Shown here in pieces: positions 1 through 64,000 of a stretch of 64,000 nt of DNA (the stretch's first letter is position 1; the number at the start of each line of letters is the position of its first letter). The notes beneath the pieces were generated by a model. That model ran no database searches and was not told where the DNA came from. It saw only the letters and a program-made list of their open reading frames with translations. This DNA is from Alphaproteobacteria bacterium (lineage in GTDB: Bacteria; Pseudomonadota; Alphaproteobacteria; SHVV01), in assembly GCA_965261735.1 (NCBI GenBank), contig OZ253470.1:1664001-1728000 (forward strand), given 5' to 3'. The position numbers and the translations under genes are program-made.

Positions 1-571
1 TTGCATGGGTCGCGTTCGAGCGTTTCTCGCCATGAAAATCCCGCGCGGCGTTGCGCCCCGATCCCCCGTCGCCATCGTCCTCACCTTTGGGACGAAAGCT
101 CTTCATCGACGCCCAGGCCTCGATCAATGTTCCGTCTACCGAAAAATGATCCCGGCTCAATAGTCCCCCTACCTTGTGGTGCTGGATAACCCCCGCAAGC
201 AGCTGCCCCGAAACCTCCGCCTCCAGAAGACGGTCCCGGTTGTGGCAGAACGCGCTGGCGTCCCACACGCCATCGTCCAGCCCAAGCCCCACAAACCAGC
301 AAAACAGCATGTTGAAGTTTAGCTGCTCCATCAGCTGACGCTCCGAGCGGATCGAATAAAACGCCTGCAACAGTAACGCTCGAAGAAGCTTCTCCGGCGG
401 GATCGATGGGCGACCCATGTGGGAATAAAGCGTCTCGAACTCCGAAGATAGAGACCCCAATACGTCGTTCACGATCTCACGGATCAGACGCAGCGGATGA
501 TCATCCGGAACACGCTCTTCCAAGTCTACGTAGCTGAATAAATTGCCACTGCTTTGATCTCGACCCCGCAT
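1..571 (-). CDS. IS5-family transposase, N-terminal 190 aa (partial)
   Basis: Hand translation MRGRDQSSGNLFSYVDLEERVPDDHPLR...GRPSIPPEKLLRALLLQAFYSIRSERQLMEQL...HFSVDGTLIEAWAS, open to the window edge. Confidence 0.92.
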   Translation of the reverse strand, partial: MRGRDQSSGNLFSYVDLEERVPDDHPLRLIREIVNDVLGSLSSEFETLYSHMGRPSIPPEKLLRALLLQAFYSIRSERQLMEQLNFNMLFCWFVGLGLDDGVWDASAFCHNRDRLLEAEVSGQLLAGVIQHHKVGGLLSRDHFSVDGTLIEAWASMKSFRPKGEDDGDGGSGRNAARDFHGEKRSNATHA

Positions 572-645
572 GCCATCCTCCATCACTCGAAGAAATCACA
601 GAATCATGTCACAACTGCAAAGGCGAGGACTTTTTCAGCAGCCTG
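1..645 (-). mobile_element. IS5-family insertion sequence, left part (runs off window start)
   Basis: End CAGGCTGCTGAAAAA on the minus strand next to CTAG (646-649); transposase ORF follows. Confidence 0.85.
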
Positions 646-649
646 CTAG

Positions 650-1238
650 AGCAGAATGTCGAGGAGCTGATTCGGCCGGAAGGGTTGAAGGCGGGCGTGG
701 ATATCAAGGAAGTCCGTTTCGGTGATCCCGTGATCCCACCGGAACCCCTGCTCGCGCGCCAGCGGGAACAGCTTGCACAGCAGATGAAGAAAGCGTTCGT
801 CCAGGAACGCGACGCGCAAGCCGAGCGGATCGCCGCGGTACAAGCCGCCGCAACCGCCGACCAGCAGCCACGACTCGTCGAGGCACAAATCGAAGTGAAG
901 CGATCGGAACAGTTCGCGATCGCCCGGCGAAACGAAGTCCTTGGCGAGCGCGACAAGCTAAATCTCATCGCCGCGGGCCAGAGGGCGCAGGCGCAGGTCC
1001 TCGGTGAGCATCGCGTCGTCGAGCTTAGGAAGTTCGAGCTGGTCGTGGTCGGATCGGCGATTTCTTCGAAAGCAACCCCGGCGTTTTGACCGCGGCTCTC
1101 TCCAATGCACACAAGTTCGTGCCCGAACGGGTCTTCAGCCTCGGTGGAGCGGCTTCCGCGAACAGCCTGGCCGGCGCTGCGGCGGTCCTGGGCGATCTCT
1201 TGAGTGACGACAAGGCCGCGTCCGTCCAGGATCGATAG
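650..1238 (+). pseudogene. SPFH/band-7-like protein, C-terminal remnant
   Basis: GVDIKEVRFGDPVIPPE plus coiled coil; 5' end cut by IS5; frameshift near 1050 into ...NPGVLTAALSNAHKFVPERVFSLGG...*. Confidence 0.65.
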
Positions 1239-1408
1239 GCCCCACATTTGACGGCGCGCCTATTCGACGCGTGGGCCAATCGACTGGGCGGCCGGTAGAG
1301 CCGCCGGACATTTCTAGGGGCGCCGGGCGTGAGCCCGTCGCCGTTATCCCTACCGCTGCCGCGCCCACGATACGGACACGTCACGCTCCCTTGCAGGAGA
1401 ATTCCGAC

Positions 1409-2092
1409 ATGACCCCTGCCGCCCTTTCGGGTCCTCGCCTCGCGCCGGCCTCGGGGCGTCCGGCGCGCGAGCTCGTCGTGCTGCTGCATGGCCTCGGCGC
1501 CGACGGCAACGACCTCATCGATCTCGCCCCACACTGGGCGCCACTCCTGCCCGAGACCGAGTTCGTGGCGCCACATGGCGCGCAGCCTTGCGACATGGCG
1601 CCCATGGGCAGGCAGTGGTTCAGCCTGCGCGACCGTTCGCCCGATGCGATGCTCGCGGGCGCGCGGCGCGCGGCGCAGGTGCTCGATGCCTTCCTCGACG
1701 ACGAGCTTGCCCGCCTCGGCCTCGCCGATGACCGCCTTGCCCTGGTGGGCTTCTCGCAGGGGACGATGATGGCGCTGTTCACCGGCCTGCGGCGTGCGCA
1801 CGCGCCGGCCGCGATCGTCGGCTACTCGGGCGCCCTGGTCGGCGCAAGCGTTCTGGCGGACGAGCTGAGCGTCAAGCCGCCGCTCCTGCTCGTCCATGGC
1901 GATCGTGACGAGGTCGTGCCCATCGCGGCCTTTCACGACGCGCTACCGGCGCTGGGCGCGGCCGGGCTGAGCGTGGAGTGGCACGTCTGCGAGGGCCTCG
2001 GCCACGGCATCGACGCGCGCGGCCTCGAACTCGGCGGGGATTTTCTCGCGCGCCGTCTCATGGACGGCACGGCCCTCGCGCCCGACCCGTGA
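1409..2092 (+). CDS. phospholipase/carboxylesterase (alpha/beta hydrolase)
   Basis: LHGLGADG, GFSQG nucleophile, HGDRDEVVP, GHGI motifs; AGGAG RBS. Confidence 0.92.
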   Translation: MTPAALSGPRLAPASGRPARELVVLLHGLGADGNDLIDLAPHWAPLLPETEFVAPHGAQPCDMAPMGRQWFSLRDRSPDAMLAGARRAAQVLDAFLDDELARLGLADDRLALVGFSQGTMMALFTGLRRAHAPAAIVGYSGALVGASVLADELSVKPPLLLVHGDRDEVVPIAAFHDALPALGAAGLSVEWHVCEGLGHGIDARGLELGGDFLARRLMDGTALAPDP

Positions 2093-2213
2093 CATCAGCT
2101 CCGGCGGTTCCGGAGCCTGGTTTTTGCTAGTCTTTGCAGGTGCGAGCTTGTATCACTCGGACCGTCAAATCGGCCGTGCGAGTCGCAATCGGCGGTTTTT
2201 GCGGGAGGTCTGA

Positions 2214-2765
2214 GTGCAGGTTCCGCTGGAGAGTTGCCTGGCGCTAGTCCTGAACGCCGACTACCGGCCGTTGAGCTACTTTCCGCTGTCGGTTCTGCCC
2301 TGGCAGGACTCGGTGAAGGCGGTGTTCCTCAACCGCGTCAACATTCTCTCCGAGTACGACCGCAAGGTTCATTCGCCGCGTTTCGAAATGAGGCTGCCGA
2401 GCGTGGTCGCGCTCAAGCGTTACGTGCCTCCGGCGCGCCGGCCCGCTTTTACGCGCTTCAACGTGTTCCTGCGCGACAAGTTCACCTGCCAATATTGCGC
2501 GAGCCACGAGGAGCTGACCTTCGATCACTTGGTTCCGTTCTCGCGCGGCGGGCGGACGACGTGGGACAACGTCGTCGCGGCCTGCTCGTCGTGCAACCTG
2601 AAAAAGGGCGGCCGCCTCCCCGGCGAGTGTGGCATGCATCCGGCGCAGCACCCTCACGTGCCATCGGTTTACGAGCTGCAGCGCAATGGCCGTAGTTTCC
2701 CACCCAACCACTTGCACGAGAGCTGGCGCGACTACCTGTATTGGGACACCGAGCTCGAGGCCTAG
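2214..2765 (+). CDS. HNH endonuclease (McrA-like)
   Basis: RDKFTCQYC...TFDHLVPFSRGG...NVVAACSSCNLKKG. Confidence 0.93.
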   Translation: MQVPLESCLALVLNADYRPLSYFPLSVLPWQDSVKAVFLNRVNILSEYDRKVHSPRFEMRLPSVVALKRYVPPARRPAFTRFNVFLRDKFTCQYCASHEELTFDHLVPFSRGGRTTWDNVVAACSSCNLKKGGRLPGECGMHPAQHPHVPSVYELQRNGRSFPPNHLHESWRDYLYWDTELEA

Positions 2766-2824
2766 GCGCGGGACCCGCCTCCGGGCGCCCCGGTAGCAAC
2801 CGGCCACACCAACATCGGCCCGAG

Positions 2825-3184
2825 TTAGGTGCCGCGCCCGTCCTCGAGCGCGACGACGGCCAACGGCCGGCGCTCGCCCCCCACGTCGATGTCGCGGGAG
2901 AGCGGTAGGTGGCGCCGGTCTCGCAGCAAGGCACGATCGAGCTCGATGACGTCGTCGAGTATCGAGAGGGATTGCCCTTCGAAGTCCCCGCCGAGTATCT
3001 CGGGCACGGCCGGGTGGTGCGCCAAACAATCGCGCGCGGTCTGGTTGACGAAGGCGAGCTCGAGCGTGGCCGCCGCGCACACGATGACGCCGAGAGGAAC
3101 TCGGTGAATCGCCCCTTCGACGAGTTGGCCGCGCGTGGCGGCGACGATCAGCTCGTCCTCGCAGCGAGACAGCTGCTTCGTCAT
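2825..3184 (-). CDS. stand-alone PAS-like domain protein, possibly a truncated chemoreceptor
   Basis: VPLGVIVC...LAFVNQTA...GQSLSIL...LPLSRDIDVGG resembles PAS domains of soluble chemoreceptors; ends abruptly. Confidence 0.5.
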   Translation of the reverse strand: MTKQLSRCEDELIVAATRGQLVEGAIHRVPLGVIVCAAATLELAFVNQTARDCLAHHPAVPEILGGDFEGQSLSILDDVIELDRALLRDRRHLPLSRDIDVGGERRPLAVVALEDGRGT

Positions 3185-3354
3185 TTCTTCCGTTCGCCGA
3201 GCGCCGGTAGGCGCCGCCTCGGCCGGCGCAAGGTCGCGGCGGGCGTGCTTCGTCTCCCTGGTCGACTTCATGAGGGGTGCCCTGTTGTCGTGGCACGGGT
3301 CGTACCACGGGCGCATCGTAGCCGCGGGAGGTTAAGAAGAGCGAAAGTTGCTGG

Positions 3355-4459
3355 CTTGCCTATCCGGTTTACACCCACACCCACTAGGGCTAGAATGGGC
3401 GCAACCCGGATATAGGGGAGCGCGCCATGGATGTTCTCGACCGCGCCGATCTCCCATTCCCGCATTCGCTACCCGAGTTCCAGCGACTTTTCCCCGATGA
3501 TGCGGCCTGCGCCGCCTACCTGGAGAAAGCCCGCTGGGGAGACGGCTTTGCCTGCCCGCACTGCGGCACGGCGGGAGAGCCGTTCCACTTTGAAAACCGC
3601 CCTGGCGTCCTGCGCTGCCGCAAGTGCCGCCAGAACACCGGGCTGACGGTGGGAACAGTGATGGAGCGTAGCCACACTCCGCTGAACGTCTGGTTCTGGG
3701 CCGCTTATCTGGTCGCCAGTCAGACGCCCGGCATGTCCGCCGTGCAGTTTCAGCGGCAACTTGGTCTTTCGCGCTACGAGACGGCCTTTCAAATTCTCCA
3801 CAAGCTCCGCTCGGGCATGGTGCGGCCCAACCAAGACAGGATCGGTGGACAGCCCAAGAACCATGTTGAGGTGGACGAAACCTGGGTTGGCGGGCGAACG
3901 CGTGGGGAAGGCCGTGGTGTTCACCACAAGGTTCCCGTCTCCTGTGCCATCGAGGTGCGTCATCGAAAGCCGGGCACCAAGCTCGACAACCGGAAAGACG
4001 GACGCTATGCCGGACGCGTTCGGCTCGCCGTCGTGCTCGACCGTAGCGCCGAGTCGCTCTGTGGGTTCGTCGAGAGCACCGTCGCGCCGCGATCGCTGAT
4101 CGTTACTGACGATTGGAGCGGCTATGCTGGCCTCGGTAAGCGCGGCTATGAGCACTTCGCTGTTGCCGAGTGTGGTGATCCAGAGGTTGCCGAGCAATAC
4201 CTGCCGATCATCCATCTGGTTTTCGCCAACCTGAAGACGTGGCTGATCGGTATCCACCACGGCGTTAGCCACCAGCACCTACAAGCCTACCTCAACGAGT
4301 TCACCTTCCGCTTCAACAGGCGGTTCTACCCGTTCAACGCCTTCCGCTCATTGCTCGGCATCGCGGGCGACACCTCTGCTCCAACCTATGCCGAGCTTTA
4401 CTCGGGAGAGTGGCGGCACCCTACATGTAGCGGTCATGGGCGTTAACCGGATAAGCAAG
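3355..4459 (+). mobile_element. IS1595-family element, copy A
   Basis: TIRs CTTGCCTATCCGGTT / AACCGGATAAGCAAG; no flanking direct repeat. Confidence 0.93.
3427..4446 (+). CDS. IS1595-family transposase
   Basis: CPHC..CRKC zinc ribbon, VEVDETWVGG, IVTDDW, HLQAYLNEFTFRFNRR. Confidence 0.95.
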   Translation: MDVLDRADLPFPHSLPEFQRLFPDDAACAAYLEKARWGDGFACPHCGTAGEPFHFENRPGVLRCRKCRQNTGLTVGTVMERSHTPLNVWFWAAYLVASQTPGMSAVQFQRQLGLSRYETAFQILHKLRSGMVRPNQDRIGGQPKNHVEVDETWVGGRTRGEGRGVHHKVPVSCAIEVRHRKPGTKLDNRKDGRYAGRVRLAVVLDRSAESLCGFVESTVAPRSLIVTDDWSGYAGLGKRGYEHFAVAECGDPEVAEQYLPIIHLVFANLKTWLIGIHHGVSHQHLQAYLNEFTFRFNRRFYPFNAFRSLLGIAGDTSAPTYAELYSGEWRHPTCSGHGR

Positions 4460-4602
4460 GTTCATTCGACCAATGCCACGTGCCCTTGATGGGCTAGATT
4501 ATAATATCTAATAGTATAGACACTATGCCCTAAGGGTTAGACTGCTCGCCGCCGGTGAGTCGCCGACCCGCCCGCCCAGCGCCGAGGCCCGCTGCGCCGC
4601 TC

Positions 4603-5181
4603 TCACGCGCGTTCGGAGAGCCAGATGGCGAGGCGCGTGCCCGTCTTGATGAGGCCGCTGAGCACCGGGTATCCGGGGGCATCGCGCGCACCCTGTGCGA
4701 TGGCCGTGTCGTGGTGGGCGCGCTCGTCGCTCCGCGCGCGTGCGATGGCGGCGGCGAGTTCGCCCTCGTCCTCGCCGAGCGCCGCCGCCTGCCCGGCGTA
4801 GTGCTCATCGATGGTTTCTTCGACCGCGGCGGTGCATGCCATGGCCGCCTTCTCGCCGAGCAGCGCGGTGCCGACGCCGAGCGCGAAGCCGGCGACCGAC
4901 CACAGCGGCGAGAGCACCGTCGGGCGCACGCGCCGGCGCGTCATCAGCGCATCGAACGTTGCCAGATGCTCCTTCTCCTGCGCCGCCATGTCGCGGATGA
5001 GGCCGGCGCTCGGGCGGGTACCGAGGACCGCGAGCTGGCCGGCGTAGATGCGTACGGCGCCGTGCTCGCCGGCCTGATCGACGCGGATCATGCGCGCGAC
5101 GGCGTCCTCGTGGCTGAGATCACCCGGGAGCCGGCCCGCCCGCACCCGACGCGGTTTGCGCCCTTTGCCGCTGCCGCTCAT
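4603..5181 (-). CDS. coq7: demethoxyubiquinone hydroxylase Coq7
   Basis: MIRVDQAGEHGAVRIYAGQ, EKEH, AMACTAAVEETIDEHY, DERAH di-iron motifs. Confidence 0.93.
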   Translation of the reverse strand: MSGSGKGRKPRRVRAGRLPGDLSHEDAVARMIRVDQAGEHGAVRIYAGQLAVLGTRPSAGLIRDMAAQEKEHLATFDALMTRRRVRPTVLSPLWSVAGFALGVGTALLGEKAAMACTAAVEETIDEHYAGQAAALGEDEGELAAAIARARSDERAHHDTAIAQGARDAPGYPVLSGLIKTGTRLAIWLSERA

Positions 5182-5693
5182 GGCGTGCGCCCGGGTTGCC
5201 CGGCGCGCCCGGAGTGGTGGGCCGCGGCGAGGCTCGCGGCGGCCAGCGCGGCGGAGGCGAGCACGTTGTATCCGGCCAGCGAGACGCCCAACAGCGACCA
5301 CGCGATCTCGTCGCAGCGGACAAGGGGCGTGCTCTCGAGTTGCTGGCGCAGGGCGGCGGCCGTGTCGGCGCCGGCTGCACCGCCACAGGCGGCACTCACC
5401 CACCAGCCTTGCTCGACGCCGACATGATAGATGCCGACCCCCGCGCCGACCACGAAACCCGCGGCGGCGACGTACATGACGTACATCATGAGTTGGTCGC
5501 CGGCGCTACCGCGCCACAGGGCAACGCCGAGGCACAGGGCAATCGCGAGCGTGTAGGGATAGCGCTGGTAGAGGCACAGCGGGCAGGGCGCGAGGCCTCC
5601 CAGATATTGAAAGGCGAGCGCCGTCGCCAGTACGGCAGCGCTGGCGAGGAGGATCGCGACGGCGGTGCCGCGTTGTCCCAGGGCCGCTCTCAT
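5178..5693 (-). CDS. dsbB: disulfide bond formation protein B
   Basis: PCPLCLYQR, YHVGVE, second Cys pair, TM helices. Confidence 0.9.
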   Translation of the reverse strand: MRAALGQRGTAVAILLASAAVLATALAFQYLGGLAPCPLCLYQRYPYTLAIALCLGVALWRGSAGDQLMMYVMYVAAAGFVVGAGVGIYHVGVEQGWWVSAACGGAAGADTAAALRQQLESTPLVRCDEIAWSLLGVSLAGYNVLASAALAAASLAAAHHSGRAGQPGRTP

Positions 5694-5736
5694 GCGCAAG
5701 GTATAGCGCCCGCGCCGCGGCGGCGGAAGGCGCGCC

Positions 5737-6318
5737 TCACGCGACGTAGCGGAGGGCCAGGAAGCTACCAATCAGGAGCACCAGAAAGACGGTCGTTACG
5801 ACCTTGAGGTTGCCCTCGACGAAGGCGCGTATCGGCTCGCCGACGTACCACAGCAGCAGAGCCTCGAGGAAGAAGCGCAGGCCCCGCGAGATCCCCGAGC
5901 CAAGGGTGAAGAGGCCGATGTCGAGCTGGGTGACGCCGCTGAGAATCGTGAAGACCTTGTAGGGCAGCGGCGTCAGGCCGGCCGTGAACACGATCCACAG
6001 GCCCCATTCGTTGTAGTTCTCGCGGAACAGTTCGAAGGCATGACCGCCGCCGAAGAGATCGACGAGCGGCCGGCCGACGGTGTCGTAGAGGAAGAAGCCG
6101 ATGCCGTAGCCGGCGATGCCGCCGGCCACGGAAGCCGCGGTGCAAACGCCGGCGATCACCCAGGCGCGCGCGCGCGCGGCCAGCACCATGGGAATGAGGA
6201 GGACGTCGGGAGGAATCGGAAAGAACGAGCTCTCGGCGAAGGCGACGAGAGCCAGCGCCCACAGCGCGCCGGGTTGCGCGGCGAGGCCCATGGTCCACTT
6301 GTAGAGGCGCTCGATCAC
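5737..6318 (-). CDS. YqaA/DedA family membrane protein
   Basis: FAESSFFPIPPD, TPLPYKVFTI. Confidence 0.92.
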   Translation of the reverse strand: MIERLYKWTMGLAAQPGALWALALVAFAESSFFPIPPDVLLIPMVLAARARAWVIAGVCTAASVAGGIAGYGIGFFLYDTVGRPLVDLFGGGHAFELFRENYNEWGLWIVFTAGLTPLPYKVFTILSGVTQLDIGLFTLGSGISRGLRFFLEALLLWYVGEPIRAFVEGNLKVVTTVFLVLLIGSFLALRYVA

Positions 6319-6564
6319 CGATCTTTCCGTGGCATTCGCGGATCGTTCCGTGGCTCTCGCGGCGGCGTCCGGGCCACGAGGACTCGAACCCTACCGCTGG
6401 GTCGGGCGCCGCTGTTCTCACCATGATTGCGCGCAAACGGCAAGAAGTTTTCCGGCGCGGGGCCCGGCCGTCCGGCGCTCAGGCGGACAGCCAGCGCGGC
6501 CCAGGGGCCCCTGCCTTGACCCGGGTCCACCCTCGGCTATGATGCGGCGCGCTCGCGCGCCGGC

Positions 6565-6651
6565 GCCCCTGTGGCGGAATTGGCAGACGCGACAGACTCA
6601 AAATCTGTTGTCCTTCGGGACGTGCCTGTTCGAGTCAGGCCAGGGGCACCA
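6565..6651 (+). tRNA. tRNA-Leu(CAA)
   Basis: GCCCCTG/CAGGGGC acceptor stem, ACAGA-CTCAAAA-TCTGT anticodon arm, long variable arm, GTTCGAGTC, encoded CCA. Confidence 0.97.
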
Positions 6652-6687
6652 CCGCGCGGCGGAGGCTAACGGGAGCGAGACGGTTCG

Positions 6688-6924
6688 ATGAAGTTCTATT
6701 CGTTCCAGATCGTGATCGAGAAGGAACTGGCGGACGAGGGTTATCTGGCTTACAGCCCCACCCTTCCGGGCTGCCTCAGTAATGGCGCTACGATCGAGGA
6801 AGCCAAGCGCAACATCCGCGAGGCGATCGAGCTTCACATCTCTGCCCTGCTCGAGCGCTCGGCGCCGGTGCCGCAGAACGACCGACTTGTTCGCGTCGAG
6901 GAGTTGACCGTCGGGATCCCCTGA
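6688..6924 (+). CDS. hicB: HicB family antitoxin (short form)
   Basis: YLAYSPTLPGCLSNGATIEEAKRNIREAIELH. Confidence 0.9.
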   Translation: MKFYSFQIVIEKELADEGYLAYSPTLPGCLSNGATIEEAKRNIREAIELHISALLERSAPVPQNDRLVRVEELTVGIP

Positions 6925-7151
6925 TGGCCCGCATGCCGCAGGTAACTGCGCCTGAACTGGTGCGGTTCCTCAAGTCACAAGGTTTCGCAGAGCAACGGCA
7001 ATCGGGCAGCCACCTGACGTAGCTTCATGGCGGCCGCAGCGTGTCCGTCACCGTGCCGGTCCATACGGGCGTGGATGTCGGCCGCGGTCTTGCAGTGCGA
7101 ATTCTGCGCGACACCGGCTTCTCGGTCGACGATTTCCTTGCGCTCCGATGA
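6924..7151 (+). pseudogene. hicA: HicA toxin with in-frame TAG at 7020-7022
   Basis: MARMPQVTAPELVRFLKSQGFAEQRQSGSHLT*LHGGRSVSVTVPVH...RILRDTGFSVDDFLALR; TGATG overlap with hicB. Confidence 0.88.
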
Positions 7152-7178
7152 GGCGGTATCGTCGCGCGAGTGCCAACG

Positions 7179-8612
7179 GATCGTGTCCCGCGGAGTGGTG
7201 TAAGAGCGTTGCGCTCTACGCGGCTCCCGGCGGGTAGGGCCGGGACGTTCAGGCTGCCACGGTGGGCAGCGTGATGGGGACACCATCGCTCAGCGGAGCG
7301 ATGGATTCCAGCGTCATGTATCTCCTTGAGACGGCCCACTCGTCGTTCTGCTCGAGAAGGATGGCGCCGACGAGCCGTGTGATGGCGGCTTCGTTGGGAA
7401 AGATACCGACGACGTTGGTGCGACGCTTGACCTCGGCATGGAGCCGTTCGATCGGGTTTGTGGAGTGCAATTTCTGGCGGTGCTCCCTGGGGAAGCTCAT
7501 GTAGGCGAGGACGTCGTGCTCGGCTTCGTCCATGAGAACTGCCAGCTTGGGCACCTTGGGCCTGAGCTGGTCGGCGACCTGGCGCCACTGGACCTTCGCG
7601 CTGTCGGCGTCCTCCTGGGCGAAGGCGGAGACGACGCGCCGGCCCTGGCGGCCGGCATGGGCCAGCAGGTTGCGGGCGAAGTGCACGCGGCAGCGCTGCC
7701 ATGTGGCGCCGAGGATCCGGGTCGCGGCGGCCTTCAGGCCCTTGTGGTCGTCGGAGATCACCAGCTTCACGCCGCGCAGCCCGCGCCGGGCCAGCGAGCG
7801 CAGGAACTCGGTCCAGAAGGTCTCGGCCTCCGACGCGCCGATCGCCACGCCCAGGACCTCGCGGCGGCCTTGGTCGTTGACGGCCACAGCCACGGTCACC
7901 GCGACCGAGACGATGCGTCCGGTCTGGCGCACCTTCACGTAGGTGGCGTCGAGCCACAGATAGGGCCAGTCGCCCTCCAGCGGTCGATCGAGGAAGCCGG
8001 TGACCTTATCGTCGATCTCGCCGCACAGCCTGGAGACCTGGCTCTTGGAGGCGCCCGACATCCCCATCGCCTGAACCAGATCGTCGACCGAGCGGGTCGA
8101 CACCCCCTGGATGTAGGCCTCCTGGATCACCGCAGCCAGCGCCTTCTCGGCCATCCGCCGCGGCTCCAGGAAGCCCGGGAAGTAGCTTCCCTTCCTCAGC
8201 TTCGGGATCTTCAGCTCGACCGTGCCGGCCCGCGTCTCCCAGGACCGGTCGCGGTAGCCGTTGCGATGGGTGATACGATCCGCCGAGCGCTCGCCGTGCC
8301 CGGCGCCGGTCAGGCCCTCAACCTCCAGTGCCATCAGCCGCTCGGCCGTGAAGCCGATCATCTCGCAAAGCAGATCGGCATCGGAGCTCTTCTCCAAAAG
8401 CGCGCGCAGGGTCATCATGTCCTGGGTCATCGTGGTTCTCCTTCGGGTCAGGTTGGTTTGCACTAGCCCAACCCTAAACCGGAACCGCGATGGCCTCCGC
8501 TGTGGATAGCCGGCTTGCCTACGCCAGACTCTCGGCGGTCGCTACGGCAAGCCGCCTACCCACAGCTACCAGAGGCTCCAACAACTCCTACACCACGTCC
8601 TGGGACACGACC
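7179..8612 (-). mobile_element. IS256-family element, copy 1
   Basis: Imperfect TIRs GATCGTGTCCCGCGGAGTGGTGTA / GGTCGTGTCCCAGGACGTGGTGTA; no target duplication. Confidence 0.93.
7249..8430 (-). CDS. IS256-family transposase
   Basis: [49 protein letters not shown]. Confidence 0.95.
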
Positions 8613-9531
8613 GCTCTTGAGTACAATACTTCCAAGATTCGCGTGAGCTGCTTTGCACCTTTCAGGTTTGCATTGCTCAGATTTGCTCCTTACAAATCCG
8701 CATAGCTCAGATCGGCGCTGCTTAAGTTCGCATTGCTCAAGTCGGCCCGAACCAGGAAACTGTTTGTCAGTTTGGCCTTGGCCAGGATGCATCGACTGAG
8801 ATCAGCACCACTTAGGAACACACCGGTAAGGTCTACGTTGTTCAAGCTTGTTCCTGCCAAGTTCGCGCGACGTCCGTCAGAACCGCCTGAGTCCTCCCAA
8901 AGGGCATGATTGCGCAACATTGTCTGGAGGCTTGATGGGAGATGGCTGGTTGCGCGACTAACATTTGCGTCGCTGAGGTCAACACTGGAAAGATCTACAC
9001 CTGTTAGAATAACGCCGCGCATGTTTGCGCCTTTCATCCTTGCTTGCGTAAGGGTAGCCCTTGTGAGGATGGCACCGGTCAGATTTACGTTATTGAGCCG
9101 GGCTGAATCCAAGCTTGCGTCCGTAAGATCAGCTCCGCGCATATCGGCGTTTGCCAGCAGAGCCTCCTTGAAACTCGCCTTCACCATCGAGGCATTGCGC
9201 AAGTTCGCACTGTCGAGATTGCCCTTTTCGAAATCCGACTCATCAAGGTTGGTTTCGAAAAGGTCTGTACCTTCCGGTTTTCCTGCGGCTGCTACAAGAG
9301 CACCAGCCCTTAGATCAGCTTCGCGCAGCACAGCACCTTCCAATTTCGCTCCGTGAAACCGAACACCGCGTAAATCCGCACGAAAAAAGTTGGCCCGAGT
9401 TAAGTCGGAATGCTCGAAGTTCGCCCCAAATAAATCTGCAAAACCGAAATCTCCGTTTGCGAGCACACAGCGGCTAAAGTCGCAACCAGCAAGGGAGGCA
9501 TCCTGAAGATTGATTTTTGGGAGCTTCAAGC
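8613..9531 (-). pseudogene. pentapeptide-repeat protein, internal fragment
   Basis: Many A(D/N)Lxx repeats; 5' cut by IS1595, 3' cut by IS256; TAA at 8690-8692 followed in frame by GANLSNANLKGA; lower GC than flanks. Confidence 0.88.
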
Positions 9532-9544
9532 CTTGCCTATCCGG

Positions 9545-10564
9545 TTAACGCCCATGACCGCTACATGTAGGGTGCCGCCACTCTCCCGAGTAAAGCTCGG
9601 CATAAGTTGGAGCAGAGGTGTCGGCCGCGATGCCGAGCAATGAGCGGAAGGCGTTGAACGGGTAGAACCGCCTGTTGAAGCGGAAGGTGAACTCGTTGAG
9701 GTAGGCTTGTAGGTGCTGGTGGCTAACGCCGTGGTGGATACCGATCAGCCACGTCTTCAGGTTGGCGAAAACCAGATGGATGATCGGCAGGTATTGCTCG
9801 GCAACCTCTGGATCACCACACTCGGCAACAGCGAAGTGCTCATAGCCGCGCTTACCGAGGCCAGCATAGCCGCTCCAATCGTCAGTAACGATCAGCGATC
9901 GCGGCGCGACGGTGCTCTCGACGAACCCACAGAGCGACTCGGCGCTACGGTCGAGCACGACGGCGAGCCGAACGCGTCCGGCATAGCGTCCGTCTTTCCG
10001 GTTGTCGAGCTTGGTGCCCGGCTTTCGATGACGCACCTCGATGGCACAGGAGACGGGAACCTTGTGGTGAACACCACGGCCTTCCCCACGCGTTCGCCCG
10101 CCAACCCAGGTTTCGTCCACCTCAACATGGTTCTTGGGCTGTCCACCGATCCTGTCTTGGTTGGGCCGCACCATGCCCGAGCGGAGCTTGTGGAGAATTT
10201 GAAAGGCCGTCTCGTAGCGCGAAAGACCAAGTTGCCGCTGAAACTGCACGGCGGACATGCCGGGCGTCTGACTGGCGACCAGATAAGCGGCCCAGAACCA
10301 GACGTTCAGCGGAGTGTGGCTACGCTCCATCACTGTTCCCACCGTCAGCCCGGTGTTCTGGCGGCACTTGCGGCAGCGCAGGACGCCAGGGCGGTTTTCA
10401 AAGTGGAACGGCTCTCCCGCCGTGCCGCAGTGCGGGCAGGCAAAGCCGTCTCCCCAGCGGGCTTTCTCCAGGTAGGCGGCGCAGGCCGCATCATCGGGGA
10501 AAAGTCGCTGGAACTCGGGTAGCGAATGCGGGAATGGGAGATCGGCGCGGTCGAGAACATCCAT
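9545..10564 (-). CDS. IS1595-family transposase
   Basis: Near-identical to 3427-4446. Confidence 0.95.
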   Translation of the reverse strand: MDVLDRADLPFPHSLPEFQRLFPDDAACAAYLEKARWGDGFACPHCGTAGEPFHFENRPGVLRCRKCRQNTGLTVGTVMERSHTPLNVWFWAAYLVASQTPGMSAVQFQRQLGLSRYETAFQILHKLRSGMVRPNQDRIGGQPKNHVEVDETWVGGRTRGEGRGVHHKVPVSCAIEVRHRKPGTKLDNRKDGRYAGRVRLAVVLDRSAESLCGFVESTVAPRSLIVTDDWSGYAGLGKRGYEHFAVAECGDPEVAEQYLPIIHLVFANLKTWLIGIHHGVSHQHLQAYLNEFTFRFNRRFYPFNAFRSLLGIAADTSAPTYAELYSGEWRHPTCSGHGR

Positions 10565-10597
10565 GGCGCGCTCCCCTATATCCGGGTTGCGCCCATT

Positions 10598-11680
10598 CTA
10601 GTGGATTGATTCCAACGTTTGGAACCCTCTGTTTCGTGCGGCGATGATATGATCGGGGTCGGCTTTCCAGATGAAGGGTTTTGGGTTTGCGTCATTGTAT
10701 TCGCGGACAAATCGGTTGATGGCGGCCTGAAGGTCGACGACGGATTGGAAGACGCCGTATTTGAGCCTGCGCCGCGTTAGTTTGGCGAAGAAGCCCTCGA
10801 CGGCATTGAGCCACGAGCACGAGGTTGGCGTGAAGTGGAAGGTCCAGCGTGGATGGCGGGCGAGCCAGGCGCGGACCTTGTCCTTCTTGTGCGCGGCGTA
10901 GTTGTCGAGGATGACGTGGACGGCCTTGTCCGTCGGCACCTCGCGCTCGATGCGGTTGAGGAAGCGGATGAACTCCTGATGGCGGTGGCGCTGCATGTTC
11001 TGTGCGATGACCGTACCGTCCAGCACGTTGAGCGCGGCGAACAGCGTCGTCGTGCCATGCCGTTTGTAATCATAGGTCATCGTACCGGCGCGGCCCTTCT
11101 TCATCGGCAAGCCGGGTTGGGTGCGGTCGAGCGCCTGGATCTGTGATTTCTCATCAACCGACAGCACCACGGCATGGGCCGGCGGATCGACATACAAGCC
11201 GACGATATCTGTGAGCTTCTCGGCGAAGGCGGGATCATTGGAGAGCTTGAAGTGCCGCCAGCGGTGCGGGCTGAGGCCATGGGCCTTCCAGATCGCTTGG
11301 ACCGTCGACGCCGCGACGCCAGCAACCTTCGCCATCGCGCGCAGCGTCCAGTGGGTCGCCTCGTGCGGCGGCGCTTGCTGGGTCAGGCGGACGATCTCGG
11401 CGACGCGCTCCGGCGGGATCGGCGCTTTGCCAGGCGGACGGGACCTGTCGCGAAGCAAGCCGTTGACACCCTCGTGCATGAACCGCTCCTGCCAGCGCCA
11501 GACACAGGTCTTGGACTTGCCGGTCTCGGCCATGATCGACGAGTTCCCGAGCCCCTCGTCGCTCTTCAGGATGATCCGCGCCCGCCAGACATGTTTCTGC
11601 GAGCTCTTCGGGTCCGCGACGATAGCTTGCAATCGCTGACGGTCGCCAGACGTGACAGTAAAATGGATGCCGGTGCGCAT
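10598..11680 (-). CDS. IS630-family transposase
   Basis: SVDEKSQIQAL, YKRHGTTTLFAAL, VILDNY, SWLNAVEGFF; stop codon uses the duplicated TA. Confidence 0.95.
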   Translation of the reverse strand: MRTGIHFTVTSGDRQRLQAIVADPKSSQKHVWRARIILKSDEGLGNSSIMAETGKSKTCVWRWQERFMHEGVNGLLRDRSRPPGKAPIPPERVAEIVRLTQQAPPHEATHWTLRAMAKVAGVAASTVQAIWKAHGLSPHRWRHFKLSNDPAFAEKLTDIVGLYVDPPAHAVVLSVDEKSQIQALDRTQPGLPMKKGRAGTMTYDYKRHGTTTLFAALNVLDGTVIAQNMQRHRHQEFIRFLNRIEREVPTDKAVHVILDNYAAHKKDKVRAWLARHPRWTFHFTPTSCSWLNAVEGFFAKLTRRRLKYGVFQSVVDLQAAINRFVREYNDANPKPFIWKADPDHIIAARNRGFQTLESIH

Positions 11681-11749
11681 AGCACAGACTCGCATGACAC
11701 CGCACAATACGGAATCTCAAATCGGACTCTTTCGTTCCGATCAATCCAC
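10601..11749 (-). mobile_element. IS630-family element
   Basis: TIRs GTGGATTGAT/ATCAATCCAC; TA duplication at 10599-10600 and 11750-11751. Confidence 0.93.
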
Positions 11750-11864
11750 TAGCCCTAGTGGGTGTGGGTGTAACCCGGATAGGCAAGCAGCCAACTACAA
11801 CTTCATTTGCGAGTACTTGAGCTAGGCCACCTGGGCGCGCCTGCGGCAGCGGCGTGCCGATCGC

Positions 11865-12236
11865 TCACGGCGCGATGATCTCCCTCTCCTCTGCGACCCA
11901 GATCGGCGAGCGGGCGAGGTCGATGAAGCACTTCTCGTCCTCGACCAGCGCCTGGCTGGCGGCGCGGCCCGCGGGGTTCTGGCGCAAGGTCTCGAGCGCG
12001 GCGCGGTTTTCGTACCAGACCTCGGCGATGCCATCGAAGGGCTCGGGGGCGCCGCGGAAGGCGCCGAGCCGCCGCGTCAGTTCGCCGAGGTCCGAATGCA
12101 GCTGCACGTAGCGCTTGATGCGCAGCGCGTCCTGAAGCTCGCGAACGAGCGCGCCATGGCTGTTCAGCCAGTAGTCCTGGAACTCGGCGAGAGTGAGCGC
12201 CGGCAGCCGGCGCAAGCAGAAGACCACCTTAATCAT
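11865..12236 (-). CDS. EthD domain protein
   Basis: EFQDYWLNSHG, RYVQLH, FDGIAEVWY, DEKCFID. Confidence 0.88.
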   Translation of the reverse strand: MIKVVFCLRRLPALTLAEFQDYWLNSHGALVRELQDALRIKRYVQLHSDLGELTRRLGAFRGAPEPFDGIAEVWYENRAALETLRQNPAGRAASQALVEDEKCFIDLARSPIWVAEEREIIAP

Positions 12237-12313
12237 CGTCAACCGCCCGCCTGTGTGGTTCGTGCTAATCTGCCTCCTCGTAGCAGCCCCTGGAGCGAGA
12301 CGCGAGGGCGATC

Positions 12314-13630
12314 ATGGCGAAGCAGCGTTTCCTTACCGAAGGCTACGGCGGCTATCACCGAGCCGAGGTGCCGCCCGTTGACGAGGTGCTCACGCGGGTC
12401 GGGCCGGGCACCCCGGGCGGCGAGTACCTGCGCCGCTTCTGGCACCCGGTGATCCACTCGGAGACGCTCCGCGACCTGCCGATCGCGATCCGAATCCTCG
12501 GTGAGGACCTCGTCGTCTTTCGCGACGGGAGTGGACAGGTCGGGCTGCTAGAGCGGCACTGCAGCCACCGCGGCACCTCGCTCGAATTCGGCCAGATCGC
12601 CGAGCGCGGGATCAGGTGCTGCTATCACGGCTGGCATTTCGACATCGACGGCGCGGTTCTCGACACTCCCGCCGAGCCCGACGACAACCCCTATGTGGGC
12701 AAGCTCTACCACGGCGCTTACCCGACCCTCGAGTACCGCGGGCTTGTGTTCGCTTACATGGGGCCGCCCGAACGCAAGCCCGCCCTACCCGTCTACGACA
12801 GCTTCGAGGATGCCGGCAACAGCATGGGCCTCGGCGAGCCCCACGCCCTTGGTGCCACCTTTCAGCCCTGCAACTGGCTGCAGATCGTGGACAACGTCCC
12901 CGACCAGGGGCACGAGGCGTTCCTGCACGCCCGCAGCACGGGCCCCCAGTTCCTCGATCAGAACCGCCGGCTCGTCGAGGAAGTCTCGATCGTCGGCGAG
13001 CTCGACTGGTGGGAGACGCCGATCGGCATCGCCTGTCACGAGACGCGGCGGCTGGGTGAGAGTGTCTGGGTGCGCTCGATGGAGTATATCTGTGCGACTG
13101 CGGTCCAGGTGTGCGACACGCCGGTTCTGCCGCCCCGCTACGGCAACGGCGAGAGCGAGATCCTCGTGCCGCCGCGGATCGTCCGCTGGTACACACCCAT
13201 CGACGATGCCAGCACGCTCGCTTTCTCCTTCATCCTGTACCGGCAGGGAGAGCCTCAGGACTACGTCACCAACCCCACCCCGGCGGCCAGGGCGCTCTAT
13301 GGCGACCGCCCGTACGAAGAAAGCCAGCGTTTCCCGGGTGACTACGACGCTCAGGTGGGCCAACGACCGATTGCGGTCCACGCCGCCGAGCACCTGGGGT
13401 CGTCGGATCGCGGCATCGCCATGTTGCGCAAGATGGTGCGAGACGGCATCGAGGACGTGGCGCGCGGCGAAGACCCCAGGGGGACCAATCGCGCGGCGGG
13501 CGGCGTCGTGGCGACCTATTCGCGGGAGACGGTCATTCGGCTGGCGCCCGCGGCTACGCCCGAGGAGGACAAGGCGCTTCTGCGCAAGGCTTCACGCGAG
13601 GTGTTTGAGCGCGCGCTCGGTACCGGCTAA
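12314..13630 (+). CDS. Rieske non-heme iron oxygenase alpha subunit (phthalate dioxygenase/LigXa-like)
   Basis: LTRVGPGTPGGEYLRRFW, CSHRG...CCYHGW, DQGHEAFLH, EHLGSSDRGI. Confidence 0.92.
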   Translation: MAKQRFLTEGYGGYHRAEVPPVDEVLTRVGPGTPGGEYLRRFWHPVIHSETLRDLPIAIRILGEDLVVFRDGSGQVGLLERHCSHRGTSLEFGQIAERGIRCCYHGWHFDIDGAVLDTPAEPDDNPYVGKLYHGAYPTLEYRGLVFAYMGPPERKPALPVYDSFEDAGNSMGLGEPHALGATFQPCNWLQIVDNVPDQGHEAFLHARSTGPQFLDQNRRLVEEVSIVGELDWWETPIGIACHETRRLGESVWVRSMEYICATAVQVCDTPVLPPRYGNGESEILVPPRIVRWYTPIDDASTLAFSFILYRQGEPQDYVTNPTPAARALYGDRPYEESQRFPGDYDAQVGQRPIAVHAAEHLGSSDRGIAMLRKMVRDGIEDVARGEDPRGTNRAAGGVVATYSRETVIRLAPAATPEEDKALLRKASREVFERALGTG

Positions 13631-13641
13631 CGAAGGCGCGC

Positions 13642-13962
13642 TCAACCTGCCGCGCAGCTGATGCACTTCGCGGCCCAGGGAATGGCCTCCAGCCGCTTCT
13701 CGCCGACCGGTTCGCCGCAACCGGTGCAGGTGCCGTAGGTGCCGATCTCGATGCGCTTGAGGGCGTTGCGGATCTCGGTGATTTCCTGCAACGCCGATTC
13801 GCCGAGGCGCTCCAGAACCTCGTCGCCCTCTTGCTCGGTCGCGCGGTCTTCGGCATCGGCGCTGTCGGGCTCGCGGAGCTCGGCGTCGATTTCCCTGGCC
13901 TCCTTGTCGAGGTCGGCAAGCCGGGCCTCCAGGCGGGCGCGCGTTTCGTCAAGTCCGGGCAT
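13642..13962 (-). CDS. TraR/DksA C4-type zinc finger protein
   Basis: DAEDRA acidic tip, GTYGTCTGC...RLEAIPWAAKCISC. Confidence 0.9.
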   Translation of the reverse strand: MPGLDETRARLEARLADLDKEAREIDAELREPDSADAEDRATEQEGDEVLERLGESALQEITEIRNALKRIEIGTYGTCTGCGEPVGEKRLEAIPWAAKCISCAAG

Positions 13963-14098
13963 GTCGTCGTGGCTCCGTCGTCGCTGCTGCGGGAGTCCAA
14001 GACTACGTTGTCTTGAGCGCCTTTGAAAACACCCGCGTACGATCGCTTGGTGGGACGGCGCGGATCGGAACCTAGTGGACCGCAACAACTCGATCGGG

Positions 14099-15022
14099 AT
14101 GGCGTCCATGCCTCAGCCGCTCCTGGCCGTCGTGGCGCTCGCGGTGGCGATCACCCTCGGGCCCGCCGCCAAGGGCGCCAAGCTGCATGTCGAGGTGGTG
14201 ATGCTCGACCATCTCCCGGCGGCGGCGGGCGATCGGGTGACACAGAAGCGCCCAGGCATGCTGCCTGACGGCCGTATCGTCCGGGGAGGCGGAACGATCC
14301 GGGCCGCCTGGTTCGTCGGGCCGACGCGCCGCTACGCCCATGGCGTCCTCGGGGAAGCGATCGAGGCTTCGGGACTGGCCGTCGAAACGGCCGGCGGAGC
14401 CGTCCTGTCCCTGGCGTTGGACGACGACGCCGTGTTCGAGGACGTCGTTCCGCGGCTCGTCGACCTGGATGGCGACGGCCGGGACGAGGTGCTCGTGATC
14501 AAGACCACCCTGACCAAGGGCGCCGCGCTGGCGCTGGCCGCGGTGCGCGACGGACGGCTCGCGATCATCGCCGAGGGCGAGCCCATCGGTCGCCCTCGGC
14601 GGTGGCTCAATCCGGTCGGGATCGGTGATTTCGATGGCGATGGGCGCGTGGAGACAGCGCACGTCGAGACCCCCCATATCGGCGGTACGCTCGTCCTAAG
14701 CCGCATGGAAAGGGGGCGTCTGGTGGCGGTCCGCCGCGCCCGCGGCTTCTCCAACCACCGGTTGGGGTCGCGCGAGCTCGGCCTATCGAGCGTGCTCGAT
14801 GCGGACGGCGACCGCGTCCCCGATCTCGTGGTGCCCGACGATTCGCGCACCCGCCTGCGCGTCGTCAGCTTCGCCGGCGGTCCGATGCGGGAACTCGCCC
14901 GCCCCGAGCTCGGCGCCGAGATCGCCTCCCTGCGCTTCGCCGATGTCGACGGTGACGGGAGAAGGGACGTCACTTTCCGCCTGTCGGACGGAAGGGTGGG
15001 GCGGCTGCTATTCCGCCCCTGA
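14099..15022 (+). CDS. secreted FG-GAP/VCBS repeat protein
   Basis: Signal peptide; DLDGDGRDE, DFDGDGRVE, DADGDRVPD, DVDGDGRRD; start uncertain. Confidence 0.85.
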   Translation: MASMPQPLLAVVALAVAITLGPAAKGAKLHVEVVMLDHLPAAAGDRVTQKRPGMLPDGRIVRGGGTIRAAWFVGPTRRYAHGVLGEAIEASGLAVETAGGAVLSLALDDDAVFEDVVPRLVDLDGDGRDEVLVIKTTLTKGAALALAAVRDGRLAIIAEGEPIGRPRRWLNPVGIGDFDGDGRVETAHVETPHIGGTLVLSRMERGRLVAVRRARGFSNHRLGSRELGLSSVLDADGDRVPDLVVPDDSRTRLRVVSFAGGPMRELARPELGAEIASLRFADVDGDGRRDVTFRLSDGRVGRLLFRP

Positions 15023-15040
15023 ACGCTCAGTGGGCGCCGT

Positions 15041-15352
15041 CTAGCCGTGCTTGTGGAAGCCGTCGGGGTTTTGCGCCGCGAAGGCCGCCTTCTGCTCGGC
15101 GCTCGCCTCGGTCTGGTACTTGGCCTTCCACTCCGGATAGGGCATGCCGTACACGAGTTCGCGCGCGTCTTCGTAGGAGATATCGAGGCCCCGGTCTCCG
15201 GCCGCCGCCGAGTACCACTTCGACAGGCAGTTGCGGCAGAACCCGGCGAGGTTCATAAGGTCGATGTTTTGCACGTCAGTGCGCTCCTTAAGGTGCGCCA
15301 CGAGCGTGCGATAGGCCGCCGCTTCGAGCTCGGTCCGCGTGGCATCGTCCAT
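15041..15352 (-). CDS. DUF1244 family protein
   Basis: RTDVQNIDLMNLAGFCRNCLSKWY. Confidence 0.92.
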   Translation of the reverse strand: MDDATRTELEAAAYRTLVAHLKERTDVQNIDLMNLAGFCRNCLSKWYSAAAGDRGLDISYEDARELVYGMPYPEWKAKYQTEASAEQKAAFAAQNPDGFHKHG

Positions 15353-15421
15353 GTTCGCTCCCTCCGTTCGCGCCGCCCTTATGATAGTCGCGGGCGCGCG
15401 CAAATCCAACTCCGGCGGTGG

Positions 15422-16231
15422 TCAATACCGCTGGCGTACAAAGAGCGACTTATCCGCGAGCACCTCGACTAGCGGGGCCGCGAGGCGCTGCGCCCAGGCC
15501 CGCGTAGCCTCGTCGGTCTCGACGAGATCCTGGCGGATCTCGATTTCGACGTGCGGCCGGCCGTGCCCCGCACCGTGGGTGAGCAGCGAATAGCTCTCGG
15601 GCGAGCGCACCGAATAGGGCTCGTTGTCGCCCACGACCAACGCCGGATCGGCCCTCAAGGCGGCGAGCAGCGGCGCGGCCAGCCGGGCATCGCGCTCCCA
15701 CAGGATGCCGACGTGCCAGGGCCGGGCAAAGCCTTGCCAGGTCGGCGTAAAGCTATGGACATGGACCAATGCAGGCACGATGCCGCGGGCCTCGAATCGC
15801 TCCGCCAGGGCCTCGACCGCGGCGTGGAAGGGCCGAAAGTAGGCGTCCGCCCTGCGCTCGGCCTCGGCCTCGTCCACGAACGCGTTGCCGGGAACGGCGA
15901 CGCCGTCGCTGACCGCGACGATGGAGGCCGGGTTATCGAGGCTGCGGTTGCAGTCGATGAACAGGCGCGATGCGCCCGACAGGACCGCCGCCGCCCCAAC
16001 GGCCTCACTCAGGTGCCGCGTGACCTCGGCGGCACCCGGGTCCCACGCGATGTGATCGCGCGAGGCTCGCGAATCGAGACCCAAATTGCCGTACGCCGCC
16101 GGCAAGGCATTGCTGGCGTGGTCGCACACGAGGACGAGCGGCGCCGCGGCATCGGCGTTGAGGATCGTGAACGGCGGCGGATCGTCTTGGCCGGGGCTGT
16201 GCTTGCCGTTGGTTGCCGGCATGTCATCCAT
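15422..16231 (-). CDS. N-formylglutamate amidohydrolase family protein
   Basis: CDHASN, HIAWDPGA, SRLFIDCNR, HSFTP, GDNEPY, EIRQDL. Confidence 0.92.
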   Translation of the reverse strand: MDDMPATNGKHSPGQDDPPPFTILNADAAAPLVLVCDHASNALPAAYGNLGLDSRASRDHIAWDPGAAEVTRHLSEAVGAAAVLSGASRLFIDCNRSLDNPASIVAVSDGVAVPGNAFVDEAEAERRADAYFRPFHAAVEALAERFEARGIVPALVHVHSFTPTWQGFARPWHVGILWERDARLAAPLLAALRADPALVVGDNEPYSVRSPESYSLLTHGAGHGRPHVEIEIRQDLVETDEATRAWAQRLAAPLVEVLADKSLFVRQRY

Positions 16232-16335
16232 TACCGCACTATATAGATGGCCCGATGGCGCCGCGCCGCCGCTTAAGGCCGCGTGGACGAATCGCCGGCG
16301 GGCGGGCTATAACCGCGCGACCCTGGAGCTTCCCC

Positions 16336-17250
16336 ATGATCCTCGATCTCGGGCGCGCGCGGCTTCCGCTTGCGGCATTGTTCGCCGGCGCGCTCGGCAT
16401 CGCCTTCTCGCCGATCTTCGTGCGCCTGTCCGAGCTCGGCCCGAGCGCCACGGCGTTTCACCGCGTCTTCCTCGCACTCCCCATATTGTGGCTGTGGATG
16501 GCGGCCGAGGCCCACGGCACGCGTCGGCGCCCGAGCCGGCGCGAGTTGTGGTGGCTGGTTATGGCCGGCGTGTTCTTCGCCGCCGACCTCGGGGTGTGGC
16601 ACTGGTCGATCCGCTTCACCTCGGTCGCCAACGCCACCCTGCTCGCCAACCTCGCGCCGGTGTTCGTCGCGCTGGCCGCGTGGTCGCTGTTCGATGAGCA
16701 CATCACGCCGCTGTTCGTCGGTGGCCTCGCCCTCGCCGTCGTCGGTGTCGCACTCATGGTCGGGGCCGACGTGGGCGGTGGGGAGCGGCTGTTGGGCGAT
16801 GGCCTCGGCATCCTCGCGGCCGTGTTCTACGCCGGCTACATCCTGACCGTGAGCCGCCTGCGCGCCGCCCTCACGACCATGACGATCATGGCCTACTCCA
16901 GCGCCATTGCGGCGATCGTGCTCTTGCCGCTGGCGCTGGCCTCGGGCGAGGGCCTGATCGCGGCGACCGCCTTCGGCTGGGCCATGCTCGTCGGCATCGC
17001 CCTCGTCTCACAGGTCGCCGGCCAGAGCCTGATCGCCTATGCGCTTGCCCATTTGCCGGCACCGTTCACGTCGGTCGGCCTGCTCGTCCAGCCGCTGGCG
17101 GCGGCACTGCTCGCCTGGGTGATCCTGGCCGAGCCCCTGGGCGCGCTGCAGGCGCTCGGCGGCGCGGTGGCGATCGCCGGCATCGTGCTCGCGCATCGTG
17201 GCAGCGACGTCACCGGGCGCGGCGCACCGGCACCGGCGCGAAGGCCTTGA
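16336..17250 (+). CDS. DMT/EamA family transporter
   Basis: About 10 TM helices, FSPIFVR, TSVANATLLANLAP. Confidence 0.9.
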   Translation: MILDLGRARLPLAALFAGALGIAFSPIFVRLSELGPSATAFHRVFLALPILWLWMAAEAHGTRRRPSRRELWWLVMAGVFFAADLGVWHWSIRFTSVANATLLANLAPVFVALAAWSLFDEHITPLFVGGLALAVVGVALMVGADVGGGERLLGDGLGILAAVFYAGYILTVSRLRAALTTMTIMAYSSAIAAIVLLPLALASGEGLIAATAFGWAMLVGIALVSQVAGQSLIAYALAHLPAPFTSVGLLVQPLAAALLAWVILAEPLGALQALGGAVAIAGIVLAHRGSDVTGRGAPAPARRP

Positions 17251-17261
17251 TCCCGAACCCC

Positions 17262-18539
17262 ATGAGCAGCGCCACGGCGCGCCGCGGCGGCGGGCTCGCT
17301 TGGACCGTGTGGGCGCTGGGCACGGCGTTCTACGCCTACGGCTTCTTCCAGCGCGTCGCGCCGAGCGTGATGGTGAGCGAGCTCATGCGCGAGTTCGCGG
17401 CCACCGCCGTCGTGCTCGGCAACCTGTCGGCCTTCTACTTCTACGCCTACGCCGGCCTTCAGCTGCCGCTCGGCGTCGTCCTCGACGCCCTCGGCCCACG
17501 GCGCGTCATGGCGGCGGGGGCGCTCGTCGCGGCGCTGGGCAGCACCCTGTTCGGCGCCGCCGAGACTCTCGGGCTCGCCTATCTCGGGCGCCTGCTGATC
17601 GGCGCCGGTGTCGCCGTGGCGCTGATCGGCACCCTGAAGCTCGCGATGGCGTGGTTCCCGGCGCGCCGCTTCGCCACCGTGTCGGGGCTCACGATGTTGG
17701 TCGGCACCCTCGGCGCCGTCGCCGGGCAGGCCCCCTTGGCGGCCTTCGTCGAAGCCGTCGGCTGGCGCGCCGCGCTGCTGTGGGCCGCGACCTTCGGGCT
17801 CTTGATGGCCGTGCTGCTGTGGACGGTGGTGCGCGACCAACCGGCCCCGGCGCCGCTTGCGCCGGGCGGGGCCACGGCCGCGCAACCCTCGATCGCCCAG
17901 GGCCTGCGCCGGATCCTCGCCAACCCTCAGACCTGGCTCATCGCCCTCTACTCGGGAATGATGAGCGCGCCGTGGCTGACCTTCGCTGGCCTGTGGGGCG
18001 TCCCCTTTGCCATGGTCGCCTACGGCCTCGATCGGTCGGCGGCTGCTGCGGCGATGTCGGTCGTCCTCATTGGCTTTGCCGTCGGCGCGCCCCTCGGCGG
18101 CTGGATTTCCGATGCGATGTCGCGCCGCCGCCCGGTCATGATCGGTGGCGCCGCCGGCTGCCTGGTGACGTGGCTGCTCATCCTGTACCTCCGCCAGCCG
18201 CCAATGGCTGTCATCTACGTACTGTTCTTTCTCAACGGCTGGTTCAGCGGCACGGTCATCATCATGTTCGCGCTCGCGCGCGAGCACAACGCGCCGCAGT
18301 TCGGCGGCACGCTCGCCGGCTTCATCAACACCGCCGGAATTGGCACAGTAGCGATCCTGCAGCCGAGCGTCGGCTATGTGCTCGACCTCCTGTGGACCGG
18401 CGAGATGCAGGACGGCTTGCGCCTCTATGCCGAAGCCACGTACCTGCGCGCCTTCCTCGCTTTTCCTGCGTGCGCCGCGGTCGCCCTGGTGGCGTCGGTT
18501 GTGACACGCGAAACTCATTGCCGGCAACAGGTCCACTAG
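17262..18539 (+). CDS. MFS transporter
   Basis: FFQRVAP, LDALGPRR and SDAMSRRR loop motifs, 12 TM helices. Confidence 0.9.
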   Translation: MSSATARRGGGLAWTVWALGTAFYAYGFFQRVAPSVMVSELMREFAATAVVLGNLSAFYFYAYAGLQLPLGVVLDALGPRRVMAAGALVAALGSTLFGAAETLGLAYLGRLLIGAGVAVALIGTLKLAMAWFPARRFATVSGLTMLVGTLGAVAGQAPLAAFVEAVGWRAALLWAATFGLLMAVLLWTVVRDQPAPAPLAPGGATAAQPSIAQGLRRILANPQTWLIALYSGMMSAPWLTFAGLWGVPFAMVAYGLDRSAAAAAMSVVLIGFAVGAPLGGWISDAMSRRRPVMIGGAAGCLVTWLLILYLRQPPMAVIYVLFFLNGWFSGTVIIMFALAREHNAPQFGGTLAGFINTAGIGTVAILQPSVGYVLDLLWTGEMQDGLRLYAEATYLRAFLAFPACAAVALVASVVTRETHCRQQVH

Positions 18540-18571
18540 GTCGCACCGCGGTTTGGAGTTAAGATTCCGCC

Positions 18572-19993
18572 ATGCAGCGCCGCCGCAAGGTCAAGATCCT
18601 CGCCACCCTGGGGCCGGCGAGCGCGACGCCCGAGATCGTCGCCGCCCTGTTCGAGGCGGGCGCGGATGTCTTTCGCCTCAACTTCAGCCATGGCGACCAG
18701 GCCGCTCACGCCACGGCGCACGGCATCATCCGTGGGCTCGAGGCCGAGGTCGGTCGGCCGGTCGGCATTCTCGTCGACATCCAGGGCCCCAAGCTACGCG
18801 TCGGCAGATTTGCCGGTGGTGGCGCGACCCTGGAGAACGGCGCGACCTTCCGGCTCGACACGGCGCCCGACGAAGGCGACGGGACGCGCGCGTCGGTGCC
18901 GCACGCCGAGGTTTTCGCCGCGCTCGAACCCGGCACCCACATCCTGCTCGACGACGGCCGCATCCGGCTCGAGGTCGTCGAGGCGGGCCGCGATCATGCG
19001 CAGACGCTGGTGCTGGCCGGGGGCGACATCGCCGACCGCAAGGGCATCAACGTGCCCAACGCGATCCTGCCGCTGTCGGCGATCACGGAAAAGGACCGCG
19101 GCGACCTCGCGTTCGCCCTCGACCTCGGGGTCGACTGGGTCGGCCTGTCGTTCGTCCAGCGCCCCGAGGACATCGCCGAGGCCTCGAAGCTCGTTTCCGG
19201 GCGGGCGGGGCTGCTGGCCAAGATCGAGAAGCCGGCCGCGATCGCCGAGCTCGACGACATCATCGACCTCGCCGACGCGATCATGGTGGCGCGCGGCGAC
19301 CTCGGAGTAGAAATGCCGCCGGAGGAGACGCCGGGCCTGCAGAAGCGAATCATTCGCTTGGCGCGCGGGGCCGGAAAGCCGGTCGTTGTGGCGACCCAGA
19401 TGCTCGAATCCATGGTCACCATGCCGGTGCCGACCCGTGCCGAAGTGTCCGACGTGGCCACGGCGGTGTACGACGGTGCCGATGCGGTGATGTTGTCGGC
19501 CGAAACGGCGACGGGAAAGCACCCCGTGGCGGCCGTCACCATGATGGATCGCATCGCCCGCCAGGTCGAGCAGGACCCGCTCTACGACTCGCTCGTCGAG
19601 GCTCTACAAGTCCTCCCCGAGGCGACGACGGCGGACGCCATCAGCGCCGCCGCGCGCCAGGCCGCGGTGACGGTCGGCGCGGCGGCCATCGTCACCTACA
19701 CGAGCTCCGGCTCGACCGCGTTGCGCGCCGCGCGCGAGCGCCCCCGGGTGCGCATGCTGGCGTTGACGCCGAATATCGAAACGGCACGCCGGCTCGCGCT
19801 GGCGTGGGGGCTGCACTGCGTCCACACCACCGACGCCACGGATTTCTCGGACATGTTGGAGGGCGCCTATCGCCATGCCGTGAGCGAGGGCTTCGCCAGC
19901 GCCGGTGACCAGCTCGTCGTTACCGCCGGCGTCCCGTTCGGGACGCCCGGCGCGACGAACGTCCTGCGCATCGCCACCATCGGCGAAGCCTAG
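18572..19993 (+). CDS. pyk: pyruvate kinase
   Basis: KILATLGPAS, FRLNFSHG, MVARGDLGVE, ATQMLESM. Confidence 0.97.
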   Translation: MQRRRKVKILATLGPASATPEIVAALFEAGADVFRLNFSHGDQAAHATAHGIIRGLEAEVGRPVGILVDIQGPKLRVGRFAGGGATLENGATFRLDTAPDEGDGTRASVPHAEVFAALEPGTHILLDDGRIRLEVVEAGRDHAQTLVLAGGDIADRKGINVPNAILPLSAITEKDRGDLAFALDLGVDWVGLSFVQRPEDIAEASKLVSGRAGLLAKIEKPAAIAELDDIIDLADAIMVARGDLGVEMPPEETPGLQKRIIRLARGAGKPVVVATQMLESMVTMPVPTRAEVSDVATAVYDGADAVMLSAETATGKHPVAAVTMMDRIARQVEQDPLYDSLVEALQVLPEATTADAISAAARQAAVTVGAAAIVTYTSSGSTALRAARERPRVRMLALTPNIETARRLALAWGLHCVHTTDATDFSDMLEGAYRHAVSEGFASAGDQLVVTAGVPFGTPGATNVLRIATIGEA

Positions 19994-20010
19994 GGCGGCG
20001 CTAGCCGGCC

Positions 20011-20565
20011 TTAGATCGCCTTGCCGCGGAGCTTGAGCTCGATCGCCTTGGCGTTGGCCTTGGGGCCTGCCATGGTGGGGTTGGCCTCGAGCGCGCGCTG
20101 GAAGGCCGTCAGTGCGTCCTCCCAGCGCTCGAGGTGGACGTTCACCAGCCCGAGGCCCGACAGCGCCCCGAAATGGCGCGGCTCGAGCTCCAGGGTGCGG
20201 TCGATGTCGCCGATCGAGGCCTCGTACTCGCCCATCATGTAGTAGAGCGTCGCCCGCTTGTTCCAGCCCTCGGCGAAATCGGGGGCCAACTCGATGACGG
20301 CATTGAACAGGGCCAGTGCCGGCTCGAACGAGCGCGCCGCCATCGCCTCGGTGCCGCGCCCCAGCAGCAGATCGACCGTTTCGCTGCCGGATTGGCCCCA
20401 CAGCCGCCAGATGACCTGCTCGACCTGAAGGGCCTCGATGGGGTCTGTGACCTTGTGCAATTGCCCGAACAGTTCTTCGAGCCGGGGGTCCTTCTGGTCG
20501 CTCACGGCGGGATCTGCCACGGCCAGCGAGAGGACCAGGATGGCACTGATGAGGGCCGCTTTCAT
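20011..20565 (-). CDS. secreted tetratricopeptide repeat protein
   Basis: Signal peptide; PDFAEGWNKRA, EPRHFGALSGLG. Confidence 0.88.
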   Translation of the reverse strand: MKAALISAILVLSLAVADPAVSDQKDPRLEELFGQLHKVTDPIEALQVEQVIWRLWGQSGSETVDLLLGRGTEAMAARSFEPALALFNAVIELAPDFAEGWNKRATLYYMMGEYEASIGDIDRTLELEPRHFGALSGLGLVNVHLERWEDALTAFQRALEANPTMAGPKANAKAIELKLRGKAI

Positions 20566-20603
20566 GCCACGAGGTTAAGCCATTTGGGGATCGCTGAAAA
20601 GAC

Positions 20604-21902
20604 TCAAGCGCCGAGCGCCAGAGGGCGCGGGCCGCCGCTCGCCCAATCGAGCAGCTCGACGGTGTGGGCGATGGGCACGGGCGTGCCGGCACCGATCTGC
20701 ACCATACAGCCGATGTTGCCGGCGGCGATCGCGTCAGGCGCCACGCTTTCGATGTTGGCGATCTTGCGCGCGCCCAGGCGTACCGCGATGGCCGGCTGAA
20801 GCAGGTTGTAGGTTCCGGCAGAGCCGCAGCACAGGTGCCCCTCCGGCACCTCGGCGACCTCGAAACCGGCCGCAGCGAGGAGGTCCCGCGGCAGTGCGTG
20901 CAGGCGCTGTCCGTGCTGCAGCGAGCACGCCGAGTGGTAGGCGAGCTTGAGGCCGCGCGGTGCTGTGTTGGACCAGGTGTCCGCCTCTACCAACGAGGCG
21001 ATGACCTCGGTGACGTCGCGGGCGAGGGCGGCGATGCGTTCGGCGGGCGCCGCCCTCGTTGGGTCGCCCCGCATGAGGTGGCCGTAATCCTTGATCATGG
21101 TGCCGCAGCCGGACGCGGTAGCGATGACGGCATCGAAGTCGCCGGTCGCGGCGGCGGCGCTCCAAGCCTTGATGTTGGCCCTGACCGCGGCGAGCGCGGC
21201 CGCCTCCTGGCCGAGGTGGTGGGCGAGGGCGCCGCAGCAACCGGCGCCGCCGACCACGACCACCTCGCAGCCGAGCCGCGTTAACAGCCGCACCGCCGCC
21301 TCGTTGATGGTTGGTGCCAGTACCTGCTGCACGCAGCCCGCGAGCAGCGCCACGCGTGCCCGCCGCGCTCCCTGCGCCGGTTGGACGCTCGCCCGATCGA
21401 CCGCGGAAGGCGGGTGGGCGGGGCGCGCCGCGAGCCGCAGCAGGGTTCCGAGCGGTTCGGGCAGGCGGTTCGCCAACGGGCGCAGCAAGCGCGCACCGAC
21501 CAGCGCTAGCCGGAACAGTTTGGCGCGCGCCAACACCATGCCGAGGGCGCGCCGCAGCAGGCGTTCGGGCAGCGGCCTCGCGTAGGTCTTCTCGATGTGG
21601 ACGCGGGCGTGGTCGACGAGGCGCATGTAGTCGACGCTGGACGGGCAGGTGGTCATGCAAGCGAGGCAGGAGAGGCAGCGGTCGATATGCTTGACCACGG
21701 TGGCGCTCGCCGCCTTGCCGTTCTCGAGCATGTCCTTGATGAGGTAGATGCGGCCGCGCGGGGAATCGCGTTCGTCGCCGAGGAGGGCGTAGGTCGGGCA
21801 GGACGATTGGCAGAAGCCGCAATGGACGCAGGTGCGCAGGATTCGCTCCGCCTCGCCAGTGGCGGGGTCGGCGAGCTGGGCGAGCGAGAAGCTAGTCTGC
21901 AT
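20604..21902 (-). CDS. glcF: glycolate oxidase iron-sulfur subunit
   Basis: CVHCGFC, CLSCLAC, two CCG domains. Confidence 0.95.
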   Translation of the reverse strand: MQTSFSLAQLADPATGEAERILRTCVHCGFCQSSCPTYALLGDERDSPRGRIYLIKDMLENGKAASATVVKHIDRCLSCLACMTTCPSSVDYMRLVDHARVHIEKTYARPLPERLLRRALGMVLARAKLFRLALVGARLLRPLANRLPEPLGTLLRLAARPAHPPSAVDRASVQPAQGARRARVALLAGCVQQVLAPTINEAAVRLLTRLGCEVVVVGGAGCCGALAHHLGQEAAALAAVRANIKAWSAAAATGDFDAVIATASGCGTMIKDYGHLMRGDPTRAAPAERIAALARDVTEVIASLVEADTWSNTAPRGLKLAYHSACSLQHGQRLHALPRDLLAAAGFEVAEVPEGHLCCGSAGTYNLLQPAIAVRLGARKIANIESVAPDAIAAGNIGCMVQIGAGTPVPIAHTVELLDWASGGPRPLALGA

Positions 21903-21906
21903 GGCC

Positions 21907-23136
21907 CTAGAGGTCCGCGTACATGCGCCCGGGATTGAGGATGCGGAGCGGGTCGAAGCTCTCCTTGACCCGTCGGGTGAGCTCGGCCAGCGCTTCCGCT
22001 TGCGGTTGAAATACGGGAACTCGGGTCCGTGTCGAGGCATCGGCGCGAACGAGCGTCGCGTGGCCGCCGGACTCGGCGATCGCGGCGCGTACCGTCTCGC
22101 AACCGCCGTCCGCACCCGCCTCGAGCGCGATCCAGATCAGGCCGCCGGCCCAGTCGTAGTAGGCCTCGCCGTCGACCCGGTCGAGGACGTGCGCGGCTGC
22201 CCGCGCCCCGGCTGCCGGTGCTAGCGACAGGCGCCAGACGGCGCGATGCGCGACGGCCGCGTCGGTGAACGGGAGCACGTCGCGGACTTCGCGCCAGAGC
22301 GCCGCGGAGTTCGACCGGTGCAACTCCTCGGTCGTCCCGAGGTCGGCAAGCTCCTGGCTGAGCGCCTCGAGCCGGTGATCGACGGACGGGCCCGTCCCCT
22401 CAAGACGAAGTGCCGTGACGGCGCCGCCGGCGCCGGCGACGTAGGCCACGCTCGAGCGCCGGGCAACCCTTTCGGGCAGGTGGGCGAGCCCAGAGGGCTC
22501 GAGGCTCGAGCCCGCCGCGCGGCCGAGCGCCGCCACCGCCTCGTCGTCGCCGAGTCCCACGACGAGCAGCGTGCGTACCTTCTCGGGCGCCGGCACGACC
22601 TTGATCGTCACTTTCGTGAGCGCCGCCAGGGTGCCGTGCGAGCCGGTGATCAGCTTGGACAGGTCGTAGCCGGTGACGTTCTTGACCACGCGGCCGCCTG
22701 ACTTGAACGCTTCGCCGCGCCCCGATACGCATTCGATGCCGAGCACGTGGTCGCGCGCGGCGCCGGCCTTGATACGGCGCGGTCCCGATAGGTTGGCCGC
22801 CACGGTGCCGCCCAGCGTCGCGCGGCCGCCCGGGCCGCCGTAGAGGGGGCCGAGATCGGCCGGCTCGAAGCCGAGTTGCTGCCCGCGCTCAGTGAGCGCC
22901 GCCTCGATGTCGGCGAGCGGCGTGGCGGCCCCGGCGCTCAGCACTAGCTCCTCGGGCTCATAGAGCCCGATACCGCTGAGCGCCGATAGATCGAGCCGGC
23001 GCGCGCCCGCGACGGGGCGGCCGAGGGCGCGCTTGGTGCCGCCGCCGACGATCTCCAGCGCCTCGCCGTCAGCGGCGGCGCAGGCGATCGCCTCGCGCAC
23101 CGCGGCGGCGTCGGCGGGGCGAAGGACGGCGGCCAT
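21907..23136 (-). CDS. glcE: glycolate oxidase FAD-binding subunit
   Basis: YEPEELVL, GGRVVKNVTGYDL, FDPLRILNPGRM. Confidence 0.95.
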   Translation of the reverse strand: MAAVLRPADAAAVREAIACAAADGEALEIVGGGTKRALGRPVAGARRLDLSALSGIGLYEPEELVLSAGAATPLADIEAALTERGQQLGFEPADLGPLYGGPGGRATLGGTVAANLSGPRRIKAGAARDHVLGIECVSGRGEAFKSGGRVVKNVTGYDLSKLITGSHGTLAALTKVTIKVVPAPEKVRTLLVVGLGDDEAVAALGRAAGSSLEPSGLAHLPERVARRSSVAYVAGAGGAVTALRLEGTGPSVDHRLEALSQELADLGTTEELHRSNSAALWREVRDVLPFTDAAVAHRAVWRLSLAPAAGARAAAHVLDRVDGEAYYDWAGGLIWIALEAGADGGCETVRAAIAESGGHATLVRADASTRTRVPVFQPQAEALAELTRRVKESFDPLRILNPGRMYADL

Positions 23137-23144
23137 CGCGGGGG

Positions 23145-24632
23145 TCAGAAGCGCGGCAGATCGGGAAAGGGTCGCGCGCCGCGATGGACGTGCACGCGGC
23201 CGAGCTCGGCGCAACGGTGCAGCGTCGGGAACACCTTGCCCGGATTGAGCCGGCCGTCGGGATCGAAGGCACACTTGACGCGTTGCTGCTGGTTGAGGTC
23301 GTCCTCGGTGAACATTTCGCCCATGAGGTCGCGCTTCTCTATGCCAACGCCGTGCTCGCCGGTCAGAACGCCGCCGACGGCGACACACAGCTTCAGGATA
23401 TCGGCGCCGAAGTCCTCCGCCCGCTCGAGCTCGCCCGGCACGTTGGCATCGTAGAGGATGAGCGGATGCAGGTTGCCATCGCCCGCATGGAAGACGTTGG
23501 CGAGGCGCAAGCCGTAGCGTTCGGACATCTCGGCCATGCGGTTCAACACCTCGGGCAGCCGGCGCCGCGGGATCGTCCCGTCCATGCAGTAGTAATCCGG
23601 TGAGATACGGCCGACCGCCGGAAACGCCGCTTTGCGCCCGGCCCAGAAGGCGAGCCGCTCGGCCTCGCTCTCGCTCGCCCTCAAGGAGACCGCGCCCGCA
23701 TTGGTGGCGATCCCGCGCACCCGCTCGACGAGATCGTCGACCTCGACCTCGGGGCCGTCGAGCTCGACGATGAGGAGCGCCGCGGCGTCGGTTGGATAGC
23801 CGACGTGGCAGAAGTCCTCCGCGGCCTGGATCGCGTACCGGTCCATCATTTCCATGCCGGCCGGGATGATGCCGCTGGCGATAACGTTGGCGACGCAGGC
23901 CCCCGCCGCCTCGTTGCTGGCGAACCCGACGAGCAGCGCCCGCGCACTTACCGGCTTGCGCAGGATACGCACGGTGACCTCGGTGATGACGCCGAGCAGC
24001 CCCTCGGAGCCCGTCATCAGCCCCAGGAGATCGTAACCGTCGGCGTCGAGGTGCTTGCCGCCGAGGCGCACGACGTCGCCGTTCATCAGCACCATCTCGA
24101 GGCCGAGGAGGTTGTTGGTCGTGAGGCCGTATTTCAGGCAGTGCACGCCGCCCGAGTTCTCGGCCACGTTGCCGCCGATGGTGCAGGCGATCTGGCTCGA
24201 CGGGTCGGGCGCGTAGTAATAGCCGCGCTCGGCTACCGCATCGCTGATCGCGAGGTTGGTGACCCCGGGCTGCGCGACGACGCAGCGGTTGTCGTAGTCG
24301 ACCTCGAGAATGCGGTTGAATTTGGCGAGGCCGAGGACGAGGCCGTCGACGAGCGGCAGCGCCCCGCCCGAGAGCGAGGTTCCGGCGCCGCGCGGCACGA
24401 CCTTGACGCCGTGCTCGCCGCACAGCCCGAGGATGCGCGCCACCTGTTCGGTCGTCTCGGGCAACACCACGACCATCGGCATCGCGCGGTAGGCGCTGAG
24501 CGCGTCGCACTCGTAGGCGCGCCGGCCGTCCTCGTCGTCGATGACACCTTCGCCCGGAACGATCGCACGCAATCCGGCGACCAGCTCGGGCCGGCGCGCG
24601 ATGATGGCCCGGTCGGGCTCGGGCATGCGCAT
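23145..24632 (-). CDS. glcD: glycolate oxidase subunit GlcD
   Basis: PRGAGTSLSGG, APDPSSQIAC, HAGDGNLHP, GEHGVG. Confidence 0.95.
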   Translation of the reverse strand: MRMPEPDRAIIARRPELVAGLRAIVPGEGVIDDEDGRRAYECDALSAYRAMPMVVVLPETTEQVARILGLCGEHGVKVVPRGAGTSLSGGALPLVDGLVLGLAKFNRILEVDYDNRCVVAQPGVTNLAISDAVAERGYYYAPDPSSQIACTIGGNVAENSGGVHCLKYGLTTNNLLGLEMVLMNGDVVRLGGKHLDADGYDLLGLMTGSEGLLGVITEVTVRILRKPVSARALLVGFASNEAAGACVANVIASGIIPAGMEMMDRYAIQAAEDFCHVGYPTDAAALLIVELDGPEVEVDDLVERVRGIATNAGAVSLRASESEAERLAFWAGRKAAFPAVGRISPDYYCMDGTIPRRRLPEVLNRMAEMSERYGLRLANVFHAGDGNLHPLILYDANVPGELERAEDFGADILKLCVAVGGVLTGEHGVGIEKRDLMGEMFTEDDLNQQQRVKCAFDPDGRLNPGKVFPTLHRCAELGRVHVHRGARPFPDLPRF

Positions 24633-24781
24633 GTCTGCCTCCGTTGGGCACGAGGCGGACACGCGCCGCCCTAGCCCTCTAGCGCGTCAAGATGGAAGGA
24701 TCGGCGCCCTTTGGCAACACTGGTAAGCGCCACTTTGGTGCCGGGCGCTGGCGCGCCGGCGGCCGGCGACGGGTGCCCGGA

Positions 24782-24907
24782 TCAGCGCTGGCGCGCCTTG
24801 AACCGCCGGTTGGTCTTGTTGATGACGTAGACGCGCCGCTTGCGCCGCACCACCACGCAATCGCGGTGGCGCAGCTTGGCCGACTTGAGCGAGTTCCTGA
24901 CCTTCAT
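24782..24907 (-). CDS. rpmJ: 50S ribosomal protein L36, zinc-free type B
   Basis: [41 protein letters not shown]. Confidence 0.95.
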
Positions 24908-24974
24908 GGCGCGGCCTCCCTGGGCGCGCCTTGACTTAGTACAGTCGGCCGCGGTGCGCAAGCGCGGTGTGGGC

Positions 24975-25018
24975 CGGCACTGTCTCGCCCCGTCAGATTT
25001 CAAACTGAGACAGTGCCG
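24975..25018. repeat. 12-bp perfect inverted repeat
   Basis: CGGCACTGTCTC-N20-GAGACAGTGCCG. Confidence 0.7.
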
Positions 25019-25052
25019 CAGGCCGGCATCCCCTGCCAAGCCGGGATTCTAC

Positions 25053-25085
25053 TGATCCCACGGTGGGATCACCCATAGAATGGGT
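25053..25085. promoter_or_regulatory. twin palindromic operator of a decayed toxin-antitoxin operon
   Basis: TGATCCCAC-G-GTGGGATCA then ACCCAT-AGA-ATGGGT, abutting the ATG of a HigB remnant. Confidence 0.6.
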
Positions 25086-25165
25086 ATGCGAGTTGTTGCG
25101 GTGAGTCGGCTACGCCGTTTCTGGGAAGGGCTCGGGCGCGCCGACAGCGAGCAGGCCTTGCGTGA
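25086..25165 (+). pseudogene. HigB (YgjN-type) toxin N-terminal remnant
   Basis: MRVVAVSRLRRFWEGLGRADSEQALR, after which similarity stops. Confidence 0.6.
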
Positions 25166-25279
25166 AGGAGACAGCGCGCGGGCATCCGGCATCCTCCAGA
25201 TACCTACGCGCTGCTTAGTGCGCATTGTCGAGCTGGATGAGCCCGACCTTACTTCTTCTTCGGTCGGCCCTGTCCCTTC

Positions 25280-25330
25280 CTTGCCTATCCGGTTTACACC
25301 CACACCCACTAGGGCTAGAATGGGCGCAAG
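25280..25330 (+). mobile_element. 51-bp IS1595 left-end remnant (copy C)
   Basis: First 50 bp identical to 3355-3404; ends in GCAAG. Confidence 0.88.
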
Positions 25331-25360
25331 GCGAGTTGCCGAATGGCCGGATAGGAACGT

Positions 25361-25389
25361 TTGACGTTAGTTATGTCGTACGTTAGTAT
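25361..25389 (+). promoter_or_regulatory. sigma70-type promoter of higBA
   Basis: TTGACG-N17-TAGTAT, 5 bp before the GTG start. Confidence 0.65.
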
Positions 25390-25394
25390 GGGTC

Positions 25395-25676
25395 GTGATC
25401 AGGAGCTTTCGCGACAAGCGAACGTCGGCAATCTTCGAGCGGCGATTCTCGACCAGACTGCCGCGCGGAATCCAGCCGGCCGCCTATCGAAAGCTTGTGC
25501 AGCTCGACGCCGCGACGCGCCTCGATGATTTGCGTGTGCCGCCCGGGAATCGACTGAAGTCCCTGTCGGGCAAGCGCGCCGGCCAGCACAGTATCCGCAT
25601 CAACGAGCGGTGGCGGATTTGCTTCATGTGGCGCGCGAGAGACGCTTACAACGTGGAGATCGTGGACTACCACTAG
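25395..25676 (+). CDS. higB: HigB toxin (RelE/ParE family)
   Basis: MIRSFRDK, DLRVPPGNRL, GQHSIRINERWRICF, VEIVDYH. Confidence 0.93.
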   Translation: MIRSFRDKRTSAIFERRFSTRLPRGIQPAAYRKLVQLDAATRLDDLRVPPGNRLKSLSGKRAGQHSIRINERWRICFMWRARDAYNVEIVDYH

Positions 25677-25688
25677 CGGAGGAGAAAC

Positions 25689-25988
25689 ATGCCTGCCAAA
25701 AGGATTGCTCCGGTCCATCCCGGTGAGGTGCTGATGAAGGACTTTCTGACGCCGCTGGGCATCAGTCAGTACCGGGTGGCGCGAAACACTTGCCTCCCAC
25801 AGTCCCGCATTGCCGCCATCGTTCGCGGCAAGCGGGCCGTCACGGCGGAGACGGCGCTGCGGTTCGGCAGATTCTTCGGCACCAGCGCCGAGTTCTGGTT
25901 GAACATTCAGGCGCGCTACGACCTGGAGACCGCTCGCGACGCCCTCGGCGACCGCTTGGACGGCGAAGTGAAACCGCTCGCCGCGTAA
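25689..25988 (+). CDS. higA: HigA antitoxin (XRE HTH)
   Basis: PVHPGEVL, TAETALRFGRFFGTSAEFWLNIQ. Confidence 0.94.
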   Translation: MPAKRIAPVHPGEVLMKDFLTPLGISQYRVARNTCLPQSRIAAIVRGKRAVTAETALRFGRFFGTSAEFWLNIQARYDLETARDALGDRLDGEVKPLAA

Positions 25989-26028
25989 TCCACTCGGCGC
26001 GACCGGGTGGCTGTCGACGGATGCGAAC

Positions 26029-26187
26029 ATGACCGATGCCAAAGAAACCACCCCCACCGTTTTCGTTTCCTACTCGTACGATAGCCGAGAGCACCGACAA
26101 TGGGTGTTGCGGCCCGGCGAGCGCCTCATCGACAACGGCGTCAACGTACTTCTTGATCATGGTCCCACGACCGCAGCGCGCACATGA
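26029..26187 (+). pseudogene. TIR/SEFIR domain N-terminal remnant
   Basis: MTDAKETTPTVFVSYSYDSREHRQWVLRPGERLIDNGVNVLLD, then an early stop (52 aa). Confidence 0.72.
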
Positions 26188-26199
26188 AAAGAGACTGCA

Positions 26200-26712
26200 A
26201 TGCCTGATACAGAGTCTTCGTCATCCCCACCCGGGAACCTTGACGCCTTCCGCGAGCGCCTCGATGAGCTGGCGCGGGCGCAGGGTCCGACCGTGTTCGG
26301 CCTGCGCACGCCGCTGCCCGCGCAGGGCCGAACGGACGTGCCCCTGGCCGCGACTGGGAGCTTCTCGGTGGTCCTCAAGACCTATGCTTCGGGCGGCGAG
26401 AACGCGCTGCATGGTCACGTCAACGAGGACCATGTGTTCATCGTCATGCAGGGCGCGGCCCGGTTTACGGGCAAGGACAGTGTGCTCGGCGCGCTCGGAC
26501 GCCACCAGGGAATATTAATCCCGGCCGGCACGCTCTACCGCTTCGAGGCCGTGGGCGAGGAGCCGCTCGTCCTCATCCGGGTTGGCGCGGTCACCGGTGA
26601 GGGCCTCGACCGCTTCGCCCGTATCGGGCCGGGCGGCGAGTCCATGGACGCCTTCTCGGCCGAAAACAAGCAGGTCGAGCTGGTCTACGCCAAGGATGCC
26701 TACTTCGACTAG
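26200..26712 (+). CDS. cupin domain protein
   Basis: GGENALHGHVNEDHVFIVMQG, IPAGTLYRF. Confidence 0.85.
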   Translation: MPDTESSSSPPGNLDAFRERLDELARAQGPTVFGLRTPLPAQGRTDVPLAATGSFSVVLKTYASGGENALHGHVNEDHVFIVMQGAARFTGKDSVLGALGRHQGILIPAGTLYRFEAVGEEPLVLIRVGAVTGEGLDRFARIGPGGESMDAFSAENKQVELVYAKDAYFD

Positions 26713-27627
26713 TCGAGCGCCACGAAGTCCGCTTTGGTGACGCGACAGTCGGGGCAGCGCCAGTCATCGGGAATATCCCCGAAGAGCGTGCCCGGCGCGA
26801 TACCGTCCTCTGGGAGCCCGAGCACCGGGTCGTAGACGAGGCCGCAGCGCTCGCACAGGTAGCGCGGTGGCGCGGCCGCGCGATTCCGCGGGCCCCGGTC
26901 GACGGGGCGGCCGGCGGCAACGAGCTGGTCGAGCCGGGCCTTCCAGCCGGCGTAGTCGGTGACGTAGTTCCAGGCGCAGACGTGCGCGACGTCGCGCCCC
27001 TCGAGCCACTCGCACAGAACGGCCGCCGCTTTGCGCTCCTCCACTGGGCCGAGGCCGTAGGGGTTGCAAGCGGGTGCGCGCGCCGACGTCGAACACGAGG
27101 TCGCAGGGAAAGAGCGCCCCGCGCGCGAGGTAAACGGTGAAGCCCGGCGAGTGCCCAGCCGTGTGCTTGGCCTCGAGCCCGAGCTCGGCGAAGTCGCCGG
27201 CGAAGCGGCGATCGAAGGGAAAGGGCCGGGCCAGCGGGTGCGCCGCATCCGCCTCGTGGATCCACACTTGCGCGCCGTAGGCCGCGCGGTACTGGTTCGA
27301 GGCGCCGAGGAAATCCTTGTGCGTGAAGGCGATGACGTCGACCGCGGGCAACTCGGGCCTGAAGGCGGACGGGCTATCGATCATGAACGCCGCTTCGCCG
27401 GTGTCGACCCGGTAGGCCGCGTGCTCAATGCCGAGTGCCGGCGATGAATTGAGCCGCACGATGCCCTCGGCCACCGGGTACTCGGTCACCCGATGCTGCG
27501 CGGCGCAGTCGCGGTCGTTGAGGAAGGCATCGGGCGCGGCGCCGCAGAAGGGGCAGCGCCCGGGCGCGGCGCCGATCATGTTGTAGCCGCAGCCGGTGCA
27601 CACGGTTTGCGCTACTGTCTCGGCCAT
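26709..27627 (-). pseudogene. rubredoxin-like / MBL-fold / rubredoxin fusion with a frameshift near 27067
   Basis: CTGC..CPFC N-terminus; MIDSP, FTHKDF, IHEAD, TAGHSPG, CDL core; after the frameshift NPYG...YLCERCGLVYDP..G..PGTLFGDIPDDWRCPDC. Confidence 0.8.
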
Positions 27628-27745
27628 CGCGTGTCCCTTTCGTTCGATTCGCGCCAGCCTCGCGCAATTGCCGGGGCGGCACAAGACGGGACGCGAACGC
27701 CTGCGCTATAGTGCCGGCGGACCGTAAGTTCGGCCGGGCGCGGAC

Positions 27746-28546
27746 ATGGCTCGAAGCATTCTGCTTCACTTCAGCGGCGACGAGCGCCACGACGTCAAGA
27801 CCGGCGTCGCCATCAAGATGGCGCGCCTTCTCGGCGCCGGTATTACCGGGCTCTACGTCAACGACCCGCAATACGGCCCGCGCCTGCCCGAGGGATTCGT
27901 GGGCGAGGAGGCCGAGGCGATACGCGCCCGCATGGAGGCGGTCCGAGGCGGCTTCCAGAACGCGACCAAGCTCAACGAGGTGGCGGCCGAGTGGCACGTC
28001 CAGCGGGACGAGGCGCGCAGCGCCATCGCCTTCTACTCGCGCTTTGCCGATCTCGTCGTGATGGGCCAGTCGGCGCCCAAGGACGCGGACCAGCCGCACG
28101 ATCTACCCAACGACGTGGTCATGGCGGTCGGCTGCCCGCTGCTCGTCGTCCCGCATGCGGGCGCGTTCGAGTCGGTGGGTGCGCGCGTCCTGGTCGCGTG
28201 GAACAACAGCCGCGTCGCCAGCCGCGCGCTGGGCGATGCGATGCCGATCCTCGAGCAGGCGGAAGAGGTCACGGTGCTGAGCGTCAACGCCAAGTCGACC
28301 GACCACCCGACGAGCGCCGACATGCGCGATTACCTGGCGCAGCGCGGTATCACGGCCCAAGCGGAGAACATGGTGACGCGCAAGCTCGACACCGGCAGCG
28401 CGCTGCTCTCGAAGGCCCATGACCTTGCCATCGACCTCATCGTCACCGGCGCCTACGGCGGCTCGCGCATCCGCGAAAGCCTAGTCGGCGGCACCACCCG
28501 CCACCTGTTCGAGAACATGACCCGCCCCGTCCTGTTCTCGCACTGA
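27746..28546 (+). CDS. universal stress protein (two-domain)
   Basis: ADLVVMGQ, VLVAWNNS, DLIVTGAYGGSRIRE..GGTTR, RPVLFSH. Confidence 0.92.
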   Translation: MARSILLHFSGDERHDVKTGVAIKMARLLGAGITGLYVNDPQYGPRLPEGFVGEEAEAIRARMEAVRGGFQNATKLNEVAAEWHVQRDEARSAIAFYSRFADLVVMGQSAPKDADQPHDLPNDVVMAVGCPLLVVPHAGAFESVGARVLVAWNNSRVASRALGDAMPILEQAEEVTVLSVNAKSTDHPTSADMRDYLAQRGITAQAENMVTRKLDTGSALLSKAHDLAIDLIVTGAYGGSRIRESLVGGTTRHLFENMTRPVLFSH

Positions 28547-28597
28547 GGCGAGGGAGCATGTCGTGCACAGCACAAATCTACCGCGCGGAGCAACACG

Positions 28598-28966
28598 ATG
28601 ACCGACGTACCGAACCCGACCGAGGTCGTCGAGGCTTATGTCAAGGCTGTGCGTGCAAGCGACCTCAACGGTCTGCGTGCCGTGTTCGCGGACGATGCAG
28701 AGGTATTCAGCTTGCCGATGGAGGGGATGGAGAGCGGCCACCTAAAAGGCGTCGATGCCATCGTTGCCTTTTTTGGAAAGCTGCTCGAAGACCGCGGCGG
28801 TGCCGATCCCCATCCCGGCCCGCTGATGGTGGACGGCGACCACATCGCCGTCGAAATCGACGCGCATCACCGCGACTATATCGAGGAGGTCTCCGACTTT
28901 TTCACGGTCAAGAACGGCGAGATCGCCCGCCTCGCGGTCTATTGCGGCCGCAAACGCCCGAAATAG
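28598..28966 (+). CDS. SnoaL-like/NTF2 domain protein, copy 1
   Basis: VVEAYVKAV..DL..L..VFADDA, GVDAIVAFF, DFFTVKNGEIARL. Confidence 0.85.
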   Translation: MTDVPNPTEVVEAYVKAVRASDLNGLRAVFADDAEVFSLPMEGMESGHLKGVDAIVAFFGKLLEDRGGADPHPGPLMVDGDHIAVEIDAHHRDYIEEVSDFFTVKNGEIARLAVYCGRKRPK

Positions 28967-29154
28967 GACGACCCGGATTTGGCCATCGATCTCATGGTCA
29001 TCACCGTCGCCTACGGTGCCTCGCGCATCCGCGATAGCCTCGTCGGCGGCGCCACCCGCCACCTCTTCGAAAACATGACCCGCCCCGTCCTGTTCTCGCA
29101 CCGAGGGGGCGAGCCAGTCGTGCACGGCACAAATCTAGCGCGGGGAGCCACACG

Positions 29155-29505
29155 ATGACCGACGCACCAAGCCCGACCGAGGTCGTCGAGGCGTATGTCG
29201 AGGCAGTGCGCGCAAGCGACCTCAACGGTCTGCGTGCGGTGTTCGCCGATGACGCCGAAACGTTCGGCTTGAGCGGCCACACAAAAGGTGCCGATGCCAT
29301 CGTCGCGTTTTACGGCAAGCTGCTCGAAGAGCGCGGCGGTGCCGATCCCCATCCCGGCCCCCTGATGGTGGTCGGCAATCAAGTCGCCGTCGAAATCGAC
29401 GCGCATCACCGCGACTATATCGAGGAGGTCTCCGACTTTTTCACGATCAAGAACGGCAAGATCACCCGCCTCGCCGTTTACTGCGGCCGCAAACGCCCGA
29501 AATAG
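29155..29505 (+). CDS. SnoaL-like/NTF2 domain protein, copy 2
   Basis: Paralog of 28598-28966 lacking PMEGME. Confidence 0.85.
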   Translation: MTDAPSPTEVVEAYVEAVRASDLNGLRAVFADDAETFGLSGHTKGADAIVAFYGKLLEERGGADPHPGPLMVVGNQVAVEIDAHHRDYIEEVSDFFTIKNGKITRLAVYCGRKRPK

Positions 29506-29574
29506 GCGCGGCATCGTCCGGCCGGCCGGCCGACGCCCGCCGGTGCGGCCCCACAAGGGCGGCTTGCCGATGCC

Positions 29575-30413
29575 CTATGAGAACTTGCGTGGCCCTGGAT
29601 CGCGCAGGATCAGCATCGCCGCGCATACGATCGCCGCGCCATATTTGTTGTACTCGTCGTAGTCGATGGGCGTGACCTCGACACCGGCCTTGCGCACCTC
29701 GGCAATCGTCTTCTCGGCGCGCGCATGCATCATGACGTGGCCCGGTTCGAGCGTGACGGCGGCAGCGGCCGAATGCTTGATCTGTTCTTCGAGGTCGGCC
29801 TCGACGATCTTGTAGCCCATCTTGCGCAACCAAACGTGGGTGTCGATGTCGATGCCGGGCGTGTGGACCAGGACCTTATCGCTGTCCAGCGCGCTAATGA
29901 CCATCGCCCCATGGGTGTTGGCACCGGTGTGCTTGTCGAAGTAGCGCCAGCCTGGTGTGCGGATCGGCTGAATGTGCAGTGTTTCGCCACAGACGCGCTT
30001 GAGCACGGGCGCAACTTGAGCGAGCCCCTCCCAGTTCGCGTCAACGCCGATCCCCCGGGCGAACACGTCGTCGGCGAGCCATTGGCTCGCCACCCAGACG
30101 CCCTTTCCGGTCACCGTGAGGAGCGGCGGGATGCCGAGATTCCAAAACGCCCAGCGTGCGAGGTATTCGGCGCGCCCGAGGCCGGCGGTGGGCGCCAGCG
30201 CGTAGCCTTTCTTGGGAATAATCGAGCCGCCCGGCACGATCATCAGCTCCGATCCCGAGTGCATGTTCATCATCCGGCCGAACGCCGCCATCGGCTTCTC
30301 GGGATATTCGATCCAGTAGACCTTGACATCGTTCTCTTCGAATTTCTCGGCGGACGCATAAGCCTCGTCCTTGAGCTTCCCGACGTCAACATTGTCCGAG
30401 AGCAGGAAGAAGC
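29575..30413 (-). pseudogene. amidinotransferase/arginine deiminase superfamily protein, 5'-truncated
   Basis: Frame open up to the IS1595 end; AVTLEPGHVMM, LRKMGY, IDYDEYNKYGAAIVCAAMLILRD C-terminal motif. Confidence 0.72.
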
Positions 30414-30466
30414 CTTGCCTATCCCGTTAACGCCCATGACCGCTACATGTAGGGTGCCACCACTCT
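30414..30466 (-). mobile_element. IS1595 right-end fragment (copy D)
   Basis: CTTGCCTATCCCGTTAACGCCCATGACCGCTACATG matches the 3' end of the full copies. Confidence 0.88.
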
Positions 30467-30467
30467 G

Positions 30468-31082
30468 TGCGCGGCGTGAAGCTGGTGATCTCCGACGACC
30501 ACAAGGGCCTGAAGGCCGCCGCGACCCGGATCCTCGGCGCCACATAGCAGCGCTGCCGCGTGCACTTCGCCCGCAACCTGCTGGCCCATGCCGGCCGCCA
30601 GGGCCGGCGCGTCGTCTCCGCCTTCGTCGCCACCGCCTTCGCCCAGGAGGACGCCGACAGCGCGAAGGTCCAGTGGCGCCAGGTCGCCGACCAGCTCAGG
30701 CCCAAGGTGCCCAAGCTGGCAGTTCTCATGGACGAAGCCGAGCACGACGTCCTCGCCTACATGAGCTTCCCCAGGGAGCACCGCCAGAAATTGCACTCCA
30801 CAAACCCGATCGAACGGCTCCATGCCGAGGTCAAGCGTCGCACCAACGTCGTCGGTATCTTTCCCAACGAAGCCGCCATCACACGGCTCGTCGGCGCCAT
30901 CCTTCTCGAGCAGAACGACGAGTGGGCCGTCTCAAGGAGATACATGACGCTGGAATCCATCGCTCCGCTGAGCGATGGTGTCCCCATCACGCTGCCCACC
31001 GTGGCAGCCTGAACGTCCCGGCCCTACCCGCCGGGAGCCGCGTAGAGCGCAACGCTCTTACACCACTCCGCGGGACACGATC
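30468..31082 (+). mobile_element. IS256 3' fragment (transposase pseudogene plus right TIR)
   Basis: Matches the 3' portion of the full copies; TGG>TAG at 30545; carries 15 bp (VATAF) absent from the full copies. Confidence 0.9.
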
Positions 31083-31183
31083 CCATCTCGGACGATTTCC
31101 ACGATTCGAGCAGGAAGTGATCGCCGTTTCGAACAACAAGGTTGCGAAAGGTTCGGGGAGGTCCGAAGGCGGGATGAACGAAC

Positions 31184-32286
31184 CTTGCCTATCCGGTTAA
31201 CGCCCATGACCGCTACATGTAGGGTGCCGCCACTCTCCCGAGTAAAGCTCGGCATAGGTTGGAGCAGAGGTGTCGCCCGCGATGCCGAGCAATGAGCGGA
31301 AGGCGTTGAACGGGTAGAACCGCCTGTTGAAGCGGAAGGTGAACTCGTTGAGGTAGGCTTGTAGGTGCTGGTGGCTAACGCCGTGGTGGATATCGATCAG
31401 CCACGTCTTCAGGTTGGCGAAAACCAGATGGATGATCGGCAGGTATTGCTCGGCAACCTCTGGATCACCACACTCGGCAACAGCGAAGTGCTCATAGCCG
31501 CGCTTACCGAGGCCAGCATAGCCGCTCCAATCGTCAGTAACGATCAGCGATCGCGGCGCGACGGTGCTCTCGACGAACCCACAGAGCGACTCGGCGCTAC
31601 GGTCGAGCACGACGGCGAGCCGAACGCGTCCGGCATAGCGTCCGTCTTTCCGGTTGTCGAGCTTGGTGCCCGGCTTTCGATGACGCACCTCGATGGCACA
31701 GGAGACGGGAACCTTGTGGTGAACACCACGGCCTTCCCCACGCGTTCGCCCGCCAACCCAGGTTTCGTCCACCTCAACATGGTTCTTGGGCTGTCCACCG
31801 ATCCTGTCTTGGTTGGGCCGCACCATGCCCGAGCGGAGCTTGTGGAGAATTTGAAAGGCCGTCTCGTAGCGCGAAAGACCAAGTTGCCGCTGAAACTGCA
31901 CGGCGGACATGCCGGGCGTCTGACTGGCGACCAGATAAGCGGCCCAGAACCAGACGTTCAGCGGAGTGTGGCTACGCTCCATCACTGTTCCCACCGTCAG
32001 CCCGGTGTTCTGGCGGCACTTGCGGCAGCGCAGGACGCCAGGGCGGTTTTCAAAGTGGAACGGCTCTCCCGCCGTGCCGCAGTGCGGGCAGGCAAAGCCG
32101 TCTCCCCAGCGGGCTTTCTCCAGGTAGGCGGCGCAGGCCGCATCATCGGGGAAAAGTCGCTGGAACTCGGGTAGCGAATGCGGGAATGGGAGATCGGCGC
32201 GGTCGAGAACATCCATGGCGCGCTCCCCTATATCCGGGTTGCGCCCATTCTAGTCCTAGTGGGTGAGTGTAAACCGGATAGGCAAG
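31184..32286 (-). mobile_element. IS1595-family element, copy E
   Basis: TIRs plus 8-bp target duplication GAACGAAC (31176-31183, 32287-32294). Confidence 0.95.
31197..32216 (-). CDS. IS1595-family transposase
   Basis: Near-identical to copies A and B (WLIGIHH > WLIDIHH). Confidence 0.95.
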   Translation of the reverse strand: MDVLDRADLPFPHSLPEFQRLFPDDAACAAYLEKARWGDGFACPHCGTAGEPFHFENRPGVLRCRKCRQNTGLTVGTVMERSHTPLNVWFWAAYLVASQTPGMSAVQFQRQLGLSRYETAFQILHKLRSGMVRPNQDRIGGQPKNHVEVDETWVGGRTRGEGRGVHHKVPVSCAIEVRHRKPGTKLDNRKDGRYAGRVRLAVVLDRSAESLCGFVESTVAPRSLIVTDDWSGYAGLGKRGYEHFAVAECGDPEVAEQYLPIIHLVFANLKTWLIDIHHGVSHQHLQAYLNEFTFRFNRRFYPFNAFRSLLGIAGDTSAPTYAELYSGEWRHPTCSGHGR

Positions 32287-32705
32287 GAACGAACTGGCTC
32301 CACGGCACCCCGTCCCGGTTGGCGAGGAGTTCGGGCCGCAAATGTTTGCAGCCGGCGGCATTTATCAGCGCCGGTAGGTAATCCAACGCACCCTGCGCAA
32401 AGCGAAAGTCGCGTAGATAGCTCGTCTCGGCGGGGCGTGCGCGCTTGAGCGCACGCAAGGCTAAACAGTACCCGGCTTTCGTTTGGTAGACCCAGTGGGA
32501 ATCTTCGTCGCTGTTTTCGTATTGGTAGCCCTCATCGGTCCATTTCAAGTAGGCGACGCAATTACCGATGGGCTGCGCATCGAGCGAGCCCCACTCGCCC
32601 GGATAGGCGGCCGCACCCGTGCCGATCATGCGGCGGCCGAACTTGTGGAAGCGCGCCCGCTTGCCCTCGGGAAACGGGCGCGCGAGCGCCGCGTCGATCT
32701 CGTCG

Positions 32706-34139
32706 GATCGTGTCCCGCGGAGTGGTGTAAGAGCGTTGCGCTCTACGCGGCTCCCGGCGGGTAGGGCCGGGACGTTCAGGCTGCCACGGTGGGCAGCGTG
32801 ATGGGGACACCATCGCTCAGCGGAGCGATGGATTCCAGCGTCATGTATCTCCTTGAGACGGCCCACTCGTCGTTCTGCTCGAGAAGGATGGCGCCGACGA
32901 GCCGTGTGATGGCGGCTTCGTTGGGAAAGATACCGACGACGTTGGTGCGACGCTTGACCTCGGCATGGAGCCGTTCGATCGGGTTTGTGGAGTGCAATTT
33001 CTGGCGGTGCTCCCTGGGGAAGCTCATGTAGGCGAGGACGTCGTGCTCGGCTTCGTCCATGAGAACTGCCAGCTTGGGCACCTTGGGCCTGAGCTGGTCG
33101 GCGACCTGGCGCCACTGGACCTTCGCGCTGTCGGCGTCCTCCTGGGCGAAGGCGGAGACGACGCGCCGGCCCTGGCGGCCGGCATGGGCCAGCAGGTTGC
33201 GGGCGAAGTGCACGCGGCAGCGCTGCCATGTGGCGCCGAGGATCCGGGTCGCGGCGGCCTTCAGGCCCTTGTGGTCGTCGGAGATCACCAGCTTCACGCC
33301 GCGCAGCCCGCGCCGGGCCAGCGAGCGCAGGAACTCGGTCCAGAAGGTCTCGGCCTCCGACGCGCCGATCGCCACGCCCAGGACCTCGCGGCGGCCTTGG
33401 TCGTTGACGGCCACAGCCACGGTCACCGCGACCGAGACGATGCGTCCGGTCTGGCGCACCTTCACGTAGGTGGCGTCGAGCCACAGATAGGGCCAGTCGC
33501 CCTCCAGCGGTCGATCGAGGAAGCCGGTGACCTTATCGTCGATCTCGCCGCACAGCCTGGAGACCTGGCTCTTGGAGGCGCCCGACATCCCCATCGCCTG
33601 AACCAGATCGTCGACCGAGCGGGTCGACACCCCCTGGATGTAGGCCTCCTGGATCACCGCAGCCAGCGCCTTCTCGGCCATCCGCCGCGGCTCCAGGAAG
33701 CCCGGGAAGTAGCTTCCCTTCCTCAGCTTCGGGATCTTCAGCTCGACCGTGCCGGCCCGCGTCTCCCAGGACCGGTCGCGGTAGCCGTTGCGATGGGTGA
33801 TACGATCCGCCGAGCGCTCGCCGTGCCCGGCGCCGGTCAGGCCCTCAACCTCCAGTGCCATCAGCCGCTCGGCCGTGAAGCCGATCATCTCGCAAAGCAG
33901 ATCGGCATCGGAGCTCTTCTCCAAAAGCGCGCGCAGGGTCATCATGTCCTGGGTCATCGTGGTTCTCCTTCGGGTCAGGTTGGTTTGCACTAGCCTAACC
34001 CTAAACCGGAACCGCGATGGCCTCCGCTGTGGATAGCCGGCTTGCCTACGCCAGACTCTCGGCGGTCGCTACGGCAAGCCGCCTACCCACAGCTAACAGA
34101 GGCTCCAACAACTCCTACACCACGTCCTGGGACACGACC
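32706..34139 (-). mobile_element. IS256-family element, copy 2
   Basis: TIRs plus 8-bp target duplication TCTCGTCG (32698-32705, 34140-34147). Confidence 0.95.
32776..33957 (-). CDS. IS256-family transposase
   Basis: Same translation as 7249-8430. Confidence 0.95.
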
Positions 34140-34370
34140 TCTCGTCGAGGCTTTCAAGCCCAAGCTCGGGCGCCCACCATACGGGGTAGGTCTCGCCGGC
34201 CCGCGCGCCGCCGGAGGCCGCGACGGCGGCGAGAACCAAGCCAAGGGCTAGCGCCCATTCGGCTGCGTTGCTCATCAGGCGTCTCCGATTGTTTGGAGCA
34301 GGACATCTCTACCATGACGCTCGATTGGGGCAAAAGGTGGGCTGGTTGACCTTTGCGGCAACAGTCTCGC

Positions 34371-35120
34371 CTAAGCCCGCCCGAGGCGCGCAACCGCCAA
34401 GTACGGGTGTGGCACGCCCTTCCGGTTGGCGATGATCACCGTCGGCAGAAACTTGCAGCCAGCAGCATCCACCAGCGGCGGAAGGTAGTCCAACACATTC
34501 TTCGTAAAGCCGAAGTCGCGCAGATAGCTCTTAGTGGCGGGGCGTGCCCGCTTCAGCGCTCGCAGGGCGTAGCAGTACGCCGCCTTTATTTGGGGCTTAC
34601 ATACTTAACTTGACAGGCGGCAATCCTGCGCTCGCGTCAGTCGGTACGAACGTAACACAACAGCCCAAGACCGGAAAAACCACTCTTCGGCGACCGCATT
34701 GCAGCTAAGACGGGGGCCACGGCAGCCGGCGAACCTGCCCGTCAAGCTAAGTATGTAAGCCCCCTTTATTTCATAGACCCAATAGGAATCTTCGTCGGTG
34801 TTTTCGAATTGGTACCCCTCGTCGGTCCATTTCAGGTAGGCGACGCAGTTGTCGATGGGCTGCGCATCGAGCGAGCCCCACTCGCCCAAATAGGCGGTCT
34901 CGCCTTCGCCGACCATGTGGCGGCCGAACTTGTGGAACACCGCGCGCTTGCCCTCGGGAAACCGGCGGGCGAGCGCCGCGTCAATCTCGTCGAGGTTTTC
35001 AAGCCCAAGCTCGGGCGCCCACCACACTGGGTAGGTTTCACCGCCGCTGGCGCCACCGAGCGCCGCCCCGCCGCCGAGAAACAAGCCTAGAGCCGCTGCC
35101 CATCCGGCTGCTTTGCTCAC
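34371..35120 (-). pseudogene. secreted protein paralog 2, interrupted by a MITE and internally deleted
   Basis: ...SYWVYEIK[MITE]AAYCYALRALKRARPATKSYLRDFGF...ANRKGVP, then HPYLAVARLGRA*. Confidence 0.86.
34592..34763. mobile_element. 172-bp MITE (probably IS1595-related, distinct from copies A-E)
   Basis: TIR GGGGCTTACATACTTA(A/G)CTTGAC(A/G)GGC; 8-bp duplication CTTTATTT (34584-34591, 34764-34771). Confidence 0.9.
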
Positions 35121-35337
35121 CAAGGTTCCCCGCCTGTTTGGACCAGGATATCTACCATGACGTGCGATTGGGGCGAAAGAAAGGCCTGCCGTGCAGCACC
35201 GGAAGGTGGCGGCGGCGGAATCGCATCGCACGCAGCCGAGCGAGGACCGTAACCGATGGGGTGGACGCCCCTCCCGACGGCATCGCGATGTGCCAGGTTG
35301 GCGGTGTTGTTAACGCCAAGCGAGGAAGGGGGCGTCC

Positions 35338-36360
35338 ATGGAACAGGTTCACATGATCGGGATCGATCTGGCGAAGAACAGCTTTCAGCTGCACGGTGCG
35401 CGGGCGGATGGGTTGGTTGCGTTCCGCAAGAAGCTGAGCCGGGCGAAGCTGTTGGACTTTGTGGCTGCGCAGCCACGCTGCACGGTGGCGATGGAGGCGT
35501 GCGGCGGCGCGCACCATTGGGGCCGGGAGATCGGCAGTCTCGGCCATGCGGTGCGACTGGTCCCACCGATCTACGTCAAAGCGTACGTCAAGCGGCAAAA
35601 GAACGACGCGTCGGATGCGGAGGCGATCTGCGAGGCGTCGTCGCGGCCGACCATGCGCTTTGTGGCTGTGAAGACGGAGGAACAGCAGGCTCGGGGCATG
35701 CTGTTCCGGACGCGCGATCTTCTGGTGCGCCAGCGCACCCAGACGATTAATGCGCTGCGCGGCCATCTGGCGGAGTTCGGTGTCATTGCCCCACAGGGGC
35801 CGGCTCATGTCGGCCGGCTGACCTCGGCGCTTGAGGGACCGGCTTCGAGGTTGCCGGAAGCGGTCCGCGAGCTGGCCGGCCTTCTGCTTGAGCAGATCGC
35901 CGGCCTCGATGCGAAGATTGCGGGCCTGGAGAGGGAGGTCCACGTGAGAGCACGGCAGGATGAGGAGGCGAGGCGCCTGATGAGCGTGCCGGGGATCGGG
36001 CCGATCAGCGCGATGGCAATCCAGGCCTTCGCACCGCCAATGGAGAGTTTCCGGCGCGGCCGCGACTTCTCCGCTTGGCTCGGCCTCGTGCCGCGCCAGC
36101 ACACGACCGGCGGCAAGCCGAAGCTGGGCAAGATATCGAAGATGGGCCAGCGCGATCTGAGACGGCTGCTGATCACAGGCGCGATGACTGTGGTCCGCTG
36201 GGCGGTTCGGCGCGGCGTGACGACGGACCCCTGGCTGGCCGGGATGCTGGCGCGCAAGCCGAGGATGCTCGTCGCGGTGGCGCTGGCCAACAGGATGGCG
36301 CGCATCGTCTGGGCGCTACTGACGAAGAAGGAGAGCTACCGGGCTCCCGCCACCGCCTGA
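35338..36360 (+). CDS. IS110-family recombinase/transposase
   Basis: IGIDLAK, MEACGG, KNDASDAEAI, VPGIGP, AWLGLVPRQHTTGGK. Confidence 0.96.
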   Translation: MEQVHMIGIDLAKNSFQLHGARADGLVAFRKKLSRAKLLDFVAAQPRCTVAMEACGGAHHWGREIGSLGHAVRLVPPIYVKAYVKRQKNDASDAEAICEASSRPTMRFVAVKTEEQQARGMLFRTRDLLVRQRTQTINALRGHLAEFGVIAPQGPAHVGRLTSALEGPASRLPEAVRELAGLLLEQIAGLDAKIAGLEREVHVRARQDEEARRLMSVPGIGPISAMAIQAFAPPMESFRRGRDFSAWLGLVPRQHTTGGKPKLGKISKMGQRDLRRLLITGAMTVVRWAVRRGVTTDPWLAGMLARKPRMLVAVALANRMARIVWALLTKKESYRAPATA

Positions 36361-36613
36361 GAGAACGGCGAAGTGCGGGAAGCCGTCGGGGATGTGGGCA
36401 GGACGGAGGACAGGTAAGGGCAAAGGTCAACGAGACCGGGTTGGGAAAACCAGCATCCGAACGGAGAGCTTTCAAGCTCGCGTAACCGATTTGGACCCAA
36501 TCCGCGTATCTCCATACGGGCCCGCGGCGTGTCATCTGCCGCATAGAGAGGCCGGACACACGACAGCACCTGACCGCATGCACCGAGCCGACCAAAAACT
36601 GCTTGCATCAACG
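36361..36613 (+). ncRNA. putative bridge/seek RNA of the IS1111 element (boundaries approximate)
   Basis: Non-coding stem-loops containing CGTAACCG (left target plus core) and ACACACG (right end plus core). Confidence 0.7.
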
Positions 36614-36728
36614 GGGGCGTCCACACACGGGCGGTGCGGGAGATGTTCGAGAAGGCGCTGAAGCAGGAGCCGTTCTTCGTCCACCCGACGTGCAAGAAGC
36701 CCTTGAAGACCCTGCACAGCCGCGGCCG

Positions 36729-37622
36729 TTAATAGTAGCTGAGAATCTCGGGGTTAAGGCACGACCTGCTGTTGTCCCCGCGATAGCCATGTGCGTCGAT
36801 CACCCGGAGCACGGCGCCCCGCCGGTCGAGCGTCAGAAAGAACAGAACCGTTGTCGGCAGGCCCCTGGGTTTGCCAAGAAAGAATCCGAGGAAATCCCGC
36901 CTTACCAGTAGATCGTCCAACCCATCCCCGTTGAAGTCGCCGCGGCCGATGATGGAAAAAGCATCCTCATCGTATTTTTCCGTCATCTCGGACGAGCTCC
37001 ACGCCTCGTAGACGAAATGCTCCGGGTCGCGAACGACCAGGTTGACAAAGTGCTTCGGCGGTCCGAAGGCGGGATGGACGAATTGGCTCCACGGCACGCC
37101 GTCCCGGTTAGCCAAGAGTTCGGCCCTCAGGAACTTGCAGCCGGCCGCATCTAGCAGCGCCGGGAGGTAATCCAATACGTCCTGCGTGAAACCGAAGTCG
37201 CGCAGATAGCTCGTCGCGGCCGGGCTTGCGGGCTTCATCGCACGTAGCGCCAAACAGTACGCGGCCTTCAATCGGTAGACCCAGTAGGAATCTTCGTCGC
37301 TGTTTTCGAAGCGGTACCCCTGATCGGTCCATTTCAGGTAGGCGAGGCAGTTGTCGATGGGCTGCGCATCGAGCGAGCCCCACTCGCCCAAATAGGCGGT
37401 CTCGCCTTCGCCGACCATGTGATGGCCGAACTTGTGGAACACCGCCCGTTTGCCCTCGGGGAAAGGCTCGGCGAGCTTGGCGTCGATCTCGTCGAGGCTT
37501 TCAAGCCCAAGCTCGGGCGCCCACCACGCGGGATAGGGGCCCTCGGCCTGCGCGGCGCCGGAGGCAGCCACGGGGGCGAGAACCATGCCAAGGGCTAGCG
37601 CCCATCCGGCCGCGTTGTTCAT
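36729..37622 (-). CDS. secreted protein of unknown function, paralog 1 (intact)
   Basis: Signal peptide ending AQA, 4 Cys, GRGDFNGDGLDDLL motif; two upstream-sharing paralogs in tandem. Confidence 0.85.
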   Translation of the reverse strand: MNNAAGWALALGMVLAPVAASGAAQAEGPYPAWWAPELGLESLDEIDAKLAEPFPEGKRAVFHKFGHHMVGEGETAYLGEWGSLDAQPIDNCLAYLKWTDQGYRFENSDEDSYWVYRLKAAYCLALRAMKPASPAATSYLRDFGFTQDVLDYLPALLDAAGCKFLRAELLANRDGVPWSQFVHPAFGPPKHFVNLVVRDPEHFVYEAWSSSEMTEKYDEDAFSIIGRGDFNGDGLDDLLVRRDFLGFFLGKPRGLPTTVLFFLTLDRRGAVLRVIDAHGYRGDNSRSCLNPEILSYY

Positions 37623-37744
37623 CAGACGTCTCCGATTGTTTGGAACATCTACCATGACGTGCAATTCAGCCGAAAGAAAGGCGCGGGTAATGGCGCGACT
37701 GGGGCAAAGGCGGCGCTACCTCCGCCCCGCGTTCTGCAGCGCCC

Positions 37745-39037
37745 TCAGTCGGCGAAGGGGTCGCGCACCAGGATGGTGTCGTCGCGCTCGGGGCTGGTGG
37801 ACAGCAGCGCCACCGGGGCCTCGATCAGCTCCTCGATGCGGCGGATGTACTTGACTGCGGTCGCCGGCAGGTGGGCCCAGCTGCGCGCGCCGCGGGTGCT
37901 GTCGGGCCATCCTTCGAGGGTCTCGAACTCGGGCTCGACGGCGGCCTGGCGCGCGGCCCCGGCGGGCAGGTAGTCGATGCGCTCGCCGTCGAGACGGTAG
38001 GAGGTGCAGACGTTGAGCTCGGCCATACCGTCGAGCACGTCGAGCTTGGTCAGCGCGATGCCGTCGATGCCGCCGACCTTGACCGCCTGGCGCACGAGTA
38101 CCGCATCGAACCAGCCGCAGCGCCGCGGCCTTCCCGTGACCGTCCCGAACTCGAGGCCGCGCTCGCCCAAGCCTCGCCCGACCTCGTCGTGCAGCTCGGT
38201 CGGGAACGGGCCGGCGCCGACGCGCGTCGTGTAGGCCTTGGTGATGCCGAGTACGTAGCCGACCGCGGCGACGCCGAGGCCGCTGCCGACCGCGGCCTGG
38301 CCGGCCATCGTGTTGGAGGCGGTAACGTACGGGTAGGTGCCGTGGTCGACGTCGAGCATCGCCCCTTGCGCGCCCTCGAACAGGATGCGCCGGCCCTCGC
38401 GCTTCGCCTTATCGAGCCGGCGCCACACCGGCTCGGCATAGGGGAGCAGCTCGGGCGCCACCGCTTTGAGCGCCGCGATCAGCTCCACCTTGTCGATGGT
38501 CGGCTGGTCGAGGCCGCGGCGCAACGCGTTGTGGTGCGCGAGCAGGGCATCGACCTTGGCCTCGAGGCCGGGACCGTCAGCGAGGTCGCAGACGCGCACC
38601 GCGCGCCGCGCCGTCTTGTCCTCGTAGGCCGGCCCGATGCCGCGCCGCGTGGTCCCGATCGGCACCGCGCCCTTGGCCTCTTCGCGCAAGCCGTCGAGCT
38701 CGCGGTGGAGCGGCAGGATCAACGCCGCGTTCTCGGCGATGCGCAGGTTGGTGGGCGAGACGGCGACGCCGGCCTCGCGTAGGCTGCGAATCTCGTCGAG
38801 CAGCGCCCACGGGTCGATGACCACCCCGTTGCCGATGACCGACAGCTTGTCCGGGCGTACGACCCCGGCGGGCAGGAGGCTGAGCTTGTAGGTCGCGCCG
38901 TCGATGACCAGCGTGTGGCCGGCGTTGTGGCCGCCCTGGAAGCGGACCACGACGTCGGCCCGCTCGCTCAACCAGTCGACGATCTTGCCCTTGCCCTCAT
39001 CGCCCCACTGGGCGCCGACGACCACCACGTTCGCCAT
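37745..39037 (-). CDS. purA: adenylosuccinate synthetase
   Basis: [30 protein letters not shown]. Confidence 0.98.
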
Positions 39038-39053
39038 GTCCTTCGCCCCGCGC

Positions 39054-40199
39054 TCAGTCGAGCGGCTCGATCGCGCCGTCGCGAAGGAGGTGGCTGCAGC
39101 CGAGCCGGCGCGCTTCGGCCGCATCGCCACCAACGCCACCGGCCTCGAGGCCGTGCAGGGTGCGCCAGCCCTTCCCGCGCAGCCTTGCGCCAGCCGTGCG
39201 CTCGGTACCAAAGGGCAGGTAGAGCAGCGCCGCGGGCTCGCGCGGTGCGGCCGCCCGCAGGAGCGAATCGAGATAGAGGGTGAAGCCGGCGGCCCGCTCG
39301 CCCGACTCGAGCAGGTAACGCCCGCCGCGCCCGAGCTCGCCGCGGATGCCCTTGGCGAAGAGCGTGAACGACAGGCCCGTGTGGTACTCGAAGCCGCGGA
39401 ACTCGGCCGGATCGATAGTGATGCCAACGCCGGGCACCGCCACCGACGCGAGCTCGACCACCTCGGCGAGCTCGGCCCACAGGGCCGCCGCCGGAGCCGG
39501 TAAGTCGAGTCGATCGAGGCGCGAGAACACCTCCGCCGCCGGCCCGGCCGCCGCCAGGAGCGCGCTCAACAGCGAGTCCTTGGTGATTCCGAGGTCGGCC
39601 AGCGCCGCGGCGTCCTTGCGGTCGAGGGCGTGGCGCGCGGCCTCGGCCGTCGCCGCGTCGAGGCCCAACCCCTCGCATACCGCGGGAACCAGGTTGGGCA
39701 GGGTCATGTCGATGGAGAGATCGGCAACACCGACCTCACCGAGGGCCTCGGCCGCGAGCACGATGAGCTCGGCGTTGCCGGCGACCGGCGGCGCCCCGAC
39801 CAGCTCGACTCCGACCTGGCCGAACTCGCGCTCCGGGCGCAGCTGGCTCGCGCGCACGCGCAGCACGCGCCCGGCGTAGGCGAGGCGGGCGGGGCGCGGC
39901 GCGCCGGCGAGCCGTGTCGCGGCGATGCGCGCGACCTGTAGGGTCATGTCGGGGCGCACGCCCATCATGCGCTGCGATATGGGGTCCATGAGCCGGAACA
40001 TCGACGCCGCCACCGCCTTGCCGGGGCCCGTCAGCAGGGTCTCCTCGAACTCGACCAGCGGCGGCTTCACGGGCTCGTAGCCGTAGCTCGCGAAGCGGCG
40101 CATCAGGGTGGCGCTGATCTCGGCCTCGAAGCCCGCGAGCGGCGGCAGATCGTCGCGCAGGCCGGCCGGCAGCAGGCCGCTATCGGGATAGCCGTTCAT
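39054..40199 (-). CDS. hisZ: ATP phosphoribosyltransferase regulatory subunit
   Basis: [34 protein letters not shown]; position between serA and purA. Confidence 0.93.
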
Positions 40200-40257
40200 C
40201 GCGTTCGAGTGTAGCCGAGTTGACTCGGCTTTCGCTACGGGCCGGCGCCGCTCCGGC

Positions 40258-41838
40258 CTAGCAGCAACGCAGCGACTTGACCTCGCGCACGTGCTCGATG
40301 CCGCGGACCGCGGCGAGCACCTCCTCGGGCAGCTCGTCGTCGACCTCGACGAGCGCGATGGCGTTGCCGCCGCGCACGCCGCGCCCGAGATGGAAGCTCG
40401 CGATATTGACGCCGGCATCGCCTAGCGCGGCGCCGAGGCGGCCAATGAAGCCGGGCCGGTCCTCGTTGTTGACGAACAGCATGTGGGGCGCCAGCTCGGC
40501 CTCGATCGAGATGCTGTCGACCTCGACGATGCGCGGATGCTCGTCGGCGAACAGCGTGCCGGCCACGACGCGCGTCCCCGACTCGGTGATGACCGACAGC
40601 CGGATCAGGCTCTGGTAGTTGCCGGCGCGCTCGCGGCTGACCTCGGACACGTCGATGCCGCGCTCCTTGGCGATCAGCGGCGCGTTGACCACGTTGACCG
40701 ACTCGAGCTGCGGCGACAGCAGTCCCTGGAGGACGAGTGCGCCGAGCGGGCGGACGTTGAGGGTGGCGACGTGACCCTCGAACTCGATGGTCGCAACCGT
40801 GATGGAGCTGTCCGTGATTTGGCCCATGAAGCTGCCGAGCTGGAAGGCGAGATCCTGGTAGGGCTTGAGCTTGGGCGCGTCCTCGGCGCTCACCGGCGGC
40901 ATGTTGATGGCGTTGGTCACGGCGCCGTCCAGCAGGTAGTCGGACATCTGCTCGGCGATCTGGATCGCCACCTTCTCCTGCGCTTCCGTGGTGGCGGCGC
41001 CGAGGTGGGGTGTCGCCACGAATTGGGCGAGCCCGAACAGCACGTTGTCGCGAGCCGGCTCGTTTACGAACACGTCGAATGCGGCCCCCGCCAGCTGGCC
41101 GGACTCGAGCGCGGCCTTGACGTCGTCCTCGACGACGAGGCCGCCGCGCGCGCAGTTGATGAGAAACGCGCCGCGCTTCATCTTGGCGAGCGCCGCGCCA
41201 TCGATGATGGCGCGTGTCTGGTCGGTGAGCGGGGTGTGCAGCGTGAGGAAATCGGCGCGCGCGAGCAGCTCGTCGAGCTCGACCTTGTCGACGCCCAGTT
41301 CCTCGGCGCGCTCGCCCGAGAGGTAGGGGTCGTAGGCGACGACGCGCATCTTCAGCGCGAGCGCGCGCTCGGCGACGATCGAGCCGATATTGCCGACGCC
41401 GACGATGCCGAGCGTCTTGCCGTACAGCTCGACTCCCATGAAGCGCGACTTCTCCCACTTGCCGGCCTGGGTCGAGGTGTTGGCGGCCGGGATCTGTCGC
41501 GCCAGCGCGAGCAGCAGCGCGATCGTGTGCTCGGCCGTGGTGATGGCGTTGCCGAAGGGCGCGTTCATGACCACCATGCCATGCTGGGTCGCCGCTGCGA
41601 CGTCGATGTTGTCGACGCCGATACCGGCGCGTCCGATGACCTTGAGCCTGGTGGCGGCGGCCAGGACCTCGGCCGTGACCTTGGTCGCCGAACGCACCGC
41701 GAGGCCGTCGTAGCCGCCGATACAGGCGAGGAGGTCGTCAGGACTCAGTCCTGGCTTCTCATCCACGTCGATGCCGCGGTCGCGCAAGATCGCGCTCGCC
41801 TTCGCGCTCAGCTCATCGGAAACCAGAACACTGACCAT
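40258..41838 (-). CDS. serA: D-3-phosphoglycerate dehydrogenase
   Basis: GRAGIGVDN, GVGNIG, INCARGG, TPHLGA, C-terminal ACT domain. Confidence 0.96.
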   Translation of the reverse strand: MVSVLVSDELSAKASAILRDRGIDVDEKPGLSPDDLLACIGGYDGLAVRSATKVTAEVLAAATRLKVIGRAGIGVDNIDVAAATQHGMVVMNAPFGNAITTAEHTIALLLALARQIPAANTSTQAGKWEKSRFMGVELYGKTLGIVGVGNIGSIVAERALALKMRVVAYDPYLSGERAEELGVDKVELDELLARADFLTLHTPLTDQTRAIIDGAALAKMKRGAFLINCARGGLVVEDDVKAALESGQLAGAAFDVFVNEPARDNVLFGLAQFVATPHLGAATTEAQEKVAIQIAEQMSDYLLDGAVTNAINMPPVSAEDAPKLKPYQDLAFQLGSFMGQITDSSITVATIEFEGHVATLNVRPLGALVLQGLLSPQLESVNVVNAPLIAKERGIDVSEVSRERAGNYQSLIRLSVITESGTRVVAGTLFADEHPRIVEVDSISIEAELAPHMLFVNNEDRPGFIGRLGAALGDAGVNIASFHLGRGVRGGNAIALVEVDDELPEEVLAAVRGIEHVREVKSLRCC

Positions 41839-41858
41839 CAGGCCATCCTCGCCATTGT

Positions 41859-43016
41859 CTATTCCGCCGCGGCCGCCCGCGCTTCGCCGTAGCCCCATTC
41901 GAGCCACGGCAGCAGGGCTTCGACGTCGTCCCGCTCCACCGTCGCGCCGCCCCAAATCCGCAGGCTCGGTGGCGCATCGCGGTGGTTGGCGATGTCGTAG
42001 GCCACGCCCTCGTCCTCGAGGCGAGCCGCGAGCCGCTTCACGACCGCGCGCTGGTCGGCCTCGTCGAGGCCGGTGAACCACTCGTCGACGAACTTGAGGC
42101 AGATCGAGGTCGACGACCGCGTCGCCGGCTCGGCGGCCAGGAAATCAACCCAAGAGCGCGCCTCCACCCACCGCGCCACGGCGGCCAGGTTGGCGGCGCT
42201 GCGCGCGACCATCTCGGCATGGCCGCCGATGCTCTCGGCCCAGCGCAGCGCGTCGAGCACGTCCTCGACGCACAGCAGCGAGGGCGTGTTGATGGTCTGG
42301 CCGGCGAACAGGCCCTCGTTGAGCTTGCCGCCCTTGGTGAGGCGGAAGACCTTGGGCAGCGGCCACGGCGGCGTGTAGGACTCGAGCCGGGCGACCGCGC
42401 GCGGGCTCAAGATCAGCATCCCGTGCGCGGCCTCGCCGCCGAGCACCTTCTGCCACGAGTAGGTGGCGACGTCGAGCTGCGGCCACGGCAGGTCCATGGC
42501 GAACACCGCCGAGGTCGCGTCGCACAGGGTCAGGCCCTCGCGGTCGGGCTCGATCCAGTCGGCGTTCGGCACCCTGACGCCCGATGTCGTGCCGTTCCAG
42601 GTGAAGACCACGTCACGATCGCCGTCGACGCCCGAGAGGTCGGGGAGCGCACCGTAGGGCGCCCGGAAGAACCGGGCATCGTCGAGCTTGAGTTCGTCGG
42701 CCACGTCGGCGAGCCAGCCGAGGCCGAAGCTGTCCCAGGCGAGGACGTCGACGCCACGGGCGCCGAGCAGCGACCATATCGCCATCTCGAAGGCGCCGGT
42801 ATCCGAGCCCGGCACGAGGCCGATGCGGTAGTCGGGCGGGAGGCCGAGGAGCGCGCGGCTGCGCTCCAGCACCTCGGTGAGCTTGTCGAGGCCGGCCGGG
42901 GCGCGGTGAGAGCGCCCGAGGCACGCCGCTTCGAGGGCGGCCGGCGACCAACCGGGGCGTTTGGCGCAGGGACCGGATGAAAAATGCGGCCTCTCGGGCC
43001 GCGCGGAAGGCGTCAA
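41859..43016 (-). CDS. serC: phosphoserine aminotransferase (alphaproteobacterial type)
   Basis: [35 protein letters not shown]; TTG/GTG start after GGGAGAG. Confidence 0.94.
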
Positions 43017-43019
43017 CAC

Positions 43020-43072
43020 ACTCTCCCTTGCAGAAGAGACGCGGCCCGTTGGGGGGCCGTGGCCCGCCGCGG
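43020..43072 (-). ncRNA. serC leader RNA motif (approximate)
   Basis: GC-rich hairpin GGCC-CCCCAACG-GGCC directly upstream of the serC RBS, where the alphaproteobacterial serC leader is known to lie. Confidence 0.6.
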
Positions 43073-43198
43073 ATACTAGGGGCTGCCGGTTAAATGTCAA
43101 TTACGATGGGCGTTGGCGGGCGCGGTCTCGCGGTTGACAGGCGCACGCCGGCATGGCTCCGTCTCGCGGACCCGCCTGCTCGAGACGGACCGACCTCG

Positions 43199-44332
43199 AT
43201 GATCCCCTGCCAGCGCCACCTGTTCGATATCCCCGCGGAGGTCGCGTATCTCAACTGCGCCTACCTGTCGCCGCTGCCCAATGCGGTGCGCGAGGCGGGG
43301 ATCACCGGCGTGCGCCGCAAGGCGAGCCCATGGGAGCTGCTGCCGGAGCATTTTTTCGATGAGTCGGAGGCGGCGCGCGGGCTGTTCGCGGCGCTCCTCG
43401 GCGCGACCGCCGACGATGTGGCGATTCAGCCCTCCGTCAGCTACGGGCTCGCGATCGCGGGACGCAATCTCGCGCTCGATGCGGGCGACTCAATACTCGT
43501 GCTGGCCGAGCAGTTCCCCTCCAATGTCTATCCCTGGCGCGAGCTCGCGCGCGATCGCGAGGCGCGCATCGTCAGCGTGCCCGTGCCCGTGGAAGGCTCG
43601 TGGACCGATGCCATCCTCGGGCTGCTCGACGAGCGTGTCCGCATCGCGGCCCTACCGCACTGCCACTGGATCGACGGCGGCCTGATCGACCTCGAGGCGG
43701 TCGGCGCGCGCTGCCGCGACGTCGGCGCGGCATTGGTGGTGGACGCCACGCAGTCGCTCGGCGCGCTGCCGTTCGATGTCACGGCGGTCCAACCCGACTT
43801 TCTCGTCGCTGCCACCTACAAGTGGTTGTTCGGTCCCTACAGCCTCGGCTTCCTCTATGTCGCGCCACGCCATCAGGACGGCCGGCCGCTCGAGCACAAT
43901 TGGATCGCGCGCGCGGGCGCCGAGGACTTCGCCCGCCTGATCGACTACCGCGACGCCTTCCAGCCGGGCGCGCGGCGCTTCGACGTCGGCGAGCGCTCGA
44001 ACTTCACGCTGATGCCGATGGCCTGCGCCGCCCTGCGCCAGGTGCACGATTGGGGCGTGCCCGAGATCGCGGCAACGCTTCGCGCCCTCACCGACCGGAT
44101 CGCGGCGCGGGCGGAGGCGCTGGGGTGGAGCGCGCTGCCGCCCGGGTTGCGCGCCCCCCACTATCTCGGGCTCAGCCACGCCGGCGGGGTCCCGCCCGGG
44201 CTCGCCGAGCGCCTGGCGGCCGAGCACATCTACGTCAGTGTCCGCGGCGCCGCGATGCGGGTCACTCCCCACCTCTACAACAACGACCCCGACCTCGACC
44301 GTCTGTTCGCGGTGCTGGGGGCTGAAGCGTAA
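43199..44332 (+). CDS. class V PLP-dependent aminotransferase (cysteine desulfurase-like)
   Basis: YLNCAYLSP, QFPSNVYPW, DATQSLG, YKWLFGP, RVTPHLYN. Confidence 0.9.
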   Translation: MIPCQRHLFDIPAEVAYLNCAYLSPLPNAVREAGITGVRRKASPWELLPEHFFDESEAARGLFAALLGATADDVAIQPSVSYGLAIAGRNLALDAGDSILVLAEQFPSNVYPWRELARDREARIVSVPVPVEGSWTDAILGLLDERVRIAALPHCHWIDGGLIDLEAVGARCRDVGAALVVDATQSLGALPFDVTAVQPDFLVAATYKWLFGPYSLGFLYVAPRHQDGRPLEHNWIARAGAEDFARLIDYRDAFQPGARRFDVGERSNFTLMPMACAALRQVHDWGVPEIAATLRALTDRIAARAEALGWSALPPGLRAPHYLGLSHAGGVPPGLAERLAAEHIYVSVRGAAMRVTPHLYNNDPDLDRLFAVLGAEA

Positions 44333-44355
44333 GGGCGGGCAGAGTAGTAGGGAGT

Positions 44356-44788
44356 TTAGCCTCCCAAGGAACCACCCATTGCCGCAGTATGAACTTCAAG
44401 AAACTGTTTGGCCAACATTGTGCCGATCATTTCCTCAAGCTTCGATACGTCTATCTTCCCGTCGGCATACGCTCGATCGGCGGCCTCCAGCGCTTCATAA
44501 TAGGGGCGTTTATCGGTCGCGATCTGCGCTGGGATCGTGCTTTCCCCGGGTAGTCTGTAGCCTACTCTAATGCACAGGGCCGCATAGGAAACGGCGCGCG
44601 CGGTTCGTCCGTTGGCTTTGCGATATCTCCATCGCGTGCGGGCGATACACGCCATCGACAAGGTCAAGAACCGAGTCGAATTGGTGCAGCGCATTCCGCG
44701 CCTCCAGACGTGCTATTTGTTCGCGGTCGGTGGGCAGTTCGGCACGGCGAGGTACGCTCTCGCGTTCAAACTCAGGTTTCTTCGCCAT
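44356..44788 (-). pseudogene. Fic-domain toxin with internal deletion and frameshift
   Basis: N-terminus ...ARLEARNALHQFD; C-terminus NGRTARAVSY...PYYEALEAAD; the HPF part of the Fic motif is missing. Confidence 0.78.
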
Positions 44789-44909
44789 CTTCCTCGGCTA
44801 ATGCGTCCGCTTCCCGATCAATCGTTTCGCGCGTGATGTCTTCGTTTTCGATCTTCGTGTTGCCATACGCGAAACTTCGCCGCTGCTCCTCCTGTTCCTC
44901 CGGCGTCAT
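44772..44909 (-). CDS. small Fic antitoxin (VbhA/FicA-like)
   Basis: MTPEEQEEQRRSFAYGNTKIENEDITRETIDREADALAEEDGEET; inhibitory xxxxEN motif; overlaps the fic start. Confidence 0.65.
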   Translation of the reverse strand: MTPEEQEEQRRSFAYGNTKIENEDITRETIDREADALAEEDGEET

Positions 44910-45844
44910 CCGAACTGGCCGAGGATCCAGCCCTCGATGCGGCGCACGTTCCTGTCGTCGGGGTCGCCCGGCGGGCGCCGGCCGAGGACGACGTTGAGCA
45001 TGCCGAGCACGCCGACGGTGGCATCGAACCTGTCCTCGCCGTCCACACCCGTGTGGAAGCCTCGATCGAGCAGCGCGACGAGGTCGCTATCCAGGGCGAC
45101 GCCCGCGTCGCGCGCCCACGCCGCGAGAACCTGCCCCTTGGCCGCACGATCCTCGCTCACGCGTTTGCTCCAGCGCTTCCGGTCCGCGCGCAGGCCGAGG
45201 TGGCCGTAGAACTCCCCGGGGTAGGATTCGGCCACGACGACGCGGCCGGGCGCGAATTCGATTGCGCCGGTAAACGGCCACAGGACGAGGTCCTGGTCCC
45301 CGGCCCGAAGCGCCGGCGCCAGCAGGTCGCGCCAGCCGATGATCGCCGACTTGCCGACCTGCTTGGGTCCGAGCGTCCAGAACAGCGGCGCGGCCGCGGG
45401 CCGCGTGCTCGTCGGGTGGTCGCAGCGGCGCATCAGCTCTGCCGTATCGGCGAGCCCGAGCGCCGCGACGAGCTGGCGTCGGTTGGTGCCGCCCGGGCGG
45501 TCGGGGAAGAAGGGCCGGCGCGGGTTGACTTCCTTCGGTGTTCCGGCGACGTCGTAGAAGCGGCTCCATCGGCCACGGCCGAGCCGGGGCAGGGCGCGGG
45601 CGAAATCGGCGATACCGATCAGGCGCGCATGGGCCGCAGGCAGGCCGAGCGGGAAATCGAAGCCGGCGAAGACGGCGCCGGACGGCCCGGCGAGCGCGCG
45701 CATCCGCTCGAACAGGGTCGCGAGTGGGCCCACAGGCTCGGGTGCCCCGACGCGCCAGCGCCCGCGCACGAAGTGGGCCCGGCACATCCAGCGCCGGCGC
45801 GCATCGACGCTCCAGTCGGCATGAACGACGAGGCCGGGGCGCAT
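44906..45844 (-). CDS. DUF429-like protein (predicted RNase H-like nuclease)
   Basis: HADWS, GFDFPLG, AESYP, EDRFDA acidic motifs. Confidence 0.75.
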   Translation of the reverse strand: MRPGLVVHADWSVDARRRWMCRAHFVRGRWRVGAPEPVGPLATLFERMRALAGPSGAVFAGFDFPLGLPAAHARLIGIADFARALPRLGRGRWSRFYDVAGTPKEVNPRRPFFPDRPGGTNRRQLVAALGLADTAELMRRCDHPTSTRPAAAPLFWTLGPKQVGKSAIIGWRDLLAPALRAGDQDLVLWPFTGAIEFAPGRVVVAESYPGEFYGHLGLRADRKRWSKRVSEDRAAKGQVLAAWARDAGVALDSDLVALLDRGFHTGVDGEDRFDATVGVLGMLNVVLGRRPPGDPDDRNVRRIEGWILGQFG

Positions 45845-45866
45845 CGTAGCCAGCGGCGCCCGCGCT

Positions 45867-47579
45867 TTAGCGCTCGGTGAGCTTGAGCTCGATACGGCGG
45901 TTGCGGCGATAGGCGATCTCGTCGTCGCGGGGATCGAGCGGCTGAAACTCGGCGAAGCCGGCGGCGGCGATGCGCTCGGACGGAATGCCCTCGCTGATCA
46001 GGAAGCGGGTGACCGAGATCGCGCGCGCCGTCGACAGCTCCCAGTTGGACGGAAACTGGAAGGTGCTGATGGGTATCTTGTCGGTGTGGCCGTCGATGCG
46101 CAGGACCCAGGGAATGTCGGCGGGAATGCGGGCCGCGATCTCGAGCAGGGTCCGCGCCAGCGCGGCGAGCTGTATTTGTCCCTCGGCGCCGAGCTCGGCC
46201 GAGCCTGACGCGAACAGGACCTCGGACTGGAAGACGAAGCGGTCGCCGACGATGGTGATGTCGCGGCGCTCGCCGAGCACCTCGCGCAGCCGGCCGAAGA
46301 ACTCCGAGCGATAGCGCGACAGCTCCTCCACCTTTCGCGCGAGCGCGAGGTTCAGGCGGCGCCCGAGATCGACGATCGTGGACTTCTGCTCGGCATCGAG
46401 CGCTTCCGACACTTCGAGCGCGGCCTCGAGCCGCTGCAGCTGCTGGCGCAGGGTCTGGACCTGCTGGTTGAGGACGCTGATTTGGTCGTTGGCGCGCGCC
46501 GACAGGTCCCTCTCGGCGGCGAGATCGGCCTGCACCTCGGCGGCGCGCTCGCGCAACTCGGCGAGGCCGATCTCGCGCTCCTCGATGGTTTTTTGCGCGA
46601 GCAGGGTGCGCTCGCGCTCGTCGTCGAGCCGCGCCTCGAGCTCGGCCGAGCGGTCGCGCGCCGCCGCCGCGGCATCGCGGCTGTCGTCGAGAGCGCCGGC
46701 GAGCCGGCCGACCTCGGCCTCGAGATCGCGGCGGAGCAGGCGTAGGCTGTCGACGTCCGCCTTCAGGCTTACCAGCTCCCGCAACTGAAGCTCGACCGTC
46801 GCTTTGTCGGCCTCGATCGTGCGCTCGGCCTCCTTTAGGCTCTCTTCGAGCCGGGCGCGGATGTCGCGCAGCGCTGCCACGTCCTGCTTTAGCCGAGCGA
46901 GCTCGAGCACCTGCACCTCGATGGTTTCCCTGTCGGCGGTGATCGTGCGCTGAGCCTCGTTGAGGCTCTCCTCGAGCCTGTTGCGGAGGTCGCGGAGTTC
47001 GGCGACGTCGTTGCGCAGCCGCGCCAGGGTGCCGACCTGAAGCTCGATCGTCTCGCGATCGGCGGCGATGGTGCGCTGGGCTTCGCTCAAGCCGGCCTCG
47101 GCACCTTCGGCGCGGGCCGTCATGTCGTCGAGGTCGAGCACGAGTTCATCGAGGCGCAGCGACATTCGGACGCGCTCCGCCTCCTCGGCGGCGAGCTGTT
47201 CGCCCGCCTGGCTCAGCTTGGTCTCGGCGGTCTCGGCGCGCGCCGTCATTTGCCGGTACTCGAGCGACAGTTCGTCGAACCGGACCGTGAGCGCATCCCG
47301 GGCGACCGCCGAGTCCTGTAGGGAGGCCGAGAGCTGGGCGATGTTGAGCCGCATTTCGGTGTTGGCCTGACGCTCCAGCGAGAGCAGGTCGCCGAGCTCG
47401 CTCACCTGCCGGGTGAGCCGGGCCAGCGCCTCGTCGCGCCCCGACAGCGCCTGGCTCAAGAAGAACTGCGCCAGCATGAAGACGACCAACAGAAAGATGA
47501 TCGCCAGCAAAAGGGTGCTGAGGGCGTCGACGAAGCCCGGCCAGATATCGTTGCTGCGCTGGGTGCGGGCGCGCGCCAT
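45867..47579 (-). CDS. MotB/OmpA-like peptidoglycan-binding protein with a long coiled coil
   Basis: WPGFVDAL TM segment with Asp; DGHTD, NWELSTARA, NRRIE. Confidence 0.9.
   Translation of the reverse strand: MARARTQRSNDIWPGFVDALSTLLLAIIFLLVVFMLAQFFLSQALSGRDEALARLTRQVSELGDLLSLERQANTEMRLNIAQLSASLQDSAVARDALTVRFDELSLEYRQMTARAETAETKLSQAGEQLAAEEAERVRMSLRLDELVLDLDDMTARAEGAEAGLSEAQRTIAADRETIELQVGTLARLRNDVAELRDLRNRLEESLNEAQRTITADRETIEVQVLELARLKQDVAALRDIRARLEESLKEAERTIEADKATVELQLRELVSLKADVDSLRLLRRDLEAEVGRLAGALDDSRDAAAAARDRSAELEARLDDERERTLLAQKTIEEREIGLAELRERAAEVQADLAAERDLSARANDQISVLNQQVQTLRQQLQRLEAALEVSEALDAEQKSTIVDLGRRLNLALARKVEELSRYRSEFFGRLREVLGERRDITIVGDRFVFQSEVLFASGSAELGAEGQIQLAALARTLLEIAARIPADIPWVLRIDGHTDKIPISTFQFPSNWELSTARAISVTRFLISEGIPSERIAAAGFAEFQPLDPRDDEIAYRRNRRIELKLTER
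46713..47342 (-). repeat. five intragenic 126-bp (42-aa) coiled-coil repeats
   Basis: MTARAE at aa 111/153; LSQA/LSEAQRTI/LNEAQRTI/LKEAERTI at aa 122/164/206/248. Confidence 0.75.
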
Positions 47580-47600
47580 GGGGTCGGCCGCGCGTCGCGG

Positions 47601-48743
47601 CTAGTCGCGCCCCCCGGCGACGCCGGCGACGGTGCGGGCGAGCAGCCTGATCTCGCTGCGAATATCGTCCGCGAGTTGCACCCGGCCCTGCGCCGACTCC
47701 TCGAGCAGGCGCATGACGTAAACATCGAGGTTGCGCAGGTGGGCGCGGCTCGCATGATCGAGGCCGGCATCGGAGGCCCGCTCGGTCGCCTCGGCGAGCC
47801 GCTGCAGCACCGGCTTCACCTCCATTTGGGTCTCGACCAGCTTGACCATGAGATCCTGCTCGGCCCGCATTTGGTCGGTCAGGGTAGCTAGCCGGTCGGC
47901 GAGCGCCATCAACGTGGCGTTGGCCGACACGCGGCCATCCTCGCCCCGCGAGAGGGCGCGCTGCAGGTTCTCGACACTATCGGCGGTCTGTTCGAGCAGG
48001 GCGCTGATATAGGCCGGCACCGACTGATCGCCTTCGCCGATCGCGCCGCTCGACAACCGCGTGATGCTCGACAGCCATTCCTCGAGATCGTTGTAGAAAC
48101 GATTTTGCGCCTGACCGGCCTGGAGATCGAGGAACCCCAGGACCAGCGACCCGGAAAGCCCGAACAACGACGACGAAAAGGCGGTTCCCATTCCCGACAA
48201 CGGCGCCTCGAGCCCGCTCAGCAGGTTGGCGAATAGGGTCTCGAAGTCGCCGGCCCCGACCGACAGGTCGCCGATCGTCGCACTGACCGCTGCCACGGTC
48301 TCGAGCAGACCCCAAAACGTGCCGAGCAGCCCGAGGAAGATGAGCAGGCCGATGAGGTAGCGCGAAATATCGCGCGCTTCGTCGAGGCGCGAGCTGATGC
48401 TGTCGAGCAGGCTGCGCAGCGACTGGGCCGACAACGACATGCGCGCGCCGCCGCGCTCGCCGAGCATGGACGCCATTGGCGCCACCAGCACCGGCGGCTG
48501 CTGTATCGAGAGCCCGGGCTCGTTGCGGCGGTACGTTTCGATCCACTCGACTTCGGGCCGGAGCTTGAGGACCTGACGGAAGGCATAGGCGATGCCGAGC
48601 ACCATGACGCCAAGGATCACGCCGTTGAGCTCCGGACGGGCGAGAAACGCCCGCTCCAGCGACTGGTAAAGGACGGCCGCCAGGATCACCACCGCGACGA
48701 CGAACACGATCATGCGTGTGAGATATCGCTGCGGTTGCGTCAT
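47601..48743 (-). CDS. MotA/TolQ/ExbB proton channel family protein
   Basis: LGLLGTFWGL, GMGTAFSSSLFGL. Confidence 0.9.
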   Translation of the reverse strand: MTQPQRYLTRMIVFVVAVVILAAVLYQSLERAFLARPELNGVILGVMVLGIAYAFRQVLKLRPEVEWIETYRRNEPGLSIQQPPVLVAPMASMLGERGGARMSLSAQSLRSLLDSISSRLDEARDISRYLIGLLIFLGLLGTFWGLLETVAAVSATIGDLSVGAGDFETLFANLLSGLEAPLSGMGTAFSSSLFGLSGSLVLGFLDLQAGQAQNRFYNDLEEWLSSITRLSSGAIGEGDQSVPAYISALLEQTADSVENLQRALSRGEDGRVSANATLMALADRLATLTDQMRAEQDLMVKLVETQMEVKPVLQRLAEATERASDAGLDHASRAHLRNLDVYVMRLLEESAQGRVQLADDIRSEIRLLARTVAGVAGGRD

Positions 48744-48809
48744 CGCCCTGTCTCTACGCCGGCGCGAGCGGCGTTGCCATGGGAGCCGGGTCGCACGCGG
48801 CGTGCGTTC

Positions 48810-49940
48810 TTACTTGGAGAGGTAGACGACGTCCACCCGCTCCTGCGGGCCGTCGTCGTTCGCGGCACCGAGAGCCCGGACATCGATGCGCGTGCTCTTT
48901 ACGCCTCGCTCGATGAGGAAGGTGCGCACCGCGAGGGCGCGCTGCAGGGACAACCGTCGTGTCGCGCTGACCGCCCCGCCTGACGTTCCGGCGAAGGCCT
49001 TGAGCTGAAGGCGGCCGCTATCGGCGCCCATGCGCCCGGCAAGGTCGGTCAGATTATTTTTGGCGGCAACGCTGATATCGGTCTCGGCGCCGCTGAAGGT
49101 GACCTGCAAAGCAACGCGGTCGGGAATGAGCTGGGCCGACGGAGTCCGCGCCGCCACCGCGACCGGCGCGCTTGGCGGTGGCGACTTGGCGGCGGGTGGC
49201 GTGACGCTCGGCGGCGGCGGCGGCGGCGCGACGGGCTTCGGGGTCGGTGCCGCGACCAATGGCGCGCGCACGATCTTGGGGCGCGGTGCGGGCGGCGGCG
49301 CGGCGCGCTTGGTGGTCGCCGGCGTCACGGCCGGGGGCGGGCTGAGCGCGGCCGTGGCCACCACGGGCTTCGGCGCGGCGGGCGCCCGCGCCTCGGGCGC
49401 CGGCTGTACTGCCGGTGCCACCACCGCAGCGGCCGTTCTGCGCGGCTCCGGCGCCATCTCACCGCTCGCAACCTCGGCGGGGAACAACACGGCGGGGACG
49501 CGCGGCACGGGTGGGCGCGCCGGCGTCGCCTCGGGTGTTGCCGATTTCTCTTCGGCCGGAGGCGCCGGCGAATCGGTCGTCGGTGTGCGCGTTGTCGGGG
49601 GTCGACGCTTGGCGGCGCCAGGTTGTGGCCGCGGTTGCGGCGCGACCTCGGGATAGCGGGGGCCGCCGCTCGGTAGGGTCTGCACGCGGATACGGGGTCG
49701 GCCGGGCGTCGCTTCCGCCGGCGCTAGCGCGGTCACGTCGACCTCCACCGCCGGGAGCCCACTCCCCCCAACAAAGACGGTGCCGTCCGTCGCGCTCGTC
49801 CGGTTAGTCGCAGAGACGGTTTCCTGGGCGTTGGCCGGGCTCGGAGCGACAGCCATCAGCGTCGCCGCAGCTGCGCCGAACAGGGTCGCACAGGGCCGGC
49901 CAAACCAGCCCCAGCGGAGCCGCGCTATCCTCAACGGCAC
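48810..49940 (-). CDS. OmpA-like C-terminal domain protein with Pro/Ala-rich linker
   Basis: RRLSLQRALAVRTFLIERGV..RIDVRALG...ERVDV; start uncertain. Confidence 0.8.
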   Translation of the reverse strand: MPLRIARLRWGWFGRPCATLFGAAAATLMAVAPSPANAQETVSATNRTSATDGTVFVGGSGLPAVEVDVTALAPAEATPGRPRIRVQTLPSGGPRYPEVAPQPRPQPGAAKRRPPTTRTPTTDSPAPPAEEKSATPEATPARPPVPRVPAVLFPAEVASGEMAPEPRRTAAAVVAPAVQPAPEARAPAAPKPVVATAALSPPPAVTPATTKRAAPPPAPRPKIVRAPLVAAPTPKPVAPPPPPPSVTPPAAKSPPPSAPVAVAARTPSAQLIPDRVALQVTFSGAETDISVAAKNNLTDLAGRMGADSGRLQLKAFAGTSGGAVSATRRLSLQRALAVRTFLIERGVKSTRIDVRALGAANDDGPQERVDVVYLSK

Positions 49941-50025
49941 ATTCCTCGCCTTTTTGGACGCCCACACGCTCCAGCAAAATAGCTTAGGGACCATCCCAGG
50001 ACAACCGGTTTGGCTGGCGAAACCC

Positions 50026-50826
50026 TTACTGCGAGGGCGTTGCGGCGCGCAGCAGTTCACCCAGCGGCGCCACGAGGCTGTCGTTGGCGGCCAGGATATC
50101 GCCGCTCGCGAGCATGGCGTCACCGCCGCTCGTCTCGCTGACATAGCCGCCGGCCTCGCGGACGATCACGATGCCGGCGGCGATGTCCCAGGGGTTGAGA
50201 TTGGTTTCCCAGAAACCGTCGTAGCGCCCGGCGCCGACGTAGGCGAGGTCGAGGGCCGCCGCGCCAAAGCGCCGCAGGCCCGCGGCGCCCGCCATGACCG
50301 CCTCGAGCCGGGCCAGGAACGCGTCGTGCTCGGGGCGGCCGAGATGGGGAATGCCGGTCGCGAAGACCGCCTCTTCGAGGCGCCGGCGCGCCGAGACGCG
50401 CAGGCGCCGACCGTTGAGGTACGCGCCCGCTCCGCGCTCGGCCCAGAACAGCTCGTCGCGCAGCGGATCGAACACCGTGCCCGCGACCAGCTCGCCGTCG
50501 CGCTCGAGGGCGATCGACAGGCAGAAGTGGGGGATGCCGTGCAGGTAGTTGGTGGTGCCGTCGAGGGGATCGATGAGCCAACGGTGGCGCCCGTCACCGG
50601 CGATCTCGCCGCGCTTCTCGCAGAGAAAGCCGTAGCCCGGCCGGGCGCGCTCCAACTCGCGCAGCAGCACCTGCTCGGAGCGCCGATCGGCGGCGGTGAC
50701 GAAATCGGCTGGGCCTTTGAGCGATACCTGGAGTTGCTCGACCTCGCCGAAATCCCGGATCAGGCCGCGCGCCGCCTTCGTCGCGGCGCCCGCCATGACG
50801 TTGATGAGCGCCGACCTCAAGGCCAT
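50026..50826 (-). CDS. suhB: inositol monophosphatase
   Basis: DFVTAAD, IDPLDGTTN, RRFGAAALDL, WDIAAG. Confidence 0.94.
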   Translation of the reverse strand: MALRSALINVMAGAATKAARGLIRDFGEVEQLQVSLKGPADFVTAADRRSEQVLLRELERARPGYGFLCEKRGEIAGDGRHRWLIDPLDGTTNYLHGIPHFCLSIALERDGELVAGTVFDPLRDELFWAERGAGAYLNGRRLRVSARRRLEEAVFATGIPHLGRPEHDAFLARLEAVMAGAAGLRRFGAAALDLAYVGAGRYDGFWETNLNPWDIAAGIVIVREAGGYVSETSGGDAMLASGDILAANDSLVAPLGELLRAATPSQ

Positions 50827-50846
50827 GATGCGCCCAGCACCCTGGC

Positions 50847-51413
50847 TCAGGCGTCGGCGCGCTTGGCGTAGGTGGCGTCGGCGGTGTTGACGACGACGCG
50901 GTCGCCCGCGGCAATGAACGGCGGCACCATGACGCGCACGCCGTTCTCGAGCAGCGCCGGCTTGTAGGAGGCGGCCGCCGTTTGACCCTTGACCACCGGC
51001 TCGGTCTCGGTCACCGCCATGACCACCGTGTCGGGAAGCTGAACCCCGAGCGGCTCGCCCTCGTAGCCCTCGACGGTAACGATCATGCTGTCCTGCAGGA
51101 ACGCGGCGGCCTCGCCGATGAGATCGCTCGACAGCGTAATCTGCTCGTAGGTCTCGGTGTCCATGAAGCTCAACATGTCGCCATCGGCATAGAGAAACTG
51201 GTGCGACTTCTGATCGAGGCGCACGCGCTCGACGTCCTCCGAGGCCCGGAAGCGCTCGTTGAGCTTGCTCCCGTCGCGCACGTTCCTGAGCTCGACCTGC
51301 AGGTAGGCGCCGCCCTTGCCGGGCTGAGTATGCTGAATCTTGACCGCCACCCAGAGCTTGTTCTGGTGCTCGATCACCATGCCGGGACGAACGGCGTTGC
51401 CGCTGATCTTCAT
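50847..51413 (-). CDS. efp: elongation factor P
   Basis: [27 protein letters not shown]. Confidence 0.96.
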
Positions 51414-51634
51414 GGGCGTCACATCACGGAGATTTGGTTTGGTTACCGGGGTTTCGGCGCGCCGAGCGCCATTTCCAGCGTGTTGACAACGGCTCGGCAG
51501 ACGCGGCGCGGATTCTATCACCTCACCCGGGGCGAATCAAACGCGGCGCTTGCCGGGCGCCCGCATTCGACGCTAGAACATCCGGCTGGAGCGGGCCCCA
51601 CGGCGGGCGCCCGGCCCCTGGAGGGGAGGAAGGC

Positions 51635-51994
51635 ATGACCATTGAGCGTCTCGAGCCGCGCCTCGGCGCGGGTCCACACATGAGCCGCATCGTCGTGCAC
51701 GGCGACACGATTTATCTTGCCGGCCAGGTCGCGCAGGACCGCTCGGTCGGCGTGCGCGAGCAGACCGAGCAGATCCTCGCCAACATCGACCGCCAGCTGG
51801 CTACGGTCGGCAGCTCGCATTCCAAGGTGCTGTCGGCCGTCATCTGGCTCACCGATATGTCGAAGTTCGAGGAGCTGAACGAGGCCTGGAACGCGTGGGT
51901 CGATCCCGGCAACCTGCCGGTCCGCGCCTGCGTCAACGCCCAGCTCGCGCACCCCGACCCCAAGGTCGAGATCATGGTTATCGCCGCCAAGTAG
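51635..51994 (+). CDS. RidA/YjgF family protein
   Basis: YLAGQV, NEAWNAW, PVRACV, VEIMVIA. Confidence 0.92.
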   Translation: MTIERLEPRLGAGPHMSRIVVHGDTIYLAGQVAQDRSVGVREQTEQILANIDRQLATVGSSHSKVLSAVIWLTDMSKFEELNEAWNAWVDPGNLPVRACVNAQLAHPDPKVEIMVIAAK

Positions 51995-52009
51995 CGGCGG
52001 CGCGGTCGT

Positions 52010-52684
52010 TCAGTCGCGCTCGGCGAGCGCCTCCTCGATCGCCGCGGTGAAGGCGGCGACGGCGGCCGCGGGTCCTTCGCGGTGCTCCCACACGGCGCCG
52101 ATCACGGCGAGGAAATCAGCGCCTGCGACGACCAGCGGCCGGCAGTTGGCGGGCGTAATGCCGCCGATGGCGACGCACGGTATTACCGTCGCCTCGCTCC
52201 ACCGGCGCAGGAGCTCCGGCGTGGCTCGTGTCGCCGGCTCTTTGCTGGTGCTCCCGTAAAAGGCGCCGAAGGCCACGTAGTCGGCGCCAGCTTCGCCTGC
52301 CTCCATGGCGAGGTGGAGCGAGTCGTGGCAGGTCACGCCGACGATCCCGTCGGCGCCGACCGCGGCCCGCGCCGCGGCGACATCCGCGTCCTCCTGGCCG
52401 ATATGGACGCCGTCGGCGCCGGTTGCCGCCGCGAGATCGGGCCGGTCGTTGATCAGGAGGGCGACATCGCGTTCGTGGCAGGCCGGGCGTAGCAAGTCGG
52501 CCGCCCGGCGAACCTCGTCGTCGGCCGCCCCCTTGAGCCGGAGCTGCACGCAGGCGACGTCATCGGCGTCGAGCGCTTCGCGCAGCGTCTCGGCGAAGAC
52601 CGCGGGCTCGAACGCCGGCGGCGTAATCAGGTAGAGCCGGCAGGCGGGCACGTCCTCGTCAGGTCCCGCCGGCCGACGCGCCAT
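52010..52684 (-). CDS. thiE: thiamine phosphate synthase
   Basis: VQLRLK, LINDRPD, GVHIGQED, AIGGIT. Confidence 0.93.
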   Translation of the reverse strand: MARRPAGPDEDVPACRLYLITPPAFEPAVFAETLREALDADDVACVQLRLKGAADDEVRRAADLLRPACHERDVALLINDRPDLAAATGADGVHIGQEDADVAAARAAVGADGIVGVTCHDSLHLAMEAGEAGADYVAFGAFYGSTSKEPATRATPELLRRWSEATVIPCVAIGGITPANCRPLVVAGADFLAVIGAVWEHREGPAAAVAAFTAAIEEALAERD

Positions 52685-52691
52685 GCCGGCC

Positions 52692-53723
52692 TCACGCGGC
52701 GGCGAGCTCATCCTCCATGCCTGGCTCGTAGCGGCCGTAGCGCGCGGCGCCATTGAGCTTGGCGCGATGCCGTAACGCCGCCTGCGCCGCCGCGACGTTG
52801 GCCGCGTCGCCGCGCCAGGCGGCGAGCACCGACGCCTGCAGCGCCCGCCCGTAGGAGAAGCTGAGCTGCCACGGCAGGTTGTCGGCGGCCGTGTTCATGG
52901 CGTTGAGATGGCGCGTGGCCTCCGCCTCGCTTTGGCCGCCGGACAGGAAGACGATGCCGGGCACCGCCGCCGGAACGACGCGCAGGAAAGTCGAAACGGT
53001 GGCCGCGGCGACCTCCTCGACGCCCGCCTTTAGTGGCGCGCCGGCCCCGGAGGTGATCATGTTGGGCTTGAGGAGCATACCCTCGAGAGCGACGCGGTGG
53101 ACGAAGAGCGCATCGAAAACGGCCTGCAGTGTGGCCGCGGTGATGTCGCGCGAGCGCCCGATGTCGTGGTCGCCATCCATCAGCACCTCGGGCTCGACGA
53201 TCGGCACCAGCCCGGCTTCCTGCGACAGCGCGGCGTAACGGGCCAGCGCATGGGCGTTGGCGTCGATGCAGTAGGCGCTCGGGATGCCGGCTCCGATCGT
53301 GATGACCGCGCGCCATTTGGTAAAGCGGCCACCGAGATCGCGATACTCAGCCAGTCGATCGCGCAGCCCGTCGAGCCCCTCGGTCATCTTTTCACCGGGC
53401 GCGCCGGCGAGGTCCTTGGCCCCCTTGTCGACCTTGATGCCGGGTAGGATGCCCTTGGCCGAGAGCAGCTCGGGGAACGGCGTCCCGTCGGAGGCCTTCT
53501 GGCGGATGGTCTCGTCGTACAGGATGACGCCGCTGATCTGCGCCTCGACACCCGGCGCCGTAAAGAGCAGTTCGCGGTAGGCGCGCCGGTTGTCCTCGGT
53601 CGAGGGAACGTCGATCCCGGCCAGCCGTTTCTCGATCGTGCCGGTGCTCTCGTCGGCGGCGAGGATGCCCTTGCCCTCAGCTACCAACGCGCGTGCCGTC
53701 GAGTCAAGCCCTTGAGCCGTCAT
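52692..53723 (-). CDS. fba: class I fructose-bisphosphate aldolase
   Basis: GILAADES, GIKVDKG, PIVEPEV, LLKPNM, FLSGGQ, SFSYGRALQ. Confidence 0.95.
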   Translation of the reverse strand: MTAQGLDSTARALVAEGKGILAADESTGTIEKRLAGIDVPSTEDNRRAYRELLFTAPGVEAQISGVILYDETIRQKASDGTPFPELLSAKGILPGIKVDKGAKDLAGAPGEKMTEGLDGLRDRLAEYRDLGGRFTKWRAVITIGAGIPSAYCIDANAHALARYAALSQEAGLVPIVEPEVLMDGDHDIGRSRDITAATLQAVFDALFVHRVALEGMLLKPNMITSGAGAPLKAGVEEVAAATVSTFLRVVPAAVPGIVFLSGGQSEAEATRHLNAMNTAADNLPWQLSFSYGRALQASVLAAWRGDAANVAAAQAALRHRAKLNGAARYGRYEPGMEDELAAA

Positions 53724-53801
53724 GATCGGACCTCCCTTCGCTCGGCCGGTGGCGCGAACGCGAGCCTCCTCCATATCGCAGCGCGCAGGGCCATTGCAAC
53801 G

Positions 53802-54308
53802 TCAAGTCGCAACGTGGGTGCTGCGCCGGCGGCTCCGCTGGAGCCACGCCGTGCAGGCGGCCCGCGCATCGCCGTGGTCGAGGAGGTCGAGGGCCCGCGC
53901 CGCGCGGGTATACAGGCGCGCGCCCGCGCTTTCGGCTGCTCCCGCAACCTGCTGCCGTGGCCCCGGCCGGCCGGTGAACAGCAGGTCGCGCCAGCCGGCG
54001 CGCAGTGCGGCATAAGCGATCGCGGAATCGTCGCCGCAGTCGAGGACGACCGCGTCGATGGCGCCGGCTTGCGGCCACTCGGCGAGCGCCGCCTCGACGA
54101 GCTGGCCCAGATACAGGGGCCCCGCGTAGGCGTGCGCGCCCGGCGCGGTGAGTAACGTCGCCGTGGTGCCGAGGGCGGCCGCGGCCGCCGCCGCGGCGCG
54201 CGCGTGGGCGACAGTGTGAAAGACGATGGGACGGCCCGCGAGGAGGCGGTGCCGGTCGGCCGGCGCAGCCGGCGCCTTCTGTGGTCGAGGGGCGGCGCGC
54301 CTAGCCAA
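53802..54308 (-). CDS. hypothetical Ala-rich protein between gap and fba
   Basis: TLLTAPGAHAYAG, VLDCGDD..AALRAG; co-oriented in the operon; start uncertain. Confidence 0.6.
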   Translation of the reverse strand: MARRAAPRPQKAPAAPADRHRLLAGRPIVFHTVAHARAAAAAAAALGTTATLLTAPGAHAYAGPLYLGQLVEAALAEWPQAGAIDAVVLDCGDDSAIAYAALRAGWRDLLFTGRPGPRQQVAGAAESAGARLYTRAARALDLLDHGDARAACTAWLQRSRRRSTHVAT

Positions 54309-55308
54309 GCTTCCCGACGGCGACGGCGACGTCGACCATGCGGTTGGCGAAGCCCCACTCGTTGTCGTACCACGACACCACCCGGCACAGGCGGCCGACG
54401 ACGACATGCGTCTGCGTGAGATCGAAGATCGAGCTTGCGGGGTTGTGGTTGAAGTCGACCGAGACCAGGGGCTCGTCGTTGGTAACGAGGATGCCCTTGA
54501 GGCGGCCGCGGGCGGCGCGCACGATCGCCGCGTTGATCTCCTCGACGCTGGTCTTGCGCTTGGCGGTGAAGGCGAAGTCGACGAGCGAGACGTTGGCGGT
54601 CGGCACCCGCACCGCGGTGCCGTCCAGGAGGCCGGCGAGCTCCGGTAGTACCAAGCCGACGGCGCGCGCCGCCCCGGTCGAGGTCGGGATCATCGACTGC
54701 GCCGCACCGCGCGCCCTCCTGAGATCGCCGTGCAGCGTGTCGAGCACCGGCTGATCGCCGGTATAGGAGTGAATCGTAGTCATGAAGCCCTGGGCGATGC
54801 CGACCGCCTGGTTGAGCACGTGGGCCACGGGCACGAGACAGTTGGTGGTGCAGGAGCCGTTCGAGATCACGCGCTGCGACTTGCGCAGCTTGCCGTGATT
54901 GACGCCGTGGACGACGGTGAGGTCGGCGTCGGCGACTGGAGCGGAAACGAGAACCCGCTTGGCGCCTGCCGCGAGGTGCTGGGCCGCGGCCTCGCGCTTG
55001 GTGAAGAGGCCCGTGCACTCGAGGGCGACGTCCACGCCGAGCGTGCGCCACGGCAGCTTCCCCGGATCGCGCTCGGCCGTCACCTTGATCGCGCCGGTAC
55101 CGAGGTCGATGGCGTCCTTGCGGGCCTTCACCGTCCCCCGGAAGGGGCCATGGCTGGAGTCGTGGCGCAGCAGGTGGGCGTTGGTCGCGACCGGACCGAG
55201 ATCGTTGATGGCAACGACCTTGAAGTCGCGGCGCCGCGCTTCGTGGCCGGCGCGCACCACGAGCCTGCCGATGCGCCCGAAGCCGTTGATTGCGACCCTA
55301 GTCACCAT
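54301..55308 (-). CDS. gap: glyceraldehyde-3-phosphate dehydrogenase
   Basis: INGFGRIGR, SCTTNCL, SWYDNEWGF. Confidence 0.96.
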   Translation of the reverse strand: MVTRVAINGFGRIGRLVVRAGHEARRRDFKVVAINDLGPVATNAHLLRHDSSHGPFRGTVKARKDAIDLGTGAIKVTAERDPGKLPWRTLGVDVALECTGLFTKREAAAQHLAAGAKRVLVSAPVADADLTVVHGVNHGKLRKSQRVISNGSCTTNCLVPVAHVLNQAVGIAQGFMTTIHSYTGDQPVLDTLHGDLRRARGAAQSMIPTSTGAARAVGLVLPELAGLLDGTAVRVPTANVSLVDFAFTAKRKTSVEEINAAIVRAARGRLKGILVTNDEPLVSVDFNHNPASSIFDLTQTHVVVGRLCRVVSWYDNEWGFANRMVDVAVAVGKLG

Positions 55309-55319
55309 GTCCCCCTCCG

Positions 55320-57407
55320 CTAACCCTGGGCGCGGCGGTGGGCCAGGCGCTCGCGCGCTGCCGCGGCCACCGCCTCCGCCGTGATTCCGAAATGGGCGTA
55401 CAGCTCCCCGCCGGGTGCCGACGCGCCGAACCCAGTCATGCCGATAAAGGCACCATCCTCGCCGACATACCGGGCCCAGCCCAGTGGCGAGGCCGCCTCG
55501 ACGGCGACGCGCACCGTGTCCGGCGCCAACGTCTCCCGCCGATACCCCTCGTCCTGGGTATCGAACAGCTCCTGGCACGGCATCGACACCACGCGGGTTC
55601 CAATTCCCCCGGCGTGCAGCCGCTCGCGCGCGGCGAGCGCGATCTGCACCTCCGAGCCGGTCGCGATCAGGGTCACCTGCGCCGCGCCCTCGGCAGCGGC
55701 GATCTCGTACGCGCCGCGGGCGCACCGATTGTCCTCGGTATGGGCGCTTCGCATCGGGGGCACGCCCTGGCGCGTGAGCGCCAGCACCGTCGGCCGGTCG
55801 CGCGCCGCGAGCGCGAGCATCCAGCACTCGGCCGTTTCCACCCCATCGGCGGGGCGCATGACCAGCAGCCCGGGGATTGCGCGCAAGGCCGCCAGATGCT
55901 CCACGGGCTGATGGGTCGGGCCGTCCTCGCCCAGGCCAATGGAATCGTGCGTCAGGACGTAGATGACGCCGAGGCCCATGAGCGCCGCCAGCCTCAGCGC
56001 CGGACGCATGTAATCGGAAAACACGAGGAAGGTGCCCCCGTACGGGATAATGCCGCCGTGCAGCGCGAGTCCGTTCATGACCGCCGCCATCGCGTGCTCG
56101 CGCACCCCGTAGTGCACGTAGCGCCCGCCATAGTCGCCGGCCCGTACAACGCCGAGGTCGGCGGTCATCGTGTTGTTCGAGTCGGTGAGGTCGGCCGAGC
56201 CGCCGAGGGTTTCCGGTACCGCCGCGTTGACGACCTCGAGGACCATGTTGGAGGCCTTGCGCGTGGCCCATTTCTGGGGGCCGTCCGCGGCCCTTTCGAG
56301 GAGGTCGCGCTTGCATTGCGCCAGCGCGGCAGCCGCGCCGTCAGCGGCCTGGCCCGCGAGGCGGCGCTCGAAGTCAGCGCGCAGGCGCGGATCGAGCGCC
56401 GCGAGCCGAGCCTCCCAGGCGTCGCCGGCGGCACGCCCGCGCGCGCCGATCGCGCGCCATGCGGCAAGGATGGGCGGCGGAACCTCGAACGGCGGCGCCG
56501 ACCAGCCGAGCCGTTCGCGCGCCGCCGCGACCTCGCTCGCGCCGAGAGCCGCGCCGTGCGTGGCCGCGGTGCCCTGCTTGTTCGGTGCCCCGAACCCGAT
56601 GACGGTACGGCATGCAATGAACGAGGGCCGATCGCTCGCCTCGGCCGCGGCCAACGCCGCCGCCGCCGCGTTCGGGTCGTGGCCGTCGATGGCGGTGGTG
56701 TCCCAGCCGCTGGCGGCGAAGCGCGTGAGCGCATCGTCGCCCGTCGCCAGCGACGTCGGGCCGTCGATCGAGATCGCATTGTCGTCGAAGAGCACGGTCA
56801 GACGGTCGAGCCGGAGATGGCCAGCCAGCGACACCGCCTCATGGCTGATTCCCTCCATCAGGCACCCGTCCCCGGCGATGACGTAGGTGCGATGGCCGGC
56901 GACCTCGTCGCCGAACCGCGCCGCGAGGTGGCGCTCGGCGAGCGCCATGCCGACCGCGTTGCCGAGCCCCTGGCCTAGGGGACCCGTAGTGGTCTCGATA
57001 CCGGTGGCGGCGCCGTACTCGGGGTGTCCCGGCGTACGGCTGCCGAGCTGGCGAAACCGCTTGATCTCGCCGATCGTCATGTCGGCGTAGCCGGTCAGGT
57101 GGAGGAGCGCATAGAGCAGCATCGAGCCGTGCCCCGCCGACAGCACGAAGCGGTCGCGCGCCGGCCAGTCAGGCCGCGCCGGATCGAAGCTGAGGAAGCG
57201 CGAGAACAGCACCGTCGCCACGTCGGCCATGCCCATCGGCATGCCGGGATGGCCCGACTGCGCCGCCTCGACCGCATCCATGGCGAGGGTGCGAATGGCG
57301 TTAGCGAGGTCGCGATGCGACACCTGTTGCGCGTCCTCAGCCGCGCGCGCGTGTCCGGCGCGGGCGGTGGCGGAGGGTTCCCGGCGCAGCGTCATCGCGG
57401 GGTTCAT
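55320..57407 (-). CDS. tkt: transketolase
   Basis: [26 protein letters not shown]. Confidence 0.97.
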
Positions 57408-57735
57408 GGCTTCGTCATCGCAGGTTCATGGCTTTCCGCCGGCGCCGGAGGGACCGGCGCCGATGACGCTCCAGCGCTCGCGTCACGCCGCCCCGGCCGC
57501 CTGGATGTGCCCTAAAATGCCGCGGCAAGATGACCGGCAATGGGCGCGCCGTCAACCTGCTAGTTGACCTCCTTAAGACCCCGCGCAGGTCCGGCTGCGG
57601 CGGTTGACGGGGTTGTCGAACGGACCCTATTCTTTGGGCGCGCGACGATGCTCGAGGTCCTCGCGACGTGAGTTTCCGCCTGCGGCGGCACACGCTGAAT
57701 CCGCTGCGTGATCGAAGGGACGAGTCGGGCCGGTC

Positions 57736-58035
57736 GTGAAAGCCGAACCATTGGCAAACATCGATGCCGCGAGCGCACGCCTCGAACAGGCGTTGGCCCG
57801 GCTCGAGGCCGCGATGGCGCAGGTCAGCGAGAGGGCGGGCCGCGCCGCCACGCTGGAGACGGAGCGCTCGCAGCTCGGTGACGAGTTCCGCACGATGCGC
57901 GCCGACCACGCGGCGATGAGCAAGCGCCTCGGCGCCGTCGAGACCGAGTACCGCGAACTCGAGAAGATCATCGACAACGTCGCGGCACGCCTCGATTCGA
58001 CGATCGGCCAGCTCAAGGCTCTGGCGGACGGCTGA
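57736..58035 (+). CDS. DUF4164-like coiled-coil protein upstream of zapA
   Basis: All-helical heptads; usual tkt-divergent position. Confidence 0.72.
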   Translation: MKAEPLANIDAASARLEQALARLEAAMAQVSERAGRAATLETERSQLGDEFRTMRADHAAMSKRLGAVETEYRELEKIIDNVAARLDSTIGQLKALADG

Positions 58036-58036
58036 C

Positions 58037-58387
58037 ATGCCGAGAGTCGACGTCAAGATCAACGGACACGCTTATCAGGTCGCGTGCAAGGAGGGCGAGG
58101 AGTCGCACCTCGCCGACCTCGCCGAATACGTCGACCGGCGCGTGTCGGAGCTGATCGATACCGTCGGCCCGGCGAGCGAGACCCGGCTTATGTTGATGGC
58201 CGGCCTGGTGATCGCCGACGAGCTGTCGGAGACGCTCGACAAGGTGGAGGCGCTCGAAGCTTCCGTCACCGATGCCCGCGAGCGCCGCGAGTCCGACAGC
58301 GCGGCCGTGGCCGAGAAGGCGGGGCGTGCGATCGACGTCCTGGCGCAGCGCCTGGAAGCTATTGCGGCACGCCTCGAGAGTGCTTAA
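58037..58387 (+). CDS. zapA: cell division protein ZapA
   Basis: INGHAYQVAC.EGEE, RLMLMAGL.IADEL. Confidence 0.92.
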   Translation: MPRVDVKINGHAYQVACKEGEESHLADLAEYVDRRVSELIDTVGPASETRLMLMAGLVIADELSETLDKVEALEASVTDARERRESDSAAVAEKAGRAIDVLAQRLEAIAARLESA

Positions 58388-58397
58388 CTTAAGAGGC

Positions 58398-58559
58398 GGG
58401 CGGGCACTGCCCGGTACGACGGCCTGTACATCCCTGCGGCCAATATCGATCCAAACGGGAGCTGTCCCTGCCGGAGTCGAGGCTTTGGTATATGGCGCCC
58501 ACCTGCAACTGCAGGCCACGGCGGATCGTTTCGGACCGACGGCCATGGCGGTCCCGCCC
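58398..58559 (+). ncRNA. ssrS: 6S RNA
   Basis: Between zapA and ygfA; closing stem GGGCGGGCACTGCC/GGCGGTCCCGCCC; TCCCTG..GCC, GGGAGCTGTCCCTG and GGCGCCCACCT blocks. Confidence 0.85.
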
Positions 58560-58574
58560 ACTACACCCCCTTTG

Positions 58575-59150
58575 ATGATGACCCTCGCCGAAGTGAAGAG
58601 TGCGCTTCGCGGCCGCAGCGCCGAGCGGCGTCGTGCGGCGAATGCCGACGCCGGGGCCGCGCACGCGGTGGCGACGCTTTTCATGGCGGCGCACGCGCCC
58701 GTGGCGGGCGCGGTGGTCGCGGGCTATTGGCCGCTGCGCGACGAGCTCGACCCGCGGCCGCTCATGGAGCGGCTCGCGGACGCCGGCTGCGCGCTCGCGC
58801 TGCCGGTCGTGGTGGCGCGCGGCGAGGCACTCGCGTTTCGCACCTGGACGCCGGGGGCGGCGCTGGTGCCCGGCGTCTTCGGAACCTCGGTGCCGCCCGC
58901 GACGGCGCCGCTCGTGCGCCCCGAGGTGCTTCTCGTGCCTCTCCTCGCGTTCGACGCCGCGGGCTACCGGCTCGGTTACGGCGGCGGCTACTACGACCGC
59001 ACCCTGCGCGCGCTGCGGCGCGGGCCCGGGCCTGCGTTAGCGGTCGGCATGGCCTACGCCGACCAGGAGGTGGCAAGCGTCCCCCACGGCGCGCGCGACG
59101 AGCGCCTCGACGGGGTGGTCACAGAGGCGCAAGCGAGGAGCTTCCGGTGA
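58575..59150 (+). CDS. ygfA: 5-formyltetrahydrofolate cyclo-ligase
   Basis: VPLLAFD..GYRLGYGGGYYDRTL. Confidence 0.94.
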   Translation: MMTLAEVKSALRGRSAERRRAANADAGAAHAVATLFMAAHAPVAGAVVAGYWPLRDELDPRPLMERLADAGCALALPVVVARGEALAFRTWTPGAALVPGVFGTSVPPATAPLVRPEVLLVPLLAFDAAGYRLGYGGGYYDRTLRALRRGPGPALAVGMAYADQEVASVPHGARDERLDGVVTEAQARSFR

Positions 59151-59965
59151 GGCTGCTGTTCCTCGGCGACATCGTCGGCCGCGCCGGGCGCAGCGCCGTG
59201 TGCGATGGGCTGCCGGGCTTTCGCGAGCGTTTGGCGCTCGACTTCGTCGTCGCCAACGGCGAGAACGCAGCCGGCGGATTCGGCATCACCGCCGCGATCT
59301 GCCAAGAACTCTACGCGGCCGGTGTCGATGTCATCACCACCGGCAATCACGTCTGGGCGCAGCGCGAGATCATTTCCTATATCGATAGCGACCCGCGCCT
59401 GCTGCGCCCGCACAACTTCCCCAAGGGGACGCCGGGCCGGGGCGCCAAGGTCTACGACCTCGCAGGCGGCCGCAAGGTCCTGGTGATCAACGTGTTGGGC
59501 CGCATCTTCATGGATCCGCTCGATGATCCTTTCGCCGCCGTCGAGGCGGAGCTCGACAAGGTGCGCCTCGGCGGCACCGTGGCCGCTATCCTCATCGACG
59601 CCCACTGCGAGGCCACGAGCGAGAAGGCCGCGCTCGGGGTCGCATCGGACGGGCGCGTGTCCATGGTGGTGGGCTCGCACAGCCACGTGCCCAGCGCCGA
59701 TGGGCGCATCCTGCCGGGCGGCACCGCCTATCAGTCCGACGCCGGGATGTGCGGCGACTACGACTCCATCATCGGCATGGAGAAGGACGAGCCGCTCGCC
59801 CGGTTCGTGCGCAAGATGTCGGGCGGCCGTTTCACCCCGGCGCTCGGCGAGGCCACCGTGTGCGGCACCTACGTCGAGACCGACGACAAGAGCGGCCTCG
59901 CGACCTTCATCGCGCCCCTGCGCCACGGCGGCCACCTCAAGCCCGCCTGGCCGCTGCAGAACTAG
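59147..59965 (+). CDS. ymdB: YmdB/TIGR00282 metallophosphoesterase
   Basis: FLGDIVG, NGEN, TTGNH, HCEATSEK, GSHSHV, DAGMCG. Confidence 0.93.
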   Translation: MRLLFLGDIVGRAGRSAVCDGLPGFRERLALDFVVANGENAAGGFGITAAICQELYAAGVDVITTGNHVWAQREIISYIDSDPRLLRPHNFPKGTPGRGAKVYDLAGGRKVLVINVLGRIFMDPLDDPFAAVEAELDKVRLGGTVAAILIDAHCEATSEKAALGVASDGRVSMVVGSHSHVPSADGRILPGGTAYQSDAGMCGDYDSIIGMEKDEPLARFVRKMSGGRFTPALGEATVCGTYVETDDKSGLATFIAPLRHGGHLKPAWPLQN

Positions 59966-59984
59966 CACCGGGCCGCGCCAGGCT

Positions 59985-60622
59985 TCTCGACCGGCCGGAT
60001 GGCACTGTGGTGATGCCGTCGTGGACCGACGACGATGACCGGCCCTTCGACGCGACGCAGACCCGGGCTGCCGCCGATCTTGGGGTCGTTGCCGATGCGT
60101 TTTGGAAGCTCCCGCGCGTCCGCCGGAGCGCCCACCCTTTCGCCTTCGCCGCGAGCGGGCCGAAGGCGGCACAGATCCTCTCCGATCCGCTCGCGCTGCC
60201 GCCACATCAGCACGCTAGCCCGGCGGGGAAGGTCATGGATCACGACGGCCGGATCCTGTTGATCGGCGTGAACCACGATGCCAACACCACGCTGCATCTG
60301 GCCGAGCTATTGGCGGGCGTTCCTTACGGAATACCCAAGCACGTCACCGTGCTCGAGGACGATAGGCCGGCGCGAATCGACTACCTCGAGAACGACCACT
60401 GTTGTCGGCTGTTCGAACTCGCGGATGTCTGGATGACGCAAAACGGCCTTCAATCGGAAGGTGTTGTTGGCCACGCCCCGTCCAAGCTGATGCGCTCGCG
60501 CGACCTGGTCGATACGGCGCTTTCCCAGCTGGTGCGCAATCCCTTCACTTTCCTTCACCCCGAGAGAGTCCGGTTGCGAAGCGTGCGCGCGTGCCTGGAG
60601 AAGCGTCCTGGACCGAGAGTGA
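59985..60622 (+). pseudogene. aminoglycoside 3-N-acetyltransferase, AAC(3)-IV-like, 5'-truncated and frameshifted
   Basis: GTVVMPSW, RSAHPFAFAA, HDANTTLHLAE, DYLENDHCC; extra C near 60560 displaces GCEAC. Confidence 0.88.
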
Positions 60623-60657
60623 TATCAACGCCGTCCCCATCCCGGCGGAGCGGCACG

Positions 60658-61506
60658 TTAGGACAAGTGCGCGAGATCGTCGGCGGACAGGGTCAGGCGC
60701 GCCGCGGCGACGTTCTCCTCGAGGTGGGCGAGCGAGGACGTACCCGGAATCGGCAGCATCACGGGCGAGTGCGCGAGCAGCCAGGCGATCGCGACCTGGG
60801 CCGGCGTCGCATCATGGCGAACCGCCACCTCGCCGAGGGCGCCCTGGCCGCTCGCGTGCTGGCCGCCCTCGAGCGGAAACCAGGGCAGGAACGCCAGGCC
60901 CTCACGCTCACACTCGCTGAGTACGTCCGCGGACTTGCGCAGGCCTAGGCTGAAGCGGTTCTGCACGGACACGATGGCCGCGAGGCTGCGCGCGCGGCGC
61001 AGCTCCGCGACGCTCACGTTGGACAGGCCGATGTGACGGATCTTGCCCTCGGCCTGGAGGTCGACGAGCGTGCCGACCGAATCCTCGAAGGGTACGCGAG
61101 GGTCGGGCGAGTGGAGCTGATAGAGATCGATGCGCTCGAGCCTGAGGCGCTGCAAGCTCCCCTCACAGACGGCGCGCAGGTGCTCCGGGCGGCCGTCAGG
61201 GTCCCAGGCTCCGGGCCGCGGCCGCGTCAGCCCGCCCTTGGTCGCGATCACCAGGCCCTCGGGATAGGGGTAGAGGGTTTCCGCGATCAGTCGCTCGCTG
61301 ACCTCGGGCCCATAGGAATCGGCGGTGTCGATGAGCGTGATGCCGAGCTCGAGCGTTCGCCGCAACACGCGGCCCGCCTCGGCCGCATCGCGCGGCTCAC
61401 CCCACACATCGGGTCCGGTGATCCGCATGGCGCCGAACCCGAGCCGGTCGATGACCAGATCACCACCGATGGTCAGCGCGCCCGCAGGGCCTTCATGTTG
61501 CGGCAT
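60658..61506 (-). CDS. aldo/keto reductase
   Basis: LGFGAMRITG, IDTADSYG, IDLYQLH, IGLSN, PIPGTS. Confidence 0.93.
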   Translation of the reverse strand: MPQHEGPAGALTIGGDLVIDRLGFGAMRITGPDVWGEPRDAAEAGRVLRRTLELGITLIDTADSYGPEVSERLIAETLYPYPEGLVIATKGGLTRPRPGAWDPDGRPEHLRAVCEGSLQRLRLERIDLYQLHSPDPRVPFEDSVGTLVDLQAEGKIRHIGLSNVSVAELRRARSLAAIVSVQNRFSLGLRKSADVLSECEREGLAFLPWFPLEGGQHASGQGALGEVAVRHDATPAQVAIAWLLAHSPVMLPIPGTSSLAHLEENVAAARLTLSADDLAHLS

Positions 61507-61780
61507 GTCGACTCCGATGTTGTGGGCTGGCGAGCCCCCGTTGGGTTCAATCGATCCCCATCAAACCAGATTGGTCACGCCATACCAAGAGGTCGATGTG
61601 GGTCTCGCCGGATCGCTTCGCCCGGGTTCGTCCCGGCCGCAGAGGACGCAGCCCCCGCCGCCGCGCCTCAATGTTGCCATAAAGGATTGGTAGTTGTGAG
61701 GCGTGCGGCCGCACACAATATCTGGTACTAATTCGCCGGACATTCCCCATATCGCGCAAGGAACGTCGTCACGGCATCAC

Positions 61781-62530
61781 ATGGCGGGTCACTCCCAGTT
61801 CAAGAATATCATGCACCGCAAGGGCGCGCAGGACGCCAAGCGGGCCAAGCTGTTCGCCAAGCTCATTCGCGAGCTCACGGTGGCGGCGCGATCCGGCCAG
61901 GCCGACCCATTGGCCAACCCCCGCCTGCGCACCGCGATCGCGGCGGCGCGCGCGGCCAACATGCCCGGTGACAACATCGAGCGCGCCATCGCGCGCGGCT
62001 CCGGCGGCGGCGAGGGCACAGCCTACGAGGAGGTGCGCTATGAGGGCTACGGGGCTGGCGGCGTCGCCGTCATCGTCGAGGCTCTGACCGACAACCGCAA
62101 CCGCACCGCGGCCGCGGTGCGGACCGCGTTCAGCAAGCATGGCGGCACACTGGCCGAGAGCAACAGCGTCACCTTTCAGTTCGCTCGCGTCGGCTCGATC
62201 CACTTCGCTGCGGGCGCGGCGGACGCCGACGACATGTTGGAGGCCGCTATCGAAGCCGGCGCCGAGGATTGCGCCTCCGACGCCACTGGTCACGACATCA
62301 CCTGCGAGCCGGCCGACTTCAACGACGTGCGCGATGCCCTTGCCGAGCGCTTCGGTGCGCCCGAGCGGGCCGAGCTGATGTGGAAGCCGAACGCGACGGT
62401 GCCGCTCACCGAGGATCAGGCGCCGACCCTGCTCAAGATGCTCGAGGTCCTCGACGACAGCGACGACGTTCAGCAGGTCGCCGCCAACTTCGACGTCGAT
62501 GAGGCGGTCCTCGAGCGCCTCGGCGCCTAA
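61781..62530 (+). CDS. yebC: YebC/PmpR family protein
   Basis: [29 protein letters not shown]. Confidence 0.96.
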
Positions 62531-62537
62531 CGACAAC

Positions 62538-63056
62538 ATGCGGATCATCGGACTCGATCCCGGCCTGCGCACGACCGGCTGGGGCGTCATCGCCGTCGCC
62601 GGCAATCATCTGCGCCACGTGGCCAATGGTGCGGTGAAGACCTCGGCGGCGGCATCCCTGGCCGAGCGCTTATGCGAAATCCACGACGGCCTAAGCGCGG
62701 TGTGCGCCGAGCACGCCCCAGAAGAGGCGGCGGTCGAGGAGACCTTCGTCAACCGCAATCCGGCCTCGGCGCTGAAGCTCGGCCAGGCCCGCGGCGTCGT
62801 GCTCCTGGTGCCAGCCCGGGCCGGCCTTGCCGTCCACGAGTACGCCGCGAACCTGGTCAAGAAGACGGTGGTCGGCACCGGCCATGCCGACAAGGCTCAG
62901 ATCAACGCCATGGTCCGGGTGCTGCTTCCGGGCTGCGCCGTCGCTGGCGCCGACGCCGCCGATGCGCTCGCCGTGGCGATCTGCCATGCCCATCACCGTA
63001 ACGCGCGCACGCTCGCGGCGGCCGCCGCCGCCGCCGCCGCGGGAGCGGCCGCGTGA
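62538..63056 (+). CDS. ruvC: crossover junction endodeoxyribonuclease RuvC
   Basis: [30 protein letters not shown]. Confidence 0.96.
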
Positions 63057-63649
63057 TAGCCAAGTTGACCGGGCGCCGCGACGCCATCGACGAGGACTCG
63101 GTGATCGTCGACGTTGGTGGCGTCGGCTATCACGTGTTCTGCTCGGCGCGCACGCTGGCCGCGCTGCCGCCCGCCGGCGCGCTCGTCAGCCTCACGGTCG
63201 AGACCCACGTGCGCGAGGACCACATCCATCTCTATGGCTTCGCCAGTACCGACGAGCGCGACTGGTTCCGCCTCCTGCAGAACATACAGGGCGTTGGCGC
63301 GAGGCTCGCGCTGCGCCTGCTCGCGGTGCTCGCCGTGGGCGAGCTCATCGAGACGATCGCGAGCCAGGACCACGCGCGGCTTACGCAGGCCAACGGCGTC
63401 GGTGCCAAGCTCGCGCGCCGCATCATCGGCGAGCTCAAGGACCGGGTGCCGAGCGTGGGCGCCCCCGCGGCGACGGCCGCCGTCGCCGCGCTCGGCGGAC
63501 CCACGGGCGATGCGGTATCGGCGCTCGTCAATCTCGGCTACGGGCGCAGCGAGGCGTTCGGCGCGGTGGCGGCGGCGCAGCGCGACCTCGGCCATGAGGT
63601 CGGGATCGAGGCGCTGATCCGCGGCGGCCTACGGGAGCTCGCCGGTTGA
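63053..63649 (+). CDS. ruvA: Holliday junction branch migration protein RuvA
   Basis: DVGGVGY, VRED...LYGF, ALVNLGY. Confidence 0.96.
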
Positions 63650-64000
63650 GCGAGGAGCGCCTGGTGGCGGCCGACGCGCAAGGCGATGACGGGCCGGAAC
63701 TGAGCCTGCGCCCGCGCAGTCTCGACGATTTCGTCGGCCAGCGCACGGTGTGCGCCAATCTGCGCGTATTCATCGAGGCCGCCCGGGCGCGCGGCGAGGC
63801 CCTCGACCACGTGCTGTTTGCCGGTCCCCCCGGGCTCGGCAAGACAACGCTCGCGCAAATCACCGCGCGCGAGCTCGGCGTCAATTTCCGAGCCACCTCC
63901 GGGCCCGTGATTGCCCGCCCCGGCGACCTCGCCGCCCTGCTCACCAACCTGCAGGAGCGTGACGCCCTGTTCATCGACGAGATCCACCGCCTGAGCCCGA
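63646..64000 (+). CDS. ruvB: Holliday junction helicase RuvB (partial)
   Basis: [33 protein letters not shown]; runs off the window end. Confidence 0.96.

Follow-up and report, generated by a model that had tools for sequence, protein, structure and literature searches.

IS4321/IS5075 and the attC-targeting members of the IS1111 group have a fixed position and a fixed orientation within conserved sequence of another mobile element, their targets being Tn21-family terminal repeats or integron attC sites. In the IS1111 family, circle formation and transposition depend on NCR-derived seekRNAs, which can be reprogrammed; the top-strand match of the seekRNA lies 5' of its bottom-strand match, and TG is an accepted variant of the S-G motif in the transposases (PMC11187229). 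For 93% of IS1111 elements a right-end bridge RNA has been predicted (PMC11208160). Here we combine comparisons within one genome with a family-wide analysis of guides and flanking DNA to describe an element of this kind in a stretch of 64,000 nucleotides of alphaproteobacterial DNA (the window; contig OZ253470.1).

We find that positions 35256-36629 of the window (all features below lie on the + strand) are very probably a full-length insertion sequence of the IS110 family, IS1111 group, which encodes in its 3' non-coding end a bridge RNA (‘long seekRNA’) that is about 150 nt long and has two internal loops. The element measures 1374 bp, counting one (the right-hand) copy of its CG core. A preliminary description of this DNA had placed the start at 35248; we correct it to 35256, and 35248-35255 is flanking target DNA outside the element, made up of the left target half CGTAAC (LT) and the CG core. 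These borders are where 14 near-identical copies in the same genome (99-100% identity) end, and at three other places in this genome the flanks are contiguous. The left non-coding end of 82 nt (35256-35337) begins with the RD sequence ATGG (35256-35259), the recombinase gene (340 aa) runs from 35338 to 36360, and the non-coding end downstream of it, at 269 nt, is the longer one. Subterminal inverted repeats of 11 bp, GTGGACGCCCC at 35261-35271 and its reverse complement GGGGCGTCCAC at 36614-36624 (inverted-repeat score 11/12), leave a 5-nt extension on each side (7 and 3 nt if the left core is counted). The right end closes with the left donor (LD, ACACA) and the CG core at 36623-36629, and is followed by the right target flank GGCGG at 36630-36634. 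Judged by these sequence features, the copy is intact.

The recombinase matches Pfam PF01548 (DEDD_Tnp_IS110, the N-terminal RuvC-like DEDD domain; E 5.9e-15, above the cut-off) and PF02371 (Transposase_20, the C-terminal Tnp domain; E 4e-22), and its residues 7-332 match NCBIfam NF033542, ‘IS110 family RNA-guided transposase’, with 319 bits against a cut-off of 140. The closest PDB relatives are the IS621 and ISCro4 transposases (8wt6 and 9t56; E 7.7e-13 and 6.9e-10), with similarity mostly limited to the C-terminal domain. When aligned with these chains, the DEDD candidates are D10, E53, D90 and D93, whose GID, ME and NDxxDA blocks face GID, xE and TDxxDA of IS621/ISCro4; the candidate nucleophile is T257 in GLVPRQHTTGG (249-259), with T257-G258 aligned to the S-G of both proteins. 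The earlier assignment to IS1111 is borne out by these protein matches, by the 11-bp subterminal repeats, by the long downstream non-coding region and by the order of the guides, the right target guide (RTG) lying 5' of the left target guide (LTG) as in the IS1111 rule of PMC11187229.

The predicted RNA spans 36425-36575 (about 151 nt, with ends that we infer) and is closed by helix P0 (GGTCA / TGACC). Its target-binding module (36438-36503) consists of helix P1 (36438-36445 / 36496-36503, 8 pairs), helix P2 (36450-36452 / 36492-36494), a guide-holding internal loop and hairpin P3 (36466-36469 / 36476-36479). In that loop, the RTG CCGAACGG (36457-36464) is complementary to the top strand CCG^TTCGG, and the LTG CGTAACCG (36481-36488) has top-strand sense, so it would pair with the bottom strand. 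The donor side begins with the right donor guide (RDG) CCATACGG (36512-36519), in which CCAU would pair with the left-end ATGG and one extra A precedes the core-pairing bases; stems P5 (GGCC / GGCC) and P6 (GCGGC / GCCGC) follow within 36519-36553, and then the left donor guide (LDG) ACACACG at 36556-36562, the same as the last 7 nt of the element. The parallel build of the two loops noticed in the preliminary description is thus found again, as CCGAACGG-hairpin-CGTAACCG on the target side and CCATACGG-stems-ACACACG on the donor side, and so are the string matches on which that description was based: CGTAACCG occurs both in the RNA gene and at 35248-35255, ACACACG both in the RNA gene and at the right end with the core, and CCAT at 36512-36515 faces the left-end ATGG. 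Identity between flank and guide even extends to 10 nt (CGTAACCGAT), since the element itself starts with AT, the dinucleotide that comes after CGTAACCG in the RNA gene. In the 64-kb window, CGTAACCG occurs 4 times on both strands together against 1.53 expected from shuffles, and ACACACG twice, both times in the 3' end of the element, against 5.48 expected. Arithmetic from these shuffle expectations gives about 0.003 (CGTAACCG) and 0.011 (ACACACG) chance finds in a given stretch of 269 nt on the right strand.

Now we consider the insertion sites of the element in its own genome. All 14 copies have CG closing the left flank and CG closing the element, in line with the CG core proposed earlier, and from their flanks the target consensus is (C)G(T/C)AACCG^TTCGG, the left half of which recovers the CGTAAC-CG expected beside other copies; the flanks do relate to the guides. 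It follows from this consensus that the right guide, read as the reverse complement CCGTTCGG of CCGAACGG, fits the siblings’ flanks, with exact core and TTCG(G) in the right flanks of 6 other copies and one extra G in 3 more. The earlier remark that this guide matches the window site poorly holds (GGCGG, 3/5 positions), and the view of it as a guide still to be read does not. Taking the longest exact match at each of 13 distinct same-genome sites, the LTG reaches at least 5 nt at 11 (non-cognate mean 3.3) and the RTG at 7 (non-cognate mean 3.5); the weak sites are six with an RTG match of 4 or less and two with an LTG match of 3. On these counts the specificity of the element in this genome is loose and, to judge by the near-cognate sites, may be governed mainly by the left target half together with the core. 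The consensus target was checked against the repeats of this genome and is not part of any recognised repeat.

Different-core relatives in the same genome carry guides that have changed with their targets. In a TG-core sister element, flank, right end, LTG, RTG and LDG are all changed together, and the same-genome TG-core sisters have the targets GCAAAAATG^TACCACG and CAAAATTG^ACCC, with guides altered to match. The window copy itself, by its flanking bases, sits in the near-cognate site CGTAACCG^GGCGG, with a perfect left half and 3 of 5 positions of the right half in agreement with the TTCGG that the guide would expect. Three uninterrupted paralogous sites in this genome, which read ...gcgcaaccg^ggcggtg, have the left and right flanks contiguous with a single CG at the junction; compared with them, the window copy is a simple insertion without target duplication. 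A search of the genomes of 20 relatives for an empty site found none.

The imperfect right flank leaves room for a reading that we hold to be possible but doubtful, in which the family is RNA-guided and the window copy is stranded: it would have no efficient excision because GGCGG mismatches the RTG, and would at most serve as a source in trans of recombinase and RNA. The earlier description as an intact programmable recombinase would then apply to its set of genes and not to the movement of this copy. The 3/5 fit is in keeping with this, as is the finding in ISEc11 that replaced target bases on either donor side blocked circle formation and transposition, whereas in ISEc21, of the IS110 group, circles formed with just 3 matching right-side bases (PMC11187229 for both), and the RTG of IS621 pairs with only 4 nt (PMC11208158). 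RNA-library contigs (4 runs from 2 studies) cover the element, including 36288-36575, and leave the flanks of the window copy uncovered, which speaks for a stranded copy; their loose ends are other insertion sites, reading (C)GTAACCG to the left of the element and TTCGG, from two studies, to its right. These metatranscriptome data are assembled contigs, in which strand, ends and level are not readable and which may contain DNA. Yet the window copy is identical in sequence to 13 siblings, and it evidently inserted despite the mismatch, excision using the same pairings. As separate observations, two contigs of the study labelled P1 stop where helix P0 finishes on its 3' side (36575), which, coming from a single study, may hint at an RNA end but no more, and contig depth in X1 and X2 is greater over the 3' end than over the gene, a difference not usable as an expression level.

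We return to the reading of an intact RNA-guided element and ask how its RNA behaves across relatives. The expected covariation of the fold is present in the consensus structure from 50 sequences: over the 30 pairs tested, 95.2% of cells are paired, against 22-47% when the partners are slid, and 8 pairs are changed on both sides, a number reached by 1 of 500 shuffles. P1 is paired in 99.2% of cells, with compensatory changes in 4 of its 8 pairs, and in P3 position 52/67 is altered on both sides in 23 of the 50 sequences. On the donor side P5 (99.0%) and P6 (99.6%) are paired throughout nearly all cells, one P6 pair being altered on both sides in 4 sequences. Pair 50/69 was tried as an addition to hairpin P3 and dropped, being paired in just 4/50 sequences. 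Folded singly, the sequence scores only a little better than its shuffles (z -2.4 over 269 nt, z -1.5 over 176 nt), single-sequence MFE folds alone did not show the two-loop shape, and a search of Rfam 15 over 34500-37500 at E<=1 returned no family.

Guides and flanks were compared in 86 related elements with 42 guide types, the guides being read from alignment columns. This set stems from tblastn-confirmed relatives (n=553), from which 78 loci were retrieved; elements had to have both recognisable ends, which left out 11 of 97 (L031, L039-L042, L076, L081, L082, L093, L098 and L107), and own-genome fragments and the distant matches L020-L030 stood outside the family analysis. Summed over the 42 guide types, the longest matches between LTG and flank come to 278, against a permutation mean of 124 and maximum of 164, and those between RTG and flank to 277, against a mean of 141 and maximum of 173; in both cases 0 of 10,000 permutations reach the observed sum. 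Guide variants within single genomes, for example L084, L085 and L086, fit their own flanks. Across these sequences, the strands of the target loop are complementary to both target halves and co-vary with them.

The donor loop gives a more uneven picture. Of 29 donor-side combinations, 26 have an LDG identical at all 7 positions to the final 7 nt of the right end; these right ends include 12 distinct 7-mers, and 0 of 10,000 permutations attain as much identity. On the other side, the left-end ATGG is kept in 84 of the 86 family elements (AGGG in L046 and L047), and the RDG and this ATGG are conserved in the family, which therefore permits no covariation test. The RDG would pair as CCAU:ATGG plus core bases only across a 1-nt bulge; its reverse complement, C-CG-T-ATGG, has one base in excess over the junction CG-ATGG. 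The base facing the first core position changes independently of the core (G, A or T with a CG core; A, G or C with a TG core), and the RDG of the L034 type, CCATGAGG, has no core complement. The RDG is thus the weakest part of the two-loop guide model. A handshake-guide pattern as in IS621, with core-adjacent bases of RTG and RDG facing non-cognate DNA, was looked for by eye in two elements, and no consistent one was found.

These features of the RDG are what one would expect if only a short seekRNA (about 80-95 nt) comprising the target loop acted as a guide, with the ends recognised by the protein through the subterminal repeats and the flanking target, and with ACACACG and CCAT as scaffold features or by-products. 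In ISEc11, an 82-nt seekRNA with the target matches alone sufficed and worked more efficiently than the 154-nt form, and in our consensus fold only the invariant P0 closes the donor loop. We nevertheless consider this reading improbable: the tracking of the right-end 7 nt by the LDG is hard to explain without pairing, and the two loops are built in parallel. A donor loop has moreover been shown structurally for IS621, whose RDG likewise has flipped-out bases (PMC11208158), and donor complementarity is reported by Durrant et al. for those IS1111 elements that they inspected (PMC11208160).

For the two-loop guide RNA that we prefer, the remaining challenge is that the matches have no function, being chance or DNA-level remnants (e.g. 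a target captured into the element end) beside protein-only targeting, and even though the single strings are short (7-8 nt) and Rfam offers no match, this is hardly credible in view of the permutations over 42 guide types, the compensatory helix changes exactly around the variable strands, the guide variants of single genomes and the experimental proof in relatives (PMC11187229).

Putting these parts together, we propose the following working scheme. In the target loop CCGAACGG and CGTAACCG, separated by the hairpin, would serve as RTG and LTG, and in the donor loop ACACACG would read the right end and core while CCAUACGG (RDG) would read the core and the left-end ATGG, with one bulged base. 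As in ISEc11 and IS621, on which this scheme is modelled, the DEDD/Thr recombinase would recombine the two CG cores and so excise the element as a circle. At the resulting RE-LE junction the promoter TTGCAT-N17-CACGAT would arise, driving recombinase and RNA, and the RNA would then hold the circle junction and a chromosomal site resembling CGTAAC-CG-TTCGG together for exchange at CG, leaving no target duplication. That the RNA is made and bound, that circle and promoter form and that the chemistry runs in this way we infer from related elements. In the same manner, the recombinase would be programmable, to judge by the natural co-variation of guides and flanks and by published work on relatives.

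The junction promoter proposed in the preliminary description has its predicted parts in place: TTGCAT occupies 36603-36608 and is separated by 17 nt from CACG, to which the left end would add AT, and the -10 box CACG+AT would arise only upon circularisation. Across the family, TTG[CT] stands exactly 17 nt from the junction hexamer (the last 4 plus the first 2 bases of the element) in 53 of 63 distinct elements, and another element carries a pair of TTG[CT] boxes, of which one has the 17-nt spacing. A sigma-70 scan of the linear element returned 0 sites, and the supply of RNA would therefore depend on the circle, itself unproven, or on read-through. The RE-LE joint is absent from the RNA-library contigs; contigs drop rare forms, and the absence is uninformative either way.

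Some observations concern targets that are themselves mobile DNA. Five guide types point, through guides that match, to conserved regions within sibling elements, namely the 5' scaffold of the guide-RNA gene, the donor-loop strand and the right inverted repeat. The window element sits three times at the catalytic-glutamate motif codons (NPIE|RLH) of an IS256-type transposase present in about 60 copies. In L007, a pseudo-left-end (CGCAACCGCG^ATGGCC) 1043 bp downstream has become attached to the right junction, which looks like an RNA-guided adjacent deletion and, if true, would be a natural example of genome deletion mediated by a bridge RNA; recombination between two copies would be the alternative. 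It is conceivable, if far from assured, that this IS1111-type clade aims its programmable RNA partly at other mobile DNA. Were the targeting of siblings selected and not incidental, it would amount to RNA-guided competition or to a choice of safe harbours among insertion sequences; the insertions concerned are a lead on interactions between insertion sequences.

The element as such is ordinary, because its class of mechanism has been known since 2024. Its value lies in a clean natural data set, with fourteen fresh copies in one closed genome, identifiable empty sites and sisters with a different core. The clade has recombinases that are 70-99% identical, one conserved RNA scaffold and at least 42 natural guide sets across several phyla. 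One scaffold with 42 guide pairs and 12 donor 7-mers helps to tell fixed from free scaffold positions in IS1111-type bridge recombinases, which are less studied than IS621.

The element, as predicted from its sequence, shares with IS621 and ISCro4 (IS110 group) a two-loop RNA with LTG/RTG and LDG/RDG and the core in each, a composite active site of DEDD and Ser/Thr, and a discontinuous RDG with unpaired bases; unlike it, these elements have the RNA in the left end, upstream of the gene, the reverse order of guide strands, the core CT instead of CG and subterminal repeats of just 2-3 bp (PMC11208160 and PMC11208158). ISPpu9 of Pseudomonas putida is also of the IS110 family, with a small-RNA gene downstream of the transposase and several copies per genome; it has circular intermediates and inserts in REP sequences, the likeness being one of description, as given in PMC12288879. 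Some siblings of the window element, like IS4321/IS5075, insert at one position and orientation in another mobile element. The element also resembles ISEc11, ISPa11 and ISKpn4/ISPst6 (Siddiquee et al. 2024, PMC11187229), which have in common with it a recombinase of 330-350 aa with a GL-P----S/T-G motif, subterminal inverted repeats, a long non-coding region downstream of tnp, a hairpin between the top-strand match (5') and the bottom-strand match, insertion without target duplication and a junction promoter, in our element a predicted one. Natural retargeting between close relatives, described there for ISEc11/ISXne4, occurs likewise in the present family. The window element, known from sequence alone, differs from that group in its target (CGTAAC-CG-TTCGG) and its guides, and in its family the donor loop can also be read and covaries on the LDG side, a point not stressed for the ISEc11 group in PMC11187229.

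We searched the element's own genome (5.03 Mb, a single contig) and find 14 copies of the IS1111-type element at 99-100% identity; the same search gives several fragments and five copies of relatives that are 80-82% identical. Because identity among the 14 copies ends at 35256 on the left and at 36629 on the right, the element is 1374 bp long. The preliminary description had placed it at 35248-36629: its right border stands, its start takes in 8 nt of flank, and every string that it listed is found, on recomputing the positions, where it had been placed. Subterminal inverted repeats of 11 bases lie at 35261-35271 and 36614-36624, and the non-coding ends measure 82 nt on the left and 269 nt on the right, the same layout as that of the IS1111 group (PMC11187229; PMC11208160). 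Three 5'-truncated remnants elsewhere in the genome, L020 (G000:C1:3363440-3364077), L022 (4279546-4279948) and L021 (239041-240055), retain the 3' non-coding region and right end and could supply guide RNA in trans; in L021, the remnant of a 79% relative, part of the donor loop is deleted.

The sole long ORF in the region (35338-36360, + strand) encodes a 340-aa recombinase with the Pfam domains DEDD_Tnp_IS110 and Transposase_20, which scores 319 bits against the NCBIfam model NF033542, 'IS110 family RNA-guided transposase' (cut-off 140). The nearest solved structures are the ISCro4 and IS621 transposases. Residues D10, E53, D90 and D93 fall in blocks aligning with the catalytic blocks of these two enzymes, whose Ser-Gly is aligned with T257-G258 of the GLVPRQHTTGG motif; such a TG, replacing SG, is usual among IS1111-type enzymes (Siddiquee et al., PMC11187229).

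For the RNA gene, we folded 50 distinct sequences with RNAalifold, adding a helix P0, a third P2 pair and one more P3 pair by inspection. The output has two modules. The target module comprises helices P1 and P2 (the latter short), hairpin P3 and a large internal loop formed by the two guide strands; the donor module has stems P5 and P6. P0 (GGTCA / TGACC) is a possible closing helix bracketing 36425-36575. In these 50 sequences, 95.2% of cells in helix columns are paired, as against 22-47% when the partners are slid. The covariation check proposed in the preliminary description bears the fold out, with eight pairs changed on both sides, a number attained by 1 of 500 shuffles. The compensatory changes are mostly in P1 and P3; P0, P2 and P5 are uninformative because they are nearly invariant.

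How well do the guides account for where the copies sit? The same description had suggested comparing the flanks of other copies with the left-target guide (LTG, 36481-36488), and the comparison agrees with the guide: all 14 left flanks end in CG and read (C)G(T/C)AACCG. The right flanks are more varied, starting with TTCG in six copies, GTT in three (GTTCG in two, GTTGA in the copy L002) and AT in three, with two unlike these. The window copy is one of these two; its GGCGG fits TTCGG at 3/5 positions, so that the poor match noted earlier for the right-target guide (RTG, 36457-36464) is correct for this copy. The guide itself, which had been left without an interpretation, is nevertheless real, because the reverse complement of CCGAACGG is CCGTTCGG, that is, the core plus TTCGG; the window copy just has GGCGG.

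The two flanks of the window copy are contiguous, with a single CG, at three further, paralogous places in the genome (...gcgcaaccg^ggcggtg...). The window copy thus arose by simple insertion at a near-cognate site, with neither duplication nor rearrangement. The site is spanned in the paralogue by a 57-aa ORF, which is intact in the paralogous spacer and interrupted by the insertion in the window. All 14 copies in this genome occupy near-cognate sites, and on the right side the choice of site is loose. The unoccupied perfect target GTAACCGTTCG occurs 0 times in the whole genome, where composition predicts 1.9; G[CT]AACCGTTCGG occurs once, at 4674079. The element's neighbours, at 34605-35231, 36729-37664 and 34093-34275 (all on the - strand), are tandem paralogues of a ~300-aa gene family with a conserved N-terminal region (ETYPVWWAPELGLE...) and a weak, sub-threshold FG-GAP match; a second cluster of this family lies at G000:C1 around 777700-781400.

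The same genome carries two sister IS1111-type elements, at 80-82% DNA identity and with a TG core. One is present in four copies (L015-L018, at G000:C1 around 4347340, 4173238, 3421883 and 439467) at the site GCAAAAATG^TACCACG; these sites lie within a longer repeated sequence, and their flanks resemble one another for tens of bases. Its RNA gene has the target loop CGTGGTACA...GCAAAAATGA, and its donor loop reads ACAGATG, as does its right end. The other is a single copy (L019, around 647577) in CAAAATTG^ACCC, with guides altered to fit.

We extended the comparison to 78 loci from assembled genomes of several phyla, whose recombinases are 70-99% identical. Of the resulting 97 elements (19 from the own genome plus these 78), we could place both ends of 86 and left out the other 11; guide strings taken from alignment columns gave 42 guide types. 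Summed over these types, the longest exact match between left guide and consensus left flank is 278 (permutation mean 124, maximum 164), and for the right guide it is 277 (mean 141, maximum 173); neither sum is attained in any of 10,000 permutations. On the donor side, the left-donor guide (LDG, 36556-36562) equals the element's last 7 nt in 26 of 29 combinations, comprising 12 distinct 7-mers, with 81/84 identities to the right end against a permutation mean of 60 (0/10,000 attain it). Left-flank and right-end dinucleotides are concordant in 82/86 elements (CG/CG 68, TG/TG 14), the other four being CG/CA.

One genome (OZ244799.1) carries four copies of a single element, L084, L085, L086 and L094, whose guide strands differ. 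The guides of the first three fit their own flanks, e.g. ATGCGTGTCC with ^GACACGCA and ATATATGTCC with ^GACATATAT; L094 is the exception, as its right flank mismatches its guide and belongs to an element of L094's own type. Retargeting has taken place naturally here within a very short time.

Family members also adjoin one another: in 8 of the 42 guide types a copy lies next to another member, and in 5 of these 8 the guides match sibling sequence, the insertions being in conserved parts of the sibling. L032 is inserted in the 5' scaffold of a sibling's guide-RNA gene, both flanks being 100% contiguous in L060 at 1176|1177; L059 and L103 interrupt a sibling donor-loop strand (1322|1323 of the L089 type), L050 and L106 are in similar positions, and L048 and L075 are separated by 10 nt from the right end of a sibling. 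The window also holds an IS256/Mutator-type element (32776-33990, - strand; 404-aa transposase, Pfam PF00872; ~60 genome copies). Three copies of our element (L005, L007 and L014) are inserted in such elements, all three at CATGGAGCCG^TTCGATCGG, between the codons for NPIE and RLH (window equivalent 32973|32974), where ~58 IS256-type copies, the window's own included, are uninterrupted. In L007 (G000:C1:3634573-3635949, - strand) the left flank is this site and the right flank begins 1043 bp farther along the IS256 element, at ...CGCAACCGCG^ATGGCC, a pseudo-left-end that imitates the element's own left junction and recurs at window 34004-34022. RNA-guided adjacent deletion and recombination between two copies are both possible origins; L008 and L009 likewise have right flanks starting with AT.

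The remaining guide behaves differently. For the right-donor guide (RDG, 36512-36519), CCAUACGG, to pair with the circle junction, one A has to stay unpaired, and the guide base that faces the first base of the core does not track the core. The left end ATGG is invariant and gives no covariation signal for this limb. The bulge has a precedent, though not a proof, in the flipped-out bases of the IS621 RDG (PMC11208158). In most family members the LTG runs on into AU, the dinucleotide with which the left end begins (36481-36490; alignment A1), so that 10 nt of the RNA match the left junction as it stands after insertion. This may be a handshake-like contact; here too the left end is invariant.

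Two studies contribute four metatranscriptome runs whose contigs contain the element, including 36288-36575, and lack the window's own flanks. At their loose ends the contigs run into other insertion sites, whose left flanks read (C)GTAACCG and whose right flanks read TTCGG, and this independently confirms the target; the contigs show only the presence of the sequence in RNA libraries, not a discrete RNA. A scan of the linear element found no sigma-70-like promoter. In 53 of 63 distinct elements a TTG[CT] -35 box lies exactly 17 nt from the predicted junction hexamer (the last four plus the first two bases), the commonest forms being TTGCAT and CACGAT. This conserved spacing fits a predicted junction promoter like that demonstrated for ISEc11 and ISEc21 (PMC11187229).

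Going by experiments in which replacing target bases on either side of ISEc11 prevented circle formation, excision of the window copy could be hindered by its poor right flank; ISEc21, however, tolerated three matching bases (PMC11187229). Judged by its sequence, the element has all the features of the IS1111 group and its bridge/seek RNAs, the RDG excepted. Its class of mechanism is already known, since bridge RNAs are predicted in 93% of IS1111 elements (PMC11208160) and seekRNAs have been demonstrated experimentally in four (PMC11187229).
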